A program made the position numbers and the translations under genes. The notes below the pieces were generated by a model, which worked only from the letters and a program-made list of their open reading frames with translations, ran no database searches and was not told where the DNA came from. A stretch of DNA of 52,765 nt from Candidatus Hodarchaeota archaeon (lineage in GTDB: Archaea > Asgardarchaeota > Heimdallarchaeia > Hodarchaeales > Hodarchaeaceae). The stretch lies in contig JAHQWW010000016.1 of assembly GCA_029856365.1 (NCBI GenBank), positions 1 through 52,765 of the forward strand, read 5' to 3'. This document shows, in pieces, positions 1 through 52,765 of the stretch. How positions within the stretch are numbered: position 1 is the first letter of the stretch; every line of letters begins with the position of its first letter.

Positions 1-636
1 GCTGATGATTTCATAATCACAATCAAAGGCAAAGGAGGACATGCGGCAGCCCCCCACCAAGCTGTTGATCCCACAGCAGTCTTAACTGATATTTACAATG
101 CTCTTCAGAAATTGATCAGTCGTGAAATTGATCCTTTTGCAAATGCTGTGCTTACTGCGCCCGTGTTTGAAGGGAGCGATGCTTTTAATGTTATCCCTCC
201 TCAAGCAACTTTAAAAGGAACATTTAGAACAATGGATCCTGAGGTTCGAAATCACATTATTAAACGAATGAAAGAAATTGTGCAAGGTTATAGTAAGGCG
301 TGGCGTTGCGAAGGAAACGTTGATTTTGGTATAATTGCTGCTTATCCCCCATTATTAAATGATAATCAAGCTGTTGATATATTAACAGATATACTTAACG
401 AATTGGATATTGTTACAACAATGGAGCCTACAATGGGAGGTGAAGACTTCGCTTTCTACCTTGAAAAGACTAAAGGTGCATTCCTAGGATTAGGAATTTA
501 TAATAAGGAAAAAGGTATTATCTATCCTCATCATCATCCAAAATTCGATGTGGACGAGGCAATTCTCTGGAAAGGAACGGCTATTCATTCTTTATTAGGC
601 TTTTATTCAAACTTTAGTAATACTAATGGAAAATAG
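1..636 (+). CDS. M20 family amidohydrolase/peptidase (5'-partial, runs off window start)
   Basis: Frame is open from base 1 (ADDFIITIKGKGGHAAAPHQ). GGEDFAFY and HHHPKFDVDE motifs are typical of M20D/Acy1-like enzymes. Confidence 0.9.
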   Translation, partial: ADDFIITIKGKGGHAAAPHQAVDPTAVLTDIYNALQKLISREIDPFANAVLTAPVFEGSDAFNVIPPQATLKGTFRTMDPEVRNHIIKRMKEIVQGYSKAWRCEGNVDFGIIAAYPPLLNDNQAVDILTDILNELDIVTTMEPTMGGEDFAFYLEKTKGAFLGLGIYNKEKGIIYPHHHPKFDVDEAILWKGTAIHSLLGFYSNFSNTNGK

Positions 637-638
637 AT

Positions 639-1499
639 TCACTCTTTTTTCCTAGTTTCCATCCGCCAGAAGAAAATCCAAGAAAAAATCATCGCTAGGA
701 TTGTGATTATTCCAAAGAAAGTAAAAGCGTTGGTTACATCAACACTTGTAACGAGACGTTCATCCTCGGTCATTAAAAAGAAGTTAGTAATGAAAAAAAC
801 GCGGAAATAGGTAGAAAATTCTAGTATTTCCTCTGTGGCAAACCCCAAATAGATAGAACTGAAAATAAAGAATGGAATTACAAAAAAGACGAATATTGGG
901 AAACCACTACCCATCCCGCTCAAAGACCTAAATTTCATAACCATTGTATTACCCAAAATGGTGATCGTTAAGGGTACGAGGGATACAATAATTAATATCA
1001 GAAATGCAGTTAAAAATTGATCTAATGTTATTGGAAGATCTTGCTGCCACATGATAAATGCTATTACACAAGCAATCCATGTAAAAATGCTTGTTACTAT
1101 TAACACAATCAGAGCTGTAACTGTTTTTCCTACAAAAAGTTCGAATCGTTTTGTAGATGAGAGTAAGATTTCGATAGCTGATTCATGGAGAAATAATTCT
1201 TGAATTACGACAATAGAAACTAGAATATTAATAATATAAGCAAATGTGACATAAATTTGCAACACATATCCAACAAACCATTGGTAGCCATTTCTGTGTA
1301 AATAGATCTCTAACGAGGCTGTCTGTCCAGCAAAGCTAACATACAAAAGAGTGGGGACAAAACAAAAAACTAACAGAAATAATGTTCGATTTGATAGCAA
1401 ATAACGAGTAGTATCGTATTTTAAGACAATAAAACAATTTCGTATTGATAACCATGTCTCAGAGATAAAATTTCTAAGGAATAAAACTACGTTGACCAA
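639..1499 (-). CDS. ABC transporter permease (ABC-2-like membrane protein)
   Basis: About 6 hydrophobic segments; 2 bp downstream of an ABC ATPase on the same strand. Confidence 0.7.
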   Translation of the reverse strand: MVNVVLFLRNFISETWLSIRNCFIVLKYDTTRYLLSNRTLFLLVFCFVPTLLYVSFAGQTASLEIYLHRNGYQWFVGYVLQIYVTFAYIINILVSIVVIQELFLHESAIEILLSSTKRFELFVGKTVTALIVLIVTSIFTWIACVIAFIMWQQDLPITLDQFLTAFLILIIVSLVPLTITILGNTMVMKFRSLSGMGSGFPIFVFFVIPFFIFSSIYLGFATEEILEFSTYFRVFFITNFFLMTEDERLVTSVDVTNAFTFFGIITILAMIFSWIFFWRMETRKKE

Positions 1500-1501
1500 A
1501 A

Positions 1502-2158
1502 TTATTCCCCTTTCTCAATCGGAAAACGTATTTCACGGAAATTGGTAAAATGTTCTTCATTGTGGGAAGCTGCAATAACAATATTATCATTCTCTACATA
1601 TTTATGTAAAAAAGATTTCAGTTTCATTCTCATCTCTTGGTCTAAGTTATTATATGGCTCATCAAGAAGTAAGACTTTCGGTTCGTTTAATAATGCGGAA
1701 CATAATCCTAATCTTTGGCGCATACCTTCACTATAAACGCTGGTATCAATATTACGCCATTTTTTTAGACCAAAATCGTCAAGTATTTCTGTTGCTCGTT
1801 TCTTAGGCTCCCTTATTCCTATCAATTTGCCTAGATAACATAAGAAAGTCAAACCAGATATTCCAATATGAAATTTACATTCTTCAGGCATAAAACCAAG
1901 TAAGTTCAATAGAGCTCTGCTTCTTCGTCTTGTATTGTAACCATAAATCAATATTTTTCCTTCAGAGGGCATTAATAATGTAGCTATCATACGTAAAAGA
2001 GTGGATTTTCCAGAGCCGTTAGGGCCAAGAAGGAGTACTGATTCACCTCTAGAAACTGTTAAAGACAGGTCATCGATTACTCTCACCTTAAGACCAGCCC
2101 TCCAAATACGGAAAATTTTACTGACATGTTGAACATGAATTTCAGTCAATATTTTCAT
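1502..2158 (-). CDS. ABC transporter ATP-binding protein
   Basis: Walker A GPNGSGKS, signature YSEGMRQR, Walker B LLLDEP, H-switch ASH. Confidence 0.92.
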   Translation of the reverse strand: MKILTEIHVQHVSKIFRIWRAGLKVRVIDDLSLTVSRGESVLLLGPNGSGKSTLLRMIATLLMPSEGKILIYGYNTRRRSRALLNLLGFMPEECKFHIGISGLTFLCYLGKLIGIREPKKRATEILDDFGLKKWRNIDTSVYSEGMRQRLGLCSALLNEPKVLLLDEPYNNLDQEMRMKLKSFLHKYVENDNIVIAASHNEEHFTNFREIRFPIEKGE

Positions 2159-2284
2159 CCTAAAGCCAGTGATTGTTGATTATCCTCCAAAAGCAATAAG
2201 TTTTTTGAAGTATTCTCAACTAGTAAAAAGTACACTCAAATTTAATTTGGTATAATTGTTAAAAGAGAAAGAGTTTTTCAATCA

Positions 2285-3133
2285 ATGGATAATTCAATAA
2301 TAATGAAATCATATAACAAATCCATAACAATCTTGCTAATTCTTCTCTTTATTAGCGTTTTTTATCCCCTTCGAGAAGTCTCTGCAATACCTGAAACAAA
2401 TCAACGATTAATACCTTTTATTGGGATGGCGGTTGATTATAAACTGAGTGTTATTATTGAAGGTCTTACTCCTCTCCCTATTCCAGTTACAGCAAATTGG
2501 ACTGTCACTTGGGAGCAATATAACAGATCAACACCCAATATCTTTATCTCTCATCTCATAGTGAAATCCTCATATATTCTCTTTTTCAGTATTCTGGAAC
2601 GAGAATCAGGCATCATTGTGGAGAATATTACTTCACGGCAAGTATTATATGTTGACTTAGCAAACACAACTTTTTTACAAATGTTGTACAATGTTTATTT
2701 TTCTCCCACTGAACCCAATTATACACCATTTTACATTAACACGACAGGAATTAAAATTAATGATCATATCAATATTTACAATTATATAATGTCTGTTATT
2801 ACTACTGACCGGATTTTAATATCAGATTTTGGATATAGGGATGTTTGGGTTATACAAGTAAACGTAACAGACCTCAGTTACGTCGAACACTTTATTAGCT
2901 TGGTTTATGATGATATTTCTGGTGTATTAGTAGGAGGAAGTATATATACCCATTGGTTTTCTGACGATCGCGTTTATCGAGTAAAGATTATTTGCCAATA
3001 TACTAATGCATTAGAACGACGACTGATAATAATTGAACCAAACAGAATGTTTGTTGTTATAGTGAGTTGTATACCAATCCTCCCTTCCCTAGTTAAGATC
3101 TCACGAATGAAAGAAATTAAAGGAGGGTTATAG
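2285..3133 (+). CDS. Hypothetical exported protein with signal peptide and C-terminal TM anchor
   Basis: N-terminal hydrophobic stretch ending VSA, beta-rich body with several NxS/T sites, C-terminal hydrophobic helix. Start may be the second Met (2303). Confidence 0.7.
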   Translation: MDNSIIMKSYNKSITILLILLFISVFYPLREVSAIPETNQRLIPFIGMAVDYKLSVIIEGLTPLPIPVTANWTVTWEQYNRSTPNIFISHLIVKSSYILFFSILERESGIIVENITSRQVLYVDLANTTFLQMLYNVYFSPTEPNYTPFYINTTGIKINDHINIYNYIMSVITTDRILISDFGYRDVWVIQVNVTDLSYVEHFISLVYDDISGVLVGGSIYTHWFSDDRVYRVKIICQYTNALERRLIIIEPNRMFVVIVSCIPILPSLVKISRMKEIKGGL

Positions 3134-3152
3134 AACAATAGGATGTGAAAAC

Positions 3153-3977
3153 TTGCCACATATCAAAGTCAGTGACATCGAGATTTATTATGAAATCCAT
3201 GGGCAAGGCCAACCATTGGTCTTTATTCATGGAGCTTTTGTTAGCTCTACAATGTGGAGACCTCAAATCGATTTCTTTGCTAAGAATTTTCAAACTGTTA
3301 CTTATGATATCCGAGGTCATGGCAAGACTGGGCTTTCTTCTTTGAAAAAATACTCTATAGAACTTTATGCAGATGATTTATACAATTTACTCGAGATTCT
3401 AAACATTAATAGACCAATAATATGTGGATTAAGTCTTGGAGGAATGATTACTCAAGTATTCGCCACAAAATATCCAGAAAGATATACTGCTCTGATATTA
3501 GCAGATACAGCGGCTACTATTACTCTCACACGATGGGATTATATCATGCGCTACCTTGTTGGCCCAAAATGGCTGATGCTACTTTCTTTAAGAATGATAG
3601 GAGTTAAGAGATTTATTAGATTTTCATTTTGGTTAGCTAAATTTACACGAAGTAAAGAATGGGTTGGTAATGAAGAGATAGTAAAATATGAGAAAAGTGA
3701 AATGTTGAGTTTAGATAAAAAAGAATATCTTAAAATTTTCGGGTCTTTATATGATTTTAAACTTCAAGAATTATCTCGAGTTAAAGTACCTACCCTTGTA
3801 TTAAATGGGGAACACGAAGCTAAAAGTATTTTTAAACATGCAGAGACAATAAAGAGTTTAATTCCTGATTGTGATGTTGAAATCATAAAAAATGCTGGAC
3901 ATACTTCAAACATGGAGAATCCTGAAGAATATAATAAGAAGATTGCTGATTTTTTAAAGAAAAATAATTTTTATTAG
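3153..3977 (+). CDS. Alpha/beta hydrolase
   Basis: HG oxyanion motif, YDIRGHG, nucleophile GLSLGG, catalytic His in AGH. Confidence 0.92.
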   Translation: MPHIKVSDIEIYYEIHGQGQPLVFIHGAFVSSTMWRPQIDFFAKNFQTVTYDIRGHGKTGLSSLKKYSIELYADDLYNLLEILNINRPIICGLSLGGMITQVFATKYPERYTALILADTAATITLTRWDYIMRYLVGPKWLMLLSLRMIGVKRFIRFSFWLAKFTRSKEWVGNEEIVKYEKSEMLSLDKKEYLKIFGSLYDFKLQELSRVKVPTLVLNGEHEAKSIFKHAETIKSLIPDCDVEIIKNAGHTSNMENPEEYNKKIADFLKKNNFY

Positions 3978-4096
3978 AAGTCTTATTTTTAGTAATTCTC
4001 TTGATTACGGAAAAATTCACAAATTGCCAAAATCAATCTGTCTTTATAACCTGCCAGTTTTTCGCTTTATTTAGCCTTTGTCACGAGGATAATTCC

Positions 4097-5398
4097 GTGA
4101 TTATCACAAAGTTCCTTGGAATCCAAACGCTTCCTGAAAAAGCAGCTACATTAATACATACTTACCTTTTACTTAGCCTTAGTGGCGCATTTCTTGGAAA
4201 CTTATCCAGTACTTTTTTTATCCTGTTTGCCTATGATCAAATTGGGATTTCTCAAGCAAGTATTGTAATATCTGTGATGTTACTCGTTCAATTGATCACA
4301 GATTACCCCAGTGGGTCTTTGGGTGATTGGATCGGCCAGAGATGGGTATTGACTATTGCTATGTCGTGTTATGGTGTATTCTACTACCTTCTCACAATAA
4401 CCGAAACTTTCTCAGGTTTTCTCGTTCTTGCTTTCTTTAATGGTTTAGCAAATGCACAGGCTTCTGGAGCCTTAGAAAGCTGGTTAGATAATAATTTTCA
4501 AAAAGCTGTTGGAAATACCGATCCTGAAAGAAAAATTTATGGGTTCAGTATAGCCCGTATTACAAGTATGATTCGGATTATTATGGCTTTGTCGTTCATC
4601 ATTGGAGGAGCATTAGCAACACTGATATCTCGAGAGCATGTATTTTTCATCCAAGCGTACCTATCATTTATTATGATTATCTTGATTTTATTTCTTGTAA
4701 AAGATGTTAAAGCGGACATTATAGAAGAATCTCAACAATTACAACCATCTGGAAAGGAATTCTTAGGATTTCTCTTAGGTGGTTTCAGATTCCTCATATC
4801 TAGCAAAACAGCATTCTTCTTTTTAGTAGGAATGTCCATGGTTTTTGCATCTTTTAATGTTTGGGGCACTCTGATTCTTTTTCCTATTTATTTTGGTTAT
4901 ACTGGATCAGATGGACTGGCTAGCGTGTTTAGGACTATATTATTCTTCGTAGGAATACCAGTAGGTATTGTCATGGCAAATGTGAGTAAGAAATTTTCAA
5001 ATGACAAGGTTCCTCATTTTTACTTCTTGGGGATTTTATTATATTTCCCACCATTTGTGGTCTTACTTTCTATTATTCCAATAACAAACAGTTTCAACTT
5101 TTTAGGACTTATTTTCACGTCATTGATACTGACCTCTTCGATTAATTGTCTTCTAGATGTAGCAAACATCTTAAGGGGAAGAATGTTGCTGGATTTAGTA
5201 CCATCAGAAAACCGAAACGCAGTTTATTCGTTAATTCCAACTATCATTTCGGTTTTTGCAATTCCCTTACTTCCAATAGCGGGCACACTAATTGAGAATT
5301 TTGGTTTACGAGCAGGAATAATAGTTTCACTTGTTCTTAGCTTCATAGGTGCTTTTTTAATATTTTTCAGCCTTTATTTTAAGAAAAAATCATACTAG
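4097..5398 (+). CDS. MFS transporter
   Basis: About 12 TM helices; motif A-like DYPSGSLGDWIGQR. Start moved to GTG 4097, which follows GAGG. Confidence 0.85.
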   Translation: MIITKFLGIQTLPEKAATLIHTYLLLSLSGAFLGNLSSTFFILFAYDQIGISQASIVISVMLLVQLITDYPSGSLGDWIGQRWVLTIAMSCYGVFYYLLTITETFSGFLVLAFFNGLANAQASGALESWLDNNFQKAVGNTDPERKIYGFSIARITSMIRIIMALSFIIGGALATLISREHVFFIQAYLSFIMIILILFLVKDVKADIIEESQQLQPSGKEFLGFLLGGFRFLISSKTAFFFLVGMSMVFASFNVWGTLILFPIYFGYTGSDGLASVFRTILFFVGIPVGIVMANVSKKFSNDKVPHFYFLGILLYFPPFVVLLSIIPITNSFNFLGLIFTSLILTSSINCLLDVANILRGRMLLDLVPSENRNAVYSLIPTIISVFAIPLLPIAGTLIENFGLRAGIIVSLVLSFIGAFLIFFSLYFKKKSY

Positions 5399-5501
5399 AT
5401 ATTGTTACTCAACCCAACGATAATGTTGAACTAGATTTATTCTGACTAGTTAGCGTCATGAAAATTTATGTAAAGTCTGTCTAGACAATAAAAACTGATG
5501 A

Positions 5502-5747
5502 TTAATCCGTTAGCGTTATAAGGGGAGGATTGGTAGAAAAAGAATCACTGATTGTATCCTTGAAACTATCAATGGTGAGGGCATTACCAGCTTCATCTTG
5601 GATTGTAAATTGAGCTTCTTTCACGAGAATTTCAAATACTTCGTAAGCCATAGTTGGGTAGAAAGTGTTACCTGTGAAAGTTCCTAGCGAAATAATCTGA
5701 GGAGGTTCTTTAGGTGGTCTTCTTTCCAAATAATAGTTAGGACTCAT
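5502..5747 (-). CDS. Small hypothetical protein (81 aa)
   Basis: ATG start, fills the intergenic gap, GGAG upstream; no recognisable motif. Confidence 0.5.
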   Translation of the reverse strand: MSPNYYLERRPPKEPPQIISLGTFTGNTFYPTMAYEVFEILVKEAQFTIQDEAGNALTIDSFKDTISDSFSTNPPLITLTD

Positions 5748-5806
5748 TTTCTTTCATACTCCTTTTGATAAGACGTTTTATTTCCACTATCAACAAGCTT
5801 TAACAA

Positions 5807-5875
5807 AAGATAACATCATCCTATGAATTCTGTGATATGCAAGTAAAACAAAAAGATAACATGAGATGTTATCTT
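5807..5875. promoter_or_regulatory. Candidate operator: AAGATAACAT half-site plus perfect inverted repeat AAGATAACAT-GAG-ATGTTATCTT
   Basis: Three copies of the 10-mer (5807-5816, 5853-5862, inverted 5866-5875) upstream of the 81-aa ORF. Confidence 0.4.
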
Positions 5876-5956
5876 GAGAGTACCGAAATAATATGTAGAA
5901 AAAGGCTTGGAAGATAGAAAAAAAATGAGGATTACACATCAAGATCATTGAGGATC

Positions 5957-8365
5957 TTAATTGGCCATCCGATTATAAAGCATGTCAGGCAGAGAGCTCC
6001 GCCAGGTTCTCCAGGCAATAAGAGTTGTTGCTAAAAACACACAAAGACAAATGATAACAGCAACAAAAGCCCATAATTCAACTGGAATTACTGAGGGAAG
6101 ATACAACTCTGGAAAAATAAATTCATAAGTGGGCTTTAATAAGGCGAAACTAATCGGAACACCAATGAAAAACCCAAAAAACCCATAAATTAAGTTCTCT
6201 GTGAAAATAATTCTTAAAATGGTTCTATGTTTCGCTCCCATTGCTCTTAACGCTAAGAATTCCATTTCACGCTCCATCATAGCAATTGACATTGATGAAA
6301 AGGTGAATAGAACCAAAGTGGCTAAACCCAGAAGAGCAACCAATACTAAAAGTTGCATAAACATGTTTAAAAATTCAAGAATTGTGCTTTTTGCCTCAGA
6401 ACTATCAAGATAGACGTAAGGATTGAATCTTTCTTGAATAAATTGTTTAATCTGATTTTTATCATCGTTTGATATAGTTTCACTAAATGTGAATGCAAAA
6501 GCTGTAACATTCTCCTTAATCCCAATATGATGAATATCAGAAACAGATTGTTGAATTGCTTCTATAGTCCATAAAATTGTATTTTCTGCTATTTCACCTG
6601 TGATTCCAGCTACTTCAACTGTTAAATTAGATTGTAAATTAAAACTGAAAGAAATCTGATCTCCCGGTTTTACCTCGAGATCATTTGCTAAATTATTGCC
6701 AATAAGGATTTCATATTTAGAGAGCAATTTCTCTCCCGCTATAACATTATAGTCTCTTAATGACGCATTTTGATGAAAAGCTTGTAGCGGAACTCGTTGA
6801 TTACCTATCCAAACTGATGTATACACAAATCCTTCTATTTCGGTTATTCCTGTAATAGTTTGATGAATCCACTGTTTGATCTCAGTTTCAGATGTTGGTG
6901 TTGATAAAATGACCTTAGCGTCATATTTCTCATACAATTCATAATTTTGATCTAAGGCATAGATGTAATCAAAAAATAAGCTGGCGGAAATAACTAAAAT
7001 CACCATAGATGCAGAAACGACTAATGCAGTCGATAGTGAGCGTCTTTTATTCATAAAAACCGACCTGAGAGGAATTTTAGAAGCTAGTCCTTTGAAAATC
7101 CTGAACGGACTCAATAATCGTTCTAAAAACGGCTCTCTCCCAAGTTCACTAGTAGAATATGGAGCCCTTAACGCTTCATGAGGAGTTATTTGTAACACGG
7201 GAAGCGTAGCCAATATTGAAAATATCAGTATTAGGAAAATTGCCAAGAGAGTAATAATAACGAAGTTTGAAGGATTAGATGATACAGTTATGACAACCAG
7301 ACCAAAAACACTTACAGCTACATTGATTAACACGAATGTTGTTAGTGTAGCGCCGATCCACCCGAGAATAATCCCAATTATACCAAGCATTAAACCTGAA
7401 CTGGTATAATGGACAAGAATAGCACGGTTTTTTGCACCTAATGCTCCATATAAACCAATGTGGGTTCGCTGGGCTATTATTAACTTGCTTAAGGAATTAT
7501 AAATTGCAATGGAGCCTACAATCAAAGCGAAAATGCCAAAGACGACTCCAATATTTTCCATTGCATCCGTTCGAAGCTCTAACCAACCTCGTTCCATTGA
7601 TTCATCCCAATAAATTACGTTTTGAATTCTATTCTCACCCAATAATGAAGAAAGAGCTTGATCTGCTTTCTGATTTGCAGCATTTGACCTTTCTTGAGTT
7701 TTAACAAGAATTTCATTTACTCCAGTTAGATTAAACTTTTGTTGAAGGATTTCAAGAGGTATATAGATAATACACAATTCTCCTAAAGTGATGGCATTTG
7801 TTTGTTCATCTACGACAAAAATATATTCAGAATCAGCAACAAATCCTGCAATTCTTACGTTAACAATAGAATTTCGAAAATTAATAGAAAGATGGTCGTT
7901 TAATTTAGCTTGAGCTCCAAGTGGGAGAATGTTACCAAAATGTTGTTCTACTAATACCTGATCATCAGAGATTGGATCATCCCCAACCCGCAATTTCAAT
8001 TTGTTAATCCTAGCATTATCAAAATTAATTCCGATTAAATAAGCTTTATGGATCTTATCCTTGTAATTGACTGTAGAATACTCAAATATCCGACCTTCTA
8101 GGTCAGTAATTCCTGCAGCTTCTTTCTCAGACTCAGATAAGAGTAATGACACATTATTTTCAGGGATGTAACCTGATAAACGAATTCTGAGGTCAGCATT
8201 ATTCAGTTGTTTATTTGTAGCTTCCACCGACACCATAGCAGAGTTTTTTAAATTTATCAATCCTAATCCCAAGGTAAGTGCAAGGAATACAGTTAAAATG
8301 ATCATAATAGAGCGGAATTTGTTGAATTGAATGTCTCTAAAGATCTTCATAGTTAAGATTTTCAA
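5957..8365 (-). CDS. FtsX/MacB-like ABC transporter permease (duplicated 2x architecture)
   Basis: Two repeats of TM + large extracellular domain + FtsX segment (QRTHIGLYGALGA; EREMEFLALRAMGA); follows a LolD-like ATPase. Confidence 0.88.
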   Translation of the reverse strand: MKILTMKIFRDIQFNKFRSIMIILTVFLALTLGLGLINLKNSAMVSVEATNKQLNNADLRIRLSGYIPENNVSLLLSESEKEAAGITDLEGRIFEYSTVNYKDKIHKAYLIGINFDNARINKLKLRVGDDPISDDQVLVEQHFGNILPLGAQAKLNDHLSINFRNSIVNVRIAGFVADSEYIFVVDEQTNAITLGELCIIYIPLEILQQKFNLTGVNEILVKTQERSNAANQKADQALSSLLGENRIQNVIYWDESMERGWLELRTDAMENIGVVFGIFALIVGSIAIYNSLSKLIIAQRTHIGLYGALGAKNRAILVHYTSSGLMLGIIGIILGWIGATLTTFVLINVAVSVFGLVVITVSSNPSNFVIITLLAIFLILIFSILATLPVLQITPHEALRAPYSTSELGREPFLERLLSPFRIFKGLASKIPLRSVFMNKRRSLSTALVVSASMVILVISASLFFDYIYALDQNYELYEKYDAKVILSTPTSETEIKQWIHQTITGITEIEGFVYTSVWIGNQRVPLQAFHQNASLRDYNVIAGEKLLSKYEILIGNNLANDLEVKPGDQISFSFNLQSNLTVEVAGITGEIAENTILWTIEAIQQSVSDIHHIGIKENVTAFAFTFSETISNDDKNQIKQFIQERFNPYVYLDSSEAKSTILEFLNMFMQLLVLVALLGLATLVLFTFSSMSIAMMEREMEFLALRAMGAKHRTILRIIFTENLIYGFFGFFIGVPISFALLKPTYEFIFPELYLPSVIPVELWAFVAVIICLCVFLATTLIAWRTWRSSLPDMLYNRMAN

Positions 8366-8389
8366 GATGGTTGCACCTTCCGCTTAGAT

Positions 8390-9088
8390 CTACTTTGAAT
8401 GATCTTCTACAGTTTCAATCTGTCCATCCCGAAGGTAGAACACCCGTTGAGCTTTTTCTGTGATATTGATATCATGAGAGACAACAAGATAGGTTCCGCC
8501 AAACTGTTCATTGAGATCCTTCATTAAATCAGCAATTTTTTCTCCTGTGACAAAATCAAGGTTTCCAGTGGGCTCGTCCGCAACGATAATTTCAGGATTC
8601 TTTACTAGTGCTCGGGCGATCGCAACTCGCTGTTGTTCTCCCCCTGATAATTGACTCGGAAAACGATCTGTTTTATCACCGAGACCCACGGCTTTTAACA
8701 TATCACAAGCACGGCTTTTAATGTTTTCTCGATCCCCCTTAAATTCAAGAGCCAATGCAACATTTTCCCAAGCGCGAAGAGAAGGAATGAGGTTAAAGAA
8801 TTGAAAAATCCACCCAACTCGGTTCCGTCGATAGTCTCCCAACTGTCCAGTTCCCCATTCAGTGATTTCTTCTCCCTTAACTTTGATAGTACCTTTTGTT
8901 GGGGAGTCAATTCCACCTATTTGGTTAAGTAAAGTTGTTTTTCCTGATCCTGATGGTCCAAGTACAACAATAAATTCACCTTCATATACTTCCATTGAAA
9001 CACCGCGCAAGGCATGAACTATATGATCACCTAAGGCGAAATCACGATGTACATCTGATAAAACTACCATCGGTTCTTTTAATGCCAT
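8390..9088 (-). CDS. LolD/MacB-type ABC ATP-binding protein
   Basis: GPSGSGKT, FQFFNL Q-loop, LSGGEQQRVAIARAL, ADEPTGNLD. Confidence 0.95.
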   Translation of the reverse strand: MALKEPMVVLSDVHRDFALGDHIVHALRGVSMEVYEGEFIVVLGPSGSGKTTLLNQIGGIDSPTKGTIKVKGEEITEWGTGQLGDYRRNRVGWIFQFFNLIPSLRAWENVALALEFKGDRENIKSRACDMLKAVGLGDKTDRFPSQLSGGEQQRVAIARALVKNPEIIVADEPTGNLDFVTGEKIADLMKDLNEQFGGTYLVVSHDINITEKAQRVFYLRDGQIETVEDHSK

Positions 9089-9270
9089 TATAAACCACTT
9101 TTAATAGTTTTCCCAATTTTGGAATTTCTAAGTTCTCACTTATGGAAAACATTTAAAAACTTATAGATTCAAGCAATCATAACTAGTGATATATTAGTTA
9201 TTTACTTATCAATAGATTTAACAATAGATTTGCAGTTATATACATTTGGGTCTTTCTGGAGGAAAATATT

Positions 9271-10170
9271 CTGACCGAAAACACTTCATCCCTAAAAAAC
9301 ACTCAATTATCTCTGGCAGACGTTGTAGATTTGTCATTTGTTCAGATATACTTACTTAATATCTTAATTTCCTATTCAACAGGAGCTATTCGATTTACGT
9401 TATTAAACCAAATCAATGATGTATTCTTTCATGAAAAACCTCTAGCACCATCAACGTTTTATAATAGTTTGCAGAGACTTGAGAAAAAAGGATTTGTTTC
9501 TTTTCAAGAGGATGGAAAGAGTGGAAAAGGAAAAAGTGTTCAGGCAACACTCCTGGGTAAAATAGCAATCCAAATGATCACTCAAATGATGATTTTTAAT
9601 ATTTGGGACATAGGAACAATTTTAAAAGAGATTGTCCCTGAAATAATTTCAAAAACTAAATTAACACATGTTCATTCTACTCTTCTAATCCATTTTGATG
9701 AATTATTAAATGTAGAATTATTTGATGAATTCTATTATCCATACTCTGAAGAACTTTATGTCTTGGCTGACGACGAATATTATGATAGATATTTAAAACG
9801 AGGAATAACAGAGGTACACCAATCGAAATTCCGAAATAAGATGATTCGTGAGCCGAATAACTTTTTTGACACTACATTTTTAGTACGATACCGAAAAACT
9901 GATAAATTTGGGATTTCAGAAACTAAAATGCTTCAGGAAACATTAAGGGTTACAAAATCAAATGGAAAGCTAATAATCATATCAATTAATGACATCCCCC
10001 GATCAAATCACTTTATTCCAGATGCCTTTGGACAATTTGTCGATCAAAATCCATTCTTTTTTTCAATAAATGAACAGGATTTAAAATCTGATTTCAAAGA
10101 GGTAGGTATTCAAAACCTGAATGTACATAACATTAATGGAATAATAGTTGCATGGATTAACGTTCCTTAA
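9271..10170 (+). CDS. PadR-like winged-HTH regulator fused to a degenerate class I methyltransferase-like domain
   Basis: PSTFYNSLQRLEKKGFV wHTH motif; C-terminal NNFFD...LQETLRVTKSNGKLIII. Start uncertain: CTG 9271 (after GGAGG) or TTG 9331. Confidence 0.65.
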   Translation: MTENTSSLKNTQLSLADVVDLSFVQIYLLNILISYSTGAIRFTLLNQINDVFFHEKPLAPSTFYNSLQRLEKKGFVSFQEDGKSGKGKSVQATLLGKIAIQMITQMMIFNIWDIGTILKEIVPEIISKTKLTHVHSTLLIHFDELLNVELFDEFYYPYSEELYVLADDEYYDRYLKRGITEVHQSKFRNKMIREPNNFFDTTFLVRYRKTDKFGISETKMLQETLRVTKSNGKLIIISINDIPRSNHFIPDAFGQFVDQNPFFFSINEQDLKSDFKEVGIQNLNVHNINGIIVAWINVP

Positions 10171-10322
10171 AAGAGTAGCGAAGGCCCTATTATTAAGTCA
10201 TCCATATTATATGGATCTACATACCTTGTATTCTCTGTCACCAAATAAGGTTCAATAAACACCACTTATTCAGGTTGTTAGAGAAAAGCTGAGTTTAGCT
10301 CCTGATATTTTGTTCAACTGAG

Positions 10323-10577
10323 TTATTCAACTTTTCCAACTGCAAGCCGAATATCAGAGTCTTTTATGGTTTTTCGCCCCGAATGACCAGCAATTTCTAC
10401 TGCATATCGAGCAATTTCTAGGCCTTTGTTAGTGATGATTTCATTTAGACTTGCTATGGCATCAGCTGAAACACGGAAAGCTCCCGCATCTCTGATGAGT
10501 CTCTCAACACGAGCGCCTGCAAAACTTATTTTGCCTTTAGTTGCTGGCTTTGGTGCTGCTTTTTTCTTTTTTGCCAT
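10323..10577 (-). CDS. Archaeal histone (HMfB-like fold) with N-terminal lysine-rich tail
   Basis: RLIRDAGAFRVS...HSGRKTIKDSDI matches HMf hallmarks (AGA loop, RKT, His/Asp). Preceded by the 16-aa tail MAKKKKAAPKPATKGK. Confidence 0.95.
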   Translation of the reverse strand: MAKKKKAAPKPATKGKISFAGARVERLIRDAGAFRVSADAIASLNEIITNKGLEIARYAVEIAGHSGRKTIKDSDIRLAVGKVE

Positions 10578-10641
10578 TTTATATCACAATTTCTCTTTAT
10601 AGTAAGTCTTCAAATAGACTTAGAGATAAAGTCAATCATTC

Positions 10642-10649
10642 TTTATAAA
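10642..10649 (-). promoter_or_regulatory. Candidate TATA box for the histone gene
   Basis: TTTATAAA preceded on the minus strand by purine-rich GGATAAATG (BRE-like), about 65 bp upstream of the ATG. Confidence 0.45.
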
Positions 10650-10777
10650 CATTTATCCAGTAATAACACGAAAGAAGAATATCAAGAAAAATCAAAGTTC
10701 TATCGCGTAGATTATTTCTTTTTACTGTTTTCACATTGTAATCCTATAAGTATCTTTAAGTTAAACCTTTTTTTTCA

Positions 10778-12049
10778 TTAAAATGGTTCAAATGTAAAAG
10801 GGGATTCTTTAGTCCTAAAAAGATCATCTAGGTTGTCAAGATATGTTTTATCGGTTATTTGAACTAATCCATATTCGTAGAGTTTTTTAAGACTAATAGC
10901 TCCCATTACCAGACTAGAAAACCGTGCAATATCAATGGATATTTCTACATCATATTCTTCTCCAGCGGAAATCACTTTTGGCTTTCCTTTTTGAAAGTGG
11001 ATTATTAGCTGGACATTATTTTCAGGTAAGAATGTATCTATGATAGTGAGTTTTAGTTTAATGCTTTGGTTTCCAAAGTTATGATCAGACAGAAGAGTAA
11101 AGAATTTTAAAGTATCGATTAACCGATACATAATTCCTACTCCTTGGATATTGCTTTCTTGAAAGATATGGAAGATATTTTCATTGCCACGGCTTCGTGG
11201 TTCCTTCAAAAAATGATGAAAATAGTGATCATGAGTATTGTAAAGGATTCGATGGATTTGATCTTGTTGAGTGGCAAGAAATGTTAGAAGGCCTAAGAAT
11301 GCTTCTGGTGAATCATAAATGAATTCCATAATATGAATATTGTATTGAAGCCAGCTTCCCCCTTCTACTCTTTTCATACGAAACGCTAAATAACCCATTA
11401 ATATTTCATTTTCCCAATAACCAATGACTTTCATTCTAACAAGCATTTGTTTAAAGGCATCACTATCCTCTCCTCGTAAAATCGTACCATGTGTTGTTGT
11501 TACATATCTATTAAAGCATTCTGAGATGGCTTCAATATCATCCATTGATAAATAAGAGACATTCATTTTTGTGGTTTGTTGCAACGCTATTGGCTCAAAA
11601 CAGTATTGATTCATCTTATTTCCTAATCCATAGCCCATCTTTGTATAAAAATCGGGAGCAAATGGATATAGACATGTTAAACAGTACTCACGATCGTAAT
11701 AATGGTTGTGAGCAAATATCATTAGATCTTTGGCAACATGTTCTTTCTTATGAAGAAGATCAACACACATTTCCCCTATTCCACCACATTTAACCATATA
11801 TTTTGAAAATAAGTTCATCTCAAAATCATACAGAATCATCCCACCCAATAATTTGTCCTCTTGAAAACATCCATAAAAATTCACTATGGTATTTTCATTA
11901 TTAGTTTTAATCCAGTCTTCTTTTTTCTGTCTTTTCATATCTTCCGTAAAATTATCTGGTACCTGACCAGGATATGCTCCCGCCCAGATCGCAAGGAATG
12001 TGTCAAAATCTTTGTCCACTAGCTTTCTAACATTTCGATTCTCTTTCAT
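10778..12049 (-). CDS. eis: Eis-family GNAT acetyltransferase (tandem GNAT + SCP2-like C-terminal domain)
   Basis: About 420 aa; LYPFAPDFYTKMGY motif, MYRLIDT, SCP2-like SSLVMG..L...GLV, terminal Phe (EPF) as in Eis proteins. Confidence 0.85.
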   Translation of the reverse strand: MKENRNVRKLVDKDFDTFLAIWAGAYPGQVPDNFTEDMKRQKKEDWIKTNNENTIVNFYGCFQEDKLLGGMILYDFEMNLFSKYMVKCGGIGEMCVDLLHKKEHVAKDLMIFAHNHYYDREYCLTCLYPFAPDFYTKMGYGLGNKMNQYCFEPIALQQTTKMNVSYLSMDDIEAISECFNRYVTTTHGTILRGEDSDAFKQMLVRMKVIGYWENEILMGYLAFRMKRVEGGSWLQYNIHIMEFIYDSPEAFLGLLTFLATQQDQIHRILYNTHDHYFHHFLKEPRSRGNENIFHIFQESNIQGVGIMYRLIDTLKFFTLLSDHNFGNQSIKLKLTIIDTFLPENNVQLIIHFQKGKPKVISAGEEYDVEISIDIARFSSLVMGAISLKKLYEYGLVQITDKTYLDNLDDLFRTKESPFTFEPF

Positions 12050-12108
12050 CTCGATTTTCCAATCCTATAAATGAAATTATGATTTTTAAAAAGTATCACT
12101 TCAAAACA

Positions 12109-12708
12109 TTAAATAAAGCTAATTGCAATATTGTTATCTTTTTTCTCCGTTATCATAATGATAGGATAACTCAATGCTGCTGATAGAGTAATAGCAAGTG
12201 TATTCCTCGTTTGTTGCCTCTGGAAATGATGGACATGGCCAGCCACCAAAATTTTTGGTTGATACTGATCAACAAGCTTTCTTACTTTTTTATTACCACA
12301 GTGAGGAATCATTTTTGTGTGAAATGGATCACTACATTGATCTGCAAGGCCGAACGCTGGTTCATGAGAAACTAAAACATCAACATTCCTCGGAATGGAA
12401 ATAGGTTCACAAAGATAATCAATACCGAAGAAATGCAATCCAGTTAATTTATTGAGTCTGTTGAGATGGTTGTTTAACCAGAAAAAGTTATGGATCCTCT
12501 CGAGTTTATGGTGGAGTTTTTCTCTCCCCCAGGTTTCTTTGTTTCCTTTTATGCTAAAAAATGGTAAAGGGAATTCGAAATCATTCTGTTTAGGATATTG
12601 GTGATAATTAAAGATATCTCCACAACAAATACAAAGATCAACCGTCTCTGCGATCTGAAATAATCGGGTGAAATCTCCCTCAAAATCAGCACTAAGAAGG
12701 ATTTTCAT
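12109..12708 (-). CDS. Calcineurin-like metallophosphoesterase
   Basis: SADFEG, CGD, KGNKE, SHEP and GHVH motifs; start moved to MKILL. Confidence 0.8.
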   Translation of the reverse strand: MKILLSADFEGDFTRLFQIAETVDLCICCGDIFNYHQYPKQNDFEFPLPFFSIKGNKETWGREKLHHKLERIHNFFWLNNHLNRLNKLTGLHFFGIDYLCEPISIPRNVDVLVSHEPAFGLADQCSDPFHTKMIPHCGNKKVRKLVDQYQPKILVAGHVHHFQRQQTRNTLAITLSAALSYPIIMITEKKDNNIAISFI

Positions 12709-12888
12709 TTTAATAACACATATTCGCAAAATAATGTTCATCTTGGACTTATGGAAGTCTTTTTCTAAAGATTCTCTTCTTTTAATATGAATATCTTAAT
12801 AGAATTTTCCCGTACCATTGTAAAAGAATAGATTCTTTAATTTGTCATTAAAACTCTAAGAATTGCTGAAGTTATTAGATGATAGTTT

Positions 12889-13641
12889 ATGCTAAAGGAA
12901 AAAGAAATTGTTTTGTTAAATTCAAATGTAAAAAGCTGTTTTAATTGCAACCTTTCTAAAACCAGAAACAATCCCATTTGTGGAGAAGGAAACTTAGATG
13001 CCAAAATCATGCTGATAGCACAGGCCCCAGGTGTTCAAGAAGATACTAAAGGAAAGATGTTTATTGGTCCTTCAGGTCAAATATTAAATGAACTACTGAA
13101 AGGAGCTAATTTAAACCGAGAAGATATCTACATGACCAACCTAATAAAATGTATGCTTCCAAAGTATCGGAAACCAAAAACAAAAGAAATTAAATCCTGT
13201 AGTCAATATCTAGATAGAGAGATTGAAATAATTAAACCTCAAATTTTAGTACCTTTAGGTTTCCATGCAATAAAATATATTTTTACGAAATATAATCAAA
13301 AACTTCCTTCAAAGGATGAGTATAATACAATCTTCGGAAATCTCTATTTAACTTCTAATAACAAATTTTTACCACTTCCTCATCCCGCAATCTTATTACA
13401 TAATCCATCTTATAAAGAGGAAGTAAAATATTATTACGATAAACTTAAAATCGTCTCAAAAGATTGTAAATGGTACAGAGTTTGCCCAATAAAATATTTT
13501 TATGAACAAGAGAAAATCCCAAGAATCTGGGTCGAGCTATATTGCAAAGGGGACTGGTCTAACTGTGTTAGGTTCCACATGGAAGAAGAGGGAAAGTATC
13601 ATTCTGATTATATGCTTCCAGATGGAACATTAATGGAATAA
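12889..13641 (+). CDS. udg: Family 4-type uracil-DNA glycosylase with extra Cys-rich C-terminal domain
   Basis: CxxC, GEG, AQAPG..E, FIGPSG, TNLIKC, HPA motifs; about 60-aa tail with 4 Cys ending MLPDG. Confidence 0.88.
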   Translation: MLKEKEIVLLNSNVKSCFNCNLSKTRNNPICGEGNLDAKIMLIAQAPGVQEDTKGKMFIGPSGQILNELLKGANLNREDIYMTNLIKCMLPKYRKPKTKEIKSCSQYLDREIEIIKPQILVPLGFHAIKYIFTKYNQKLPSKDEYNTIFGNLYLTSNNKFLPLPHPAILLHNPSYKEEVKYYYDKLKIVSKDCKWYRVCPIKYFYEQEKIPRIWVELYCKGDWSNCVRFHMEEEGKYHSDYMLPDGTLME

Positions 13642-13698
13642 TTATGATATTAGTAAAAAAAGGCAAGAGTTTACCTAAAAGAAGAGGGATTTTCATCA

Positions 13699-14679
13699 TT
13701 ATTTCCACAAATCAGTACTTAAATACTTCAAACCACTATCAGGTAGTAAAACGACAATAGTTTTCCCTTGTAAATCTCCTTTAAGTAGTTGAAGTGCTGC
13801 AGCAACATTCGCTCCTGATGAAAAGCCAGTAAAAATTCCTTCTTCTTGGGCTAACCGACGTGATGTTTCAATAGCCTCATCATTGGTAATCTGAAGATAT
13901 CCATCTATTTGGACTCCTTTTAGATACTTCAGATTAGCCATGGAGTATCCTCCTCCCTGGATTTTATGATTTGGGTTGTTAATTTTTCTCCCAGCCAGGA
14001 TAGCAGCTGTTTCTGGCTCTACAATGTAGCATTGTATCTTAGGATCATATTCCCTTAAAGCCTTCGATACTCCCGCAAAACTTCCCCCTGTCCCAACGAA
14101 GTCACAGAATGCGTCAACTTCCCCATCAGTTTGTTCAAGAATTTCTTTGCCTGTATTTAAATAATGTGCTCTCCAATTACCATCCAAGACAAATTGATCC
14201 GCCCGAAAAGCGTTCAATTGTGTTGTTAAGCGCATTGTCTCTTTTTCCACAACTTCCAAAGATTCTCCAGATACCTGTCCCGGGGGTGCGCCAGGAGCTT
14301 GGTCAACAAGGACAACTTTCGCTCCGAAGGCTCTCATCATTTGTGCTCTTTCTTCTGTATTACCTTTGCTCATCACTGCCACAAAAGGGTAACCTTTTAT
14401 AGCACAAACAATGGATAGCCCCGTTCCAGTATTTCCGCTGGTCAATTCTATAACGGTTTGACCTGGTTTTAATGATCCTGATTTTTCAGCATCTTCAATC
14501 ATTTGTAAACCAATTCTATCCTTTTTTGAATATCCTGGATTAAAATACTCTAGCTTAGCTAGTATACGTCCTTTAACTCCTGTATTATCTACTAATCTAG
14601 AGAGGTCTACTAGTGGTGTTTGCCCAATTGTTTCTATTATTGATTTACAAATCCCTTGACTATGTTTCAAATGCTTCAT
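13699..14679 (-). CDS. PLP-dependent cysteine synthase family protein
   Basis: IGQTPLV, KLEYFNPGYSKKDR (PLP Lys), TSGNTG, GTGGS, PDSGLKYLST. Confidence 0.9.
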   Translation of the reverse strand: MKHLKHSQGICKSIIETIGQTPLVDLSRLVDNTGVKGRILAKLEYFNPGYSKKDRIGLQMIEDAEKSGSLKPGQTVIELTSGNTGTGLSIVCAIKGYPFVAVMSKGNTEERAQMMRAFGAKVVLVDQAPGAPPGQVSGESLEVVEKETMRLTTQLNAFRADQFVLDGNWRAHYLNTGKEILEQTDGEVDAFCDFVGTGGSFAGVSKALREYDPKIQCYIVEPETAAILAGRKINNPNHKIQGGGYSMANLKYLKGVQIDGYLQITNDEAIETSRRLAQEEGIFTGFSSGANVAAALQLLKGDLQGKTIVVLLPDSGLKYLSTDLWK

Positions 14680-14739
14680 CTCAAAACTATCTTCCCAGAG
14701 AACAAGATTGGTATTGATTCTTAATATTAATTCAACTAT

Positions 14740-15336
14740 CTAAGAGAATTGGTCGGCAATACAATCATAACAAAGAGCAATTTTTGCATCATCTGTTTTC
14801 TTAATAATCTCTGCACATTCTGTACAATATAGTTTCAAACATTCTGAACATTTCATTATTCCAGGTACGCTCTTACAGCGTTGGCAATAATAATCGGAAG
14901 AGTCACTCCCTAACTTAATTACGAGTGATTCTAAGATTTTTTTTATAGTTTGAGGGTTTTTAATTACGCTAGAATCAATCCAAAATCTTTCAGTGAGTTG
15001 AGGAAAATCTTTTTCTACCAATTCAGAAGGAAGAAAGTCTTGCAGTGAATTAGTCTCAACATCATCAAGATCAATCCTCCAAGTCGCTTTTGGATAGACA
15101 AAAACATATTTCCGACCTTTAATTTTTATTTCTGACAATCCAATTAATCCTGCTTCTTCCAACGCGCTTAAGTGGAAATCAAGTCCTGCTCTTTGAAGAT
15201 CAAAATGAGTAATTAAGTCAGTTTTAATTAAAAATTTCTCGTTTGTAATATAGTTAAATATCTCTAATCGTTTCTTGTTAGAAATTGCCTTCAGTATCGT
15301 TTCAAGAGAAGTGTCGGATTTCATTCTTGTACACAT
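14740..15336 (-). CDS. ArsR-type winged-HTH regulator with C-terminal 8-Cys zinc finger
   Basis: LKAISNKKRLEI...HLSALEEAGLI; four CxxC pairs at the C-terminus. Confidence 0.8.
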   Translation of the reverse strand: MCTRMKSDTSLETILKAISNKKRLEIFNYITNEKFLIKTDLITHFDLQRAGLDFHLSALEEAGLIGLSEIKIKGRKYVFVYPKATWRIDLDDVETNSLQDFLPSELVEKDFPQLTERFWIDSSVIKNPQTIKKILESLVIKLGSDSSDYYCQRCKSVPGIMKCSECLKLYCTECAEIIKKTDDAKIALCYDCIADQFS

Positions 15337-15531
15337 TTTAGTAAAACTTGAAATTTTATTAATGCAACGATAATCAATTTAAACCATATTTTTATTAATC
15401 ATTGGTTTAGGTAAAAATAATTTTACGCAGAGTTGTTCACATTAGTTAACTTTTTTTTAACTATTCCATTAATAAGCTTAAAATACTTTTTACAGTCAAA
15501 ACTTAAATGTCCTAATTTGAGAACTTAAACA

Positions 15532-16233
15532 GTGAGAATAATGAGCGAACTAATTGTTGAAATTGATTCTCTTTCTAAGAATTATCAAAGTGGGGAGATT
15601 ACTGTCCGTGCTTTAAGTGGTGTGGATTTAAAAATTAAAAAGGGGGAATTTATAGTTATTCTTGGACCCAGTGGGTCTGGAAAAACCACACTACTTAATT
15701 TAATTGGTGGAATTGATGTACATACTAGTGGGTCAATTAGAGTCAATGCTAGAGAAATAACGAAGTTAAAGGAAAAAGAACTTACCGAATTTCGTAAAGA
15801 AGATGTTGGCTTTATATTTCAATTCTATAATTTAATTCCAACGCTTACAGCGATTGAGAACGTCGAATTAGCTGCTCGATTGAAATTCTCACGACGTATG
15901 GCTTATGAGCAATCCATGCGGATTTTAAAAACGGTTGAGATGGAGGATAAAGCCCATAAATTTCCTTCACAACTTTCAGGAGGAGAGCAGCAACGAGTTG
16001 CCATTGCACGAGCTCTTGTTAAAGAGCCAAAGATTGTCCTAGCAGATGAACCCACTGGGAATCTTGACACAGAAACAGGGGAGCGTATATTGAGTGAAAT
16101 GTTAAGGATTTGTAAAGAGAAGGGTACAACGTTTTTAATAGTTACCCATAATGTTGCAATTTCAAAACTCGCAGATTATATTATATATTTGAAAGACGGG
16201 CAAATTTTTGGTACCTCAAAAAATCAGTCATAG
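15532..16233 (+). CDS. LolD/MacB-type ABC ATP-binding protein
   Basis: GPSGSGKT, LSGGEQQRVAIARAL, ADEPTGNLD; start probably ATG 15541. Confidence 0.95.
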   Translation: MRIMSELIVEIDSLSKNYQSGEITVRALSGVDLKIKKGEFIVILGPSGSGKTTLLNLIGGIDVHTSGSIRVNAREITKLKEKELTEFRKEDVGFIFQFYNLIPTLTAIENVELAARLKFSRRMAYEQSMRILKTVEMEDKAHKFPSQLSGGEQQRVAIARALVKEPKIVLADEPTGNLDTETGERILSEMLRICKEKGTTFLIVTHNVAISKLADYIIYLKDGQIFGTSKNQS

Positions 16234-16247
16234 AATGAGGAGGGTCA

Positions 16248-18674
16248 TTGGTGTTATTCCTAAGAAAAATTGTACGAGATCTTTGGAAGAATAAGGCTCG
16301 ATCATTACCTATTATTATCCTGATAACAGTTAGTCAAACTGCTAGTATTCTCTATATTGAAGCAGGGGTATTAATGGATGTTAGCTGGCAAAAATATTTC
16401 CAAGAAGGAAATGTAGGAGATGTTTGGGTAGATACAGTTCCAATATCCCCATCTGTTTTTAATGAATCAATCATTTTCCAATGGGAAAATTTGTATTCAA
16501 TTACAGCAATTCAACCACGTTTATGCTTTAAAGGTCATGTTATGATACAAAATAAGAAAGTGCCAGTTGAAATTGTCTCTTTTCCTGAAAACAATTCAGA
16601 ATCAATCAACAGCATCATAACAAAAGATGGAACTTATTTTACAGATCATCATTCCAAACTCAATGGAGTATATATTGAACAATCATATTTAGAATTACAT
16701 AACCTTGAGGAAACGAAAGAAATTCCACTTAAGATTGATTTTGGAGCCGGATCAAAAGATTTGAATCTTACCTTATTAGGAGGAGCATTTAGTCCAGAAT
16801 ACCCCATGAAAGCGGGTGAGGGAGGATCTCAAACACAGTTTGAATTTTCAGCAACCTTTGCTCAATATTTGACGATGAGTATCTTCCTAAGAACGGATTA
16901 TCTACAAGAAGAGTTATATCAAGGTCAAGAGATTTATAACCAAATTTGTATTTCCCTTACTGACAGAAGTGAAATAGATTCTTTTATTCATTATCTACAG
17001 ACAGACGAATCACCTCTAAATCTATACACCATTGATGTGAGGAAATATCCCGCGTTAATCGAGGATATGGCTTTTCTCATGATTTGGGTCGGATTTGGAG
17101 TTGCTTTTTTCTTTCTAATTATTTCCATGTTTTTAACCTACACTGTGGTTAATCGCTTTATTGATGAACAGAAACCACAGATTGGAGTTATGAAATCATT
17201 AGGATATTCGAATAGATATCTTCTTACAAGAAATCTTTTTTATGGGATTATTTTAGGTTTTATAGGTTCTATTCTCGGGATTCTTATTGGAGGATGTATT
17301 GGGATATTTTTTGGAGATTTTGCACTAAGATCTTGGCTCTCAATCCCCTATATTGTGATTGTTTTACCAATCGAAGAGTCCCTCCTAATGTTGAGTATGA
17401 CAATAATAATTTCAACATTTTCATGTTATATCTCAGCTCGTAGAATCCTAAGAATTTCACCTCGAGCTGCTATTCAACCAGTCATTCATGAAAGAAATAT
17501 TACTACCTTTATTATAGAAGATATTTTTAAGAAAATATTACGATTTCGTTTATCTATACCCGCTAAATATTCCATTCGCAATGTTTTCATTAACCCCAAA
17601 CGAACTTTAACAACAATTATCTCATTACTCATGGCTGTTGCTCTTGTTGGAGGAGTGCTAACAATAGTTGCGAGTGTTTTCGAAGGGGGTTCTCTAATGT
17701 TTGAATCAGAAAATTGGGATGCTCAAATCACTCTTACATATGCTCAAGAATTTTCAGAAGTTGAATCCAACATTTTAACTCAATTTCCTAATCCTGAATC
17801 AATCACTCTAGAACCCATGCTAATTCATATAGCGTGGATAAAAGATCTAACTGACAATTCTTGGACAAAAATCACCTTTACTGCATTAGTTCCCAATCCT
17901 AGCTTAAAAATCTTTGACACAATCTCTACAGGTTTTTCAAGCGAAAATTCGGCAATAATTTCGCCAGATCTTGCTAAACAATTAGAACTTGAAGTTGGAG
18001 ATAGATATACATTACGTGGGTTAAATGGAACACTACAGGAAGTTGTTATCCAAAAAATTCTCGCGCAACATCATGTTTCAAGCTTCTATATCCCTATTTC
18101 GTTAGGAAATTATCTGTCATTTGGAAATAGCACAAATGAGATGGTAAATGGGGTTCTTCTTGCGGGACTGTCATCTGAAGATGAAATTAAACCATTGAGT
18201 AGAAATTATTCTATAATCTTAAAATCTGATCTAATAGAACAAACAGAATCTTGGCATATGACGATGAGTTCAATTCTATTTGTTATACTATTCCTAGTAT
18301 TAATTATCGCTGGGATGATTATCTATGCGATTATGTCTATTAGTATTGCTGAACGTAAGGATGATCTCACCATAATGCGATCAGTAGGTATCCAGAATCG
18401 GAATATTTACCTTTGGGGTTTACTTGAAGTCATAATTTACTCGCTATTGGCAAGTGTAGGATATTTCATTGGATTCTTTATATCGGTTTGGTACATGGAC
18501 ATTCTTCAACAGCTTATGCAACAACCGCAAGGAGTATTCAACCTATCATTTACTCACTATCTCTTGTCTTTGAGCTTTGGATTTGTTGCAGCAACATTAG
18601 GCCAATTCTTCGCATTACGTTATGTCCTAAAACAAAGAATAGCTACAGTTACAAAAGAAAAGATGTTTGGCTAG
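16248..18674 (+). CDS. FtsX/MacB-like ABC transporter permease
   Basis: Duplicated TM/extracellular/FtsX architecture (EQKPQIGVMKSLGY; ERKDDLTIMRSVG); GAGGAGG upstream of the TTG start. Confidence 0.88.
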   Translation: MVLFLRKIVRDLWKNKARSLPIIILITVSQTASILYIEAGVLMDVSWQKYFQEGNVGDVWVDTVPISPSVFNESIIFQWENLYSITAIQPRLCFKGHVMIQNKKVPVEIVSFPENNSESINSIITKDGTYFTDHHSKLNGVYIEQSYLELHNLEETKEIPLKIDFGAGSKDLNLTLLGGAFSPEYPMKAGEGGSQTQFEFSATFAQYLTMSIFLRTDYLQEELYQGQEIYNQICISLTDRSEIDSFIHYLQTDESPLNLYTIDVRKYPALIEDMAFLMIWVGFGVAFFFLIISMFLTYTVVNRFIDEQKPQIGVMKSLGYSNRYLLTRNLFYGIILGFIGSILGILIGGCIGIFFGDFALRSWLSIPYIVIVLPIEESLLMLSMTIIISTFSCYISARRILRISPRAAIQPVIHERNITTFIIEDIFKKILRFRLSIPAKYSIRNVFINPKRTLTTIISLLMAVALVGGVLTIVASVFEGGSLMFESENWDAQITLTYAQEFSEVESNILTQFPNPESITLEPMLIHIAWIKDLTDNSWTKITFTALVPNPSLKIFDTISTGFSSENSAIISPDLAKQLELEVGDRYTLRGLNGTLQEVVIQKILAQHHVSSFYIPISLGNYLSFGNSTNEMVNGVLLAGLSSEDEIKPLSRNYSIILKSDLIEQTESWHMTMSSILFVILFLVLIIAGMIIYAIMSISIAERKDDLTIMRSVGIQNRNIYLWGLLEVIIYSLLASVGYFIGFFISVWYMDILQQLMQQPQGVFNLSFTHYLLSLSFGFVAATLGQFFALRYVLKQRIATVTKEKMFG

Positions 18675-18859
18675 AAGGTATCATAACTGTAGATTCAAGC
18701 TTGTCAGAGAATCCAGATTGAATTGGTAATACAATGCTTCCCTTTTAGGAATTTTATCAGATTTTTTGATTATTCAAATGACCTAGGTGTTGACAAGCAC
18801 CCCTCATTGTGTGATTATCTACTCAAATTATCTTTTATGAAAAGTGTACCGAAGAATAA

Positions 18860-19426
18860 GTGGTGATTGAAATTATTTTTCCGAATCAAACTCCAGCTAT
18901 TTTTCTTCCTGAATTTCTGGTTTTAATTTTCTGTGAAATTGCCCTTTTCTGCTTTTTTATGCCCAAACAATCCCTTAGACAGATTTCTCCGATGATCGTG
19001 GCAATTAATCTCATCAAGGTAGGAGCTTTCAGTTTAATTGCGCCAGTTTTTCATCCATATAGCTATTCCTTTTATTATAATCCATTAATTGAAATCACTA
19101 TTTTGATCGTTATTGGAACAATTTTTTCCACAATAGTCTATGAGCGTGAACAGGTTGAGCTTTCCCGTAATCAAGCAAGTTCTATCGCCTTTCAGGTTAC
19201 AAGTCTTTCTACTTTTAGTTACATCAGTCTAAAATATTATGATTTCGGACCTTCCTACATATTTTTAGATTCATCAGGGTGGATATTACCTGAATCAATG
19301 GCATCACTACAACAACCATTTTTAGTACCTAATATTTTGTTATTTGTCGGACTTGTTATTGGATTATTAATGATCTTTATCCGTTACAATAAAAAGAATT
19401 TGACGACCTCCTCCTCTACTCCTTAG
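18860..19426 (+). CDS. Hypothetical multi-pass membrane protein
   Basis: About 5 hydrophobic segments; C-terminal 50 codons are duplicated at 20261-20411. Confidence 0.65.
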   Translation: MVIEIIFPNQTPAIFLPEFLVLIFCEIALFCFFMPKQSLRQISPMIVAINLIKVGAFSLIAPVFHPYSYSFYYNPLIEITILIVIGTIFSTIVYEREQVELSRNQASSIAFQVTSLSTFSYISLKYYDFGPSYIFLDSSGWILPESMASLQQPFLVPNILLFVGLVIGLLMIFIRYNKKNLTTSSSTP

Positions 19427-19816
19427 GTGTACTCTGTTGCTGCAAGTTTAAACAGAGAATCACACTCGTTACAAAACAAAAGAGTATTTGCTAGAGATTT
19501 CTTCCATTCATTCATGCTAAAGTATAATCAGTATTTACTCTCGAGGACTGGATTGTCTCGATACAACTACATTTACTTAAGGATTACTCCCCACCCAAAG
19601 CGCTTTGTAGAATTTATTAACAAATCTCCAAGAATCGAATATGTTTTCTTATTCACAATAAATTGGTATTTAAATGAAGTTAAAGATTCTACTCCAGATA
19701 AAGATGGTCGTAGAAATATCCATATTTATTTTAAAGATCAATTCAAAATGACTTCTGAAGATATTTTAATTGAGGGAGACCTACAAATAATGAATCTAAT
19801 GATGGAAAAAAAATGA
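19427..19816 (+). CDS. Doubtful hypothetical ORF or gene remnant
   Basis: Open frame filling the gap, no motif; overlaps the next start by ATGA. Confidence 0.3.
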   Translation: MYSVAASLNRESHSLQNKRVFARDFFHSFMLKYNQYLLSRTGLSRYNYIYLRITPHPKRFVEFINKSPRIEYVFLFTINWYLNEVKDSTPDKDGRRNIHIYFKDQFKMTSEDILIEGDLQIMNLMMEKK

Positions 19817-20411
19817 AAACCTATTACGGGACAACTATTTCCCCTCAAGAATTGAAAGTTTTAGAGGCACTAGAAAAACAGACAGGAAAGATACCAAAAG
19901 TAGAAGAAGTAGGGGAGGAGATACCAAGATATAAATATTCTGGATGGTATAATTTTGGCTTCAAAGAAGAAAATTCTCGGGTAATAGGACTGCTACTATA
20001 TATAAAGGGGTTAACATCACTACCCGAGAAATTCCATCACCTGAAGCACCTTGAAGTATTAAATTTAGCTTATAATGAGTTCACATAACTACCGAGTCAC
20101 TAGGACAATTAACAAACCTTCAATATCTAGATTTAAAGGATAATCAGCTCATCTCTCTCCCCGAGTCATTAGGAAACCTTATGGAACTTCAAGCACTACT
20201 TGTATATGAGAATCAATGGACCTTTCAACCATACCCTGTTTTCTTTAATTCTGAAAAATTAGGGTGGATGGTACCTAACTCAATGGCGTCACTAACTCAA
20301 CCATTTTTGTCATTTAATATTCTAATGTTCGTTGGACTTGTTACTGGATTGTTGATGATCTTAATACGTTACAATAAAAAGAAAGTGACAAAACACTCCT
20401 CTATACTTTAG
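19813..20411 (+). pseudogene. Disrupted leucine-rich repeat gene fused to a membrane-anchor C-terminus
   Basis: LTSLPEKFHHLKHLEVLNLAYNEFT, then TAA and a 1-bp frameshift near 20092, then ESLGQLTNLQYLDLKDNQLISLPESLGNLMELQALLVYENQ continuing into the 20181-20411 ORF. Confidence 0.85.
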
Positions 20412-20412
20412 T

Positions 20413-21027
20413 CTAACTGTTCTTAATCTCATCAAAAGCATTCTTAATATCTTCTGCTATCATCTTTCTTTTACTTTTTTCAATAAGGTAATTTTTTCCA
20501 GTTTGTAAATAAGATGGAAAGACCCGTTTATCCTCATAATAGAATTTATCCTTTCTAATCTTATAGGTAGATCCACTAGGTATTACTCGTTTCCCGATAT
20601 TTCTTTTGGTAATATAACAGAATGCTTTTATTGCTACATCCCCCATTAACATGAAACATTGTAAATTGGGAAACTGGGAAATTTCCTTCTCTAATATTTC
20701 AGAACAGTGCTTTATTGTTGCTGCAGAGATGGAATAACCTATCTTTCCACATTTAATAGCTGTGGTAATGTATACACCTAAGTCAAGTATTTCTTCAATA
20801 CTAGAAACGTCGATACCTGCATCTTTGAACGCCTTAATAGTTGTTTCCATATAAAATGGACTATTATTAGTATAGTAATAATCTGTTAAGTTATGTGGGG
20901 GGGCTTCAGAGATCATCAGGATTTTGATCGTTTCAGGATCAATGTCAATATCAGGTAGTATATAACATTTCTTGTTGATGTCTTGGCAAGAAAAATCATG
21001 ACAAGCAATTAAATCAGTTATTTTCAA
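20413..21027 (-). CDS. Uracil-DNA glycosylase superfamily protein
   Basis: LMISEAPP, TTAIKC, IKHC..LEKEI and LMGDVA match the UDG fold pattern. Confidence 0.7.
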   Translation of the reverse strand: MKITDLIACHDFSCQDINKKCYILPDIDIDPETIKILMISEAPPHNLTDYYYTNNSPFYMETTIKAFKDAGIDVSSIEEILDLGVYITTAIKCGKIGYSISAATIKHCSEILEKEISQFPNLQCFMLMGDVAIKAFCYITKRNIGKRVIPSGSTYKIRKDKFYYEDKRVFPSYLQTGKNYLIEKSKRKMIAEDIKNAFDEIKNS

Positions 21028-21140
21028 AATACTTCGCCTTATTCAACTTCTCTTTTAATAATAAAATCAAAAATTGTTGTTACTCCTAAATTTAATGTAA
21101 TCATTAAAGCTGAGACTTATTTTTGGTATATGATTATGTT

Positions 21141-22397
21141 CTAAAGCAAAGAAAGAATAAGCCAGTAAGCACCACTCAAAATAAGAACAAAAAATAATAA
21201 AATCAAGATTGTTAATCCATATTTTGCGAAAAAACCAGGAGTATATGGGTCTGGTGGAAGAAAATGTTTTAATGGTTTATTTTCATCAAAGATCATTTCA
21301 ATATTACGCTTTTTCAGCTCTTCAAAGAATAATAAAGGAGTATTTTCTGGTAAAGCCTCTGGGGGAAGAACTCCAGTCCCACTTATTTTTTCTTCAGCAT
21401 AAAGATGAGCTGCAATTGACGCAGGAATTCCTGTGAGTTCACCCATAGTAATACTCGGTGTACAGTAAACCCAATGGACTGGATTTTCCTTATAGGTCCC
21501 ATGAATATCTACTCGTACTGAAGAAGCAGCAACTCCCCCAGTCGCAAAAAGCTTTTCTGTTGCATGTATAACTTTTGCCCATAATTTTTGGCGAGATTTA
21601 CCTTGGATCAGATGGAGGTGCTTAAATGATTCTAAAACTTTGTTATTCCAATCAGGAGTCAATCCCCCTTTTAGTGTACACTCTGTAACATTCGATAAAA
21701 ATCTGGGAATCGTAACTGGTTCTGGATGGCCGCAATCAAAGACACCTACAGTCTTCAAAGGCAGTGGGAAATCGATTTTTACATTTCCTTTCCCAGCAGG
21801 AGCGTCTATGAATTTCCCATCTTGATAAGAAGGAAAACTCCCTGTTACAGCATAATAAAGGTGGAGTATAACTGCAAATCCCTCAGAATCGGCTGCCCCT
21901 CCTGCCCAGGCTATATTCAATTGTACAGGACCACGATCTAGTTTGTAATATGCATGTAGTGCTAATAAGTTGGACAAACCTGGAGTCCATCCGTACCCAA
22001 GAAAAATGGGAATATTGGCCTCCTTAGCGAGAACATCCATTTCAAGGACTTCTTGAGTGGGATCAGGATCGTCACAAATATCGACTAATGGGATTTTAGC
22101 TTGAATTGCAGCACGAACAACTTTTGGGCCAAAGAAATAGAAAGGGCCAATGGCTGAGCATGCGATATCATAATTCTTCATTAATCGAACTAGTTCGGTA
22201 TGATTAGTAGCATCAACCTTAATAAATTTTAAGCGGGAGTCTTTCAAATCAGACATTAGCTTGTTTGCTTTTTTTTCATTAATATCAGCAATTGCTATTT
22301 CTGTCCACATTGTCCCAAATTTGACCGCATCTTTAACAATGTAACTACCCATATCCCCAGCTCCTCCAAGAATTACCAATTTCATGATTGTCACCAT
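21141..22397 (-). CDS. Saccharopine dehydrogenase-like oxidoreductase with C-terminal TM helix
   Basis: GGAGDMG Rossmann motif, IGPFY, VDICDD, GWTPGLSN, HPEPVT, GVLPPE. Confidence 0.85.
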   Translation of the reverse strand: MVTIMKLVILGGAGDMGSYIVKDAVKFGTMWTEIAIADINEKKANKLMSDLKDSRLKFIKVDATNHTELVRLMKNYDIACSAIGPFYFFGPKVVRAAIQAKIPLVDICDDPDPTQEVLEMDVLAKEANIPIFLGYGWTPGLSNLLALHAYYKLDRGPVQLNIAWAGGAADSEGFAVILHLYYAVTGSFPSYQDGKFIDAPAGKGNVKIDFPLPLKTVGVFDCGHPEPVTIPRFLSNVTECTLKGGLTPDWNNKVLESFKHLHLIQGKSRQKLWAKVIHATEKLFATGGVAASSVRVDIHGTYKENPVHWVYCTPSITMGELTGIPASIAAHLYAEEKISGTGVLPPEALPENTPLLFFEELKKRNIEMIFDENKPLKHFLPPDPYTPGFFAKYGLTILILLFFVLILSGAYWLILSLL

Positions 22398-22652
22398 AAT
22401 AATATGAAGTAAAATATTCGTTTAAATGTGAAAATTAAACATTTTGTTTTTGTTTGAAAGTGATTTTTCTTTAATTAAGTCTCCAATGATACAAGGGCTG
22501 CTTTAGTAGACTCTTTTAACATTTTTCCTTGTTCTTCAGGATTGGGTGCTGTTTCCATTTCCAAAAAAGATGATATTTTTTGCTTATGTTCAGAGAAAAT
22601 TATTTTTTCTTTCACAACTTTCGTGACTATTCTTCTTCTTGATTCTTCTGTA

Positions 22653-23873
22653 CTATTTTAGCTCTAACGATTTTTCTAGAGTGGAAAAATTATGATGGCC
22701 TGTTTTTTGGACCGTAACGGTATCTTCAATACGAATTCCCCATTTACCAGGATAATAAACACCTGGCTCAACAGTTACGACATCTCCTTCAGCTAAAGCA
22801 CATTTTCTCGTTAAACTCAAGTAAGGCATTTCACCTATTGTTAACCCGACCCCGTGCCCTAGACCATGAATAAATCCCTCTTTCATAGCCATTCCAGGGT
22901 GTTTCATGTAGTATAGGGGAGTTTTATGATTCCGTGTTTCAAAAATTTCACATACACTTTTGGAAATTATTTGGCCATCAGCACCAGTAGTTATTTGGTC
23001 AAGGGCAGTTTGTTGAGCCACAGCAACATCTTCATACATAGTTTTAACTTCTTGAGGAGCATTCCCAATAACAAAAGTTCTAGTAGTATCAAAACAATAC
23101 CCTGATGAAATATCTTGGGGAAAAATATCAAAAACAATTGGTATTCCTTTTTTGATTTTCCGCTTAGGGGTTCCATGGTTATGGGGATCTGCTCCATCGG
23201 GCCCTGAAGCAAAAATTGTATCAAGAACTGCTAACAAATTTACTTCAGCAAGATTCCGATTAATAAAAGCCTTAACATCAGCAACAGTTAATGAAGTCTG
23301 CTTGTATTGAATAGTTTCCCCAGAAACAGGACAGTTCCTAAGCATTTCCAATGTTTTACGTACAACGGATTCGGTCTTCTTGGCTACTTCAGCAATTAAA
23401 TCCAGTTCTTGAGAACTCTTCGTTCGACGAACTCGTTCAATCAATTCTGGTTCTGTGAGTACCTCATATCCACGCTGTTCTAAACGACGTGTAATATCGA
23501 TTGCTTGACCTGCTTCTATCATTCCACCAAGAATAATTCTTTTTTGGACATCCATTTCTTTGAGTGCTTTAGTGAATACCTGAGCTCGAGCTTCCTCAAC
23601 TCCATGTTCTCCTATTAACTGAAGATAATTATATCGAGAATAGGGTTGGACATTTTTGACTAATCCTTTTTCAGCACTCCCGAGATCGAGATCACCCACG
23701 ATCAGTAGCGCATCCTCACCAGTTTTCTTCATATACACCCCCCCTCGCGGAATGTTACAACCACAGACGTAAGCAAGGGAAGGATTGCCAGCAGTACTCA
23801 CCCCAGTGATGAGGATAGCTTCAGCATTAACTTTATCTAATTCTGTATCTAAATCATCAATCATTGCAATCAA
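22653..23873 (-). CDS. Xaa-Pro peptidase (M24B family)
   Basis: Metal ligands in FDIFP, DTTRT, HGLGHGVG, VEPGVY, RIED. Confidence 0.92.
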   Translation of the reverse strand: MIAMIDDLDTELDKVNAEAILITGVSTAGNPSLAYVCGCNIPRGGVYMKKTGEDALLIVGDLDLGSAEKGLVKNVQPYSRYNYLQLIGEHGVEEARAQVFTKALKEMDVQKRIILGGMIEAGQAIDITRRLEQRGYEVLTEPELIERVRRTKSSQELDLIAEVAKKTESVVRKTLEMLRNCPVSGETIQYKQTSLTVADVKAFINRNLAEVNLLAVLDTIFASGPDGADPHNHGTPKRKIKKGIPIVFDIFPQDISSGYCFDTTRTFVIGNAPQEVKTMYEDVAVAQQTALDQITTGADGQIISKSVCEIFETRNHKTPLYYMKHPGMAMKEGFIHGLGHGVGLTIGEMPYLSLTRKCALAEGDVVTVEPGVYYPGKWGIRIEDTVTVQKTGHHNFSTLEKSLELK

Positions 23874-23884
23874 TTTCCATTGTT

Positions 23885-24430
23885 CTACAAACTCTTTTTC
23901 ATAATATAAGACATTTCAGTTTTTCCGATGACAGAAAAGTCGTACTCGTTATATATCGATTTAAATCCCGTATGGGGTATCACCTTGGGATCGTTTAACT
24001 TTTGATCAAGTGTTGGAATTGCATACAGAGTTTTAATTCCTTTTGACTGACATTCTTCTATTACTAGGGGTAAAATTGATTTTATCAATCCTCTCTGACG
24101 AAATCCCTGCTTAATGAAATAACATGAAATTATTTTTACATTATCAGACTCTTCTGGTTTTATCATGGATGTTAATACGTTTGAACATGTAGGATCAATA
24201 CATTGGCACCATCCAACAGGTTGATCATTATGGTAATATATGTAACCATCAGAACAAATCTTAACAAATTCACTACGCCATTCTTTTGAATCCTCAGCAC
24301 TTATATTTTCCCAATCAATATCTTCACGTATAAAGCAGGTACACTGATATGGTTCCCATTCATCATTGACAAACAAACTCTGGAAATCGGTCGTAGTAAA
24401 CTCTGTTAATGGTTTTACATAGTCGCTCAT
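23885..24430 (-). CDS. GNAT family N-acetyltransferase
   Basis: PVGWCQ, ISCYFI...RQRGL acetyl-CoA motif, LYAIP. Confidence 0.75.
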   Translation of the reverse strand: MSDYVKPLTEFTTTDFQSLFVNDEWEPYQCTCFIREDIDWENISAEDSKEWRSEFVKICSDGYIYYHNDQPVGWCQCIDPTCSNVLTSMIKPEESDNVKIISCYFIKQGFRQRGLIKSILPLVIEECQSKGIKTLYAIPTLDQKLNDPKVIPHTGFKSIYNEYDFSVIGKTEMSYIMKKSL

Positions 24431-24577
24431 TTTTTAAACACCCAGTATTATTAATTCCAAACTGAAATCTTGGATTCTATAAAGTATTTTAGAAGTTAGT
24501 TAATGTTTGTAAGACAAGATTAGAATCAGAACATTTTGTACGAAAAAGACTACAAATTTTATTTTAGGTGAAAATTC

Positions 24578-25624
24578 ATGCCTATTGAAACTAATATTAC
24601 CAAAATGTTGGGAATAAAACATCCTATTATTGCAGCACCAATGGCCCCTTTCCACACCACTGAGTTGACTATTGCTGTTTCTGAAGTGGGGGGATTAGGT
24701 GTTCTCTCTCAAATTGGTCTTCTAGATGAAGACAGAAATCCTGTTGATGAAATGAAAAAGAATATGCAATATGTCGTTGAACATACAGACAAGCCATTTG
24801 GATTTAATGTCCGAACTTCTAGATTAGAACCCTTTGCATCTGCTTTATGCTCTGAAATCCCAAAATTTATCCTGAAAAATAAAAAAATCAAGGAACAGTG
24901 TGTATATATTCTCACAAGTGCGGGATCAGCGAAAACACTTCCAAGTTCTAAATCTTTTCAAGAATTAAAAAGGAGCTCCCAGATTAAGCATTTTCATGTT
25001 GCTCCAGCATTATGGTTAGCGGAAAAATGTGTAGCTGCTGGAGTAGATGGATTAGTAGTTACAGGTAATGAAGGGGGTGGACATCAATCATATGAAAAGG
25101 TGAGTACCCTAGTACTTCTTCAACAAGTACAACAAAAATTTCCTCACATACCCCGTATTGCATGTGGAGGATTCGCCTCAGGTGAAGGGTTGGCTGCAGC
25201 TTTATCACTTGGAGCAGGTGCAATTGCCATGGGATCCAGATTTATTGCTTCCAAAGAATGCGAATTCCATGATACATATAAGAATGTCATACCACCAGCT
25301 AGAGCTCAAGATACTATATTAGTTACAGGTATTTTAGGCCCTATTCGACTTTGGAAGAACGATTATTCCTTACGTTCACACGCTGATCTGGTTGCTGATA
25401 AAGAAGAGAAAATAGCCGAAGAAGTAGCAATGGACAAGGAAGCACTGAGTAAAGCAGCCCGAGCTTACGATCTAGCTTACCAAGGGAACGTTAATGATGG
25501 GGCTGTTCTCCTTGGACAGAGTATTGGCTTAATTGATAATATTGAAAGGGTGTCAATTATTATTGAAAGGATAATAAAGGATGCTGAAATAGCGATTAAA
25601 AGAGTAATTACACAAATCAAGTGA
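24578..25624 (+). CDS. Nitronate monooxygenase / FabK-like flavin-dependent oxidoreductase
   Basis: HPIIAAPM, GGLG, GNEGGGH, IACGGF, MGSRF, GQSIGLI. Confidence 0.88.
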   Translation: MPIETNITKMLGIKHPIIAAPMAPFHTTELTIAVSEVGGLGVLSQIGLLDEDRNPVDEMKKNMQYVVEHTDKPFGFNVRTSRLEPFASALCSEIPKFILKNKKIKEQCVYILTSAGSAKTLPSSKSFQELKRSSQIKHFHVAPALWLAEKCVAAGVDGLVVTGNEGGGHQSYEKVSTLVLLQQVQQKFPHIPRIACGGFASGEGLAAALSLGAGAIAMGSRFIASKECEFHDTYKNVIPPARAQDTILVTGILGPIRLWKNDYSLRSHADLVADKEEKIAEEVAMDKEALSKAARAYDLAYQGNVNDGAVLLGQSIGLIDNIERVSIIIERIIKDAEIAIKRVITQIK

Positions 25625-25811
25625 AGTTTTCGAGAAAACTTCCTTCAAATCGTTTTAACGATGGAATGATGTTCCAACAATTCGGTAAGATAATTTTTTC
25701 CAAATCTTGAAAGTGATTATTAATCCAAGAGAACTCCATCCAACCAGAATCTTCTCCTATGTGTTTTAAATCAACATAGTAGAACCATTCTCCGTTAAGT
25801 GAAATTTTCAC
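25617..25811 (-). pseudogene. N-terminal remnant of a glycoside hydrolase family 2 gene
   Basis: ISLNGEW...D...G...W...LPNCWN...FEG is the GH2 sugar-binding domain start; truncated at 64 aa against the convergent gene. Confidence 0.7.
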
Positions 25812-25867
25812 CTCATAGACACCTATAAAAATAAAGTCAGCTTATTTTTATAAAAAGAGAACTCTGA

Positions 25868-27832
25868 TTATTTGGTTTCAAAAAGGACTTTATGGAAAAA
25901 GTCCGCTTCTCTTGTTAATGCGTCAATATTATTATTTTTTTTCCGAAATCCATGAGTTTCTCCTTCGTATTCAATGTACTCACTGAGGATACCTTTTTCC
26001 TCAAGAATTTCAGCCACCTCACGAGACACCTCAGGTACAACAACTTTATCATCCTTGCCTTGAAACAAGATCATAGGTGACTTTAAGTTATCTAAATGAT
26101 TAATAGGGGAACGCTCTTTGTAGATTTGTTCACCCTCGGGGTCGGATAGAGATTTTCCTATCAACCAGTCAATATATCTCGATTCAAATTTATGGATCTG
26201 TTTAGTGAGAGTGATCAAATTCCCAATTCCAAAATAACTAGCTCCTACTTGAAATGTATCTGGGAATAATGTCAATACACGTTGTACTGCATATCCACCA
26301 GCACTTCCTCCTGTGATTGCCACTTTTTGGGAAATAATTCCTTGCTGCAATAGAAAATTAACAGCATCTTTAATGTCTTGAGCATCGATGACGCCCCAAG
26401 TTCCTTTTAGTGCGTCTCTGTACTGTCTTCCATAGGAAGTACTCCCTCTATAATCAAGATCAATGATAGCATACCCTTGATTAGTCCAAAACTGCTTTGA
26501 TAATGTATATACTCTCCTTGCTCTCGCGGTAGGTCCACCATGAACCATAACAATCAATGGTGGCTTATCTCCTTCGGGAGCAACATATTTCTTATTCTTT
26601 GGTAAATATAGTAGACCATAAGCTCTCTTTCCATCGGAAGTCGGATATTCAAGATGTTGGGGTATGGAGATGTCCTGTTCTGAAAGAGGATTTGTGAAAG
26701 ATGATTTAATAATGTCATAAGTCATTGATTGAAGATCAAATTTAACAAGAGTAGAAGGTTTATTGAAACTATTTCCAAAAAATACAATTTCATGTTCCGA
26801 ATAAGCCTGAATTCCATAATAGTCATCAAAAGGTGACTGGAGTGTTTCTAAAACTCTTGTTATAGGGTCGATTAAGGCGAGAAAGCTCTGCCCTTTCTTT
26901 TCATAATTTGCCACAATTCGTTCGCTGCTGGGCAAAAAATCCCAGCTCATGAATCTAAACCCCCACATTGGTAATCCAAACTCTGCAAGTTCCTGTGTGA
27001 TTGCTCTTATTTCACCATCATAATACTGGTAAAGATTCCACCAATTTTTCGGACTTTCTTCTGGTTGGCTCTCTTCATCCATGACAAAGAAAATGTGATC
27101 ATTATGATTGAACCGAATTGCACCAATTGAGATACCTTCCCCTCCTGCAATGATTTTCTCAGACCCTAAAACAATAGAGTTGTATTTTAGGTCTGCTAAT
27201 ACAAGCTCTGTGGAATTCCATGGCATATTAGGATGATCATATTGTAACCATGCAATCTGACTTCCATCTGGAGAGATAATGGGATCAAAATAGAAATCTT
27301 TTCCTTCTACGACGATTTCAGGCTCCTGAATAGCATTTTTTGTAATATCGAGGCATGCAATATAATTTTCATTTTCTTTTTCCATAAACTCTTTTTCATA
27401 AACAAAGAATAACATTTTGCCATCTGGCGCCAAAATTGGGGCTGCATACTTTCCTAAAGAACCATCCTCATTTCTTTCAGGGGTTAAGGGGACAGGTGAT
27501 TCTGTTCCTTTGAGTGCTGACCGATAGAGGCGCTGATCATTGAAATTAACATAGAAGACATTCCTCTTACCTACCTCCCAACATATACCACCATATTCAT
27601 GAACTCGGGTTCGTACATTTACATCTGCAGGTAAGACATCAAAAACTTCCCCCTTATCGTTTTGACAAACGAGTGCGACTCGACCATTCTCTGCAGGACG
27701 TAGTTCAGACCAATAAATATAATCATTAAGAATTTTAATATCATTGAAAGATATCATATCTTCAAAGACCTGTTCGGGTGTTATATTAGGAATCCATTTA
27801 TGATAAGGTTTAATTTGCTTATTTTTTACCAT
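25868..27832 (-). CDS. S9 family peptidase (acylaminoacyl/prolyl oligopeptidase)
   Basis: VHGGPT, YRGSTSYG, nucleophile GGSAGG, GKDD, ETHGF. Start moved to MVKNK (27832). Confidence 0.92.
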   Translation of the reverse strand: MVKNKQIKPYHKWIPNITPEQVFEDMISFNDIKILNDYIYWSELRPAENGRVALVCQNDKGEVFDVLPADVNVRTRVHEYGGICWEVGKRNVFYVNFNDQRLYRSALKGTESPVPLTPERNEDGSLGKYAAPILAPDGKMLFFVYEKEFMEKENENYIACLDITKNAIQEPEIVVEGKDFYFDPIISPDGSQIAWLQYDHPNMPWNSTELVLADLKYNSIVLGSEKIIAGGEGISIGAIRFNHNDHIFFVMDEESQPEESPKNWWNLYQYYDGEIRAITQELAEFGLPMWGFRFMSWDFLPSSERIVANYEKKGQSFLALIDPITRVLETLQSPFDDYYGIQAYSEHEIVFFGNSFNKPSTLVKFDLQSMTYDIIKSSFTNPLSEQDISIPQHLEYPTSDGKRAYGLLYLPKNKKYVAPEGDKPPLIVMVHGGPTARARRVYTLSKQFWTNQGYAIIDLDYRGSTSYGRQYRDALKGTWGVIDAQDIKDAVNFLLQQGIISQKVAITGGSAGGYAVQRVLTLFPDTFQVGASYFGIGNLITLTKQIHKFESRYIDWLIGKSLSDPEGEQIYKERSPINHLDNLKSPMILFQGKDDKVVVPEVSREVAEILEEKGILSEYIEYEGETHGFRKKNNNIDALTREADFFHKVLFETK

Positions 27833-28491
27833 CTTAAACACCTTGTAAGACAGTTCTTGTAAAATATTGTTTAATTCATGAAGTTTTTTGTATTCTCTAA
27901 ATTGATTAACAAAATCTTGGTCATATTTAGAATTAAAATTTGAGAATTGAAAAATTTGGATCATTTCTAGGAGCTAAAATTCTCTTATCTTCAGCTAGTT
28001 AACACTATAACCTTCAAATCCAACTATATTAGTATTTCCAGTTTTGCATTTCTTATGACACAAAAATAAGATTCGACACAATTGTAATCGCATAAGAGCT
28101 AATTGCAATTGAGCTTTAATGTGGGAGAGATAAGAATCTTGTATTGAGCGAGTAAAAATGAGTTCTTTGGCATTTTTTGCTAAAGAATTATCTAAACCGT
28201 TTACTGTGGTAAATCCCATTCTTTTTGCTTCATTCAACCATTCTTCTATTTCTTCTCTATTAAAGGGCCAAGAATCGTTCAATATGAAAACTTTTGTGTA
28301 TTTCTAATTAATGTTTCACTTTCTACTTCTCAATTAGCTACAATTTCAAATGATAATCTTTTCCTAATGAAGAAATAAATAAATCGGGTCAAATGATATG
28401 GGAGCTTTATAAAAATAAAAAATATAATCTTCGCTTAGAAATATTCCTCTTGGAAATCCAAAAATAAATATTCTATTTATGTGATAAAATA

Positions 28492-30207
28492 ATGAAAACA
28501 GCTAATTCTGACGAAGTTACAGCTCCCAAAGATTTTATTCGGAAAATTATTTCAGAAGATGTGGAAAACAATAAAAATAATGGACGTGTCCATACTCGTT
28601 TCCCTCCTGAACCCAATGGTTGGTTACACATTGGTCACGCGAAATCGATTTATCTTAATTTTAGTATCGCAAGTGAATTCAATGGACTATGTAATTTACG
28701 GTTTGATGATACAGATCCTACAAAAGAAAGCATGGAATATGTAGAGGCAATTGAAAAAGATATTCAATGGCTTGGGTTCGATTGGGAAGATAGACTCTAT
28801 TTTGCATCGGATTATTTTGAACAATTATATCAATTTGCTATAGAATTAATTAAAGCTGGAAAAGCTTATGTTTGTGATTTGAGCGTAGAAGAAATTAAAG
28901 CACAAAGGGGGACATCAGATGACCCAGGGATAGAAAGTCCATATCGTAATCGATCAGTGAAAGAAAATCTTGATCTATTTAAGAGGATGCTTAAGGGAGA
29001 GTTTAAAGATGGTTCTCGGGTGTTAAGAGCTAAAATTGACATGACATCTCCTAATATGCTAATGCGCGACCCAATAATGTACCGAATAAAGAGAGAACCG
29101 CATTATAGAACAGGAGATAAATGGATTATATACCCCAGTTATGATTATACACATGGACAATCAGACGCAATCGAAGGAATCACTCATTCACTCTGCTCAT
29201 TAGAATTTGAAACACATAGACCCCTATATAATTGGTATAGAGATCAGCTCCTTTCTTTAAACATGCTTAAACACTGTCCTGAACAAATTGAATTTTCACG
29301 ATTGAACTTAACATTCACTGTTATGAGTAAACGACGCTTATTGAAATTAGTTGAACGTGAGCAGGTTTCTGGCTGGGATGACCCTCGTATGCCCACACTT
29401 GCAGGTTTACGTAGACGTGGTTTTCCTCCAGTAGCTATCAGAAATTTCTTAACTAAAGTCGGAATATCAAAAAGAGAGAATTACATAGATGTTGGCCTTT
29501 TGGAAGCCTGCATCCGTGAAGAAATGGATAAAAATTGCAATCGTGTAATGGCTGTACTGCGTCCCCTAAAGGTTGTGATTCAGAACTATCCAGAGGATAA
29601 GGTTGAAGAACTGGATGCCCCTAATCATCCTAAAGATCCAAACAAAGGATCACGAAAAATACCATTTTCACAAATATTATACATTGAACGTGATGATTTT
29701 CTTGAAGAGCCCCCAAAGAGATTCTATCGGTTAGCACCCGGGAGAGAGGTTCGACTTCGATATGCATATTATATTAAATGTGTTGATGTAATTAAAGATA
29801 ATAAATCTGGAGAGATAATAGAATTACATGCATTATATGACCCTGAAACCAAAGGAGGATTTGCTCCTAATGGACGAAAAAGAGCTACTCTCCATTGGGT
29901 TTCAGCTGAACAAGCAATCAAAGCAGAAGCACGTTTATATGATAGGCTTTTCATCAAGGAGAATCCTTTGGAAAATGCAGACTTTGAAAAAAATTTGAAT
30001 CCCAAATCTTTAGAGAAGTTATCTTGTTATGTAGAACCGAGTCTTCTGGCCACAAAACCGGGGATGACGTATCAATTCGAACGTTTAGGATACTTTTGTG
30101 TTGATTCAGTGGATACAACACCTGAACAGCTAGTTTTTAATCGCACGATAACTTTACGTGACCCTTGGGCCAAGATTAAGAAAACTCAGAAAGTAAAAAA
30201 GAAATGA
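28492..30207 (+). CDS. glnS: Glutaminyl-tRNA synthetase (bacterial-type GlnRS)
   Basis: DFIRKII...[63 protein letters not shown] and [11 protein letters not shown], colinear with E. coli GlnRS as I recall it. Confidence 0.93.
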
Positions 30208-30279
30208 CAGCCCCGCCCAGAATCGAACTGGGGTTATCGGATTCAGAGTCCGAAGTGATAGCCGCTACACCACGGGGCT
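30208..30279 (-). tRNA. tRNA-Gln(CTG)
   Basis: AGCCCCG/CGGGGCT acceptor stem, TCGGA-CTCTGAA-TCCGA anticodon arm, CCCAG-TTCGATT-CTGGG T arm; G73; CCA not encoded. Confidence 0.95.
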
Positions 30280-30329
30280 TGTTCTGAATTTTTATTTTTA
30301 CCATTTGAGTAAGAAAGAGAAGAAAGAAG

Positions 30330-30436
30330 CAGCCCCGCCCGGATTTGAACCGGGGTCGAGAGGGTCAAAGCCTCTTATGCTAGTCCACATTGCCTAATTG
30401 TGGATGATATCCACAACATGTCTACACCACGGGGCT
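30330..30436 (-). tRNA. tRNA-Gln(TTG) with 34-nt D-loop insertion/intron (about 30388-30421)
   Basis: Same acceptor stem, AGAGG-CTTTGAC-CCTCT anticodon arm, CCCGG-TTCAAAT-CCGGG T arm. Removing 34 nt after G15 gives a normal 73-nt cloverleaf. Confidence 0.88.
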
Positions 30437-30525
30437 TAAGAATAGGGATTCTCTCAAGTCTTTATCAAATTAATCTTTTTTTTTTAAAATTTTATTAGAT
30501 ATTTTAATTTATGAAAAGCTGATAT

Positions 30526-30780
30526 CTATTTTGGAATTGAGAAATAAAATGTACTACCCTTCCCCTCTCCTTCTGATTCCACCCATATTCTTCTCTGATG
30601 TAATTTTATAATTGAAATTGAAATATAGAGACCCAATCCAAGGCCTTAGACTTAAATCTTTGCTTTTCCTCGTGGTTCAAACAGACTAAAAAGTCGATCA
30701 TGCTTATTAGGATTGATCCTTATTCCTTCATCTTTATCTGAGATGATATTTTCATTTGGTATGTTTCGAAAATTTCTTTG
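30526..30780 (-). pseudogene. Remnant of a sensor histidine kinase HATPase_c domain
   Basis: Translates as [71 protein letters not shown]: G1, F and G2 boxes with two internal stops. Not in the ORF track. Confidence 0.85.
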
Positions 30781-30782
30781 AT

Positions 30783-32006
30783 TCAGGCTCCAAATTTATG
30801 AACTCTTCCAGCAATACCCAGCATTAAAGGAATAAGTTGTTGGCCTATTAAATGACCTAATCCTCCTCTCATGGTTGGCCGCTCACCGAATTCAGTTACT
30901 TGATCTGGGCGAACACCCTCACCTACTATCAAAACTGGGAGTGGATCAGAAGAATGGTCTCGCATCACGCAAGGAGTGCTGTGATCTCCAGTGATACAAA
31001 TGATAGTTTCTGGTAATAATTCCAAAAAGGGTTCTATAGCAATATCTATTTCATCAATAAATTCCATTTTTTGAAGCGGTTTATTATCGTGCCCAAAATT
31101 GTCGGTTCCCTTAACGTGTAAAAACACAAATTGAGATCTTTGTAACGATTTCATAACTGCTTTAACTTTGGAATGAAGATCAGTAGGAACACCACCAGTA
31201 CCTGCATGATTATTATTAATCTTCATTCCGCAAATTGAGGCAACTCCCTTATATAAACCACCTCCTGCGACACATTCAGCAGTGAGGCCATATTTTGTTT
31301 GAAAATTTTCTAAATGAGGAGCCTTACCTGCACCTCGGACTAACAAGTAGTTTGCAGGCAGTTTATTTTTACTAATCCTTTTCTGATTTATCTCCAAAGA
31401 AGCCATTATTTCTGATGCCTCTCGGATGAATTGTTTTAATACACGAGCTGTTTTTTCAGCTTCCAAACTTGTCGGAATAATTGGATTAGGTTTCTTATTT
31501 TCAATTTTAGGATCATTTCCAGTAACATTATTAGATAAACCAGGGCCCCTTAATACAAGTGAAGCACGGTGGTCTATTCCCACTTTGAATATCGTTTCTA
31601 TATCTTCTATTCTAATATTTTGAAGTGCTTGTTCAATTTCTAGGGTTCCTTCAGAAATTCTACCGGCTCGTCTATCAAGTATTATTCCGTCTTTTATTGT
31701 AGCCATATTTGTCCGAAAAGCGATATCACCTGGTTTCACTGACACATCAGTTCCAGCCGCCTCAAAGGGTCCTCTTCCAGTGTATACTTCATAAGGATTG
31801 TATCCAAAGAGCGCAAGGTGCGCAGTATCACTACCAGGTGTAATTCCTTGTCCAATCGTGTGTAAATGACCAGTTATTCCCAATTGGGCCAACTTGTCCA
31901 TTGTAAGCGTTTTGGCCGCTTCCAAGGGTGTTTTCCCACCTAATTCTGGTATTGGACGATCACCCACACCATCCATTATAAATAAGAGAAGTTTTCGTTC
32001 CTGCAT
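30783..32006 (-). CDS. apgM: 2,3-bisphosphoglycerate-independent phosphoglycerate mutase (archaeal type)
   Basis: MDGVGDRP, TPLEAA, GSDTAHL, GRGPFEA, HVKGTDNFGHD, TGDHSTP. Start moved to MQERK (32006). Confidence 0.93.
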   Translation of the reverse strand: MQERKLLLFIMDGVGDRPIPELGGKTPLEAAKTLTMDKLAQLGITGHLHTIGQGITPGSDTAHLALFGYNPYEVYTGRGPFEAAGTDVSVKPGDIAFRTNMATIKDGIILDRRAGRISEGTLEIEQALQNIRIEDIETIFKVGIDHRASLVLRGPGLSNNVTGNDPKIENKKPNPIIPTSLEAEKTARVLKQFIREASEIMASLEINQKRISKNKLPANYLLVRGAGKAPHLENFQTKYGLTAECVAGGGLYKGVASICGMKINNNHAGTGGVPTDLHSKVKAVMKSLQRSQFVFLHVKGTDNFGHDNKPLQKMEFIDEIDIAIEPFLELLPETIICITGDHSTPCVMRDHSSDPLPVLIVGEGVRPDQVTEFGERPTMRGGLGHLIGQQLIPLMLGIAGRVHKFGA

Positions 32007-32053
32007 TTCATCAGCTCCAATATTGTACATTTTATAAAAACCAAAGTCTTGTT

Positions 32054-33202
32054 TTAAGATACAGGTTTCCAAAGGATATTGAGTTCCTCTGCTTTCTCTC
32101 TAGCTAAAGTCAATTCTTTGTATGTAATGCCTCTGTTGATGTCTTTATATTTATCAGGATTCTTGCGAACATGATGCATCGGCCTATACTGACCCATGAC
32201 ATTAACCATTGCCTTGGGAACACTTTTACTACACCATTCAAGGATAGGGAAGGTATCTGCTTCTATCCGATCAGGCATTACTAAATGCCGAACTATCATT
32301 TCCCCAGAACCTTTATCATGAGCCATTTTTATGTTGCGAGTGACTACTAACCAATAATTTGGAATTTTCGACATTCGTCTAGCAAAATCATCATTGGCGT
32401 ATTTTAGATCTGGTAACCAGAAATCCATAACTTCCAATAATAATTTCATTCCCTCAGTACTTAGATACATATTTGAATTCCAAAGCTGACAAATGTTTAT
32501 ATCAAAATCTTGAAGAACATGGAGAATCACATGAAGATTGGAGGTGGGATCTCCACCAACCCAATTTATATTTCGAGCACCTTCCCTGGCCAATGCTCCA
32601 GCAATAAGAGCAATTTGTTGAGGGGTTCGGTTGATGCCATCACGGATTTTACCACTTTGACGATCCCTCCATTCTTGACTAATAGAATAGTTTTGACAGA
32701 AGACACATTTAAAAGTGCATCCTGAAAAAAAGATCGTTCCTGAGGGTACAAGCACAGTTTCCTCTCCCATATGTAAAAAAGCAGAGCTTATGATTGCGTC
32801 CTTTCCAACTTTACAAACACCAAGTTCTCCTGCTTCCCGATTTTTTTTACATTGACGTTCACAAAAACAGCATTCCTTAAGTATTTCATCAGCAATTTTA
32901 ATCTTTAAATCAAGAAAAGATGGTTTAACTGGTTCTGGAACAACGTTCGCTTGAGCTCCCTCATCGTATTCAATTATGAAAGTGCTGAATTCTGATGCCA
33001 ATCGTTCATGTTCACGCCAAAGCACTGGTAAATCAGTTTGCAAATCAATATCTATTGGTAATGCTTTTGTTAAGAGATAACGTGCGATTTTCTCTTCATG
33101 AATTAGTTGATAATAACGATTAAGTCTTTTAACAACTCCAGGGATTTTCCAAACAGAGTGGGAGTCAGGTCGTGTTCGCCACATTTTTCTCAGAATATTC
33201 AA
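32054..33202 (-). CDS. Radical SAM protein, PflX-like
   Basis: CCFCERQC N-terminal cluster, HMGEE, SGTIFFSGCTFKCVFCQNYSISQ, VRHLVMP, MGQYRP. Confidence 0.88.
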   Translation of the reverse strand: MNILRKMWRTRPDSHSVWKIPGVVKRLNRYYQLIHEEKIARYLLTKALPIDIDLQTDLPVLWREHERLASEFSTFIIEYDEGAQANVVPEPVKPSFLDLKIKIADEILKECCFCERQCKKNREAGELGVCKVGKDAIISSAFLHMGEETVLVPSGTIFFSGCTFKCVFCQNYSISQEWRDRQSGKIRDGINRTPQQIALIAGALAREGARNINWVGGDPTSNLHVILHVLQDFDINICQLWNSNMYLSTEGMKLLLEVMDFWLPDLKYANDDFARRMSKIPNYWLVVTRNIKMAHDKGSGEMIVRHLVMPDRIEADTFPILEWCSKSVPKAMVNVMGQYRPMHHVRKNPDKYKDINRGITYKELTLAREKAEELNILWKPVS

Positions 33203-33301
33203 ATCCTACATGTTAATAAATGTCTTGGAAGATTTTAATAAGATAAAAATGAACTTAATTATTATTTTCTTTAGTTGAATTCATATTTGTAAAATAATTA
33301 G

Positions 33302-34513
33302 GTGATTGATTTGATCCCGTTAACTATAGATGATATTCTTAAAGCCCAGAAAACACTTGAAGGAAAAGTAAAACGAACACCGTTAAATCATTCTACCACA
33401 TTTTCTAATATGACGGGTTGTGAGGTTTACTTAAAACATGAGAATTTGCAAAAAGGAGGTTCATTTAAAGTTCGGGGAGCATACAACAAAATAGCCAACT
33501 TAGAAAAAATCAAAAAGACAGGTGTGGTAGCAGTTAGTACAGGTAATCATGCACAGGGCGTAGCTTTAGCAGCAGCTATGTTTGGCTTTAATTCTACCAT
33601 TGTTATGCCTAAAGGAGCACCAATTCCCAAAATTGAAGCAACAAAGGGTTATGGGGGACAAGTTATTTTGTATGGTAATAGTTTTGAAGAAGCATTTATA
33701 AAAGCAAAGGAGATCGGAAAAAAAGAGAAACTCACATTAGTTCACGCATTTGATGATCCATATATTGCTGCAGGTCAAGGAACCATTGGATTAGAAATAT
33801 TAGAAGATCTTCCAGACGTTGACTTAGTGATATGCCCCATTGGAGGAGGAGGATTAATATCTGGGATAGCAACGGCTATAAAAGCTAGAAAATCGAATTG
33901 TAGGGTTATTGGTGTTCAAGCTAGGGAAATGGATGCGGCTTATAAATCCTTTCAAGATGGGATTTTGGTTCAAACAGAAAAGGGTAATACCATTGCTGAT
34001 GGTATTGCTATCAAAAGCCCGAGTGAATTCACATTCTCCATTATAAAATCACAAATAGATGACATTGTTATCGTTGAAGAAGAGGAAATCGCGAGAGCTA
34101 TGTTACTTCTTTTAGAGCGATGTAAGTCAGTAGTGGAAGGGGCCGGAGCAGTAGCATTGGCAGCCCTACTCTATCGAAATATTGCTAAAAGGGGGGAGAA
34201 AACAGCATTAGTGGTTAGTGGGGGTAATGTAGACATAACTATCTTAAGCAAACTTATTACACAAGGATTGATAAAGTCTGGCCGCTATAAGGAGCTCAAG
34301 GTTTTAATGGAAGATAAGCCAGGTGAGCTTGAAAACCTGTTAGAAATTATTTCGGAGTTAGAAGCAAATATTGTTGATATAAATGTTGATCGTTACTCTC
34401 CCGATTTACCCTTTAATCATGTAGTAGTACAATTAGCAATAGAAACAAAAAATTTGGATCACTCATTAGCTTTATTGAAAGAAATTAGAAAACAATTTCA
34501 AATCTATGGATAA
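33302..34513 (+). CDS. ilvA: Threonine ammonia-lyase with C-terminal ACT domain
   Basis: KHENLQKGGSFKVRGA, STGNHAQG, PIGGGGLISG, SGGN, DKPGEL. Confidence 0.92.
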   Translation: MIDLIPLTIDDILKAQKTLEGKVKRTPLNHSTTFSNMTGCEVYLKHENLQKGGSFKVRGAYNKIANLEKIKKTGVVAVSTGNHAQGVALAAAMFGFNSTIVMPKGAPIPKIEATKGYGGQVILYGNSFEEAFIKAKEIGKKEKLTLVHAFDDPYIAAGQGTIGLEILEDLPDVDLVICPIGGGGLISGIATAIKARKSNCRVIGVQAREMDAAYKSFQDGILVQTEKGNTIADGIAIKSPSEFTFSIIKSQIDDIVIVEEEEIARAMLLLLERCKSVVEGAGAVALAALLYRNIAKRGEKTALVVSGGNVDITILSKLITQGLIKSGRYKELKVLMEDKPGELENLLEIISELEANIVDINVDRYSPDLPFNHVVVQLAIETKNLDHSLALLKEIRKQFQIYG

Positions 34514-34671
34514 CGACATATCCTGGCTTAGTCAAAAAATTAGACTTATTATAAAGAATTTATAAAATAATGCAAATTGGTAAGATGCTGATAAATACTT
34601 GGTACATCTAGATTGATGATTGAAAATCTAAAAAGAGATGATTGCGGTTCTTTTCCAGTTAGGGATGTATC

Positions 34672-34716
34672 CATTCTCCAATTTACACAGTTATACCATT
34701 TATTGTGTGGAGAATG
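34672..34716. terminator. Stem-loop between convergent genes
   Basis: CATTCTCC/GGAGAATG outer stem plus ACACA/TGTGT inner stem with a 5-nt bulge. Confidence 0.35.
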
Positions 34717-34726
34717 AGTTTACACA

Positions 34727-35368
34727 CTAACAACATCTACAAACTAACATCCACATGGTATGGTAGTCTGAGTCAGTTGGATAATTCTTCTGATAGTATT
34801 CATTTAACTCCATTACTTTTAGAAAACTAAAATCCTCCATGATTTCGGATTTACTAGCAAAATGAAGATAGGTTATACCCTTAAAAGAATTAGGATCATT
34901 GGGGACTGGCGTTCCACAACCATAATATTGTTTATCATTGCTAGAAAGTGTACTAAGGAAGAACCACCCTTGTGATTTTAGAAGTTTCTTAATTTTGTCT
35001 CTAAAGAGTTCTCGTTCGGTTTTATTGAAAAAATGATAAACATTAGAGATAAGAATGACATCGAATTGTTCATTTTCATGTACTTCTTTAAAACCAATAG
35101 AATGGAATTCAATGTCATCTTCTCCTGATAGAGTTATTCTAGCTTTCCGAATTGCTTCTCGGGAAGGATCAATGGCAACTATTCGTCTGTTTTTTAAATT
35201 TTGAGCTAAATAAAGATCATCACGTCCCTCTCCACATCCAATATCTAAAATGTTAATTTTTTCATTAGTATCATTGTTTTGCAGGTATTCTATAACAGTA
35301 AAAGCCATTTTACTTGGAAAATGTGAAGAATCAAAAATTTTGTTTATGTATTCCCCCTCCTTAAACAT
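34727..35368 (-). CDS. Class I SAM-dependent methyltransferase
   Basis: ILDIGCGEGR, AIDPS, FDVI, LKSQG. Confidence 0.9.
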   Translation of the reverse strand: MFKEGEYINKIFDSSHFPSKMAFTVIEYLQNNDTNEKINILDIGCGEGRDDLYLAQNLKNRRIVAIDPSREAIRKARITLSGEDDIEFHSIGFKEVHENEQFDVILISNVYHFFNKTERELFRDKIKKLLKSQGWFFLSTLSSNDKQYYGCGTPVPNDPNSFKGITYLHFASKSEIMEDFSFLKVMELNEYYQKNYPTDSDYHTMWMLVCRCC

Positions 35369-35400
35369 TTAGTCCAAAAAGAAAAGATTACCCACATATT

Positions 35401-38400
35401 TCATTCTTTCCTCTTGTCTATTTTCCTCCTTCTAATAGTTATTATACTAGTAACTAGAGTAAGAGCTAGTATAATATAATAAACTTCAATTCCAGGAGTT
35501 CTTTTCTCAGTTGTTGTTGTAGACGCAGTTATGTTAGGAATTGTTGTACTGATTATAGATTCAGTATAGAATCGGATATTTACTGGTGTGACATAACTGT
35601 CTATTATTATTCCGTCAAACGATACTGCAGCAATGGACGCTTTGACACTAAAATGGTTTGGAGGGTTACTAGAGGAGAATATATCAGAGAAGGTGAAAGG
35701 AATGGTGTGGTATTTAATACCAGTGGCGGCAGGATTGTAAAAGGTTACTTTATCAAGTGTATTGGAACTTTTATCCCAATAAATTTCCACTGAAACTTCC
35801 AGGGAGTAACTAATGACACGATTCACAACAATGGCAACATTTACCTCAATTCTATCAGCTATTCCATCCTCATTACCATCCCCCTGAACAATCCTAATGT
35901 GTCCGATAGACAAAGGTGGACTCATGAAAAACTCTCTAAGATCATATATTTGGTCTATAAATAATGGTTGAGTCAAGATTACAAACATTCCTTCATCATC
36001 AGAAGAATAAAGCGGGACTAAAAAGATTTCAGTTAAAGGTAATATATCTAAATCATCAGCTTTCTTAGAGCTTTTTAATAAATAATAATAAGGAATTAAA
36101 AATGAGATATTATGTATACCTTCTGGAAAATACTCTTGTGTTACTGATATAGTTCCTAATTGGGCCTCATAAAAATTATTCAATTGAGCATGAACTTTTG
36201 CTGAAAAATCATAATTCCCTTCTTGATAAATATTAATTAACAAAGAAATCACAATTGTATCAAGTTTTCCATCCTCATCTCTATCCTGGGCATCAGAGGT
36301 TATTGTTGACACTCGGATTGGTAGTTTGTAATTAAATGTACTTTTGTTTGCTTTAAAGTGTGGAATGTTTAAACTTGCTTTATAGACGGATTCTAAACTA
36401 AGAATAGAGATGTTCCCATAAATAGATTCGTCAAAAGCATTTCTTACAAGAGTTTTCCCAGAGAAGAAGAATGTAGGAGTGTAATTTCCTAGTTTATTTG
36501 CATTAATTATAGTATTATTTCTAATTCTTTGTACAGAATAGTCATTTCTTGAAAAAAGATCGACCCCCACATCATATGTTCCTACCTTGTTAATTCCGAT
36601 TGATATATCAATGAAAAGACCAGTATTATTCAGTATAATCTCTGGTACCTTATTGAAGAAAGCATCAACATACGGGGAATAGTCTGAGTAGTTAACACTC
36701 GGTAATACTCCTGCATGAAAAGCAAAAGCAATCAAAGACAAATTATTTTTTTGATAACGATGTTTAAGGCCATCTTGACGATCAGGGGAATAAATGCTTG
36801 CAGTATATATTTCAAGACTGCCAATATAACTAGAATTAAACAGATCCTCTGCTTCAATTTTGAGTTTAATGGTGTTCAAACCTAAAGTGAGGTTTTTTGT
36901 AAAATTAATAATTTTCAAGAAATCTCCTTGAATAGGTTCATAATCACGAATATCAAATTCAAAAATGACGTCAATTTGAGCTATCGAAGTTACTTCCCAT
37001 GAAACCTCAATTCCTGCGTCAGTGGAGTTTTCAAATTTCGTACTACCAAGAAATGAAGAAAACCATGCTACAGGAGATTCAAAATCAGAAGCAGTATACT
37101 CCTTGGTGATATAAGGAATATACAGGGTAAAATCATATTCCTCAAATGTGAAACCCATGCTTGGGAAAAAATATGGCCCTATTAGATTATTAGCTTTGAA
37201 TATTCTTGCATCAAAGTCAATTGAGAAGCTATTAATTCCTTGAACTAACATAACACTCTTTTCAGAGGAATTAATAAGGATCATTGTTTCATTAGGATAA
37301 CTGAATGGATGTCCTGTAAAAACGATAATTTTTGTATTAATTTTTGAAGTGATATCAATACTGAATCGAATTGCATCAAGCTTATCGTCACTGTCTGAAT
37401 CAATAGCGCGGTCCATTATTGTAAAACCGACAATTGAGTCAAAATCAGTAAGAGTTTCTTTGGGTATTTCATAGAATATAGGGATGTGATATCTATACCA
37501 CGATCCAAGAATACCAAATACTGCTAGGTCGCTTATATTTTGGAATTGTTGTACGAAAAACTCTATTGTAACAGTGGTTAAACCTGGTTGATAAACACTA
37601 AATGTCTCTATTTCATAAGCAAGAAGTTCGTTCTGATTCTCGTTCCAAATTGGAATACCAATTCCAAAAGCTCCAGTTTTTGAGAAACTGAATTCCAGTT
37701 CAATTTTAATCTTTTCAGGGAAACTATTTCCTCCAATATCTTCTTTTTCAATTTTATATGAGTTCAAACGATTATCAAGCTGGTTGAATGAGGTACAGTC
37801 ATAAATAGATGTTGTATAAACCTCTAAATTGTAATTCAAAAACAAAGAGAAATTATTTTTTCCTAAAGCCAACTCGTTTATGATATAAGATCCATTATAT
37901 CCTGATGATTCTAAAAGACCCCCTGGGACTGAGATACTTAAATTCTGGATACCTTCTGCTAAAGTTAAATTCAACCAGTCCCACATGAACACGTACCGCC
38001 CGAAATGATAATCAGGACGATTTTGAGCAATTGAATACCAAAAATTATACTTCCCTGCTTTTGAAACATTGACCTCAATTGAGAATGATAATTCATCAAA
38101 TAAACCATCTGAATCAAAATCGACAGGGTTACTTTCAATCTTTCCAGTTAAGGAGGCAGGTTGAAAAGAAGATAGTGCTCTTTCATCAGTTTCTTGAATG
38201 AGTAAAACATATTGTCCTGGTGTCTTATCTTCAATCCTTATGAAATAGTCCCCAGAACTTTGCGCTTTAAAGATAGCAATTTCAGGAAGATGCCCCTCTC
38301 TAGTACTTCGATTGAAAAAAGTTCCATTTTCGTCTGTAATAAAAAGATTAAGATTCCCTGTAAGGTTAGTAAGTTCAACAGAATAAACTTGATCCTTAAC

Positions 38401-40299
38401 AACTGGGAATGAATAAAGATCTCTATCCCATTTGTTTATTTCTCCAGTGATAGGGGTTCCAATGATCACAGGTAGTGCGCCACCATATGTTTCACCTGCG
38501 TCTGTTCCGCTATCCGCGTCATTACTTATTACATCAGGTTGAAGATAAAGGGTGGCATTGTAATAGATTTTACTTCCGTTTTTTACCATGATGGCGCCAT
38601 TCATGGCAGAATCAGGCATGGCAACTTTTACTCTAGCCCTAATCCATCCCTCAGTGTCCAAATCTACTAAAGAAGCATTGACATAAGGTTGTAGAGATGA
38701 AGTTATATTAAATGCATTAAAAGATTGGTTGAGAAATATGTCTAATTGATATTCAAATAATTCTCCTGGACTAAGTATTAATGGAGATGAGTTAATAAAG
38801 GATGGATATGCGAAAACTGATGGAGTTTGAAGATATTCAAGTGCAGCAGAAGCGTTTATTAGTCCTGCTCCCTGAACAAAAACATGCCTACCCATATCAG
38901 ATGCTGTACTCAACATTGCACTTCTAATTTCATCTATACTAGCCCCAAGTTCTTCTGAACGATTGAAAGAGAGAAGAAGGGCTGCTACACCTGCAACAGC
39001 TGGAGCTGACATAGAAGTTCCACTAGCAATGGTATATTGCCCTCCTGGTTCTAAAGAGAGAATGCCTCTTCCTGGTGCAACGATGTCTGGGTCAACAACG
39101 CCATTGGGAGAAGGACCCCTACTGGAAAAAAAAGCCACATCGTTATAGATATTTGATGCACCAACGGTAATTGATTTCGATTCCATCCCTGGGCTAGAAA
39201 TGCTGTTAGGTTCTGGTCCACTGTTCCCAGCAGAAGTGATAACCATGACATTATTTTCCCAAGCTGAATGTATGGCTTCCTCAAAAAGAGGATCTGCGTC
39301 TCCTGGTAAACCACCGAGGGACATTGAAACAATGTCAGCACCATTAGAAACAGCCCAATCTATCCCCTTCACGATCCAACTAATATATCCTCCGATTGTT
39401 TTGTCTAAAACTTTTCCATTCATAAGCTTAGCTCCAGGGGCTACTCCTATGAGGTAGCCATTACCTGCAGCAATACCGGCAACATGTGTACCGTGAAAAT
39501 GATCATCCATGGGATTGGTATCATTCATGCCATCATTGTCAAAATCAACGAATGAAGCTTCTAAGATGACCTTTGGATCTTTTGTTGAATCATCATTGTC
39601 AATATCATCTAAATCTGGATGTGTTTTATCAATACCAGTATCAAGAATAGCAATTGTTACTCCTGAACCATTTATCCCAAGGTTCTGCAAATATCGTGCT
39701 CCAATAATATTTTCTGAAGGAAATATAGAAATATCAAAAGAATTCCAGTCTTCTTCTATGAAAGGAATGTATTCATCTAAAAATACCCCTTTTACGCCAG
39801 GGAGTGATTTTACATCATTCACTGATTCTAGTGAGGTTTGCATAATGGCAATCGGCATAGAGTTTAAGATTTCGAAGTCATGTTTGGCAAGTACTGGATT
39901 TCTCATCTCTTGAAAGGAATTAAAGAAAACTAAGAGTTTAACTTGCTTTTTGTCCCATAAAGATCTGGGTGTTGTTTGGAATATTTCTTCTAATGATCTA
40001 GAAAGGTGTATATGTTTTTGTTGAGAAGTTTCAAGATATTGAGGCAATGTTTTCCCTTCTTTTAATTTGCTATAATTATTCCACGCATTATAATCTTCAG
40101 AAGGATTATTTACTTCATTATTAATATCAATTGAAGGCACTAGATCATTTATTATTGAGTTAACTTGTGATGGTATCTGTTTTTGCAAAAGAATTATTGG
40201 TACGAAGACATGTGTAAATACAATAACAATTAATAAAAATGAGAACCTCCTCTTGAACTTATTATACAAAGTCACAATGTCATTCTTTCTATGCATCAA
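35401..40299 (-). CDS. Large surface-anchored S8 (subtilisin-like) serine protease
   Basis: Catalytic triad ILDTG / HGTHVAG / GTSMSAP, oxyanion AGN, PPC-like domain, repeated DxDxDG beta modules, Thr-rich linker + TPG + TM + basic tail. Confidence 0.92.
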   Translation of the reverse strand: MMHRKNDIVTLYNKFKRRFSFLLIVIVFTHVFVPIILLQKQIPSQVNSIINDLVPSIDINNEVNNPSEDYNAWNNYSKLKEGKTLPQYLETSQQKHIHLSRSLEEIFQTTPRSLWDKKQVKLLVFFNSFQEMRNPVLAKHDFEILNSMPIAIMQTSLESVNDVKSLPGVKGVFLDEYIPFIEEDWNSFDISIFPSENIIGARYLQNLGINGSGVTIAILDTGIDKTHPDLDDIDNDDSTKDPKVILEASFVDFDNDGMNDTNPMDDHFHGTHVAGIAAGNGYLIGVAPGAKLMNGKVLDKTIGGYISWIVKGIDWAVSNGADIVSMSLGGLPGDADPLFEEAIHSAWENNVMVITSAGNSGPEPNSISSPGMESKSITVGASNIYNDVAFFSSRGPSPNGVVDPDIVAPGRGILSLEPGGQYTIASGTSMSAPAVAGVAALLLSFNRSEELGASIDEIRSAMLSTASDMGRHVFVQGAGLINASAALEYLQTPSVFAYPSFINSSPLILSPGELFEYQLDIFLNQSFNAFNITSSLQPYVNASLVDLDTEGWIRARVKVAMPDSAMNGAIMVKNGSKIYYNATLYLQPDVISNDADSGTDAGETYGGALPVIIGTPITGEINKWDRDLYSFPVVKDQVYSVELTNLTGNLNLFITDENGTFFNRSTREGHLPEIAIFKAQSSGDYFIRIEDKTPGQYVLLIQETDERALSSFQPASLTGKIESNPVDFDSDGLFDELSFSIEVNVSKAGKYNFWYSIAQNRPDYHFGRYVFMWDWLNLTLAEGIQNLSISVPGGLLESSGYNGSYIINELALGKNNFSLFLNYNLEVYTTSIYDCTSFNQLDNRLNSYKIEKEDIGGNSFPEKIKIELEFSFSKTGAFGIGIPIWNENQNELLAYEIETFSVYQPGLTTVTIEFFVQQFQNISDLAVFGILGSWYRYHIPIFYEIPKETLTDFDSIVGFTIMDRAIDSDSDDKLDAIRFSIDITSKINTKIIVFTGHPFSYPNETMILINSSEKSVMLVQGINSFSIDFDARIFKANNLIGPYFFPSMGFTFEEYDFTLYIPYITKEYTASDFESPVAWFSSFLGSTKFENSTDAGIEVSWEVTSIAQIDVIFEFDIRDYEPIQGDFLKIINFTKNLTLGLNTIKLKIEAEDLFNSSYIGSLEIYTASIYSPDRQDGLKHRYQKNNLSLIAFAFHAGVLPSVNYSDYSPYVDAFFNKVPEIILNNTGLFIDISIGINKVGTYDVGVDLFSRNDYSVQRIRNNTIINANKLGNYTPTFFFSGKTLVRNAFDESIYGNISILSLESVYKASLNIPHFKANKSTFNYKLPIRVSTITSDAQDRDEDGKLDTIVISLLINIYQEGNYDFSAKVHAQLNNFYEAQLGTISVTQEYFPEGIHNISFLIPYYYLLKSSKKADDLDILPLTEIFLVPLYSSDDEGMFVILTQPLFIDQIYDLREFFMSPPLSIGHIRIVQGDGNEDGIADRIEVNVAIVVNRVISYSLEVSVEIYWDKSSNTLDKVTFYNPAATGIKYHTIPFTFSDIFSSSNPPNHFSVKASIAAVSFDGIIIDSYVTPVNIRFYTESIISTTIPNITASTTTTEKRTPGIEVYYIILALTLVTSIITIRRRKIDKRKE

Positions 40300-40404
40300 T
40301 GAAACTCAATAATCTGAATTCCCTCTGCTATTAAAAAATTTTAGATGAGAATCTAGAATTTCTAAGTATTTCGTCTCATATCAACTGAGTAAAAAAGCTG
40401 ATTT

Positions 40405-41529
40405 GTGATAATAATGAAAAAGAATTTTAAAATTAGATTTTTGGCTCTTATATTTCTCTTTTTTATCCTTAGTTTAGTTACAATTACAGGACAAGGAGAT
40501 TTTACAGTTGAAAAATTTTGGAAACAGGGAGGTATCATAACATTTGAAAATGATATTAGTACGGATCATATATTGGACGTATTTGATATTGAATCTACTG
40601 TTGAAGGAAGATACGAATACAATGGAAGTCTATCCTCGGGAGAATTAGTATTCAACTTTACCATTGTGTCTCCTGCCCAAGAATATGTTCTAGAGGATAC
40701 TAGTGGATCTCTTGACCCCTATTTCATATATCCTGTTAGTATCTGGCTAGAAGAAGGGGATGCTATTGACTACTCTTTCACAGTCAATGGGGGTTATATC
40801 GATTTCATAATCTTCAACTCAACTCAGTTTTTAAAATGGACAGAAGAAAATGATACACAACCAATAGAGTGTGTTGAATTAATACATACTAATATAGGAA
40901 TAGATGATACTTTCACCTCTACTGCCCCTGATTTCTACATATTTGTTTGGTGGAATAATGCAGATTATAATAGTGATCCCATCTCTCTTCAAATTCATTT
41001 GACGGCACGAATGAAGGAAGAAGTCTCATCTGAGTTTATTGAAATAGATCCAATTACTCTTGAAACAACTGATGATGAAGAATTGACAATTTTAGGCATG
41101 GATACCTCCGATTGGGAAATAAATGATGAAATATCCTTTGAAATAGATAAAAAAGATGTTGAATTTACCATTATAAGGGATGATGACTACCAAATTACCT
41201 ATAATGGTGAATCAGCTAATATCCCTTGCTGGGTTCTTGAGATAGAAGGTTATGAGACAACAATGATTGAAGAAGAGGGAACTTTTACAATAACTTCAGA
41301 TCTTAAAATGTGGAAAAGTAAATATTCGGGAATTACATTGAAAAGCATTGAAGATAGCAGAGTTAAGGATAGTGATTCAGTGTTAATAATGGACTATTAT
41401 GAAAAATTCGAAGTGGAGTCTGCGGATAACGTCCTACTTAAGCCTCAATCCTCTGGCATTAATTTTCCGCTTCTCCCCTCCATTCTAGGACTCATAATCA
41501 TTATTATTTATAAGAAAAAATATTTGTAA
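40405..41529 (+). CDS. Acidic exported protein with C-terminal TM anchor (possible GOLD-like beta-sandwich)
   Basis: Signal peptide (start probably ATG 40414), LEEGDAIDYSF...IDFIIF...YIFVWWN pattern, TM + KKK tail. Confidence 0.7.
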   Translation: MIIMKKNFKIRFLALIFLFFILSLVTITGQGDFTVEKFWKQGGIITFENDISTDHILDVFDIESTVEGRYEYNGSLSSGELVFNFTIVSPAQEYVLEDTSGSLDPYFIYPVSIWLEEGDAIDYSFTVNGGYIDFIIFNSTQFLKWTEENDTQPIECVELIHTNIGIDDTFTSTAPDFYIFVWWNNADYNSDPISLQIHLTARMKEEVSSEFIEIDPITLETTDDEELTILGMDTSDWEINDEISFEIDKKDVEFTIIRDDDYQITYNGESANIPCWVLEIEGYETTMIEEEGTFTITSDLKMWKSKYSGITLKSIEDSRVKDSDSVLIMDYYEKFEVESADNVLLKPQSSGINFPLLPSILGLIIIIIYKKKYL

Positions 41530-41707
41530 CTTGCTATCCTTTTAATCAAAGTTCTTTTTCTCTTTATTACTATTTCTTCAAATCATTATCTTGCTATTGT
41601 TATTCACTAACTCGATTTGTTAATTTTCTAAGATTACTCACCTTGTTTTTCTTGGAGTTTTTGTTTTATTCAGCAATTAAAATGTCTTAAGTCATTCCTT
41701 CTCATAC

Positions 41708-42541
41708 TCAATCAAGAAAATTAGTGATAAGTTGAAAGTACTCGTCGTGTTTTGTAAGACTAAGGACGTGTCCGCCAGATTCGAAAGAATAGAATTTTGC
41801 AGTTGGATAAACAGAGTATAATGCAGCACTGGTGTCTTTTCCAACAAATGTATCGTCTTCAGCATTTATAATTAATAATCGATCTTGCCAACGGTCTAAT
41901 TCAGAGGGATCGAATAAGTAATTAGTATGAAAATCAATTAAACAGTTGAAATGACAGAGAACGACATCTTTACTGAAAGTTTGGTAAAGAAATTGCTCAT
42001 AAAAGGTTTTAACTTCTTCAGGAAAATTTATACCTTTGATAAATGATCTTTTTGCGATAGTTCTAACGATCCTATCAGGGATGAATTGTACTAATTTCTG
42101 AAAGCGTCTTAATTTCTTCAAAAACTTATTATCTGAGACAGCTGTCCCTGTATTACTCAAAATGACTTTAGATATCCGACTAGGGTACTCTTTTAATAAA
42201 AATTGTGCAACTAGTCCACCAAATGATGCTCCAAAGACATTAACATTATCTATTGATTCATACTCAAGAATAGCCGCGATTCCATCGATTAATGATTTCA
42301 TATGACATATTAGAGGATAGGATGGTGAAATTACTTTATAATGTTCTTCCAATTCCAATAAAAACTGAAACCTCATTCCAGGGCGTCGTGTTCCCCCTGG
42401 AAGTAAGAGTATAACTTCATCACCCAACCCGCCAGTAATATACTTCCATTCCAAGCCATTTAATGAAATAGTTTTCTCAGGATGGTTTCGCTCAAAGTTT
42501 TCATATTGGACTACTATGTCTGGGTTTTGAGTATTACTCAT
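41708..42541 (-). CDS. Alpha/beta hydrolase
   Basis: LLPGG, nucleophile GASFGG, EDD, GGH. Confidence 0.88.
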   Translation of the reverse strand: MSNTQNPDIVVQYENFERNHPEKTISLNGLEWKYITGGLGDEVILLLPGGTRRPGMRFQFLLELEEHYKVISPSYPLICHMKSLIDGIAAILEYESIDNVNVFGASFGGLVAQFLLKEYPSRISKVILSNTGTAVSDNKFLKKLRRFQKLVQFIPDRIVRTIAKRSFIKGINFPEEVKTFYEQFLYQTFSKDVVLCHFNCLIDFHTNYLFDPSELDRWQDRLLIINAEDDTFVGKDTSAALYSVYPTAKFYSFESGGHVLSLTKHDEYFQLITNFLD

Positions 42542-42558
42542 TACGAATCAGCTTTAGT

Positions 42559-43131
42559 TTAGAAAAACAAAAAGTATCTGGGTACTTTTTTCATATATTC
42601 TTGGTAAGCATCTCCATATTCCTTTAAACAAGCTTTTTCTTGGGCAAGAATGTGAAAATGATTGAATATTCGTGAGAATCCAAAGAAGAAAATAAGAAAC
42701 CATGATCCAACTGCAAAGCAAACACCAAAAAAAGCTATTGTAAGCATTGTCTCCTGGGGATTACGTGAAACTTTATAAAGCCCTTGGGTTACTGGTTCGT
42801 CTAAAGGGGTCATTTTAAAGTTAATAACAGCTATAACTTCTCCTACTATTCCTAATATGAATAGACTTAATCCAATAAGGAATTCGATGGATCCAATAGC
42901 CAGAGGAGTCAGTATTACAAGAATCTGGACTATAAGGACGAGAAGCTTTGATACTCCAGTTAAGATTTTTTGATCCTTTGTAAAGGTAGAACGATCTAAC
43001 AACCGAGATCGGACTTCTTTAGGCATTATCAACAGAATTGTGGGTTGTAAAACCCAAATCCATATCAAAAGCAGCCAACCACCAAAAAAAGTCAGTTGAA
43101 GTGCAGGAAAGAATTCCAATTGATCACCCAA
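42559..43131 (-). CDS. Isoprenylcysteine carboxyl methyltransferase / PEMT family membrane protein
   Basis: VTQGLYKVSRNP and QEKACLKEYGDAYQEYMKKVPRY. Confidence 0.85.
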   Translation of the reverse strand: MGDQLEFFPALQLTFFGGWLLLIWIWVLQPTILLIMPKEVRSRLLDRSTFTKDQKILTGVSKLLVLIVQILVILTPLAIGSIEFLIGLSLFILGIVGEVIAVINFKMTPLDEPVTQGLYKVSRNPQETMLTIAFFGVCFAVGSWFLIFFFGFSRIFNHFHILAQEKACLKEYGDAYQEYMKKVPRYFLFF

Positions 43132-43322
43132 TATTTATTTATGTTTACAAAACATTCATTCCTAAGTTAAAAAAGTTTTCACTTGTGAACATTTCATTTT
43201 TAAAAATAGTTATACACCTTATTTCTTTTATACGAAGAATGATTAGCCCAAATTGTTGAAAAACCTAAGATTAGTAAGCCATCTCTGTGGTAATCAGAAT
43301 CGTTTCTTATAAAGTTTCGGAT

Positions 43323-44486
43323 TTAAGTTTCTTTAAGAGTAAATCGACTCCCAATAAGAAATAATCCAAAGAATATAAGCATTGCAAATAGATCAAGGTT
43401 AAGCAACTCTAAAGTATATCCTTCAATAGAGATTTGTCGCAACAGATGAACACCATATGTTGTAGGTAATAAATAACAGACCCAACGAATAATCAGAGGG
43501 ATTTGACTAATTGGGATAATTATACCTGATAGTAATAGCGCTGGTAAGATCACTAACGGGACAAATTGGACTGCTTGAAATTCAGAACGAGCAAAAGATG
43601 ATAAAAAGATTGCTAATACTAATCCATTCCATCCAAGGATAACGGCACCGATATAGAGTGAAATATAATGTGCAAAAGTGGTTCCAAAGGAAATATCAAA
43701 CATAGCTCTTGCCACGATAATTATTACAGTTGTTTGAGCCATGCTTACTACTGAGAAAGCTGCAAGATAGCCAAGAATGATTTGTCCTTTATCATATGGA
43801 CATTGTAAAAGTAATGGTAATGTTCCTCCCTTCCTTTCACCGATTAGATTCATCATTATGAGTATAAAGGAGAAAAAGAATACTCCAAAGATGATCATTG
43901 CAGGCGCGAAGAAGTCTAGAGTTGTCGAATCCTCTCCATGAGCGTAATCTATGTCTAATTTCAGATTTTCTCGGAACTCACCAGTGGCTTCTTGAAATGC
44001 CTCTTGAAACGCCTGAATAATTACTCCTCCTTCCTGGGGATTACTATTGTCTAAAAATAGTTTTATCGAAAGATTTTGACCAGAGAATGAAGCCAGATTG
44101 TATGTAAAATTAGTAGGAATCCAAATAGCACATTTATATTGCTTTTCGTTAACTAATTCCTTGGTATCAGAATACTTAAGAGAACTAATGGTAACATCCA
44201 CTTTGACCGAATTGTTTAGTGATTCTACAATTTTAGCTCCAAGAGAAGAGACATCCTGAAATGTAGTATTTATGTATGGAGGACCAGGGAGTAGTTCTAT
44301 TCTCATTATTTGAGTATCACTATCCTCATTGATGACAATTATTGGTTCATGTTCGATTTCACCCCCGAATGCAATACCAAAAACTATAATGTATATGATT
44401 GGGGCAAATAATAACAAGCCTAATGTCCGTCTATCTCGTAAAAGTTGTTTCCACAATCTTAGAGTTATTAAATAAGCAAATCTCAA
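43323..44486 (-). CDS. ABC-2 type transporter permease
   Basis: LLRDRRTL, extracellular domain, GERKGGTL, ARSEFQAVQF, LLSGIIIP. Confidence 0.9.
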   Translation of the reverse strand: MRFAYLITLRLWKQLLRDRRTLGLLLFAPIIYIIVFGIAFGGEIEHEPIIVINEDSDTQIMRIELLPGPPYINTTFQDVSSLGAKIVESLNNSVKVDVTISSLKYSDTKELVNEKQYKCAIWIPTNFTYNLASFSGQNLSIKLFLDNSNPQEGGVIIQAFQEAFQEATGEFRENLKLDIDYAHGEDSTTLDFFAPAMIIFGVFFFSFILIMMNLIGERKGGTLPLLLQCPYDKGQIILGYLAAFSVVSMAQTTVIIIVARAMFDISFGTTFAHYISLYIGAVILGWNGLVLAIFLSSFARSEFQAVQFVPLVILPALLLSGIIIPISQIPLIIRWVCYLLPTTYGVHLLRQISIEGYTLELLNLDLFAMLIFFGLFLIGSRFTLKET

Positions 44487-45235
44487 GCCATGTCACCTTT
44501 AATTAACTCAAAAAACATATTTTCCATATTTTTTTGTCCAGTTTGCTTCAACAGGTTTTCTGGAGTATCAACCGCAAGGAGGGATCCATTTCTCATCACA
44601 CCTACTCTATCCGCCCACTCTGCTTCATTTAAGTAGTGAGTAGTGACTAAAATTGTTGTTCCTTGGTCTCTGGCTATTTCTCGAAAATAGTGCCAAAATT
44701 CTCGACGCAAGACAGGATCAAGACCGACAGTTGGTTCATCAAGAAATGCAATCTCTGGTTTATTCACCATTGCTTGTGCCAAAGCAGTTCTTTGTTGTGT
44801 TCCTCCTGATAAATGAAGAGCTAATTTGTTTTGATGCTTATTGAGAGAAAGTTTATCAATCATTAAAGATGTATTTTTGTCTGCTATATCGCCTGGAACG
44901 CCTTTGGCTTGTGCGAAGAATTTAATGTTCTCTTTAGTAGTCAAAAGATCATAAAGTGCCCTCTGTTGAGGGAGGTACCCCATTATCCGTCTAAGCCTTT
45001 TCTTTTCTCGGGGAATATGAAAATTTTTAACTAAAATTTTTCCCGATCCTTTTTCAGGCTTTAAAATCCCTAATAATAAACGTATGGTAGTGGTTTTACC
45101 TGCTGCATTAGGCCCGACGAGACAAAAGATTTCCCCCCTATTTACCTGGAGATCAAGGTTATCTACTGCAATGACATCTCCAAATCGTTTGGAGACCTGA
45201 GAGATTTCAATATCAAATGTCATAAAACTCACCAA
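44483..45235 (-). CDS. ABC transporter ATP-binding protein (CcmA/DrrA-like)
   Basis: GPNAAGKT, LSGG, FLDEPTVGLDP, TTHYLNEAE. Confidence 0.93.
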   Translation of the reverse strand: MVSFMTFDIEISQVSKRFGDVIAVDNLDLQVNRGEIFCLVGPNAAGKTTTIRLLLGILKPEKGSGKILVKNFHIPREKKRLRRIMGYLPQQRALYDLLTTKENIKFFAQAKGVPGDIADKNTSLMIDKLSLNKHQNKLALHLSGGTQQRTALAQAMVNKPEIAFLDEPTVGLDPVLRREFWHYFREIARDQGTTILVTTHYLNEAEWADRVGVMRNGSLLAVDTPENLLKQTGQKNMENMFFELIKGDMA

Positions 45236-45301
45236 AACAAACTATCTAATTTTAATTTACAGGTGTTAATTGATATACCTGATTACAACAATAACATATT
45301 T

Positions 45302-45366
45302 ATGTTACCCCTCGGGGGGAAACATTTATAAAGTTTATTATTTGATACCCCTCAAGGGGTAAATCA
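45302..45366. promoter_or_regulatory. Two palindromic TACCCCTC-GGGG operator-like sites flanking a TTTATAAA box
   Basis: TACCCCTCGGGGGGAA (45306-45321) and TACCCCTCAAGGGGTA (45346-45361), 40 bp apart; TATA at 45325-45332; in a divergent promoter. Confidence 0.7.
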
Positions 45367-45372
45367 TTAATT

Positions 45373-46272
45373 ATGAACATTGAAGAATTCTTAATTACGG
45401 ATTTTCAGACGCTTGGGTTATCACAAAACGAAAGTAAAACACTTTTAGCTCTATTTCAACTTGGTGGATTAGGAGAAGTATCTAAAATAGAAGAAAAAAC
45501 AGATATTAGACGTAATAAAATTTATCAAGCACTTGGGGGCCTTATTTCCAAAAAATTAGTATTAAAAGGAGAAATCAAGGGGAGTGCTAATACATTTCGT
45601 CTTTTTTATAGTAATCCATCCGATCTTATCTCATATATGCAAAAATCTCTTACTATTCCAATTGAAAAAGCAGCTGAAAGATCAACTCAGAATCTAGCAA
45701 AAATGACTGAAACAGTTGAAAAAACACCTCAAGAGATATGGATGGTTAAAGGCAATTCTAATATTGAACGAATTGAGAAAGAAATCATTGATTCTGCTGA
45801 GATTTCGATATTCAGTAATTTAATCCCTGAATATATTGAACCTGTTATTCCTAATCTTCAAAATGCGATAACTAGAGGAATAAATGTATATCTTATTATG
45901 TTAGAAGAGGAAACTGAACAACTAAAGGTTTCCTTAGATACTATTTGTTCAGAACATTTAGGAATAAACGCAAGTAAATTAGAAACTCTTGGAAAAATGA
46001 TCCCAGTAGACACGAATCCAATAATTACTCCAATTTTAGATAATCTCGGTCAATTCTTATCAATCCGACCCAACTTCCTTTTTATTGATTCAGAAACCGA
46101 AAATCCATCAGGATTACTAATTATTAAGTCCAGAAAAGATACTTCTCATTCAATTGCCTTGCAAACTTATAATCAAGATTTTATAAGTTCATTTATGTAC
46201 TTAATAGAGTTTATTCAAAGCATAGCATTGAATTTAAAGATGTTACAAGATGAACTCTTTCCTAATGATTAA
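45373..46272 (+). CDS. TrmB family transcriptional regulator
   Basis: LGLSQNESKTLLAL...RNKIYQALGGLISKKLV, IWMVKG, IIDSAEISI. Confidence 0.88.
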   Translation: MNIEEFLITDFQTLGLSQNESKTLLALFQLGGLGEVSKIEEKTDIRRNKIYQALGGLISKKLVLKGEIKGSANTFRLFYSNPSDLISYMQKSLTIPIEKAAERSTQNLAKMTETVEKTPQEIWMVKGNSNIERIEKEIIDSAEISIFSNLIPEYIEPVIPNLQNAITRGINVYLIMLEEETEQLKVSLDTICSEHLGINASKLETLGKMIPVDTNPIITPILDNLGQFLSIRPNFLFIDSETENPSGLLIIKSRKDTSHSIALQTYNQDFISSFMYLIEFIQSIALNLKMLQDELFPND

Positions 46273-46303
46273 TTTAGATTGAATACTTAGCTATTACTAA
46301 GGA

Positions 46304-47230
46304 TTGATTGCAATGACAAAGAGTGGATTGATTCTAGTCTTAGGAGGGACAGGACATTATGGTAGACATATTGTGAAAGCCCTGACCGCTGATAATCAAA
46401 AAGTTAGGATCTTATCTCGAAATATGACGAAAGCGAGACAAATTCTTGGAGAGGAACCTGAAATCATAATAGGAGACATTACTTCCAAGGAAGTAGTAAT
46501 CCAAGCTCTTGAAGGAGTAAATGCAATAGTCATCAGTGTTTCTGCTTTCAATCGAAAAATGATCCGTAAATTAAAACTCATTGAAAGAGATTCTGTGTTA
46601 ATGGTTTTTGAAGAAGCAGAAAGACTAGGAATAAACCGTATTGTTTATATTTCCGTATATGGAAAACCAGATACGAATGTAGATATGCTTCAAGGCAGGA
46701 TCAAACGAGAAATTGAAGATACATTAGAAAAATCGAGTTTCAATTATACAATTCTTGGAGCTCCACCTTCTATGGAAATTTTTTTTTCAATGATTCGCAA
46801 TGGAAAGATGACCGTTCCTGGGGGAGGTCCTACAGCTTTACCAACAATTTCCCCTATAGATCTAGGTATAATAGCTGCACAAACCGTTATTCGATCAGAT
46901 TTAAATAGAAAACGTTTCAGTTTAGTTGGTTCTGACGTGATATCCTTTAGAGACGCTACGGAAAGAATTTCAAAAATCACTGGAAATGAAATTGGCTTTC
47001 GAAAGGTTCCATTACTTCTTATAAGAGCAGCAGCGACAATAACAGGATTACTAAGCGCAATTTTTCCATACATCTCTCAATTACTAAAATTTATTATACT
47101 TATGAACACAGCTTTCACACCTGACGTAATAGAACAGGTTATTGAGCACCAAAAGTTACTCAAAGAGACTTTTGATTATCAACCACTTACGATAGAAGAG
47201 TTTGCAATAAAGTTTTACAAGAATAAGTAA
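46304..47230 (+). CDS. NmrA-like / atypical SDR NAD(P)H-binding protein
   Basis: ILVLGGTGHYG, ILSRN, GD, IVYIS. Confidence 0.85.
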   Translation: MIAMTKSGLILVLGGTGHYGRHIVKALTADNQKVRILSRNMTKARQILGEEPEIIIGDITSKEVVIQALEGVNAIVISVSAFNRKMIRKLKLIERDSVLMVFEEAERLGINRIVYISVYGKPDTNVDMLQGRIKREIEDTLEKSSFNYTILGAPPSMEIFFSMIRNGKMTVPGGGPTALPTISPIDLGIIAAQTVIRSDLNRKRFSLVGSDVISFRDATERISKITGNEIGFRKVPLLLIRAAATITGLLSAIFPYISQLLKFIILMNTAFTPDVIEQVIEHQKLLKETFDYQPLTIEEFAIKFYKNK

Positions 47231-47269
47231 TCACTATAACTGATAAATGCTTAATGATCGTGATTATTC

Positions 47270-47842
47270 TTGACCTTAAATGAAAAAACAATAATCCCCA
47301 AAACAGGTAGAATTGGGAGACTGGCGAAGATAATCGAAAATGACACAAATCGGGGTGTCTTATTTAAAGTAATGCACGATGTAGAGCGATATACATCAAC
47401 TTCTAATTATAAACAAAAAGCTGCATGGGTGAGAGGTGCGATCGAACGATTAGAACAGGAGGTGGGTGTTGAGAAGAGTAGAACAATTTTAGAGCAATGT
47501 GGGCGAAAATGTTGTGGTGTAACGAGTAGAAAGCGTGCAAAAGAATCCATGAATGAATCATCTACCCTTAAGGAATTTATAGAGAAATTAAATGATAAAG
47601 GAATTGGTGGTAGCAGGCTTAAACTGGAAGATGAGAACAAAATTACTGGGGGGTACAATGTCTGTTATTGTGGGCAAGTTAAGCATACTCAAGAACCCTT
47701 CCTTTCTGACACATACTGTCATTGTTCTGTTGGCTGGTATAAACAATTATTTGAATCTTCTTTAAATAAATCTGTTAATGTTAAACTCGTGCAATCAATT
47801 ATCTGTGGATCAGAAACCTGTGAATTCATTATTCACCTATAA
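47270..47842 (+). CDS. Cys-rich hypothetical protein (DUF6144/V4R-like)
   Basis: CGRKCC, CYCG, YCHCSVGW, SIICGSETCEFII. Confidence 0.7.
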   Translation: MTLNEKTIIPKTGRIGRLAKIIENDTNRGVLFKVMHDVERYTSTSNYKQKAAWVRGAIERLEQEVGVEKSRTILEQCGRKCCGVTSRKRAKESMNESSTLKEFIEKLNDKGIGGSRLKLEDENKITGGYNVCYCGQVKHTQEPFLSDTYCHCSVGWYKQLFESSLNKSVNVKLVQSIICGSETCEFIIHL

Positions 47843-47961
47843 TCACTTATTCTCCTCTCTAGAAAAGAAAAATGTTTTGATATTTTCATCAAAGTAGTTT
47901 TAAAATTATTGAAGATTTTTACTCAAAATAAACAAAAGCGATGTGTGCTATATTTGTTTGA

Positions 47962-48126
47962 CAAAACGATCCATTCTGGAGGAACTATCTACTTTTTTAC
48001 GAGTATTTTCATGGAGAAACTGGTTCAGGTATTGATACAAGTCATCAAACTGGTTGGACAGGACTTGTAGCCAAACTTATACAGCAATATGGAGAGTACC
48101 ACCCAAATTATGATCGTATTGAATAA
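47962..48126 (+). pseudogene. C-terminal remnant of a GH63/MGH1-like glucosidase
   Basis: [42 protein letters not shown] matches the conserved EYFHG...SHQTGWT C-terminus. No start; in-frame TGA just upstream; not in the ORF track. Confidence 0.85.
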
Positions 48127-48147
48127 TGTCACTCGGAGTAAGAATAT

Positions 48148-49644
48148 TTGAAAGAACATCAATTAATTTACGAAATAAATACTCGAGTATGGTTGTACAA
48201 CTTACATACTGAACTTGGGGAGGAGATTTCCCTCTTAAAGATACCTGATGAGTACTGGTTTGAATTAATAGAAACTGGGTTTGATTGGATATGGTTGATG
48301 GGACTATGGAAACACTCTCCTTTAACAATGGAAGATTTAAGCAGACATCCTGGATTACTCAAGGAAATTAATGCAGCTCTGCCAGAATGGAAACCAGATG
48401 ATGTCATTGGTTCACCATACTCAATTGTTGAATATGAACTTAATCCAATGTTAGGTGAGCCAAATGATCTCAAGATCCTAAAAAAGAAACTGAATCAGAT
48501 GGGATTAAATTTAATGGTGGATTTCGTCCCAAATCACTTCGGTAATGCATCTCCTCTAGTAAAGTTGAATCCAGATTTATTTATCTCTTCCGTTGATGAA
48601 CCTACAGAAAGTTCAAGTTTATTTGCAAAGATTGAAACAGATTTAGGCTCACGTTGGATCGCTTTTGGAAGAGATCCTTATTTTCCCCCTTGGGATGATA
48701 CATTTCAACTTAATTATTTTAATCCCGACACCCGTAAATTTATGATTGATATTCTTTTCCAGATAGCAGCTCAATCTGATGGTATTCGTTGCGATATGGC
48801 AATGTTGTGCTTAAATGACATAATTAACAGAACGTGGGGCTGGTATTTCACAGAAAAGAGTAGTGAACAACCTCAAACTGAATTTTGGAAGGAAGCAATA
48901 ACTAGATTGAAAAGTGTATATCCAGAATTTGTTTTTCTTGCTGAAGTCTATTGGGATCAAAACTGGCAACTTCAACAACTTGGTTTTGATTATACGTATG
49001 ATAAGCGATTATATGATCGTTTAGTACATAGTCCCCCCAGCTATATCCGAGAACATCTCTTTGCAGATCTAGATTACCAAAGATGTAGCTTAAGATTCAT
49101 TGAAAATCACGATGAAAGACGTGCTATTGAAATTTTTAAGGGAGAGAAATCAGTCGCAGCTGCCATAATCTCAGGTACCATACCAGGCCTGTGTTTGTAT
49201 CATCAAGGGCAATTTGAGGGGTATATTTTGAAAATACCTATACAGCTACGTCGTAAAGCTTTTGAAAAGCCAAATAAAGAAATTCAACAGTTCTATGAAC
49301 GACTTCTCCAGTTTACCAGTCAAAATATCTTTCAGAAAGCTCAATGGACTCTAATCAAAGTTTCAGAAGCTTGGGAGGGGAATAACTCTTGGCAAAATCT
49401 CCTTGCTTGGCAATGGAGTACGACAGAAACAGAGCAATTTAGTATTATTATTGTCAATTATGCTTCTGTTCAATCACAAGGCAGAATTTTTCCTATCTTG
49501 ACTGAAATTAGAAAGAATATTGAAAATCTGAATTTTAAGGATATTCTGACTGAAAAGATTTTTCCTAGGAATGTCAGAGAGATAGTTGATCAAGGGTTAT
49601 ACATTGACCTTCAACCCTTTCAAAGTCATCTATTCAATATTTAG
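48148..49644 (+). CDS. GH13 alpha-amylase family glycosidase
   Basis: DFVPNH, GIRCDMA (nucleophile), LAEVYW, FIENHDE. Confidence 0.9.
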   Translation: MKEHQLIYEINTRVWLYNLHTELGEEISLLKIPDEYWFELIETGFDWIWLMGLWKHSPLTMEDLSRHPGLLKEINAALPEWKPDDVIGSPYSIVEYELNPMLGEPNDLKILKKKLNQMGLNLMVDFVPNHFGNASPLVKLNPDLFISSVDEPTESSSLFAKIETDLGSRWIAFGRDPYFPPWDDTFQLNYFNPDTRKFMIDILFQIAAQSDGIRCDMAMLCLNDIINRTWGWYFTEKSSEQPQTEFWKEAITRLKSVYPEFVFLAEVYWDQNWQLQQLGFDYTYDKRLYDRLVHSPPSYIREHLFADLDYQRCSLRFIENHDERRAIEIFKGEKSVAAAIISGTIPGLCLYHQGQFEGYILKIPIQLRRKAFEKPNKEIQQFYERLLQFTSQNIFQKAQWTLIKVSEAWEGNNSWQNLLAWQWSTTETEQFSIIIVNYASVQSQGRIFPILTEIRKNIENLNFKDILTEKIFPRNVREIVDQGLYIDLQPFQSHLFNI

Positions 49645-49717
49645 AATAGCTAGAATACTCCACGCCAGACAATAAACCATCTCCAACATTTACAGACAGT
49701 ATTCAATTCTCACATTA

Positions 49718-50575
49718 TCATTTATTTTTAAGAAACGTCCCGTTGTGATATTCCTCAAAAGCGATTCTAATTTCTTCTTGTGTGTTCATGACAATAGGTC
49801 CATACCATGCAACTGGTTCTTTAATTGGTTTACCCGATACTAAAAGAAATCGAACATGTTCATTTTCTGATGCTACAATTTGTACCGATTCACCTTCCCT
49901 GAAGATTACGAGGTGTTCTTTGGAAACTAGTTGTTCTTTATTTGGCTCAAAATAACCCTTTCCCTCAAAGCAATATGCAAAAGCAGTATAATCTTTCTCG
50001 ACTTCGTGTTCAAATTTCGTATTCGCAGGGATGGTTACATCAATGTATTCAGGGTTAGTTACAATGTCTTGTACAGGCCCGTTGATGCCATTAATTTCTC
50101 CAACTAAGATTCTAATTTTAATTCCATTATTAATTGTGATTTCTGGAACCTTAGCTGCAGGAATATCTTGATAACGAGGTCGCATCATTTTATTTGTTGC
50201 TGGTAGATTAACCCAGAGCTGGAACCCCCATAATAAACCATTTACTTGTGCTGGCATCTCTGAATGGATAATACCAGAAGCAGCGGTCATCCACTGGATG
50301 TCTCCACTTTTAATGATACCGTGATTACCGATAGAATCTTGGTGTTCTACATTTCCTTCAATCATATAAGTAACTGTTTCAATCCCACGATGAGGATGCC
50401 TAGGAAACCCCGCAATATAATCGTCTGGATTATCAGAATGAAAATCATCTAGTAATAGGAAAGGATCGAGTATTACCACTTCTCGGTGTGCAAATGCACG
50501 TTTTAACTGAACTCCTGCTCCCTCAATTGTTGGTTTACTCTTTGAAATTCTCTGTATTCTTCTAATTTTGTTCAT
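49718..50575 (-). CDS. Pirin family protein
   Basis: DPFLLLD, HPHRGIETVTY, HQDS, WMTAASGIIHSE, QLWVNLP, GPIVMNT. Confidence 0.95.
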   Translation of the reverse strand: MNKIRRIQRISKSKPTIEGAGVQLKRAFAHREVVILDPFLLLDDFHSDNPDDYIAGFPRHPHRGIETVTYMIEGNVEHQDSIGNHGIIKSGDIQWMTAASGIIHSEMPAQVNGLLWGFQLWVNLPATNKMMRPRYQDIPAAKVPEITINNGIKIRILVGEINGINGPVQDIVTNPEYIDVTIPANTKFEHEVEKDYTAFAYCFEGKGYFEPNKEQLVSKEHLVIFREGESVQIVASENEHVRFLLVSGKPIKEPVAWYGPIVMNTQEEIRIAFEEYHNGTFLKNK

Positions 50576-50847
50576 ATGGTCACATATATTTCTATAAATT
50601 TAAATTTAATTTTCCTTTATTCGTATTAGATTGAGAAAATCGCTCTAGGAACTCCTTTAAGTTTTGTTGGATACTTTGATTATATTTGTTGCAAAAATAA
50701 TCTGTATTTTAACAACCCATTTGCTCTTTTACAATTGATTCATATAAAAATTAGATGATTTATGGGAAAATAATTCTATTCGGTAAGAGTTATAAAATTC
50801 TTTCTCAGCAATTACATATTTTCATGATGAAAAGTGGTGACTTTAGA

Positions 50848-51468
50848 ATGAAGACAAATCAAATTGTAAGAATAATAATTCCTTTGGTACTCCTTTTAGG
50901 GGCTGCTACTACTTTTTTTGTGGCAGTTCTGGGGAACCAACAGGCAAATACCTCAACTGAGGAAATCCAAGAGTCGAACGCAACTACAAGTAGTTTTGAA
51001 ATGTACCTATTTGTAGAAGGCATCCCTGGAGAAGCTACAGAAAAAAATCACGAAGATTGGATTGATGTACTCGCTTATTCCCATAATATCCAGACTCCAT
51101 ATGAAGTAGGCACAGGACGAAGTGCAGGAAGCGTAGAAAACGCCCCCCTTCGAATCACTAAGATGTTAGATAAGTCATCTCCCAAATTATACGAAGCTTG
51201 TGCTGATGGAAATGTGATTCCTTTAGTTGAACTAGATTTCTGCATGACTAATATAGACCGAGATGTGTTTTACAACATTGAACTTCAAAATGCCAGAATC
51301 GTGTCCGTCCAAGACTTTGGAGTGGTATCAGGAGACTATCCGACCGAAACAGTTTCTTTTACATATGAAAAAGTAAGATGGACATATACAGAGTACGACG
51401 CCGCGGGAAATCCAAAAGGAGATGTGCAATCAGATTGGATCTATTGGGCTGATGAACCCGCTATTTAA
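50848..51468 (+). CDS. hcp: Hcp (type VI secretion tube protein family) domain with N-terminal signal/TM helix
   Basis: MYLFVEGIPGE...HEDWIDVLAYSH...ITKMLDKSSPKLYEAC..G...YNIELQNARIVSV...ETVSFTYEKVRWTY. Start moved to ATG 50848 after GGTGA. Confidence 0.88.
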   Translation: MKTNQIVRIIIPLVLLLGAATTFFVAVLGNQQANTSTEEIQESNATTSSFEMYLFVEGIPGEATEKNHEDWIDVLAYSHNIQTPYEVGTGRSAGSVENAPLRITKMLDKSSPKLYEACADGNVIPLVELDFCMTNIDRDVFYNIELQNARIVSVQDFGVVSGDYPTETVSFTYEKVRWTYTEYDAAGNPKGDVQSDWIYWADEPAI

Positions 51469-51503
51469 TCCTTATCCACGAATTATGTAGCTGTTGAATT
51501 ACT

Positions 51504-52232
51504 ATGAAAATGTCTAAGACATTTTTAATTACCTTATTCCTACTGGTTTTGGCCATCAGAACCTTTCCTGAACTAGCTTTCGCGGATACTTCTAATGAAG
51601 GAAGTGTCGAAGTTCACAAAGTGATTCGAAATGGATCTGGAATATTGATTGGATTGGATTATGACCTGAATTCAACCTCTTTACTGGATACCAACGAATC
51701 ATTGGCGGTTTTAGTAATATTCAGTGATTCTACTAAAGAAGATACACACCCTGTTCAAGCAGCGATGTTATTCTTTCACACTGATGACAATCAATTTTTC
51801 CTCTTTTGGATGCTTGGGGACCCCTTTAAACAAGCCCAGAATTGGCAAAAGGGTACTGAAAATGAGCACTTTCGGATTGATGGTGACCAATTAACCCTCA
51901 TTTTTATTGAATTTTGGGATATTAACAATCCAGAAATCACAATGACAGTTTTAGCCAAGATTAGCTCATGTTGTCAAGTAGAAGCTTACACAAACGATTT
52001 TCGAATAGTCCTGGAGCAATTTATAGCGGAATTGCCAATATTGCATGAATTTCCAATGACAACAACTACGTCTGAGGAGACTTCTGGCCCTTCAACAACA
52101 GGAGAAACAGAAACAAGCACATCCTCAGAAGAATCCTCTCGAACTGATATTGTTTCAGGGTTCACTATCCTCTCAATATTTGGAGTTCTTCTTTCATTGT
52201 TTATCATAAAGAGCCTTACTCGGAAAAAATAA
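51504..52232 (+). CDS. Exported protein with Thr/Ser-rich stalk and PGF-CTERM-like anchor
   Basis: Signal peptide ending AFA, TTTTSEETSGPSTT linker, VSGF + TM + RKK. Confidence 0.8.
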   Translation: MKMSKTFLITLFLLVLAIRTFPELAFADTSNEGSVEVHKVIRNGSGILIGLDYDLNSTSLLDTNESLAVLVIFSDSTKEDTHPVQAAMLFFHTDDNQFFLFWMLGDPFKQAQNWQKGTENEHFRIDGDQLTLIFIEFWDINNPEITMTVLAKISSCCQVEAYTNDFRIVLEQFIAELPILHEFPMTTTTSEETSGPSTTGETETSTSSEESSRTDIVSGFTILSIFGVLLSLFIIKSLTRKK

Positions 52233-52244
52233 GACTTACAGATA

Positions 52245-52280
52245 CTTACTGAGATCGAAGGGGCGTTAAATCCCAGTAAG
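52245..52280. terminator. Stem-loop between convergent genes
   Basis: Minus strand CTTACTGGGAT-N14-ATCTCAGTAAG, an 11-bp stem with one G-U. Confidence 0.35.
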
Positions 52281-52341
52281 AAGCTTGAATAAAAGCAGGC
52301 TCAGCACACGATCTACCTGTGATTCTGTACTCTAATGATCA

Positions 52342-52765
52342 TTAAGGAAATTGAATTTTCTTTCCAATATAACTAATTTCACCTAATTTAAACTGTAATT
52401 TTCCTTCGTCATATCTGTAAATCAACCTTTTTTCTTTATGAAGGAGTTCAAAATTTGTAAAGTATACATCTGCTTCATCAGTGGCATGAAAAGAATGGAG
52501 TGCTGTTTCACTCTCATCTATAGGCAATAAATATTCTCCTTCCCCTATTTTTTCTCCTCGCTCACCAATCTCTGAATCTTCTGACATAAAATTGACATAA
52601 CATAATCCATTTAATACTAAAACTCTTTCAATTTCCTTCATTGCAGTCACTATATCTTTTTTTGATAAATGCATGATTGTATTATATGAATAAACAAAGG
52701 AAAAACTTTCATCAGCAAAATGTAAATCTCTTATATCACCTATCTTAATATTTAGGTCAATATCA
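52342..52765 (-). CDS. Class I SAM-dependent methyltransferase (5'-partial)
   Basis: Frame is open to the window end: GDIRDLHFADESFSFVYSYNTIMHL...EIERVLVLNG. Confidence 0.85.
   Translation of the reverse strand, partial: DIDLNIKIGDIRDLHFADESFSFVYSYNTIMHLSKKDIVTAMKEIERVLVLNGLCYVNFMSEDSEIGERGEKIGEGEYLLPIDESETALHSFHATDEADVYFTNFELLHKEKRLIYRYDEGKLQFKLGEISYIGKKIQFP

Follow-up and report, generated by a model that had tools for sequence, protein, structure and literature searches.

The window (the whole stretch of 52,765 nucleotides analyzed here, from a Candidatus Hodarchaeota archaeon, a lineage closely related to eukaryotes) carries on its minus strand a gene for an 84-amino-acid histone with a lysine-rich N-terminal tail and, 200 bp upstream and in the same orientation, a gene for an Eis-type GNAT (Table 1). 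Upstream of the latter lies a gene for a calcineurin-like metallophosphoesterase, retained at no fewer than three other orthologous loci, and downstream of the histone lies a gene for a 279-aa protein without a Pfam match, with conservation limited to the two nearest genomes. The GC content of the window is 32-36% and that of the genome is 34%.

Table 1. Features of the histone locus, followed by other histone-related loci of the same genome. Plain coordinates are window positions; those preceded by a handle refer to other contigs of the same assembly (G000).
Feature	Coordinates	Strand	Basis or remark
Tailed histone CDS, 84 codons + TAA	10323..10577	-	ORF list and sequence; NF043032, PF00808
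Lys/Ala/Pro-rich N-terminal tail MAKKKKAAPKPATKGK, codons 1-16	10530..10577	-	Predicted disordered; clade-wide M[APSV]K[KA]K
Short linker and histone fold, codons 17-84	10326..10529	-	AlphaFold2; HHoB and HMfB alignments
Shine-Dalgarno-like GTGAT	10583..10587	-	5 nt before ATG (-10 to -6); conserved spacing
Inverted repeat TAAGTCT...AGACTTA	~10605-10625	-	
TATA-box-like TTTATAAAG	10641..10649	-	64-72 nt upstream of ATG
Eis-type GNAT gene, 423 aa	10778..12049	-	PF13527 + PF17668 + PF13530 (SCP2_2), full Eis architecture
Calcineurin-like metallophosphoesterase gene	12109-12741	-	
Gene for 279-aa protein	9331-10170	+	
Pirin orthologue	49718-50575	-	39 kb from the tailed histone
Histone-fold doublet, ~142 aa	G000:C54:13348-13752	-	
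Histone fold fused to long C-terminal domain	G000:C131:23112 onward	+	Ends in polybasic tail
Histone with MEEY...RRR tail	G000:C26:28598-28702	+	Cut by contig end
Tail-less histone	G000:C64:13365-13541	+	
Small GNAT	G000:C64:13762-14058	+	PF00583, E 3e-10
HDAC-family gene	G000:C36:81772-82629	+	
Most divergent histone-fold paralogue	G000:C36:85626-85805	+	

Against the NCBIfam model NF043032 (archaea_histone, cut-off 50 bits) the protein scores 85.1 bits over residues 22-79; the matches to PF00808 (48.4 bits, E 1e-12, cut-off 21.4 bits) and to PF00125 (29.5 bits, E 1e-6, residues 23-80) cover the fold only. When the protein is aligned to HMfB (chain 1A7W) with HMMER, the AGA loop falls on A31-G32-A33, with G32 equivalent to HMfB G16, and the RKT motif on R68-K69-T70, equivalent to R52-K53-T54. 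The profile matches and this alignment bear out the intact HMf fold with AGA loop and RKT described in the first-pass annotation, and the translation of the minus-strand ORF likewise yields the 16-residue, Ala/Pro-rich tail with seven lysines (K3, K4, K5, K6, K10, K14 and K16) that had been read there. The ORF is confirmed as a real gene of an HMf-type archaeal histone with a lysine-rich N-terminal tail.

The ATG at position 10577 is the sole in-frame ATG, GTG or TTG of the whole ORF, and an in-frame stop lies two codons upstream. Given that the ORF has no second start codon, the tail is translated, and any synthesis of the fold entails that of the tail. Shine-Dalgarno-like motifs are complementary to the 3' end of archaeal 16S rRNA. 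The GTGAT in front of the histone fits the core that is seen as GGTGA at other histone paralogues, and most of the close orthologues (loci L013-L021) have G[TG]GAT at the same distance from the ATG; the 3' end of the 16S rRNA was searched for in the assembly and not found, so the anti-Shine-Dalgarno sequence is unreadable from this genome. An TTTATAAAG element is present at a similar upstream distance in L013-L019 and L021; with a TATA box in this position, the leader would be about 40 nt long. A nearer TATA-like sequence, CTATAAAG, located 16-25 nt before the ATG, is unconserved among the orthologues, and a leaderless transcript starting from it was dropped in favor of the conserved TATA box and GTGAT. 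A scan for bacterial-type promoters and terminators yielded nothing meaningful, as expected for an archaeon. The start codon, which had been singled out for confirmation, is thus the predicted one: the single start, the upstream stop and the conserved upstream signals place the tail inside the true CDS.

At many histone genes of the genus (loci L003, L004, L005, L022, L032, L038 and L042, as well as the window gene), an inverted repeat of 5-7 bp lies between the TATA box and the Shine-Dalgarno motif, with a sequence that varies by paralogue (for example, TGTGAG...CTCACA or ATGAGTC...GACTCAT); it could be a hairpin or an operator. A conserved hairpin in the 5' leader was considered and rejected, given the weak z-scores (-2.6 to +2.2) and the loss of the stem in the closest orthologues.

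Methionine aminopeptidase removes the initiator methionine in front of a small second residue. Given that residue 2 is Ala here (and A, P, S or V across the clade described below), the initiator Met is probably removed, and such removal is reported for HMpB and HLoB, tailed histones of other Asgard archaea (Cho et al., 2026, bioRxiv 10.64898/2026.07.02.735847).

AlphaFold2, run with a 60-sequence alignment, places helices at residues 21-30, 38-66 and 73-83 with pLDDT of 91-94 over the fold. The tail is predicted to be disordered, with values under 50 at residues 1-6 and 8-15. Among solved structures, the nearest are cryo-EM nucleosomes and hypernucleosomes formed by HHoB (9QV5, 9QV6 and 9QV7; E 4e-22), with the hypernucleosome 9QV6 as the best, followed by HMfB. 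HHoB is a tail-less histone of Hodarchaeales LC_3, the chromatin of which has been solved (Ranawat et al., 2025, bioRxiv 10.1101/2025.05.24.653377), and the functional residues were mapped from that study. All five DNA contacts of HHoB (R9, R15, R21, K55 and K58) are kept, as R23, R29, R35, K69 and K72, and the DNA contacts R10, R19, K53 and T54 of HMfB correspond to R26, R35, K69 and T70. Conservation of the dimer-dimer interface is likewise complete: the seven HHoB residues Y44, E47, I48, H51, R54, D61 and K68 reappear as Y58, E61, I62, H65, R68, D75 and K82, the Tyr44-Glu47-His51 triad of the HHoB 'open' state is therefore retained, and the tetramerization residues L46, H49, D59 and L62 of HMfB are represented by I62, H65, D75 and L78. 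The window histone differs from HHoB in the tail and in the stacking residues, four of the six key ones being changed (Q16 to D30, K29 to S43, D36 to N50 and R50 to G64). A closed hypernucleosome depends on a stacking surface made of a glycine in loop 1 and charged 'velcro' residues; the glycine is kept here, as G32.

Searching 5.8 billion proteins by word seeding retrieved 144 relatives; the named sources are Hodarchaeota, Heimdallarchaeota, 'Promethearchaeota' or MAGs labelled Thorarchaeota, and the nearest named contigs belong to Promethearchaeota and Hodarchaeota MAGs. In a maximum-likelihood tree built on the fold columns only (65 alignment columns, tail excluded), the tailed histone falls into a clade of 59 distinct Hodarchaeales sequences with support of 99/93. 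Although the tail was excluded from the tree, and although the folds within the clade have diverged to about 60% identity, all 59 members carry a long tail, without exception, and all of these tails begin M[APSV]K[KA]K. Histone phylogeny and conservation of the tail had been proposed as checks in the first-pass annotation. Of the 22 genomes that GTDB places in this genus, at least 15 have the long-tailed type; in 17 genomes from three other families of the class, no histone match was obtained at E 1e-10.

The clade is also recognizable from two positions of the fold. At position 43 (HHoB K29), 57 of the 59 tailed rows have S, A, G or C, and 65 of the 69 untailed or short-tailed rows have R. 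At position 64 (HHoB R50), 56 of the 59 tailed rows have N, G, S or E, with R and K absent among the residues tallied; R or K occurs in 33 of the 36 untailed rows and K, Q or R in the short-tailed ones. Both positions are diagnostic of the tailed clade. The HHoB mutant K29A/E32A/D36A binds DNA and forms wobbly hypernucleosomes with a larger pitch (Ranawat et al., 2025). Given the wobbly assemblies of this triple mutant and the clade-wide loss of K29 and R50, we infer, from one mutant of a different paralogue, that the M[AP]KKK clade would stack less tightly than the tail-less paralogues.

The closest points of comparison are HMpB, from Ca. Margulisarchaeum peptidiphilum HC1 (Hodarchaeales), and HLoB, from Lokiarchaeia, which have a singlet fold and a disordered N-terminal tail of about 16-32 aa, as here, with more than 30% Lys, a high pI and a KKK block near the N-terminus in each case. 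The tail of the window histone, with 16 residues before the linker and 18 before the conserved Phe, and with lysine at 7 of the 16 positions (44%), fits the definition of this type (about 16-32 aa of N-terminal extension, of which Lys makes up more than 30%), which was taken from Supplementary Fig. 3 of Cho et al. (2026). HMpB and HLoB are abundant, their tail lysines are methylated, the tails can be acetylated in vitro, and GNAT and SIR2 proteins act on them as writers and erasers (Cho et al., 2026). The proximal part of the HMpB.1 tail is rich in Arg and Ser; the window tail has no such part, and the fold keeps His65, a position at which HMpB.1-like proteins and many clade members have Asn.

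For phylogenetic comparison, the HMpB.1 sequence was taken from Supplementary Table 2 of Cho et al. (2026), with only the fold parts used, each of fewer than 70 residues. HMpB.1 groups with two of the retrieved relatives (P0116 and P0117; support 99/98, 81% identity), outside the M[AP]KKK clade, and a back-translated peptide pattern of HMpB.1 was not found in the 24 genomes of the order that were searched. The fold of the window histone is 56% identical to HMpB.1, 42% to HMpB.2 and 69% to an untailed paralogue from its own genome. HMpB.1-like proteins share with the clade the small residue at position 43, and an AU test on these 65 columns does not reject a joint clade of HMpB.1 and the M[AP]KKK histones (p 0.5). 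Judging by the sequences, HMpB.1 appears not to be an orthologue of the window histone, being instead a protein of the same kind, and the M[AP]KKK tail type appears to mark a clean clade distinct from HMpB.1, the sole biochemically studied tailed histone of Hodarchaeales. Given that HMpB.1 lies outside the clade and is only 56% identical in the fold, its modifications transfer to the window histone by analogy only. On that footing, the methylated and in vitro acetylatable tails of related Hodarchaeales and Loki histones support the view, advanced in the first-pass annotation, that this is a candidate modifiable tail.

The genome that contains the window (an assembly of 4.24 Mb in 204 contigs, 83.6% complete) yields 12 histone-fold matches. 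Among the paralogues are about five tail-less singlets, one divergent singlet, one doublet and one protein with a nine-residue KRK tail (MTKKPKRKAG...); a histone fold fused to a long C-terminal domain and a truncated histone with a different tail were also detected (Table 1). The tailed histone may form heterodimers in vivo with its tail-less paralogues. The genome yields three SIR2, three HDAC-family and about 47 GNAT matches; no SET domain was found in this 83.6%-complete genome, nor was a YEATS domain, in a search that ran without a working positive control. The histone-fold paralogue that diverges most has an HDAC-family gene about 3 kb upstream. A small GNAT is encoded about 220 bp downstream of a tail-less histone on another contig, which makes this pair the second histone-GNAT adjacency of the same genome.

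The pairing of the Eis-type gene with the tailed histone is found in eight genomes of the genus (G000, G007, G008, G009, G011, G014, G017 and G019) and persists even where the downstream gene differs. It is no genus-wide property, a possibility that was rejected because nine other genomes carry Eis orthologues (42-57% identity), none of them beside a histone. In five further genomes (G002, locus L024; G003, L025; G013, L040/L066; G018, L028; G020, L064), the gene upstream of the clade histone, in divergent orientation, encodes an FR47-like GNAT without significant similarity to the Eis-type protein. In this sublineage, the histone is followed downstream by a pirin gene; the pirin orthologue of the window has no adjoining histone. 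Altogether, the upstream neighbor is a GNAT in 13 of the 14 assessable genomes (8 Eis-type and 5 FR47-like); G010 has neither beside the histone, and in G021 the locus is cut by the contig end. Given that GNATs account for only about 1-1.5% of genes (a rough estimate assuming about 4,000 genes), it is suggestive that two GNATs unrelated to each other should take up this position. Still, the pattern amounts to some two independent events among close kin and was noticed post hoc, so the upstream GNAT is a lead rather than proof of a tail writer. Eis acetylates MtHU (HupB) of mycobacteria, an abundant nucleoid protein with a low-complexity basic tail of K, A and P that resembles the window tail; HupB is bacterial, has an HU fold and bears its tail at the C-terminus, whereas the window protein has a histone fold and an N-terminal tail, so the likeness is one of analogy only. 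Eis has no occurrence in the preprint of Cho et al. (2026).

The reading that we favor, with a probability of roughly 0.85, is that the window gene encodes a nucleosomal histone of a distinct, lysine-tailed clade, the tail of which would serve both as a DNA arm and as a modification substrate, and which would form looser assemblies. In this scheme, the protein would be a DNA-wrapping paralogue, the fold of which dimerizes and binds DNA in the manner of HHoB and HMfB. After removal of the initiator Met, the tail would project from the histone-DNA particle and would most likely combine the role of a flexible DNA-binding arm with that of a target of lysine methylation or acetylation. Members of the clade have the tail and lack two basic residues of the gyre-stacking surface (K29 and R50 of HHoB), and because of this loss, looser, 'open' assemblies are predicted relative to the tail-less paralogues of the same genome.

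That the tail is no chance feature follows from its rarity and its retention: only 5 of the 5,679 ATG-initiated ORFs of at least 60 aa in the genome have seven or more lysines among the first 16 residues, and the tail type is kept in 59 of 59 clade members. Clade tails range from 11 to 32 residues (median 21) and consist of 36% K, 22% A, 9% P, 9% G, 8.5% S and 0.2% R. The fixed parts are M1, the small residue 2 and the lysines at positions 3-5; the rest drifts through substitution and indels, even between proteins with folds that are about 90% identical. Construction of the tail from tandem DNA repeats was rejected, Tandem Repeats Finder having reported none at 10300-10800. Free drift of length and sequence is what would be expected if only charge counts, and a purely electrostatic arm for DNA binding or compaction, without regulated modification, as in HupB or linker histone H1, would also account for the K/A/P composition and the PAKK-like units seen in relatives, which match HupB and H1 tails; furthermore, contacts between the tail and DNA could compensate for the two lost basic stacking residues. 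This explanation is harder to reconcile with the near exclusion of Arg, which binds DNA equally well or better and makes up 9% of the folds of the same proteins, with the fixed KKK block at residues 3-5, which corresponds in position to the methylated KKK of HMpB.1, and with the recurrent upstream GNAT. We consider it the most serious competitor, albeit a rather doubtful one. A stronger form of the favored reading, under which the clade is a separate 'open-chromatin' variant that gained a lysine-only tail, lost K29 and R50 and has its tail acetylated by the adjoining GNAT, appears unlikely in its entirety.

A tail without any selected function, a neutral by-product of an AT-rich 5' extension that turned coding, would be in line with the ease with which Lys-rich extensions arise in AT-rich genomes such as this one, with the argument of Hocher and Warnecke (2024, PMC10919886) that such tails are readily acquired, and with the poor conservation of the tail sequence past residue 5; however, not one of the 59 tails has acquired a frameshift or a stop while the folds diverged, and the composition is very pure, without aromatic and most hydrophobic residues, which makes this scenario very unlikely. 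Less probable still is that the protein is an NF-Y/CBF-like histone-fold subunit of a transcription factor and no chromatin histone: PF00808 does span both groups, and P0010, a close homologue, bears the NCBI name 'NFYB/HAP3 family transcription factor subunit', but the score with the specific archaeal histone model, the retention of all HHoB and HMfB residues for DNA contact and tetramerization and the hypernucleosomes as nearest solved structures speak against it. The notion that translation starts downstream and that the tail is an annotation artefact can be set aside, because any later start would delete helix 1 and has no codon to use, and because the M[AP]KKK start, the Shine-Dalgarno-like motif and the upstream stop are kept in the orthologues.

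The relation of the tail to eukaryotic tails can be stated more narrowly than in the first-pass annotation, which had called it eukaryote-like and relevant to the origin of eukaryotic chromatin. The term holds for composition, given that the tails of H2B, H4 and H1 are likewise disordered, lysine-rich, exposed and borne by DNA-packaging proteins. It does not extend to homology: no homology between those tails and the window tail is detectable, the match to PF00125 being limited to the fold, the k-mers typical of Asgard tails are different from those of eukaryotic tails, and Asgard tails have been argued to be easily gained and not demonstrably homologous to eukaryotic ones (PMC10919886). The gene does bear on the origin of eukaryotic chromatin, but its interest had been overstated, since tails on Heimdall/Hodarchaeales LC_3 histones were already reported in 2017-18, together with a model in which the tail exits between the DNA gyres (PMC6136690). 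The HA histone described there, from the same order, has a lysine-containing N-terminal tail, of the kind first described on archaeal histones in that work, for which modification was proposed; compared by description, it differs from the window histone in having R17-R19 and H49N, whereas the window tail is free of Arg and the His is kept. Paralogues, tails, doublets and fusions of Hodarchaeales histones have also been surveyed (Hocher and Warnecke, 2024).

The window gene accordingly adds one example to the tailed Asgard histones, which are already published and partly characterized. What goes beyond the literature examined, and is to be read as comparative inference, is that two stacking residues appear to have been lost specifically in this clade and that GNATs of two different types occur as its neighbors. 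The tailed histones of Hodarchaeales bear on the rise of eukaryotic chromatin signaling, a point already made in the literature; for experimenters, the useful additions are a distinct clade, the lost stacking residues and two unrelated GNAT neighbors in different species.

Follow-up and report, generated by a model that had tools for sequence, protein, structure and literature searches.

Recurrent adjacency of acetyltransferase genes, among them an Eis-type candidate writer, to a tailed-histone gene in one genus of Hodarchaeales

Acetyltransferases and their protein substrates

The Eis enzyme of Mycobacterium tuberculosis acts on lysine side chains of the nucleoid protein HU, and we know of no linkage between eis and hupB in mycobacteria. 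In Bacillus subtilis a GNAT gene, acuA, neighbours the gene of its protein substrate, acsA, the two being divergent with separate promoters; the target there is a metabolic enzyme, modified on a single lysine of its active site, rather than a chromatin protein. Eis acetylates peptides as well as HU (PMC6363676, PMC4964394), the M. smegmatis enzyme performs exo-type peptide acylation (PMC4964394), and Tyr126 of the M. tuberculosis enzyme is the catalytic tyrosine, acting as general acid (PMC4964394).

Among Asgard archaea, a GNAT has been found to acetylate a histone tail in vitro (bioRxiv 10.64898/2026.07.02.735847). This enzyme, LoHAT2, a small RimJ/RimL-type GNAT (PF13302) found by AlphaFold screening, acts on the HLoB tails of Lokiarchaeum, which belongs to another class of Asgard archaea and whose tail evolved independently. 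The same preprint gives no genome-based rule for choosing writers from the ~50–60 GNATs that a genome encodes, mentions neither Eis-type enzymes nor synteny in its text and supplements, and reports acetylation as barely detected in vivo (bioRxiv 10.64898/2026.07.02.735847). In HC1, a cultured Hodarchaeales species of a different genus from the one studied here, proteomics detected tail methylation and essentially no acetylation (preprint). The HC1 histone belongs to a different lineage from the one described below, and its HMpB.1 tail peptide, back-translated, had no match among 24 genomes of the order.

The original prediction for the DNA analysed here was of a writer and its substrate forming an archaeal histone acetylation system independent of Gcn5/MYST. 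Such GNAT writers of Lys-rich Asgard N-terminal tails are, with LoHAT2, no longer new (2026 preprint); what is new is an Eis-type candidate writer, found by gene order, and its genomic pairing with a histone.

The tailed histone and the Eis-type enzyme

The window, a stretch of 52,765 nucleotides from a Candidatus Hodarchaeota archaeon, contains genes for a metallophosphoesterase (MPE), an Eis-type acetyltransferase and a tailed histone (Table 1). Domain matches confirm these identities and all three genes lie on the minus strand, co-oriented as had been predicted; the 200 bp given for the space between Eis and histone genes proved exact.

Table 1. Features of the MPE–Eis–histone locus, in window positions
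Feature	Position	Strand	Basis or remark
Long-tailed archaeal histone, 84 aa	10323–10577	minus	NF043032, PF00808
Histone SD GTGAT	10583–10587		within Eis–histone spacer
Histone TATA box TTTATAAAG	10641–10649		within Eis–histone spacer
T5 run	10684–10693		within Eis–histone spacer
Eis–histone spacer, 200 bp	10578–10777	minus	Eis stop to histone ATG
Eis-type three-domain N-acetyltransferase, 423 aa, C-terminal Phe	10778–12049	minus	PF13527 + PF17668 + PF13530
MPE–Eis spacer, 59 bp	12050–12108	minus	conserved AGGATTGGAAAAT directly upstream of Eis ATG
Calcineurin-like metallophosphoesterase (MPE)	12109–12708, ORF to 12741	minus	PF00149, 5e-8

The histone scores 85 bits against NF043032 (cut-off 50) and matches PF00808 at 1e-12 (48 bits). 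An Ala/Pro-rich tail of 17 residues past the initiator Met, seven of them Lys, is followed by an HMf-type histone fold, and the protein is classed as an archaeal HMf-type histone with an N-terminal tail by this fold match together with the Lys-rich extension ahead of helix 1. There is no other in-frame start in the gene, thus the tail is translated. At E<=1e-26 the long-tailed histone was present in a single copy per genome and confined to one Hodarchaeales genus, with 15 of 21 congeners carrying it and 0 of 61 genomes from the rest of the class. The tails of its orthologs are 13–33 residues long and every one begins M-[AP]-K-K-K, which is the sole tail feature kept across all of them. Like HU (HupB/MtHU), the histone wraps DNA, is abundant and has a disordered extension rich in Lys, Ala and Pro; the candidate target here is an N-terminal tail, whereas M. 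tuberculosis Eis targets the C-terminal tail of HU.

The acetyltransferase has the domain order of a three-domain Eis, namely an N-terminal GNAT (PF13527, 9e-24, residues 7–142), a central GNAT (PF17668, 4e-9, residues 208–285) and a C-terminal SCP2-like domain (PF13530, 9e-15, residues 325–418), all three matches exceeding the cut-off. An AF2 model (pLDDT 90.4, pTM 0.88) predicts a complete Eis fold that superposes along its full length on solved Eis-family structures: the best Foldseek matches are all Eis-family hexamers (TM 0.75–0.81), and the matching structures (TM 0.74–0.81, E down to 1e-29) include 3N7Z, 2I00, 2HV2, 2OZG, Eis2 (6RFT/9MVA) and M. tuberculosis Eis (3RYO/4JD6/6B0U), of which 6B0U was solved with a Lys peptide. 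A profile search of PDB sequences returned the same set.

In common with M. tuberculosis Eis, the protein has this three-domain fold, and it carries as probable shared features a C-terminal Phe and a conserved Tyr in the motif P-F-x-x-x-F-Y-x-x-x-G-Y. This residue, Tyr135, is invariant across 42 homologues and lines up with the F-Y in 3N7Z from B. anthracis, making it, on the strength of the motif, a candidate counterpart of Tyr126; the terminal Phe is nearly invariant in the 42 homologues, and when paralogs are included it closes 65 of 66 sequences. Judged from the Eis enzymes of solved structure, the protein would be an acetyl-CoA-dependent N-acetyltransferase, active through its N-terminal GNAT domain and assembled as a hexamer, with Tyr135 as proposed general acid and the C-terminal carboxylate of Phe423 as proposed remote base. 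Identity to mycobacterial Eis is just 13–16%, and scores fall far under the NCBIfam equivalog cut-offs (NF002368, 15 bits against 576; best PRK01346 subfamily, 41 against 259); we therefore regard it as a distant family member rather than an ortholog of the mycobacterial enzyme. Adaptation of net charge or pI in the histone-linked enzymes was considered and discarded, there being no trend between linked and unlinked orthologs.

Gene order and transcription units

Eight genomes of the genus and five metagenome contigs have the Eis and histone genes side by side, in three arrangements overall. The spacer is 88–434 bp in six of the genomes (G007, G008, G009, G011, G014 and G017), while in G019 the genes are ~1 kb apart (spacers reach 997 bp) with a Zn-ribbon ORF in between. 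Contigs L176, L178 and L179 also carry the pair, and in L181/L182 the histone gene is convergent, 144 bp after an Eis gene that is 42% identical and comes from another branch of the tree. In G019 some 10 other consecutive detectable pairs, covering 37 kb of the window, all lie on different contigs with the Eis–histone pair intact, and in both G008 and G019 every flanking gene is a different one. A CitMHS transporter near the histone was rejected as residual synteny, the copies being paralogs just 27–30% identical. The synteny comparison that had been proposed as a check therefore finds linkage kept within the subclade despite heavy genome shuffling.

In G002, G003, G018 and G020 the Eis and histone genes are both encoded yet unlinked. 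In these same four genomes and in G013, which has no Eis ortholog, an unrelated 296-aa GNAT (PF08445/PF00583/PF12746; in G002 at L136:1109–1996) is divergent from the same histone gene at a distance of 370–480 bp, an arrangement resembling the divergence of acuA and acsA. In 14 of 15 genomes the long-tailed histone gene has a GNAT or Eis gene no more than 1.4 kb away. Among them is G021, where a small GNAT lies 1.4 kb from the histone and is followed by an AMP-binding enzyme; this GNAT may belong with that enzyme and carries little weight. Around untailed or short-tailed histone paralogs (+/-3 kb, 16 genomes), a nearby GNAT was seen at 1 of 49 loci, and this single case is not conserved. The original prediction had allowed that the adjacency may be due to chance, and for one genome taken alone this holds: G000 has ~47 GNAT genes and ~11 histone genes, for which ~0.25 chance adjacencies are expected. 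Across relatives, where the linkage is conserved, the adjacency is beyond chance. The neighbourhood outlasts the loss of synteny and recurs with a non-orthologous GNAT, the independent events numbering just 2–4.

A separate TATA box for the histone, as had been suggested, was confirmed (Table 1). A TATA motif lies ~65–75 nt 5' of the histone ATG in all eight linked genomic loci, regardless of spacer length (88–997 bp), and in metagenome locus L181 too; the histone's own SD is conserved together with it in all linked loci. Since this TATA box is conserved whatever the length of the spacer, the sequences indicate that the long-tailed histone gene is an independent transcription unit and not in an operon with Eis; for the convergent and divergent arrangements a shared transcript is ruled out. 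Most other G000 histone paralogs (4–5 of 7 upstream regions inspected) resemble it in having such a TATA box, a long leader and an SD.

On the other side of Eis, the MPE coding region of relatives stops 20–35 nt ahead of the Eis ATG and no evident TATA box was seen in the spacer, so MPE and Eis are probably on one transcript in the core clade. The MPE itself probably starts at the ATG at 12708, the end coordinate given in the original prediction, since the alignment of relatives begins at around residue 10–12 of the ORF. The locus in the window would accordingly comprise two transcription units, a probable MPE–Eis bicistron and, downstream of it, the tailed histone with its own promoter, and Eis and histone would be kept together as a neighbourhood rather than an operon.

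Acetylation of the histone tail and competing explanations

The idea of a histone-tail modification locus gains from the conserved linkage and the complete predicted Eis fold, and loses in that there is no co-transcription and the MPE goes with Eis. On the most likely reading, to which we give about even odds, the Eis-type enzyme, a candidate well supported by the comparisons, would be a writer with the K/A/P-rich histone tail as its substrate; the promiscuity of Eis enzymes tempers this reading. If it is, acetylation would remove charge from the tail lysines and weaken the contacts of the tail with DNA, by analogy with mycobacterial Eis acting on Lys/Ala/Pro-rich HU. Three Sir2 and three HDAC candidates encoded in G000 could serve as erasers. 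A broader proposal, which we advance tentatively and at a little under even confidence, is that the tailed histone pairs with interchangeable GNATs, the bacterial-derived Eis in one subclade and the unrelated 296-aa GNAT in the other.

A less probable but still serious explanation is neutral adjacency, in which an Eis gene from bacteria landed beside the tailed-histone gene in an ancestor, was later joined by MPE, and kept this place by inheritance, the histone being irrelevant and the enzyme acting on small amines (polyamines, aminoglycoside-like antibiotics) or on other proteins. On the tree the archaeal Eis clade is nested within bacterial sequences, and it reached this Hodarchaeales genus from bacteria; homologues are found in many bacteria without histones, and because the closest relatives of the clade are in such bacteria its ancestral substrate was something other than a histone. 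On the Eis tree the adjacency need have arisen no more than once or twice, and most linked genomes are therefore not independent. The pairing is also missing in places, Eis having been lost or unlinked in G010, G012, G021 and group B: G012 and G021 have Eis and no adjacent histone, and in G010, which lacks an Eis ortholog, the histone sits in a related context and GNATs are missing within 7 kb of it. No histone lies within 1.5 kb of the two further Eis-like genes of G000 or of the distant Eis paralogs in the class (L029–L042). With ~47 GNATs per genome chance neighbours are common, as on contig C64 of G000, where a small GNAT lies by an untailed histone; the 10 orthologs of this GNAT in relatives all lack a histone within 1.5 kb, and we set this pair aside as chance. 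The separate promoters and the near absence of tail acetylation in vivo in another Hodarchaeales species likewise fit neutral adjacency. Against it stand the survival of the pair where its former neighbours dispersed, the three different arrangements, the second, unrelated GNAT that adjoins this histone in the sister subclade, and the excess of GNATs at the tailed histone over other histone paralogs.

The MPE lies directly 5' of Eis in six genomes and one metagenome contig, across a gap of 20–59 bp with no evident promoter in the six genomes, and again near Eis but on the opposite strand in L080 and L178; its gene pairs with that of Eis, not with the histone gene. That the two enzymes form a working operon whose substrate is a small molecule, phosphorylated or aminated, with the histone a bystander, is nevertheless improbable, as the MPE is not present at the G008, G019, L179 and L181 loci that retain the histone, adjoins no bacterial or other archaeal Eis homologue (for which it was also rejected as the ancestral partner of Eis), and is the less persistent neighbour within the clade (6 of 10 genomes, compared to 8 of 10 for Eis–histone).

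Few known archaea are as closely related to eukaryotes as Hodarchaeales, in which modification may regulate the tailed histones. Gene order names two candidates for one histone paralog, the Eis-type enzyme and the 296-aa GNAT, and supplies natural controls in congeners without the enzyme and in untailed paralogs. If the pairing with interchangeable GNATs is real, tails in these Asgard archaea would be acetylated by prokaryotic GNATs that were recruited, can be replaced and stay encoded beside the histone gene, and gene order would for the first time mark a histone-modification system in archaea. Confirmation of the Eis-type enzyme as writer would mean that a bacterial mechanism of nucleoid-protein acetylation has been reused on an archaeal histone tail.

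The locus and its transcription units

The metallophosphoesterase (MPE), Eis-type acetyltransferase (Eis) and long-tailed histone genes are co-oriented on the minus strand, and the spacer between Eis and the histone is exactly 200 bp, in agreement with the original prediction. The MPE start is likely internal to its ORF, since the alignment of relatives begins at about residue 10–12. The histone tail consists of 17 residues before the fold, seven of them Lys and the remainder mainly Ala and Pro.

The TATA box that had been suspected upstream of the histone was borne out: TTTATAAAG lies ~70 nt upstream of the ATG and is conserved at the same distance at each of the eight linked genomic loci, whose spacers range from 88 to 997 bp, as well as in metagenome locus L181, while the SD GTGAT lies 6–10 nt upstream of the ATG. 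This fixed arrangement indicates that the histone is transcribed as a separate unit. A comparable TATA box, long leader and SD precede most other histone paralogs of the window's own genome, G000. The MPE–Eis gap spans only 20–59 bp with no evident promoter in it, which suggests that MPE and Eis probably share one transcript.

The window is contig C142 of the metagenome-assembled genome G000 (4.24 Mb, 84% complete), which encodes ~11 histones, ~47 PF00583-type GNATs and three Eis-like paralogs. The uracil-DNA glycosylase (UDG) superfamily gene divergent from MPE is found in only some relatives, and its product has a Cys-rich C-terminal extension of ~60 residues. Two paralogous, inverted MacB/FtsX-type ABC modules (ATPase and permease) bracket a 6.4-kb segment comprising orf279, histone, Eis, MPE, UDG, cysK and an ArsR-like gene, and could drive local inversions; in congener G010 one such module directly adjoins the histone. 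Elsewhere in G000, an HDAC-type deacetylase gene lies ~3 kb upstream of a divergent histone paralog, and a GNAT and a Sir2-type deacetylase lying within ~1 kb may be a writer–eraser pair. Some congeners carry a second kind of tailed histone as a separate paralog (locus L072, G014:C306; proteins P0023 and P0026), which begins MEEY and has an acidic, then Arg-rich, N-terminal extension.

Coordinates of the genes and elements discussed
Feature	Location	Strand	Remarks
MPE	window ORF 12109-12741, likely start 12708	minus	calcineurin-like, PF00149
Eis	window 10778-12049	minus	423 aa; full Eis architecture, PF13527 + PF17668 + PF13530
Long-tailed histone	window 10323-10577	minus	84 aa; NF043032 (85 bits), PF00808
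Histone TATA box	window 10641-10649		
UDG superfamily protein	window 12889-13641	plus	PF03167
Further GNAT match	window 24017-24280	minus	PF00583; 182-aa ORF, ~13 kb from histone
ABC module	window 5957-9088	minus	
ABC module	window ~15532-18497	plus	
296-aa GNAT	L136:1109-1996 (G002:C36)		matching loci L137, L138, L140, L141
Zinc-ribbon ORF	L079:2414-2746; L178:6385-6726		~110 aa, C-terminal zinc ribbon
Acyltransferase cluster	L074:1496-3265 (G008)		279-aa GNAT (PF13508 + PF18014); acyl-CoA:6-APA acyltransferase-family protein (PF03417)
C64 pair	G000:C64:13365-14109 (L007:1477-2248)		untailed histone, ~120 bp, then 145-aa GNAT
HDAC-type deacetylase	G000:C36:81772-82629		PF00850, 239 bits
Divergent histone paralog	G000:C36:85620-85808 (L002)		long N-terminal extension
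GNAT	G000:C102:64063-64296		
Sir2-type deacetylase	G000:C102:65127-65660		

Fold and origin of the Eis enzyme

The best PDB matches of the AF2 model of Eis (from 42 homologues, pLDDT 90.4) are Eis-family proteins without exception (TM 0.74–0.81), namely B. anthracis 3N7Z, E. faecalis 2I00/2HV2, M. abscessus Eis2 and M. tuberculosis Eis, including the Lys-peptide complex 6B0U; searching PDB sequences with a profile recovered the same set. Tyr135 is invariant (motif P-F-x-x-D-F-Y-x-K-M-G-Y) and the C-terminal residue is Phe, as in nearly all homologues. However, identity to mycobacterial Eis is only 13–16% and NCBIfam equivalog scores fall far under cut-off, so that on sequence grounds the protein is not an ortholog of the mycobacterial enzyme. 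Phylogenetic analysis of 66 homologues places the archaeal sequences in a single clade (SH-aLRT 99–100), nested among similarly divergent Chloroflexota, Bacillota, Zixibacteria and WOR-3 sequences, which indicates that the gene is a bacterial import.

Eis and other GNAT genes beside the long-tailed histone

Of 21 congeners, 15 have an Eis ortholog (42–83% identity), and none was found in other genera of the class; the long-tailed histone is confined to the genus, in single copy per genome. Co-oriented with Eis, the histone is the next gene downstream in G007, G008, G009, G011, G014 and G017 and on metagenome contig L176, a core-type locus, and in G019 it lies 1 kb after Eis, with a zinc-ribbon ORF in between that is restricted to loci of this type (including metagenome contigs L178 and L179). 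The linkage sought in relatives is present in these genomes and contigs, but missing in several congeners: G001 and G016; G012, where MPE is nearby; G021, where Eis is followed by a radical-SAM gene and the histone starts a different contig; and G002, G003, G018 and G020, where the two genes are present but apart. No Eis ortholog was found in G013 or in the G010 genome (87% complete), where the histone directly follows the ArsR-like gene that precedes MPE–Eis in the core clade. In metagenome loci L181/L182 the histone is convergent, 144 bp downstream of a 42% identical Eis. All co-oriented cases form one clade of the Eis tree and this convergent case falls outside it, implying either that the linkage is older and was lost in places or that it arose a second time. 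In G008 a small acyltransferase cluster adjoining the histone lies directly upstream of Eis.

A DNA-level comparison of 37 kb of the window against five congeners gave a measure of background synteny. Each detectable window gene is on another contig or elsewhere in G019, mostly in contig interiors, so that ~10 consecutive pairs are all dispersed, and no gene flanking the Eis–histone pair in G008 or G019 matches those of the window. Eis–histone is the most persistent adjacency of the block (8/10 genomes of the clade), compared to 6/10 for MPE–Eis.

In G002, G003, G013, G018 and G020 the histone is not near Eis; its divergent neighbour, 370–480 bp away, encodes a 296-aa protein unrelated to Eis, with a C-terminal GNAT domain (PF08445, PF00583, PF12746) and no Pfam match in its N-terminal 150 residues. 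Orthologs in eight other congeners have no histone nearby, and this adjacency is therefore separate and clade-specific. G021 has a third GNAT, a small one, at a distance of 1.4 kb from the histone; the gene after it encodes an AMP-binding enzyme, with which this GNAT may belong.

The hypothesis of GNAT adjacency was set before it was tested on two locus sets, using one GNAT profile from the 47 G000 matches and one Eis profile from the 66 homologues. A GNAT or Eis lies within 1.4 kb of the long-tailed histone in 14/15 genomes, compared to one of 49 control loci (52 untailed or short-tailed paralogs from 16 congeneric genomes, scanned ±3 kb). That single case, on G000 contig C64, was rejected as chance adjacency, since the pairing is absent in all ten relatives with the GNAT ortholog. 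Counted as independent events, there are only 2–4 GNAT gains versus one context without any (G010), giving a rough p of 0.0005 to 0.015 at 2–7% chance per locus.

Is the histone tail a substrate of Eis?

Hodarchaeales tailed histones were already known (PMC10919886; bioRxiv 10.1101/2025.05.24.653377), and a full-text literature search on Eis in combination with archaeal histones yielded nothing pertinent. Mycobacterial Eis acetylates several lysines of HU and decompacts the nucleoid (reviews, PMC6363676), and LoHAT2, a small RimJ/L-type GNAT, has in vitro acetylation activity on a Loki histone tail (bioRxiv 10.64898/2026.07.02.735847); the text and available supplements of that preprint are silent on both Eis-type enzymes and gene order.

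Neutral adjacency of Eis and histone is a less probable but serious alternative, to which we give about one chance in three. Several observations weigh against Eis as the writer: the promoters are separate, independent linkage events are few, the histone is kept where Eis is lost, and the Eis family is known as promiscuous. The bacterial origin of the clade likewise implies an ancestral substrate other than histone. Furthermore, tail methylation is abundant in strain HC1, a member of another genus with a tailed histone of a different lineage and the sole source of in vivo data for Hodarchaeales; the single tail acetylation of that study was in a Lokiarchaeon (bioRxiv 10.64898/2026.07.02.735847). 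A small-molecule role centred on MPE is improbable, MPE–Eis being the less persistent adjacency.

The proposal that Eis acetylates the long-tailed histone is partly supported; it is an argument from gene order, now with stronger comparative evidence than the window itself could offer, and we consider the chances evenly balanced that Eis is a writer and the histone tail its substrate.

Follow-up and report, generated by a model that had tools for sequence, protein, structure and literature searches.

A glutaminyl-tRNA synthetase (GlnRS) of bacterial type, encoded beside two apparent duplicates of the host's own tRNA-Gln genes, was identified in an archaeal genome that also carries the indirect route to Gln-tRNA(Gln). 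The enzyme probably glutaminylates these linked G73/A37 tRNAs directly, while GluRS and GatDE would serve the classical A73/G37 pair. The window analysed here, 52,765 nucleotides in length, is one whole contig of a metagenome-assembled genome (MAG) of 4.24 Mb in 204 contigs (83.6% complete, 4.2% contaminated), belonging to a Hodarchaeales-type family of Heimdallarchaeia labelled f1, with f2 to f7 denoting other families of the same class. A 2022 review holds GlnRS to be absent from all known archaea and explains the absence by an incompatibility of their tRNA-Gln (A73, A1-U72) with bacterial and eukaryotic GlnRS (PMC9499178); the locus represents a natural counter-example to this statement and would seem to illustrate the way in which such a barrier was overcome. 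An essay of the same year mentions a transfer of GlnRS to archaea and bacteria, giving no detail (PMC8879553), and a 2024 preprint lists GlnRS among the cox-cluster neighbours of Hodarchaeales and Kariarchaeaceae, with no analysis. Our literature search on archaeal or Heimdallarchaeota GlnRS retrieved no paper in which the duplicated tRNAs, the fused N-domain or the placement of the enzyme in the GlnRS tree, all described below, are analysed.

The glnS gene (28492–30207, forward strand) is an intact open reading frame with an ATG start and a TGA stop, encoding a protein of 571 aa (P0001). It is preceded by an AT-rich intergenic region (28283–28491) in which the promoter is presumed, from the sequence only, to reside. 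Among the data sets listed as containing this stretch none is of RNA, which counts neither for nor against expression. Pfam recognises two beta-barrel anticodon-binding domains (PF03950 and PF20974) in the protein, as well as a class I Glu/Gln catalytic domain. The match to the glnS equivalog model TIGR00440 (NCBIfam) extends over profile positions 1–524 of 524 and attains 705.9 bits, the cut-off being 425.8; the HIGH and VMSKR motifs align with E. coli residues 40–43 and 268–271. The earlier note on this DNA had described an intact 571-aa GlnRS with HIGH, MSKR and a beta-barrel anticodon domain, a description with which the ORF, Pfam and TIGR00440 all agree. It had also reported that a eukaryotic N-terminal extension and a YqeY tail were lacking, and this was substantiated. 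No eukaryotic N-terminal appended domain was found from the ORF or by Pfam, and the match to the GlnRS/YqeY fusion model NF011291 covers profile positions 2–567 of 769, so the C-terminal YqeY/GatB-like domain is absent. The alignment to E. coli GlnRS reaches query residue 562, and the protein ends 11 residues past the core. Homologues are named 'glutamine--tRNA ligase/YqeY domain fusion protein' at NCBI.

In architecture, length and key residues, the protein resembles the bacterial GlnRS enzymes represented by E. coli GlnS (1GTR, 1QTQ, 1O0B), P. aeruginosa GlnRS (5BNZ) and the TIGR00440 family. Among solved bacterial enzymes it scores 684 bits with P. aeruginosa GlnRS, 647 with that of E. coli and 500 with that of Deinococcus, as compared to 460 with human GlnRS, 415 with yeast GlnRS, 266 with eukaryotic GluRS and 192 with archaeal GluRS. 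The eukaryotic cytosolic enzymes (human, 4YE6 and 4R3Z; yeast, 4H3S) are homologous in the core, and position 235 is non-acidic (T/V/I) in them as in the Asgard enzyme; unlike them, however, the window protein has no PF04558/PF04557-type N-terminal domain. Against the archaeal gltX model TIGR00463 it obtains 360.8 bits, below the cut-off of 401.75, in an alignment that begins at profile position 85.

Using E. coli numbering, residues R30, E34, H40–H43, Y211, S227, C229, F233, Q255, M268–K270, R341, R402, R410 and R412 are unchanged. In an alignment of 218 family members, every Asgard GlnRS has C229 and Q255, the residues by which GlnRS is told from GluRS; the archaeal GluRS outgroup has R at 229 and F, I or L at 255. 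The four glutamine-pocket residues (R30, Y211, C229 and Q255) are all kept in every complete Asgard GlnRS, and R341 and R402, the arginines that read U35 and G36, are invariant among Asgard GlnRS. A GluRS identity of the window protein is ruled out by its score below the archaeal gltX cut-off together with its C229/Q255 state, and the protein is, as the earlier note had it, a true bacterial-type GlnRS. It also lacks the GluRS N-domain that characterises archaeal GluRS. The protein is likely a functional bacterial-type GlnRS, predicted to charge tRNA-Gln with Gln.

Two substitutions relative to the E. coli enzyme deserve mention, namely D235 to T and L136 to S. The former residue reads tRNA pairs 2-71 and 3-70 in E. 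coli GlnRS, and the latter is relevant to specificity in E. coli. Of 75 close bacterial GlnRS sequences, 69 have D or N at position 235, whereas family f1 has T or S and families f4 and f7 have V, I or N; a non-acidic residue at this position would fit the C3-G70 pair of the archaeal acceptor stem.

Directly downstream of glnS, on the reverse strand and convergent with it, are two tRNA-Gln genes. tRNA-Gln(CUG) (30208–30279; Rfam tRNA, 60.9 bits) touches the glnS stop codon with its 3' end, and tRNA-Gln(UUG) (30330–30436; 79.4 bits to covariance model R1) follows after a gap of 50 bases. The second gene, whose mature form has A1-U72, A37 and G73, contains a 34-nt D-loop intron (at about 30388–30421) inserted after G15; it corresponds to the intron-less orthologues of two relatives (L007 and L008) plus this insert, and the closest relative (L010) has the same intron. 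A closed Heimdall chromosome and other MAGs retain this gene order, in which glnS precedes the two convergent genes, first tRNA-Gln(CUG) and then tRNA-Gln(UUG), and all linked tRNAs across these conserved modules, including tRNA-Gln(CUG) of the window, present A1-U72, G2-C71, C3-G70, G10, A37 and G73, with CCA encoded in none. When compared with the bacterial Gln identity set, consisting of G73, U1-A72, G2-C71, G3-C70, G10, U34, U35, G36, A37 and U38 (PMC9976931, Table 1), the linked tRNAs are the same at G73, G2-C71, G10, U35, G36 and A37 and different at 1-72 (A-U), 3-70 (C-G) and 38. Co-transfer of a bacterial tRNA with glnS is ruled out, the linked tRNAs being archaeal in sequence. At one close bacterial locus (L012), glnS is likewise followed by a convergent tRNA-Gln.

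When the linked tRNAs were turned into a covariance model and the window's genome was searched with it, two further tRNA-Gln genes came to light, bringing the total to four in two classes: the linked A37/G73 pair and a dispersed, intron-bearing G37/A73 pair. The latter consists of tRNA-Gln(UUG) with a T-loop intron (contig C81, 42520–42623) and tRNA-Gln(CUG) with a canonical anticodon-loop intron (contig C32, 26889–26996). Both sets have the same acceptor stem, G10 and anticodon, and they differ at exactly two bacterial identity positions, 73 and 37, at both of which the linked set displays the bacterial state. Linked and dispersed genes of the same anticodon are 79–81% identical, and the linked pair is unlike bacterial tRNA-Gln. 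These comparisons identify the linked pair as probable duplicates, born from the archaeon's own tRNA-Gln genes.

The components of the indirect archaeal pathway (Oshikane 2006 and Rampias 2010, cited in PMC9499178) were located in the same genome, as the earlier note had proposed to check. The archaeal GluRS is encoded on contig C178 (482.5 bits, TIGR00463), and gatD and gatE are adjacent on contig C91. This pathway, comprising a non-discriminating GluRS (as in M. thermautotrophicus, 3AII) and GatDE, acts on A1-U72/A73 tRNA-Gln and yields the same product, Gln-tRNA(Gln). In this MAG gatD contains one in-frame TAA at codon 157, a variable position where the nearest relative has GAA, the remaining frame being intact; a nonsense mutation of recent date, a strain variant or an error may account for it. 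The indirect route is therefore possibly impaired in this MAG unless the stop is an error, and if it is real the organism may lean more on GlnRS. Across the class, GatD exceeds the cut-off in 75 of 83 genomes, including all closed GlnRS-positive ones, and the direct route has therefore been added to the indirect one rather than replacing it. The system departs from the bacterial one in its archaeal host, in the archaeal body of its tRNAs (A1-U72, C3-G70, no encoded CCA and one D-loop intron), in the D235 and L136 substitutions, and in its coexistence with GluRS/GatDE and a second tRNA-Gln set.

The sequence of events that we propose would have begun with duplication of the native tRNA-Gln genes, after which the linked copies would have changed A73 to G73 and G37 to A37, while GlnRS would have lost the acidic acceptor-stem reader D235 (T/S), suiting the C3-G70 pair of the archaeal stem. 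GlnRS would then charge the linked G73/A37 tRNAs directly with Gln, with the retained non-discriminating GluRS and GatDE serving the dispersed A73/G37 pair in parallel. The determinants of GatDE on the tRNA are the D-loop and A1:U72 (PMC9499178); since both sets keep A1-U72 and the archaeal D-arm, any Glu-tRNA(Gln) formed on either of them may still be corrected by GatDE. This inferred assignment of enzymes to tRNAs seems likely to be correct. Observations that count against it are the absence of U1-A72, G3-C70 and U38 from the linked tRNAs, the Ser at position 136 and the TAA in gatD, to which the discriminator bases of other families, described below, are to be added.

Two parallel charging systems for one codon family are also known in the form of the two PylRS/tRNA-Pyl pairs of HMET1 (G73 versus A73) and of GluRS1 and GluRS2 of H. 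pylori, where the discriminator base or the first base pair is likewise among the features that tell the systems apart. Unlike in those duplicates, the two systems considered here are direct charging and transamidation, and they are of different domain origins. A natural pair of parallel Gln-charging systems would be of interest to genetic-code engineering.

GlnRS was detected in 41 of 399 Asgard genomes, confined to three Heimdallarchaeia families (f1, f4 and f7) of more than 30 Asgard families; these represent 41 of the 83 genomes of the window's class and none of the 316 in the rest of the phylum. By family, the gene is present in 11 of 21 f1 genomes (the window's own genome left out), 21 of 31 f4 genomes and, by E-value, 10 of 12 f7 genomes, eight of which are over the curated cut-off; none was found in f2, f3, f5 or f6 in the survey of these 83 genomes. 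In f1, linked A37/G73 tRNAs accompany GlnRS in all 12 GlnRS-positive genomes (the window's counted), the state being invariant in every linked copy. The GlnRS-negative f1 genomes sampled have only G37/A73 tRNA-Gln, the one exception being a linked-type tRNA on a 5.4-kb contig, 105 nt from its end. In f4 and f7 a single tRNA-Gln set was detected, in which A37 is combined with A73 in most cases and with U73 in one, often directly downstream of glnS on the same strand. The closed genome G027 has only two tRNA-Gln genes. The GlnRS-less families have G37/A73, apart from two f6 genomes with G37/G73. G73 as a general signature of GlnRS use is ruled out by the A73 of f4 and f7 and the G73 of these two f6 genomes, which are also the discriminator observations counted above against the two-route assignment. 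A37 tracks GlnRS better than G73 does and, GlnRS being accompanied by A73 tRNAs in f4 and f7, G73 may help without being required.

The f4 and f7 enzymes, of approximately 645 aa, differ from those of f1 in possessing an N-terminal extension of approximately 90 aa, and their alignment with the archaeal GluRS model begins at profile position 2. Pfam assigns no family to this extension or to the GluRS N-domain. With hhalign the extension matches the archaeal GluRS N-domain (99.7% probability, E = 1e-25), whereas neither the N-domain of eukaryotic GlnRS nor the YqeY tail of bacteria showed similarity to it (probability below 2%). The extension is 29–39% identical to GluRS N-domains, orthologous GluRS N-domains of different families being 32% identical to one another, and it evolves approximately twice as fast as the core (42% versus 69% identity between f4 and f7 GlnRS). 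Since the extension is as distant from GluRS N-domains as these are from each other between families, the comparison favours a later capture, in which a native GluRS N-domain would have been acquired after GlnRS was established in f4 and f7. The two arrangements suggest one compatibility problem with two putative solutions, the tRNA being retuned in f1 and a native tRNA-binding domain being added to the enzyme in f4 and f7. Four natural tRNAs and two natural enzyme forms thus permit a direct test of the Tumbula/Söll incompatibility hypothesis. The earlier note had recognised neither the linked tRNA-Gln pair nor the classical pair elsewhere, nor the retention of GluRS/GatDE, nor the N-domain fusion of the sister families.

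The phylogenetic position of the enzyme was examined by a maximum-likelihood search under LG+F+G4 with 59 taxa, whereas the mixture models (C10, C20 and PMSF) were compared on fixed topologies only, namely Asgard nested in bacteria (T1), two basal trees (T2 and T3) and Asgard sister to eukaryotes (T4). In the LG+F+G4 tree all Asgard GlnRS sequences form one clade (100/100), approximately ten nodes deep within bacteria, whose sister is a Planctomycetota sequence (78/90) followed by a Bacillota MAG (99/94); the eukaryotic clade is supported at 98.8/100. The FastTree ladder with Asgard nested in bacteria has support values of 88–96. A sister relationship of Asgard and eukaryotic GlnRS (T4) is rejected (p-AU 0.001 under LG, 0.016 under PMSF and 0.011 under C10), the root of the bacterial subtree being kept fixed in this test, which renders the rejection somewhat conservative evidence. 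The enzyme is robustly of bacterial type and of single origin in Heimdallarchaeia, and glnS is likely to have reached or left this class once, by inter-domain transfer with bacteria. As the contig is not chimeric (see below), transfer of the direct route between domains, which the earlier note had also inferred, is the natural reading for a true bacterial-type GlnRS in this host, with a sediment bacterium as donor being somewhat favoured over the reverse direction. A bacterial-type CCA-adding enzyme, CCA2, has been described in Heimdallarchaeia (bioRxiv 10.64898/2026.05.29.728689, which does not mention GlnRS) and represents another, different, tRNA-handling enzyme of bacterial type in the same class.

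The direction may, on the other hand, have been reversed or the event older, with Heimdallarchaeia GlnRS lying basal to the bacterial-type clade, between the eukaryotic and bacterial enzymes; bacteria would then owe their GlnRS to a Heimdallarchaeia-like lineage, or a shared proto-eukaryote-related source would have supplied the two groups, and the N-domain of f4 and f7 could be ancestral. When bacteria were forced to be monophyletic without Asgard, the same ladder was recovered with the opposite root, (outgroup,(eukaryotes,(f4/f7,(f1,bacteria)))), at a cost of 28.8 lnL under LG+F+G4 (p-AU 0.22), and the basal trees obtained p-AU values of 0.14–0.39 under LG and PMSF. The mixture models fit far better than LG, and under LG+C20+F+G4 the basal tree is better than the nested one by 3.0 lnL, while under LG+C10+F+G4 T2 is best, followed by T3 at +1.2 and the nested T1 at +7.5, none of the three being rejected. 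The LG tree also attaches the eukaryote/outgroup branch among long-branched bacteria, entailing a risk of long-branch attraction, and the N-domain of the f4 and f7 enzymes is homologous to that of archaeal GluRS. Nevertheless, LG+F+G4 and PMSF prefer the nested tree by 15–29 lnL (approximately 15 lnL under PMSF, with the nested tree as guide and the others not rejected), as does the FastTree ladder; the gene is present in so few Asgard families as opposed to many bacterial phyla, and the identity pattern of the N-domain suggests late capture and not ancient co-descent. We regard a basal position with reversed or older transfer as possible, if rather unlikely.

In the classical model bacteria obtained GlnRS directly from eukaryotes. 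The specific proposal that the Heimdallarchaeia enzymes are the earliest branch of bacterial-type GlnRS, between the eukaryotic and bacterial ones, is advanced as a tentative and unlikely one. If true, the archaeal lineage nearest to eukaryotes would have possessed GlnRS, and it is from there, not directly from eukaryotes, that bacteria would have obtained the enzyme; the f4 and f7 form, which has A73 tRNAs and the N-domain, would most nearly resemble the ancestral state, and the f1 form, with G73 tRNAs and no N-domain, would foreshadow the bacterial system. Since the AU tests reject neither the nested nor the basal placement, the lineage is informative as to the origin of GlnRS, the alternative that the earlier note had raised beside transfer. 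GlnRS thus occurs in the class of archaea nearest to eukaryotes, and its place in the tree is compatible with the base of the bacterial group, so that the source of bacterial GlnRS is again in question.

Returning to the two routes within f1, the second set of tRNAs may signify redundancy without insulation, in which GlnRS would charge all four tRNA-Gln species and the linked pair would be extra copies, perhaps co-regulated, with G73 and A37 reflecting tuning or drift. Such an arrangement is consistent with the operation of GlnRS on a single A73 set in f4 and f7, with the presence of only two tRNA-Gln genes in the closed genome G027, with the G73 of GlnRS-less f6 genomes, and with the acceptor stem, G10 and anticodon common to both sets. 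It is at odds with the invariance of G73/A37 in the linked copies of every GlnRS-positive f1 genome and with their occurrence among GlnRS-negative ones at one contig edge only, and the A73 tRNAs of f4 and f7 may be compensated for by the N-domain added to their synthetases. We consider redundancy of this kind quite unlikely, and favour direct charging of the linked pair by GlnRS beside the indirect route. In eukaryotes, the discriminator of tRNA-Gln is U73, unlike that of the linked tRNAs.

That the protein, as a paralogue derived from GlnRS, serves some other purpose (regulatory, tRNA-modifying or involving a non-canonical substrate) and is not a housekeeping synthetase is very unlikely. The complete indirect route is kept across the class, and the preprint that places GlnRS beside cox and oxidative-stress genes in Hodarchaeales and Kariarchaeaceae hints at conditional use; however, every catalytic, glutamine-pocket and anticodon-binding residue tested is kept, the score is far above the equivalog cut-off, and the gene is linked to both tRNA-Gln isoacceptors in two different arrangements across families.

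The soundness of the contig was assessed from its composition, its neighbourhood and independent assemblies. The archaeal surroundings that had been claimed for the gene are evident from the GluRS, gatD and gatE of the genome, its many intron-bearing tRNAs, and the neighbouring apgM, which adjoins the linked tRNAs on their downstream side and scores above the cut-off as archaeal-type. The closest GlnRS homologues (70–90% identity) all derive from Heimdall, Hodarchaeales or 'Promethearchaeota' MAGs, including closed chromosomes of 4.94 Mb and 3.16 Mb, and bacterial relatives start at approximately 65% identity. Although the estimated contamination of the MAG and this identity to bacterial GlnRS might point to bacterial DNA that was wrongly joined to, or binned with, an archaeal genome, such a chimera or contaminant is effectively excluded by the direct contact of glnS with tRNAs of archaeal body and archaeal intron, by the archaeal-type apgM beyond them, by the presence of the module in both closed Asgard chromosomes, by the GC content, which is uniform along the window, and by contigs of other sequencing runs. 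Among these Logan contigs, all of even depth, one run spans 26081–31661 in a single piece and another, carrying no flag as a possible source, provides 26081–29343 and 29568–30901, so that both glnS junctions are bridged.

The GlnRS proteins of families f4 and f7, which together with f1 are the GlnRS-bearing families of the window's class, carry an N-terminal domain of approximately 90 aa that is homologous to the N-domain of archaeal GluRS (hhalign 99.7%; loci L175-L184 and L192-L194) and for which no family was found in Pfam. An N-terminal extension of approximately 190 aa is present on the apicomplexan-type GlnRS (P0129, which is the GlnRS of Plasmodium inui, P0124 and P0151), proteins that place within the bacterial-type clade and apart from other eukaryotic GlnRS.

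Concerning the discriminator base, G73 was observed together with G37 in both tRNA-Gln of the f6 genomes G060 and G057 (L158, L159, L161 and L162); since these Heimdallarchaeia lack GlnRS, G73 can arise without this enzyme. A tRNA-Gln(UUG) of G072, a GlnRS-positive f7 genome, possesses the eukaryote-type discriminator U73 (L164, G072:C41:228195-228267). A convergent tRNA-Gln(CUG) located directly after glnS also occurs in a close bacterial relative, the Deltaproteobacteria MAG B60_G16 (L012:5754-5827), where it is wholly bacterial in type, with U1-A72, G73 and an encoded CCA.

In the window's genome, G000, gatD lies outside the window on contig C91 (L004:120-1469, minus strand), where its 450-codon frame is interrupted by one in-frame TAA at codon 157 and is otherwise intact; this position is a variable site and is GAA (Glu) in the nearest relative, G018. 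The adjoining gatE is intact and encodes 663 aa. Most f7 genomes harbour two full-length gatD copies, both scoring above the cut-off (for example, in G072, C41:173726-174940 and C20:32459-33664), and in G072 and G075 one copy resides on the same contig as glnS.

Genomes of family f1 encode an archaeal GluRS of either of two strongly divergent types (L196, L198 and L199 versus L005, L195 and L197), which are distinguished by the motifs HIGH and TRLPPEPSG as opposed to HIGN and LRLAPYPSG, and are separated by a branch of approximately 1.6-1.9 substitutions per site. The presence of GlnRS among these genomes is not simply tracked by GluRS type.

The window also encodes a subtilase of 1632 aa with Peptidase_S8 and PPC domains (35401-40299, minus strand), whose long C-terminal region is mostly without annotation. 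Finally, ARAGORN in intron mode labels positions 26889-26996 of G000 contig C32 as 'tRNA-Pyl(cta)'; the locus is the classical tRNA-Gln(CUG) with a 37/38 intron, and the label represents a mis-annotation risk in automated pipelines.

Follow-up and report, generated by a model that had tools for sequence, protein, structure and literature searches.

A bacterial-type glutaminyl-tRNA synthetase gene adjoining an additional tRNA-Gln pair in a Hodarchaeaceae archaeon that retains GatDE

The glnS locus

The window analysed here is a stretch of 52,765 nucleotides from a Candidatus Hodarchaeota archaeon (assembly GCA_029856365.1, contig JAHQWW010000016.1). It contains a glnS gene and, convergent with it, two tRNA-Gln genes, which we will refer to as set B; a second pair on other contigs of the genome will be called set A (Table 1). 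As the original prediction had it, the glnS stop codon abuts tRNA-Gln(CUG), which is followed by tRNA-Gln(UUG), both on the opposite strand, and these coordinates were confirmed. The zero gap is real, since G73 as the last base of tRNA-Gln(CUG) (complement at 30208) comes directly after the TGA at 30205-30207. Further neighbours of glnS are genes for a peptidase S9, a phosphoglycerate mutase and a radical SAM protein. A cox gene neighbourhood of GlnRS has been reported for Hodarchaeales and Kariarchaeaceae (preprint 10.1101/2024.07.04.601786); in this window it is absent.

Table 1. Position of glnS, of the two tRNA-Gln sets and of associated elements. Coordinates are those of the window, except where another contig of the assembly (C32, C81) is named.
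Feature	Position	Strand	Description
glnS	28492..30207	+	bacterial-type glutaminyl-tRNA synthetase, 571 aa; profile matches
T-rich run TCATTTCTTTTTT	30195..30207	-	directly 3' of tRNA-Gln(CUG); antisense to the final Lys codons and the stop codon of glnS
tRNA-Gln(CUG), set B	30208..30279	-	72 nt, without intron and without encoded CCA; ARAGORN call; RF00005 60.9 bits
Spacer between the set B genes	30280..30329	-	50 nt, A/T-rich
tRNA-Gln(UUG), set B	30330..30436	-	107-nt precursor, 73-nt mature tRNA
D-loop intron of tRNA-Gln(UUG)	30388..30421	-	34 nt, after about G15
tRNA-Gln(CUG), set A	C32:26889-26996		A73, G37
tRNA-Gln(UUG), set A	C81:42520-42623		A73, G37

Direct reading of the sequence bore out that both linked tRNAs carry A1-U72, G2-C71, G10, A37 and G73. 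The anticodon loops are CUCUGAA in tRNA-Gln(CUG) (A37, A38) and CUUUGAC in tRNA-Gln(UUG) (A37, C38), and the third acceptor pair is C3-G70 in both genes. The proposed likeness to the identity set of E. coli GlnRS holds for G73, the weak 1-72 pair, G2-C71, G10 and A37; the tRNAs depart from this set at the 3-70 pair, which is G3-C70 in E. coli, and at position 38, where E. coli has U38.

In the case of tRNA-Gln(UUG), ARAGORN missed the gene in its default mode and RF00005 gave a partial match of 29.6 bits in which the D-arm was skipped, both because of the intron in the D-loop. Beside the intron hairpin, the fold shows intact acceptor, anticodon and T arms, and the mature sequence is given by the intron-less orthologues L005, L006 and L007. 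The intron has an internal hairpin of 8-9 bp and a bulge-helix-bulge only of a relaxed kind; it is shared with the closest relative (G074) and missing from most other orthologues. Judging from its sequence, the T-rich run TCATTTCTTTTTT could end transcription of the tRNA as an oligo-T terminator. The two genes may be transcribed together or as two units. A search with a stretch of this DNA listed no RNA data set containing it.

A bacterial-type GlnRS with altered acceptor-stem residues

The glnS reading frame matches the TIGR00440 glnS model with 705.9 bits (cut-off 425.8) over model positions 1-524, thus in full length, and its product scores 832 bits against NF011291. End-to-end matches to PF00749, PF03950 and PF20974 were obtained, including both anticodon-binding beta-barrel domains. 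The archaeal GluRS model gave just 360.8 bits, under its cut-off of 401.75. Against the E. coli and P. aeruginosa GlnRS structures the scores were 647-684 bits, and alignment to 5BNZ and 1QRS showed the HIGH (LHIGHAKS) and VMSKR motifs. The three anticodon-reading arginines of E. coli (R341, R402 and R410) are all Arg in the window enzyme. As judged from these alignments, glnS is an intact, full-length GlnRS.

Two residues that read the acceptor stem in E. coli are changed. Asp235, which reads the 3-70 pair, corresponds to Thr241, and Leu136, which opens the 1-72 pair, corresponds to Ser142. At the position of Asp235, all 12 distinct archaeal GlnRS have T, S or V, whereas 70 of the 76 bacterial relatives have D or N; at the position of Leu136, Ser is found in 6 of the 9 distinct GlnRS of the genus, as against Leu in 69 of the 76 bacteria. 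These residues are a mark of E. coli-like specificity and not of membership in the GlnRS family.

The nearest kin of the window enzyme are bacterial GlnRS, with 61-67% identity, and the gene was probably acquired by horizontal transfer. In a quick tree rooted on the genome's own GluRS, which covered 76 sampled bacteria and no eukaryotic sequences, the archaeal GlnRS fell into two groups, which together with the bacteria made up a basal polytomy. The archaeal enzymes may still have a single origin, and the polytomy singles out no donor or direction. As the enzyme is bacterial-like and not eukaryote-like, it says nothing direct about eukaryotic GlnRS, and the suggested parallel with the switch made by eukaryotes gains no direct support from it.

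The native tRNA-Gln pair and the indirect route

The linked genes had been taken for the only tRNA-Gln genes of this archaeon. The genome holds four, however, making two full CUG and UUG sets, and set A lies on contigs other than that of glnS. On C32, ARAGORN reported a ‘tRNA-Pyl (cta)’, which was rejected as the product of a misplaced intron boundary; in the bulge-helix-bulge register the gene reads CUG with G37. The assumed archaeal norm of A73 and G37 agrees with this native pair and with almost all tRNA-Gln sampled from glnS-less Asgard genomes.

The genome also encodes gatD-gatE (C91) and one GluRS (C178:6457-8145), likewise away from the glnS contig. Across the class, 80 of 83 genomes have gatE, and of 21 relatives in the genus 19 have gatD. 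The gatD gene of this assembly has an in-frame TAA (C91:18797-18799), but in contigs from four public runs, of which two carried no flag as a possible source of the DNA, this site reads AAA (Lys) throughout, and the other gatD genes of the genus are all intact. A gatD pseudogene, and with it an ongoing loss of the indirect route in this genome, was therefore rejected. This retention of GatDE speaks against the snapshot of an indirect-to-direct switch that the original prediction had seen here. For a comparison of discriminator and D-loop as GluRS sees them, the tRNA-Glu of this genome was also wanted; two pattern scans of the 84% complete assembly did not find it.

Three positions separate the two tRNA sets

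Alignment of 25 set B genes with 25 set A genes of the genus revealed just three columns in which every gene tells the sets apart. These are the D-loop base before A21 (U in set B, C in set A), position 37 (A versus G) and position 73 (G versus A); G73 and A37 were each present in 25 of 25 set B genes. A1-U72, G2-C71 and G10 are common to both sets and hence do not discriminate between them, and all seven acceptor pairs of set B are those of the native pair. The three separating positions were kept while the GlnRS proteins of the genus diverged to about 75% identity, and other tRNA positions vary freely. Since a single duplication gave rise to all set B genes, this contrast has to be read as one event kept by selection and not as 25.

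By their sequence, the set B tRNAs are paralogues of the native archaeal tRNA-Gln. The idea that native tRNAs had co-adapted to the synthetase is thus sound as far as archaeal-type tRNAs with G73 and A37 are concerned; the native pair itself, however, was left unconverted and an extra pair was added.

Distribution among Asgard genomes

A glnS gene was present in 41 of 399 Asgard genomes, all from one class. Within the genus, the G73/A37 pair occurs in all 12 glnS-positive genomes and lies beside glnS in 11 of them, including the closed chromosome CP070695.1 (G067); G065 is the other closed or single-contig case. Such recurrence excludes both chance and faulty binning as the source of the arrangement. 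In a thirteenth genome the G73/A37 pair lies at a contig edge. The glnS-negative genomes of the genus, e.g. G070 with 94% completeness, contain solely A73/G37 genes. It is important to add that glnS and the pair are physically linked, so that their joint absence from incomplete assemblies is not independent evidence; at least two ‘glnS-negative’ assemblies, G062 and G068, are probably negative simply for want of the contig.

Relatives do not share the gene order around glnS, and a search for an empty site in genomes without the module yielded no clean one. In G060 another gene follows the apgM orthologue and in G070 the peptidase has other neighbours, which fits absence of the module at that locus.

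Positions 37 and 73 were tabulated as the original prediction had proposed. Among 36 tRNA-Gln genes of glnS-less Asgard genomes, G73 occurred five times, A37 three times and the combination never. The outcome that would have refuted the original prediction, with G73/A37 equally common in relatives without glnS, was thus not encountered. G73 together with G37 was seen in four glnS-less genomes of a sister family and once in another family; neither GluRS nor GatDE need therefore be blocked by G73, and the indirect route can go along with it. Within two further families of the Heimdall group, a tRNA-Gln(UUG) with A37 follows glnS at 100-1300 nt (7 genes in 7 genomes) and keeps A73, so that G73 is not obligatory for use by an archaeal GlnRS. 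The unlinked copies sampled in one of these families have G37. In bacteria, tRNA-Gln beside closely related glnS genes has G37 in 3 of the 4 cases compared, and therefore A37 is no universal requirement of GlnRS either.

A probable coexistence of two routes to Gln-tRNA

As a reading of these sequences, we consider it fairly probable that the imported GlnRS serves its own, native-derived tRNA pair beside a retained GatDE route, i.e. a coexistence and not a completed switch. In detail, GlnRS would charge the set B pair directly with glutamine. G73 is the universal bacterial discriminator. A37 would offer the state that E. coli GlnRS reads in the anticodon loop, without the methyl group expected on G37 (m1G37), and the weak A1-U72 pair could be opened in the way U1-A72 is in E. 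coli. The enzyme for its part would, with Thr in place of Asp235, no longer read the 3-70 pair, and the Leu136 wedge would be lost from most GlnRS of the genus; this fits the archaeal C3-G70 stem. E. coli GlnRS depends on the discriminator, on the 1-72, 3-70 and 10-25 pairs and on Leu136 (PMC9976931).

The native pair with A73 and G37 would still be served by the single GluRS and GatDE. As both of these are retained, the cell would run two routes to Gln-tRNA side by side. The difference between archaeal A73 and bacterial G73 is textbook knowledge, and GatDE reportedly recognises tRNA-Gln by its D-loop and by A1:U72 (PMC9499178). Since set B keeps A1-U72, this determinant of GatDE, charging by GluRS could still lead it into the indirect route. 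What we observe is gene content and linkage, three fixed differences between the tRNA sets, the substitutions in the enzyme and the distribution over genomes; which enzyme charges which set, how well the sets are insulated, and the direction and timing of the transfer are points that we infer.

Alternative explanations

A rather doubtful alternative is that all four tRNA-Gln form one pool of substrates for both routes, where set B is a duplicated cluster that raises the supply and its differences are tolerated or mildly tuning, without dividing the tRNAs between the routes. Several of the above observations would suit this, i.e. the single occurrences of G73 and of A37 in glnS-less Asgard genomes, the A73 of the glnS-linked tRNAs in two other families, the G37 of tRNA-Gln in bacterial relatives, and A1-U72, G2-C71 and G10 being kept in both sets. 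Moreover, the known double routes, those for Asn in Thermus/Deinococcus and for Cys in methanogens, use one tRNA in common. What counts against a common pool is that three positions are invariant between the sets while others vary freely, that two of these are textbook elements on the GlnRS side and the third lies in the D-loop read by GatDE, and that set B occurs solely with glnS and adjoins it in nearly all genomes.

The two remaining explanations concern the origin of the locus. If glnS had arrived together with a neighbouring bacterial tRNA-Gln, this tRNA could be the ancestor of set B, and its acceptor stem would have become archaeal-like later. Indeed, tRNA-Gln(CUG) lies within 3 kb of glnS in 8 of 76 bacterial loci, 3 times convergent and just after glnS as in the window, and the body of the linked CUG tRNA (positions 8-65) is 74% identical to one tRNA of these loci, compared to 72-73% for the native pair. 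The whole set B tRNAs, however, are 75-81% identical to archaeal tRNA-Gln and just 54-64% to bacterial ones. All seven acceptor pairs, A1-U72 included, equal those of the native pair, CCA is not encoded, set B genes carry archaeal-type introns at several positions, and nothing that corresponds to the UUG member is seen in the sampled bacterial loci. On acceptor stem, identity, introns and the absent CCA, a bacterial origin of the linked tRNAs was judged unlikely, and we give such a co-transfer very little probability.

An artefact, i.e. bacterial contamination in the metagenome-assembled genome or an enzyme unused in translation, might be suspected from the completeness of 84% with 4% contamination and from the high identity to bacterial GlnRS. 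We regard it as extremely improbable, since archaeal tRNA genes, one of them with an archaeal intron, stand on the glnS contig itself, the locus recurs with this layout on CP070695.1, in G065 and in 12 genomes of the genus, 41 of the Asgard genomes, all of one class, have glnS, and the catalytic and anticodon-binding features of the enzyme are all intact. The closed chromosome already contradicts this explanation.

Comparison with known systems

With the E. coli-type system (PDB 1GTS/1QTQ; P. aeruginosa 5BNZ; TIGR00440) the window enzyme shares full-length homology, the domain order, the HIGH and VMSKR motifs and R341/R402/R410, and set B shares G73, a weak 1-72 pair, G2-C71, G10, the YUG anticodon and A37. 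Unlike the E. coli system, the host is archaeal, and set B has A1-U72 instead of U1-A72, C3-G70, A38 or C38, an intron and no encoded CCA. The enzyme differs by Thr for Asp235 and Ser for Leu136, and a second, unchanged tRNA-Gln set and GatDE are found in the same genome.

The archaeal indirect route, with its non-discriminating GluRS and GatDE, is represented by gatD-gatE, one GluRS and the retained A1-U72/A73/G37 pair, and A1-U72 is kept by set B too. What departs from it is the presence of GlnRS, together with the changes in set B (bases 73 and 37 and one base of the D-loop).

Redundant or split routes within one cell are also seen in Helicobacter pylori, with its GluRS1 and GluRS2, and in the Asn and Cys double routes; an enzyme specialised on acceptor-stem features of tRNA-Gln likewise occurs among these cases. 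These systems differ in having one shared tRNA set, or split enzymes rather than split tRNAs, and to our knowledge a duplicated isoacceptor set tied to an imported enzyme has been described for none of them.

A further parallel is the archaeon HMET1, for which two mutually orthogonal PylRS/tRNA-Pyl pairs with G73 and A73, respectively, were shown experimentally, according to the account cited in PMC9499178. As described there, HMET1 resembles the present case in that a single archaeal genome has two enzyme/tRNA systems for the same amino acid and that the tRNAs are distinguished partly by the discriminator, G73 versus A73. It differs in that HMET1 has two PylRS paralogues, whereas here a synthetase stands against a two-step transamidation and their orthogonality is a prediction.

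Implications for tRNA identity in archaea

Reviews up to 2022 hold that GlnRS is missing from all archaea, and account for this by the idea of Tumbula and Söll that archaeal tRNA-Gln (A73, A1-U72), having co-evolved with GatDE, is unusable by GlnRS (PMC9499178). In the literature searched, archaeal GlnRS was mentioned just in passing. With this system of the Heimdall group, the old idea that tRNA identity excludes GlnRS from archaea becomes testable. It would be a natural experiment, in which GlnRS was taken up and kept with an altered tRNA pair, while the enzyme lost its own readers of the acceptor stem. Aminoacylation assays could draw on four naturally occurring tRNAs, on three candidates for identity switches and on two substitutions in the enzyme. 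If the sets are insulated, they would make a natural pair of Gln systems of possible interest for genetic-code engineering. The double route appears to be kept stably throughout an entire class of those archaea that stand nearest to eukaryotes.

A possible stepwise take-over

A sister subclade of the genus has a tRNA-Gln-derived gene with a conserved CUA anticodon, which is its one remaining A73 gene; its ordinary native tRNA-Gln pair is no longer found. Over roughly its final quarter, the family model is no longer matched by the GatE of this subclade.

We put forward only tentatively that the genus could record a stepwise take-over of Gln decoding by the imported synthetase, during which tRNA and enzyme adapted to each other. 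Stage 0 would be the native A73/G37 pair with GatDE only. The window would represent stage 1, an extra and functionally insulated G73/A37/U20 pair with a GlnRS without Asp235 and Leu136. In stage 2, that of the sister subclade, the native pair would be gone, leaving the A73 gene with CUA anticodon and an altered GatE tail. If true, this would be a natural, dated example of crossing the tRNA-identity barrier to synthetase transfer, with the freed tRNA and amidotransferase put to new use.

The CUA anticodon raised the question of a genome-wide reassignment of UAG in these sister genomes. Three genomes with the CUA gene were examined over 400 kb, and among the 53,426 codons aligned the in-frame stops were TAG (4), TAA (3) and TGA (2). 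TAG is thus not enriched among in-frame stops and such a reassignment was rejected; the CUA-anticodon gene may have a local role at UAG.

The glnS gene and its product

The product of glnS scored 705.9 bits against NCBIfam TIGR00440 (glnS; cut-off 425.8) and 832 bits against NF011291, and Pfam PF00749, PF03950 and PF20974 were matched end to end. In full-length alignments to solved structures it reached 684 bits with the P. aeruginosa and 647 bits with the E. coli enzyme, as compared to 460 and 415 bits with human and yeast GlnRS, respectively. The closest glnS loci belong to Asgard MAGs labelled Heimdall-, Hermod- or Promethearchaeota (75-90% protein identity), with the closed chromosome CP070695.1 among the nearest; beyond these MAGs every match was bacterial (61-67% identity). 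A tree was built quickly, rooted on the GluRS of the same genome and including sampled bacteria. Here the archaeal enzymes formed two groups, one from the window's genus and one from two other Heimdall families, which joined the bacteria in a polytomy at the base of the tree, a topology with which a single origin of archaeal GlnRS may be compatible. On the basis of these matches, identities and the tree, the enzyme is bacterial-like and not eukaryote-like. GlnRS of the two other families (L088, L089, L094; genomes G015, G082, G016) measures 646-651 aa and is thus about 75-80 aa longer.

Features of the glutamine-decoding system in the window and elsewhere in its genome
Feature	Contig	Position	Strand	Remarks	Basis
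glnS	window	28492-30207	+	571 aa	family models
tRNA-Gln(CUG), set B	window	30279..30208	-		ARAGORN, Rfam
tRNA-Gln(UUG), set B	window	30436..30330	-		intron-less orthologues in sister genomes, fold
D-loop intron of tRNA-Gln(UUG), set B	window	30421..30388	-	34 nt	
tRNA-Gln(CUG), set A	C32	26889-26996		intron at 37/38; A73, G37	
tRNA-Gln(UUG), set A	C81	42520-42623		T-loop intron; A73, G37	
gatD-gatE	C91				
GluRS	C178			single copy	

Two sets of tRNA-Gln genes

The original prediction described glnS as abutting a tRNA-Gln pair with A1-U72, G73 and A37, and this description stands on the sequence itself, on ARAGORN and Rfam, on orthologues and on the fold. Both genes of this linked pair (set B) carry A1-U72, G2-C71, C3-G70, G10, A37 and G73, and neither encodes CCA. 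The final base of tRNA-Gln(CUG) directly follows the glnS stop codon; this zero gap is particular to the window's genome, the spacing in relatives being about 35-62 nt. The UUG gene is overlooked by default tools because of the 34-nt intron in its D-loop. The last Lys codons and the stop of glnS (30195-30207) form a T-run on the other strand directly after tRNA-Gln(CUG), which could serve as the end of its transcript. In the window's genus, tRNA-Gln genes of both sets are without CCA; most other Asgard families sampled encode it (L221-L240, L134-L164).

The two linked genes had been taken for the complete complement, which they are not: the genome holds four. An acceptor/T-arm pairing scan of the source MAG (4.24 Mb, 35% G+C, 84% completeness, 4% contamination), in which the window is contig C142, followed by a pattern search, yielded two further, dispersed genes (set A) with the same acceptor stem, AGCCCCG/CGGGGCU. 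With introns allowed, ARAGORN called the CUG gene of this native pair (G000:C32:26888-26997) ‘tRNA-Pyl (cta)’, because the intron was placed within the anticodon; false amber suppressors may hence turn up when these genomes are annotated automatically.

The assembled gatD contains an in-frame TAA at G000:C91:18797-18799, outside the window. A gatD pseudogene was considered and rejected, as contigs from four public runs all have AAA at this codon; it is GAA in the nearest relative, and all other gatD genes of the genus are intact. The stop is thus probably an assembly error or a rare variant, and the indirect route by GluRS and GatDE is therefore present.

In an alignment of 25 spliced genes per set, exactly three columns separated the sets without exception, other positions varying within sets. 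These are the D-loop base before A21 (U in set B, C in set A), position 37 (A in all of set B; G in 20 of set A and non-A in the remaining five) and position 73 (G in set B, A in set A). According to a review, tRNA-Gln is recognised by GatDE through the D-loop and A1:U72, and archaeal A73 versus bacterial G73 is the key difference invoked for the absence of GlnRS in archaea (PMC9499178).

Positions 37 and 73 were then tabulated, as the original prediction had proposed, in 36 tRNA-Gln genes of glnS-less Asgard genomes (16, 2 and 2 from three families, 10 from the sister family and six from the genus). G73 occurred in 5/36 and A37 in 3/36, and never both together. Taken together, G73 and A37 are hence confined to glnS-linked genes, apart from a single gene in a MAG that itself yielded no glnS but belongs to a glnS-bearing family. 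Either base on its own is compatible with the indirect pathway. In the two other families with glnS, tRNA-Gln(UUG) follows glnS on the same strand at about 100-1300 nt (seven genes in seven genomes), with A37, A73 and an encoded CCA; in one of these families the copies sampled away from glnS carry G37. Thus, A37 is the mark common to glnS-linked tRNAs of all three families and G73 is particular to the window's genus. A37 is no universal requirement of the GlnRS family, since three of the four bacterial tRNA-Gln compared have G37.

Residue changes in the enzyme

On the enzyme side, E. coli Asp235, the minor-groove reader of the 3-70 pair (D235N variant structure, 1QRS), corresponds to Thr, Ser or Val in all 12 distinct archaeal GlnRS and to Asp or Asn in 70/76 bacterial relatives. 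The 3-70 pair is C3-G70 in the archaeal stem but G3-C70 in E. coli, and therefore the loss of Asp235 fits the tRNA. Leu136 is replaced by Ser in six of nine distinct enzymes of the genus, the window's included, and is Leu in 69/76 bacterial relatives. Further substitutions specific to the archaeal clade fall at sites conserved in bacteria; the anticodon-reading arginines of E. coli are kept in the structure alignment. Leu136 matters for specificity, and the E. coli glutamine identity set comprises the discriminator, the 1-72, 3-70 and 10-25 pairs and the anticodon (PMC9976931).

Distribution, origin and probable coexistence of the two routes

Above the family cut-off, glnS was detected in 41 of 399 Asgard genomes, all within three families of the window's class. 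Positive genomes amount to 12/22 in the genus, 21/31 in the second family and 10/12 in the third. All 12 positive genomes of the genus have the set B pair. It adjoins glnS in 11 of them, while in G065 the distance is 117 kb; in a thirteenth genome (G073) the pair lies at a contig edge. Genomes of the genus without glnS have only set A-type genes, including both isoacceptors in G070 (94% completeness). The downstream neighbour is apgM, and what comes after its orthologue in G060 is an unrelated gene instead of the glnS module.

The identity of set B genes to archaeal tRNA-Gln is 75-81%, as compared to 54-64% for bacterial tRNA-Gln beside related bacterial glnS; they share all seven acceptor pairs with set A and contain archaeal-type introns at varying places. 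For these reasons set B most likely consists of native paralogues. Less probably, set B descends from a bacterial tRNA-Gln that arrived together with glnS and was converted later: tRNA-Gln(CUG) lies near glnS in 8/76 bacterial loci (L010, L023, L066 and five further), convergent and just after it in three, and one of these bacterial tRNAs matches the body of the linked CUG tRNA as closely as set A does. However, the identity of set B as a whole, its acceptor pairs and its introns are of archaeal type. The proposal that native tRNAs co-adapted to the synthetase is hence retained as to their probable native ancestry, but needs amending in that an unaltered set A persists beside set B.

As the most economical reading of these sequences, an imported GlnRS would act on a dedicated, native-derived pair, set B, with mutual adaptation of enzyme and pair, and GluRS/GatDE, which are retained, would serve set A in parallel. 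Insulation of the two sets is what we infer here; the main rival is a shared pool of tRNA-Gln with mild tuning. The locus had also been read as a snapshot of a pathway switch. As 80 of the 83 genomes in the class contain gatE, a stable coexistence and no completed switch is indicated. According to a 2022 review, GlnRS is absent from all archaea (PMC9499178). In the literature searched, archaeal GlnRS appeared only in a passing mention beside cox genes in Hodarchaeales and Kariarchaeaceae (10.1101/2024.07.04.601786) and in one general statement that GlnRS was transferred to Archaea; no report of a second tRNA-Gln set was found there.

Unusual tRNA genes and divergent GatE

Three tRNA genes follow glnS at locus L158 (G013:C187:1840-2600): a tRNA-Gln(UUG) with A37, a 71-nt gene whose positions 1 and 72 are mismatched (A1·A72) and whose loop has five bases, annotated as ‘tRNA-Stop (tta)’ by ARAGORN, and a CUG tRNA with G37 and G1·U72 as first pair. 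In one genus of the second family, 72-nt tRNA-like genes (L134-L140; G017, G018, G022, G025, G027, G034, G035) are located downstream of glnS at a distance of 0.3-4 kb in six genomes; in G022 glnS was not found. With A1-U72, A73 and an encoded CCA, they combine an anticodon stem of six base pairs with a six-base loop, UUU[A/C/U]GG, in which the middle base differs between close relatives. Judging from these features, they are unlikely to be ordinary decoders.

One subclade of the genus, comprising G058, G061, G063, G064 and in all probability G062 and G068, combines the set B pair with one A73 gene derived from tRNA-Gln, with an intron at 37/38 (L097, L100, L101, L103, L104, L112). Its 5' exon reads UUCUAU in 6/6 genomes, the introns being divergent, and in the canonical bulge-helix-bulge register the anticodon becomes CUA (amber), followed by U37. 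BLAST of G058, G061, G062, G063 and G064 detected no ordinary A73/G37 set A tRNA-Gln, and in-frame TAG was not enriched in 53,426 aligned codons (TAG 4, TAA 3, TGA 2). GatE of the subclade (here G057, G058, G061-G064 and G068) scores 333-352 bits, other members of the genus reaching about 550, with normal gatD scores; the model match runs from about 3 to 436-577 of 622, the unmatched part being C-terminal. In a third family each genome carries two gatE-like genes.

What the first reader, a model, noticed from the sequence alone, without database searches (positions are those of the whole stretch)
50848..51468. Orphan Hcp tube protein with a signal/membrane anchor in an archaeon
Seen: a complete Hcp domain (from 51001) preceded by a basic-hydrophobic N-terminal helix and a Ser/Thr/Asn linker with NxS/T sequons (NTS, NAT); no sheath, VgrG or baseplate genes in the window. 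Known: T6SS Hcp has no signal peptide, forms hexameric rings that stack into a tube in the cytoplasm, and is a bacterial system component. Inference: a domesticated, Sec-exported or membrane-tethered Hcp ring or tube serving as a surface pore, filament or adhesin, i.e. a non-T6SS use of the fold.
Basis: partly seen in the sequence, partly recalled or inferred. Interest (0 to 1): 0.8.

Follow-up and report, generated by a model that had tools for sequence, protein, structure and literature searches.

The report
Membrane-anchored archaeal Hcp with surface partner
An Asgard (Heimdall/Hodarchaeales-type) archaeon with no detectable injection machinery encodes a genuine copy of the bacterial type VI "syringe tube" protein Hcp behind an unusually conserved membrane-anchor helix. 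It is always followed by the same sortase-anchored surface protein, so the ring-forming fold seems reused as a two-protein cell-surface device whose job is unknown.

Summary
Window 50848-51468 (+) encodes a 206-aa protein with a full Hcp domain (PF05638 E 1e-34; TIGR03344; Foldseek E 3e-15 to solved Hcp). The domain follows a basic tip, a 21-residue hydrophobic helix and a polar linker.

- **Start codon:** ATG 50848 is real. Orthologs have in-frame stops just upstream, and a GGTGA box is conserved 7 nt before it.
- **Leader:** it is more conserved (70% pairwise identity) than the Hcp domain (55%). That fits a retained signal-anchor rather than a disposable signal peptide.
- **No contractile machinery:** TssC, VgrG/gpD, phage sheath, gp25, TssF, gp19 tube and PAAR are absent from all 22 genomes of the genus, including two single-contig ones.
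- **Not alone:** a conserved gene follows 35 bp downstream (51504-52232). It has a signal peptide, a DOMON/CBM9-like beta-sandwich, a Ser/Thr stalk and a Heimdall-CTERM-type tail. It co-occurs with Hcp gene for gene, and the genome has two heimdallarchaeosortases and a second cassette.
- **Relatives:** half of the nearest relatives elsewhere also carry leaders. Many are single chains of exactly six Hcp domains, which favours a ring over a tube.

Function is inferred, not shown. This scan already reported the same family on other genomes.

The parts
50790..50799 (+). TATA-like box (TTATAAAATT) inside a conserved upstream block; putative archaeal promoter of the cassette
   Evidence: The same GGTAAG-N-TTTAAAAAATTC block sits at the same distance in orthologous loci L011-L014, L022, L023 and L026. 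Promoter function is inferred.
50836..50840 (+). GGTGA Shine-Dalgarno-like box, 7 nt before the ATG
   Evidence: Conserved at the same spacing in orthologs. Five orthologs have an in-frame stop between or next to it and the ATG, so the upstream ATGs at 50755 and 50824 are not the start.
50848..50934 (+). Residues 1-29: basic n-region (K2, R8) plus a 21-residue hydrophobic helix; predicted N-in/C-out signal-anchor, or less likely a cleaved signal peptide
   Evidence: Mean pairwise identity among 16 orthologs is 70%, against 55% for the Hcp domain and 43% for the linker. Positive charges lie on the N side and acidic residues on the C side (sequence). Every one of the 17 Asgard loci inspected has such a leader.
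50935..50997 (+). Residues 30-50: Asn/Gln/Ser/Thr/Glu linker with N-glycosylation sequons N34 and N44
   Evidence: The sequon at the N34 position is present in 13 of 17 orthologs aligned. The segment is disordered in the model.
50998..51468 (+). Residues 51-206 plus the stop codon: complete Hcp (TssD) domain
   Evidence: PF05638 E 1.1e-34; TIGR03344; PDB sequence hits 7FCF and 4W64; AF2 model and Foldseek E 2.8e-15.
51504..52232 (+). Partner gene, 242 aa: signal peptide (…AFA/D), a roughly 145-aa beta-sandwich, a Ser/Thr/Glu stalk, and an SGF motif + TM helix + RKK tail (Heimdall-CTERM-type sorting signal)
   Evidence: It lies immediately downstream of Hcp in 11 of 13 loci first checked, plus 2 divergent ones. 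The family is found only in Asgard genomes. It co-occurs with Hcp in 399 genomes. 13 of 22 orthologs hit NF045529 Heimdall-CTERM. AF2 pLDDT exceeds 90 for residues 35-175. Weak DOMON/CBM9-like fold matches, Z 5-7.

Best explanation
This is a T6SS-independent, extracytoplasmic Hcp.

Shown by sequence:
- The protein is a genuine Hcp domain fused, through a glycosylatable linker of about 20 residues, to a strongly conserved N-terminal hydrophobic helix.
- It is co-transcribed with a secreted, C-terminally sorted beta-sandwich protein.
- The pair is inherited and duplicated as a unit in Heimdall/Hodarchaeales-type Asgard archaea.
- No sheath, spike, baseplate or tail-tube gene was detectable in these genomes.

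Inferred mechanism:
- The leader acts as a type II signal-anchor (N-in/C-out, by the positive-inside rule). Sec/YidC inserts it and the Hcp domain folds on the outer face of the cytoplasmic membrane.
- Six copies form the usual Hcp ring, with all N-termini on one face, so the ring lies flat over the membrane on six short tethers and clusters six conserved TM helices beneath it.
- The partner is released from its own C-terminal helix by heimdallarchaeosortase and lipid-anchored on a long stalk. It works with the ring.
- Its 16-kDa globular domain is within the size range of cargo that T6SS Hcp rings hold in their lumen. Like such cargo, it is encoded directly after hcp. It may therefore be held, capped or presented by the ring as a sugar- or cofactor-binding head.

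The functional unit is a single ring with partner, not a long tube.

The confidence given is for the exported, T6SS-independent, partner-linked reading as a whole. The ring-plus-cargo details alone I would put near 0.3.
For: Hcp identity.

Real start and leader. The leader is more conserved than the domain (70 vs 55% identity), which is unusual for a cleaved signal peptide. The N34 sequon just outside the helix is present in 13/17 orthologs.

No contractile machinery: PF05943, PF05954, PF04984 and PF04965 are absent from the own genome and from all 22 genomes of the genus. PF05947, PF06841 and PF05488 are likewise absent. The positive controls hit E. coli and other reference genomes.

Partner:
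- Adjacency.
- In the genus, the same 18 genomes carry both genes and the same 4 lack both, with matching copy numbers and adjacent coordinates.
- A second cassette of both genes lies in this genome on contig C97.
- Heimdall-CTERM hits in 13/22 partners, and two heimdallarchaeosortases at 252 and 261 bits against a cut-off of 130.

Ring rather than tube:
- 24 related cluster representatives are single chains of exactly six Hcp domains (phmmer counts).
- The three multi-Hcp contexts inspected show no T6SS genes, and one of these chains also carries dockerin and Ig-like domains.

N-terminal fusion is compatible with the hexamer: solved engineered fusions place their passenger N-terminal to Hcp1 (4KSR, 4KSS, 6AP1, 7O42).

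Chromosomal, syntenic, housekeeping context.
Against: - No experiment and no multimer model supports oligomerisation here.
- No dedicated signal-peptide or topology predictor was available, so anchor versus cleaved signal is judged only from helix length, charge distribution and conservation. A V-x-G/N site after the helix could be cleaved.
- The N34 sequon sits only about 5 residues beyond the helix, close for an oligosaccharyltransferase if the helix stays in the membrane.
- The partner's fold assignment is weak (best Z 7.0).
- Absence of CIS genes rests on Pfam models, which could miss a very divergent archaeal machine, and most genomes are incomplete MAGs.
- Three Hcp genes in a sister family (f6) have a leader but no detectable partner. 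They fall in another branch of the tree.
Confidence: 0.6

Rival explanations
1. The leader is a cleaved Sec signal peptide. Soluble Hcp rings are released outside the membrane and stack into an extracellular tube or filament, which the stalked, anchored partner holds at the cell surface.
For: A small-residue site (V-L-G/N) follows the helix (sequence). Many bacterial relatives have short, classical signal peptides with AxA directly before the Hcp domain. Hcp can polymerise into tubes (established for T6SS, e.g. 5MXN/5OJQ listed). An anchored partner could serve as the base.
Against: The hydrophobic stretch is 18-21 residues in every Asgard clade, longer than typical h-regions. It is more conserved than the mature domain. 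The putative cleavage site is not conserved: -1 is N or T in some orthologs. Single-chain six-domain relatives point to a closed ring as the unit.
Confidence: 0.2
2. Inverted topology: the helix anchors a cytoplasmic Hcp domain to the inner face of the membrane, for example as a remnant docking site of a lost or unrecognised injection system.
For: Canonical Hcp works in the cytoplasm (established knowledge). No topology predictor was run.
Against: K2 and R8 precede the helix, and only acidic or polar residues follow it, which is N-in/C-out by the positive-inside rule (sequence). A conserved N-x-S/T sequon follows the helix. The obligate partner is an exported, sortase-sorted protein. No CIS core genes occur in 22 genomes.
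Confidence: 0.05
3. A decaying leftover of a horizontally acquired bacterial T6SS or prophage tail, or a bacterial contaminant contig, without a function of its own.
For: Hcp is overwhelmingly bacterial. Distribution in Asgard genomes is patchy, 26 of 399.
Against: Intact ORFs at 48-87% identity occur in 17 of 21 congeners and in two closed Heimdall chromosomes. The promoter, SD box, leader and partner are all conserved. The gene pair is duplicated and retained. The contig carries archaeal housekeeping genes syntenic with CP070695.1.
Confidence: 0.03

Closest known systems
Hcp / TssD, the inner-tube protein of bacterial type VI secretion (PF05638, TIGR03344; e.g. A. baumannii Hcp1 4W64, 7FCF, P. 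aeruginosa Hcp1 1Y12)
   Same: Full-length domain match above curated cut-offs and the same beta-barrel fold, 30-35% identity to solved Hcps. Presumably the same hexameric ring.
   Different: It carries a conserved N-terminal membrane helix and linker. It lies in an archaeon. No TssB/C, VgrG, TssE/F, PAAR or other tail genes were found in the genus. It is paired with a sortase-sorted surface protein, and it cannot assemble inside a cytoplasmic sheath.
Hcp-cargo pairs of T6SS, in which Hcp acts as receptor and chaperone for small effectors encoded next to hcp (my knowledge of the T6SS literature, not checked here)
   Same: A small (about 16 kDa) globular protein is encoded immediately downstream of hcp, and its size is compatible with the ring lumen.
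   Different: The partner is exported by its own signal peptide and anchored by its own C-terminal sorting signal. It has no toxin-like domain and no immunity gene. Binding is not shown.
Engineered N-terminal fusions to Hcp1 used as a hexamerisation scaffold (GspE-Hcp1 4KSR/4KSS, Vps4-Hcp1 6AP1, TrwK-Hcp1 7O42)
   Same: Same architecture of passenger, linker and Hcp, with Hcp at the C-terminal end. These show that N-terminal appendages are compatible with ring formation and are brought together six-fold.
   Different: Those are artificial cytoplasmic ATPase fusions. Here the passenger is a natural single TM helix.
Exported multi-Hcp chains from metagenomes (e.g. P0039-P0053: six tandem Hcp domains, some with dockerin or Ig-like domains); I found no published description
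   Same: Nearest sequence neighbours of the Asgard domain. They are exported, and the three contexts inspected hold no T6SS genes.
   Different: Six domains sit in one polypeptide rather than in six anchored monomers. They are mostly bacterial, with a Planctomycete-like LE-x-R-x-LL leader (my recollection of that motif's taxonomy). They have no DOMON-like partner gene.
PGF-CTERM/ArtA-type sorted surface glycoproteins; here the Heimdall-CTERM / heimdallarchaeosortase pair (NF045529 / NF045528)
   Same: The partner ends in a small motif (S/P-G-F), a TM helix and a basic tail after a Ser/Thr stalk. The cognate sortases are present.
   Different: The globular domain matches no Pfam family. Its strict pairing with Hcp is specific to this cassette.

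Membership tests
Hcp/TssD (PF05638, TIGR03344) | Sequence match to the family models above curated cut-offs over the whole domain | tested here: met
   PF05638 119.9 bits (cut-off 23.5), model positions 1-129/129. TIGR03344 96.1 bits (cut-off 58.9).
Hcp/TssD (PF05638, TIGR03344) | Hcp beta-barrel fold | tested here: met
   AF2 model pLDDT 80-96 over residues 49-202, except the extended loop 83-96. Foldseek E 2.8e-15 to 1e-13, TM (target) 0.72-0.91, to 4W64, 7FCF and 1Y12.
Hcp/TssD as a T6SS component | Encoded in a genome with the T6SS core (TssB/C sheath, VgrG, TssE/F baseplate, PAAR) | tested here: not met
   No hit at E<=0.01-0.1 for PF05943, PF05954, PF04965, PF05947 or PF05488 in the own genome (83.6% complete) or in any of 22 genomes of the genus, including 2 single-contig genomes and one 99% complete. 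TssB (PF05591) was not searched.
Hcp/TssD as a T6SS component | No signal peptide; assembles in the cytoplasm | tested here: not met
   Conserved basic and 21-residue hydrophobic leader, translated from ATG 50848. No dedicated signal or topology predictor was available.
Hcp/TssD | Hexameric ring, stackable into a tube | not testable with these tools
   Not modelled here: the single complex job went on the Hcp-partner pair. Indirect only: related chains of exactly six domains.
Phage tail / extracellular contractile injection system | Tail sheath and gp19-type tube genes | tested here: not met
   PF04984 and PF06841 are absent from all 22 genomes of the genus.
Heimdall-CTERM sorted surface proteins (NF045529), for the partner 51504-52232 | C-terminal tripartite sorting signal recognised by the family model | tested here: inconclusive
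   13 of 22 partner orthologs hit NF045529 (best E 1.8e-4), but the window's own copy was not listed. Its tail (SGF, hydrophobic helix, RKK) fits by eye and aligns with the others.
Heimdall-CTERM sorted surface proteins (NF045529) | Cognate heimdallarchaeosortase in the genome | tested here: met
   Two genes, on contigs C17 and C118, score 251.6 and 261.4 bits on NF045528 (cut-off 130).
DOMON / CBM9-like beta-sandwich, for the partner domain | Fold similarity to CBM9, ethylbenzene dehydrogenase gamma or the cellobiose dehydrogenase cytochrome domain | tested here: inconclusive
   VIA-align Z 7.0 (1ULV), 6.1 (2IVF_C), 5.6 (1I82 CBM9), 5.4 (7B04_C) and 5.2 (1D7C); all are below 8. Atlas TM 0.38-0.47 with CBM9 clusters. 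No Pfam hit at E<=1. Foldseek against PDB found nothing at E<=0.001.

The most novel reading that the evidence does not exclude
The Hcp ring acts as an extracellular hexamerisation platform. It bundles six highly conserved TM helices into a membrane channel or signalling hub, with the ring lumen as a vestibule that the tethered DOMON/CBM9-like partner plugs, gates or loads. This would be a new class of archaeal surface pore or receptor built from an injection-tube fold, in the archaeal lineage that my recollection of the literature places closest to eukaryotes.
Probability: 0.12. Interest if true: 0.85.

Novelty: new variant of a known kind. Interest (0 to 1): 0.62.

Why it matters
Hcp is treated as a hallmark of bacterial contractile injection systems and as a leaderless cytoplasmic protein. 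Here the fold is conserved and duplicated, and it is tied to a membrane helix and a sorted surface partner, in archaea in which no contractile-system gene was detected. The nearest relatives elsewhere are exported too, often as six-domain single chains. Together these point to a sizeable, undescribed branch of the family that works outside the cell without a sheath. Surface structures of Heimdall/Hodarchaeales archaea are almost unknown and matter for models of how the archaeal host of eukaryogenesis interacted with partners. A defined, easily expressed two-protein surface module gives a concrete target for structural work and cryo-ET.

Tried and rejected
- **Complex prediction.** Hcp residues 48-206 with partner residues 32-180, both as alignments, scored 0.20 against a mark of 0.32: no verdict. 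This is neither for nor against binding, and a 6:1 assembly was not tested.
- **Foldseek against PDB for the partner.** Nothing at E<=0.001.
- **Pfam on the partner domain.** No hit at E<=1.
- **Literature.** Searches used Asgard/Heimdall with Hcp or type VI, T6SS_HCP with archaea, orphan Hcp with signal peptide, Hcp domains with tandem and Planctomycetes, Heimdall-CTERM, and Asgard with contractile injection. None described this family.
- **The search for related loci in genome contigs.** It returned only 8 Asgard and 3 bacterial loci, too few to name donors.
- **Donor or origin from the domain tree.** Deep branches are unsupported, so no donor is claimed.
- **Partner tree, to test co-duplication.** My trimming was crude and it stayed unresolved. 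Only three sister pairs (window+L013, L009+L010, L002+L007) recur in both trees.
- **Class III (type IV pilin-like) signal.** Rejected, because no [KR]-[GA] site precedes the hydrophobic stretch (sequence).
- **Longer ORF from ATG 50755 or 50824.** Rejected because of in-frame stops in orthologs.
- **Start at Met 51001.** Rejected because the upstream 51 codons are conserved as protein.

Full report
**What is there**

Window 50848-51468 (+) is an intact 206-codon ORF.
- Residues 53-180 match Pfam T6SS_HCP end to end (E 1.1e-34), and TIGR03344 above its cut-off.
- The nearest solved proteins are T6SS Hcps: 7FCF at E 5e-31 and 4W64 at E 5e-21.
- An AlphaFold2 model built on 18 orthologs is confident over residues 49-202. 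Foldseek places it on Hcp structures at E 3e-15 to 1e-13.
- Before the domain the sequence shows K2 and R8, a 21-residue hydrophobic stretch (9-29), and a polar/acidic linker (30-50) with two N-x-S/T sequons.

**The start codon**

Neither is the start.
- Five orthologous loci have an in-frame stop codon directly upstream of the equivalent ATG.
- All close orthologs share a GGTGA box 7 nt upstream (window 50836-50840) and a TATA-like box about 55 nt upstream (50790-50799).
- The 51 codons before Met 52 are conserved as protein in about 30 database orthologs.

**Organism and distribution**

Named orthologs come from Promethearchaeota, Heimdallarchaeota and Hodarchaeota/Hodarchaeales MAGs, including two closed chromosomes, CP070695.1 and CP070760.1. 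Some records are labelled Hermod- or Thorarchaeota.

In one genome per species of the phylum, PF05638 is found in 26 of 399 genomes:
- 17 of 21 congeners of the window's genome;
- 3 of 12 genomes in a sister family (f6);
- 4 of 14 genomes in a family of another class (f19);
- one other genome.

The window is ordinary chromosome, with GlnRS, phosphoglycerate mutase, threonine-synthase-like PALP, ABC transporters and a pirin. It is partly syntenic with CP070695.1. Contamination and a mobile element are therefore unlikely.

**No injection machine**

Seven core families were searched: TssC/VipB, VgrG/gpD, phage sheath, gp25/TssE, TssF, the T4 gp19-type tube and PAAR.
- All seven give no hit in any of the 22 genomes of the genus. 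Four of them were also searched separately in the window's own genome, 83.6% complete, at a laxer threshold.
- Two of those genomes are single contigs and one is 99% complete.
- The same searches hit the control genomes.

A machine too divergent for Pfam cannot be excluded. Apart from Hcp, nothing recognisable of a T6SS, eCIS or myophage tail was found.

**The leader is not an ordinary signal peptide**

- Among 16 orthologs, mean pairwise identity is 70% for residues 9-29 and for 1-8. It is 55% for the Hcp domain and 43% for the linker.
- The hydrophobic stretch is 18-21 residues in every Asgard clade, even where its sequence differs.
- Charges follow the positive-inside rule for an N-in/C-out orientation.
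- A sequon at the N34 position, just past the helix, is kept in 13 of 17 orthologs.

I read this as a retained type II signal-anchor with helix-helix contacts of its own (P12, G18 and a small-residue patch at 18-22). I put that at about 2:1 over a cleaved signal peptide. No signal or topology predictor was available to me.

**It is not alone**

A second gene starts 35 bp downstream (51504-52232, 242 aa). It encodes a signal peptide, a conserved domain of about 145 residues, a Ser/Thr/Glu stalk, and a tail of SGF, a hydrophobic helix and RKK.
- A homologous gene follows Hcp in 11 of the first 13 loci checked, and in two further divergent f19 loci.
- The family occurs only in Asgard data and on the same contigs as the Hcp orthologs.
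- Across 399 genomes it is found in 21, all of which have Hcp. Within the genus the same 18 genomes carry both genes and the same 4 lack both. Copy numbers match and coordinates are adjacent.
- The window's genome has a second, divergent cassette on contig C97, about 30% identity for both genes.
- In a domain tree the Asgard Hcps form one group (SH-like support 94) with two subclades. Both subclades are leader-bearing and partner-linked.
- Three f6 Hcps have a leader but no detectable partner. The one included in the tree (L016) branches elsewhere.

**What the partner is**

- Thirteen of 22 partners hit NCBIfam NF045529 "Heimdall-CTERM". The window's own copy fits only by alignment.
- The genome encodes two heimdallarchaeosortases (NF045528, 252 and 261 bits). 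The partner is therefore most likely cleaved at its C-terminal helix and re-anchored, as PGF-CTERM proteins are by ArtA. That is an analogy, not a test.
- Its globular domain models confidently as a beta-sandwich. It has no Pfam match.
- Only weak fold matches appear, repeatedly to the DOMON/CBM9 group: 2IVF_C, 1I82, 7B04_C, 1D7C and 4QI6, Z 5-6, with a best overall of 7.0. Atlas shows CBM9 clusters at TM about 0.4-0.47.
- Invariant or nearly invariant W102, W114, H122, F134 and E136 would suit a sugar- or cofactor-binding site. This is speculative.

**Wider family**

An exhaustive phmmer search of 1.84 billion cluster representatives shows that leader-bearing Hcp is common among the nearest relatives.
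- 77 of the best 150 representatives have an N-terminal hydrophobic segment. Many have a classical AxA site directly before the domain.
- 50 of the 150 representatives scanned are multi-domain, and the modal number of Hcp domains is exactly six: 24 by my HMM, more by phmmer.
- Examples carry dockerin or Ig-like domains. The three multi-Hcp contexts inspected hold no T6SS genes.
- Six domains in one chain is what a covalently closed Hcp ring would need. This is the best indirect evidence that, in this exported branch, the ring is the working unit rather than a sheath-driven tube.
- Solved engineered fusions (GspE-, Vps4- and TrwK-Hcp1) show that N-terminal appendages are tolerated and brought together six-fold by the ring.

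**Mechanism proposed (inferred)**

1. The helix is inserted co-translationally, and the Hcp domain folds outside the membrane.
2. Six copies form a ring tethered by six linkers of about 20 residues, with the conserved helices clustered below.
3. The sortase-anchored partner on its long stalk acts with the ring.

A long stacked tube is unlikely if every subunit keeps its anchor. Whether the ring chaperones or presents the partner is open. By analogy, T6SS Hcp holds small cargo encoded next to it, and the partner's domain is about 16 kDa. Whether the ring forms a pore-like hub, or is a structural envelope element, is equally open.

The single complex prediction I could run, at 1:1, gave no verdict.

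**Earlier notes of this scan**

The same cassette was reported before on other genomes, with the same reading. The six-copy rule for Hcp chains was also noted before. I re-derived both here independently. I found no published description.

**Verdict**

This is a new variant of a known kind, of moderate to high interest.

Noticed in passing
G000 contig C97: L002:1339-1962 (Hcp paralog) and L002:1984-2823 (partner paralog): A second, divergent copy of the whole two-gene cassette sits in the same genome, at about 30% identity for both genes. It follows a large surface protein with a C-terminal anchor. The pair was duplicated as a unit.
   Followed up: partly
Proteins P0039-P0053, P0057-P0059 and others; loci L004, L005, L006, L032: Metagenomic proteins of 1000-2200 aa carry exactly six tandem Hcp domains. 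Many have an LE-x-R-x-LL type leader, which I recall as Planctomycete-like. At least one chain (P0042) combines dockerin and Ig-like domains and P0039 has an Ig-like domain; the three contexts inspected hold no T6SS genes. They look like covalently closed single-chain Hcp rings. Forms with 2 or 3 domains also exist, as do anchored chains of 7-8 domains (P0043, P0191).
   Followed up: partly
Proteins P0082, P0095, P0096, P0104, P0115, P0147: A subgroup of leader-bearing single-domain Hcps shares a conserved extension, roughly GGSLEP-x-APP-STMHTL-[DE][DE]-IY, between the leader and the Hcp domain. Its meaning is unknown.
   Followed up: no
G000 contigs C17 (L018:1111-1890) and C118 (L019:1111-1878): Two paralogous heimdallarchaeosortase genes (NF045528, 252 and 261 bits) are present. 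They are the likely processing enzymes for Heimdall-CTERM proteins such as the Hcp partner.
   Followed up: partly
window 50758-50847 and the equivalent stretch of L011-L014, L022, L023, L025, L026: The 90 nt upstream of the Hcp start is conserved at the nucleotide level between species whose proteins are only 50-60% identical. The conserved elements are GGTAAG-N-TTTAAAAAATTC, TTACATATTTTCAT and GGTGA. This suggests a conserved promoter and 5' leader, and perhaps regulation.
   Followed up: partly
window 28492-30207 (+), 30208-30279 (-), 30330-30394 (-): A GlnRS/GluRS-class synthetase gene abuts tRNA-Gln(CTG). A second, weak tRNA match (29.6 bits, just above the gathering score) lies about 50 nt further on, and may be interrupted.
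   Followed up: no
window 35401-40299 (-): A 1631-aa subtilase (Peptidase_S8 plus a PPC domain) is encoded here, probably a large secreted or surface protease.
   Followed up: no
G065:C1:1008590-1009063; G074:C27:238927-239148 and 242489-242707: One partner-like partial hit (model positions 91-238) is not next to an Hcp gene. Two open frames of about 1070 aa share only the C-terminal stalk and sorting region with the partner family.
   Followed up: no
L035 (G051:C249), L036 (G049:C354), L016 (G050:C68): Hcp genes of a sister Asgard family (f6) carry a leader but no recognisable partner gene downstream. L016, the one included in the tree, groups with other leader-bearing relatives outside the main Asgard clade, possibly a separate acquisition. 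Part of L016 is masked.
   Followed up: partly
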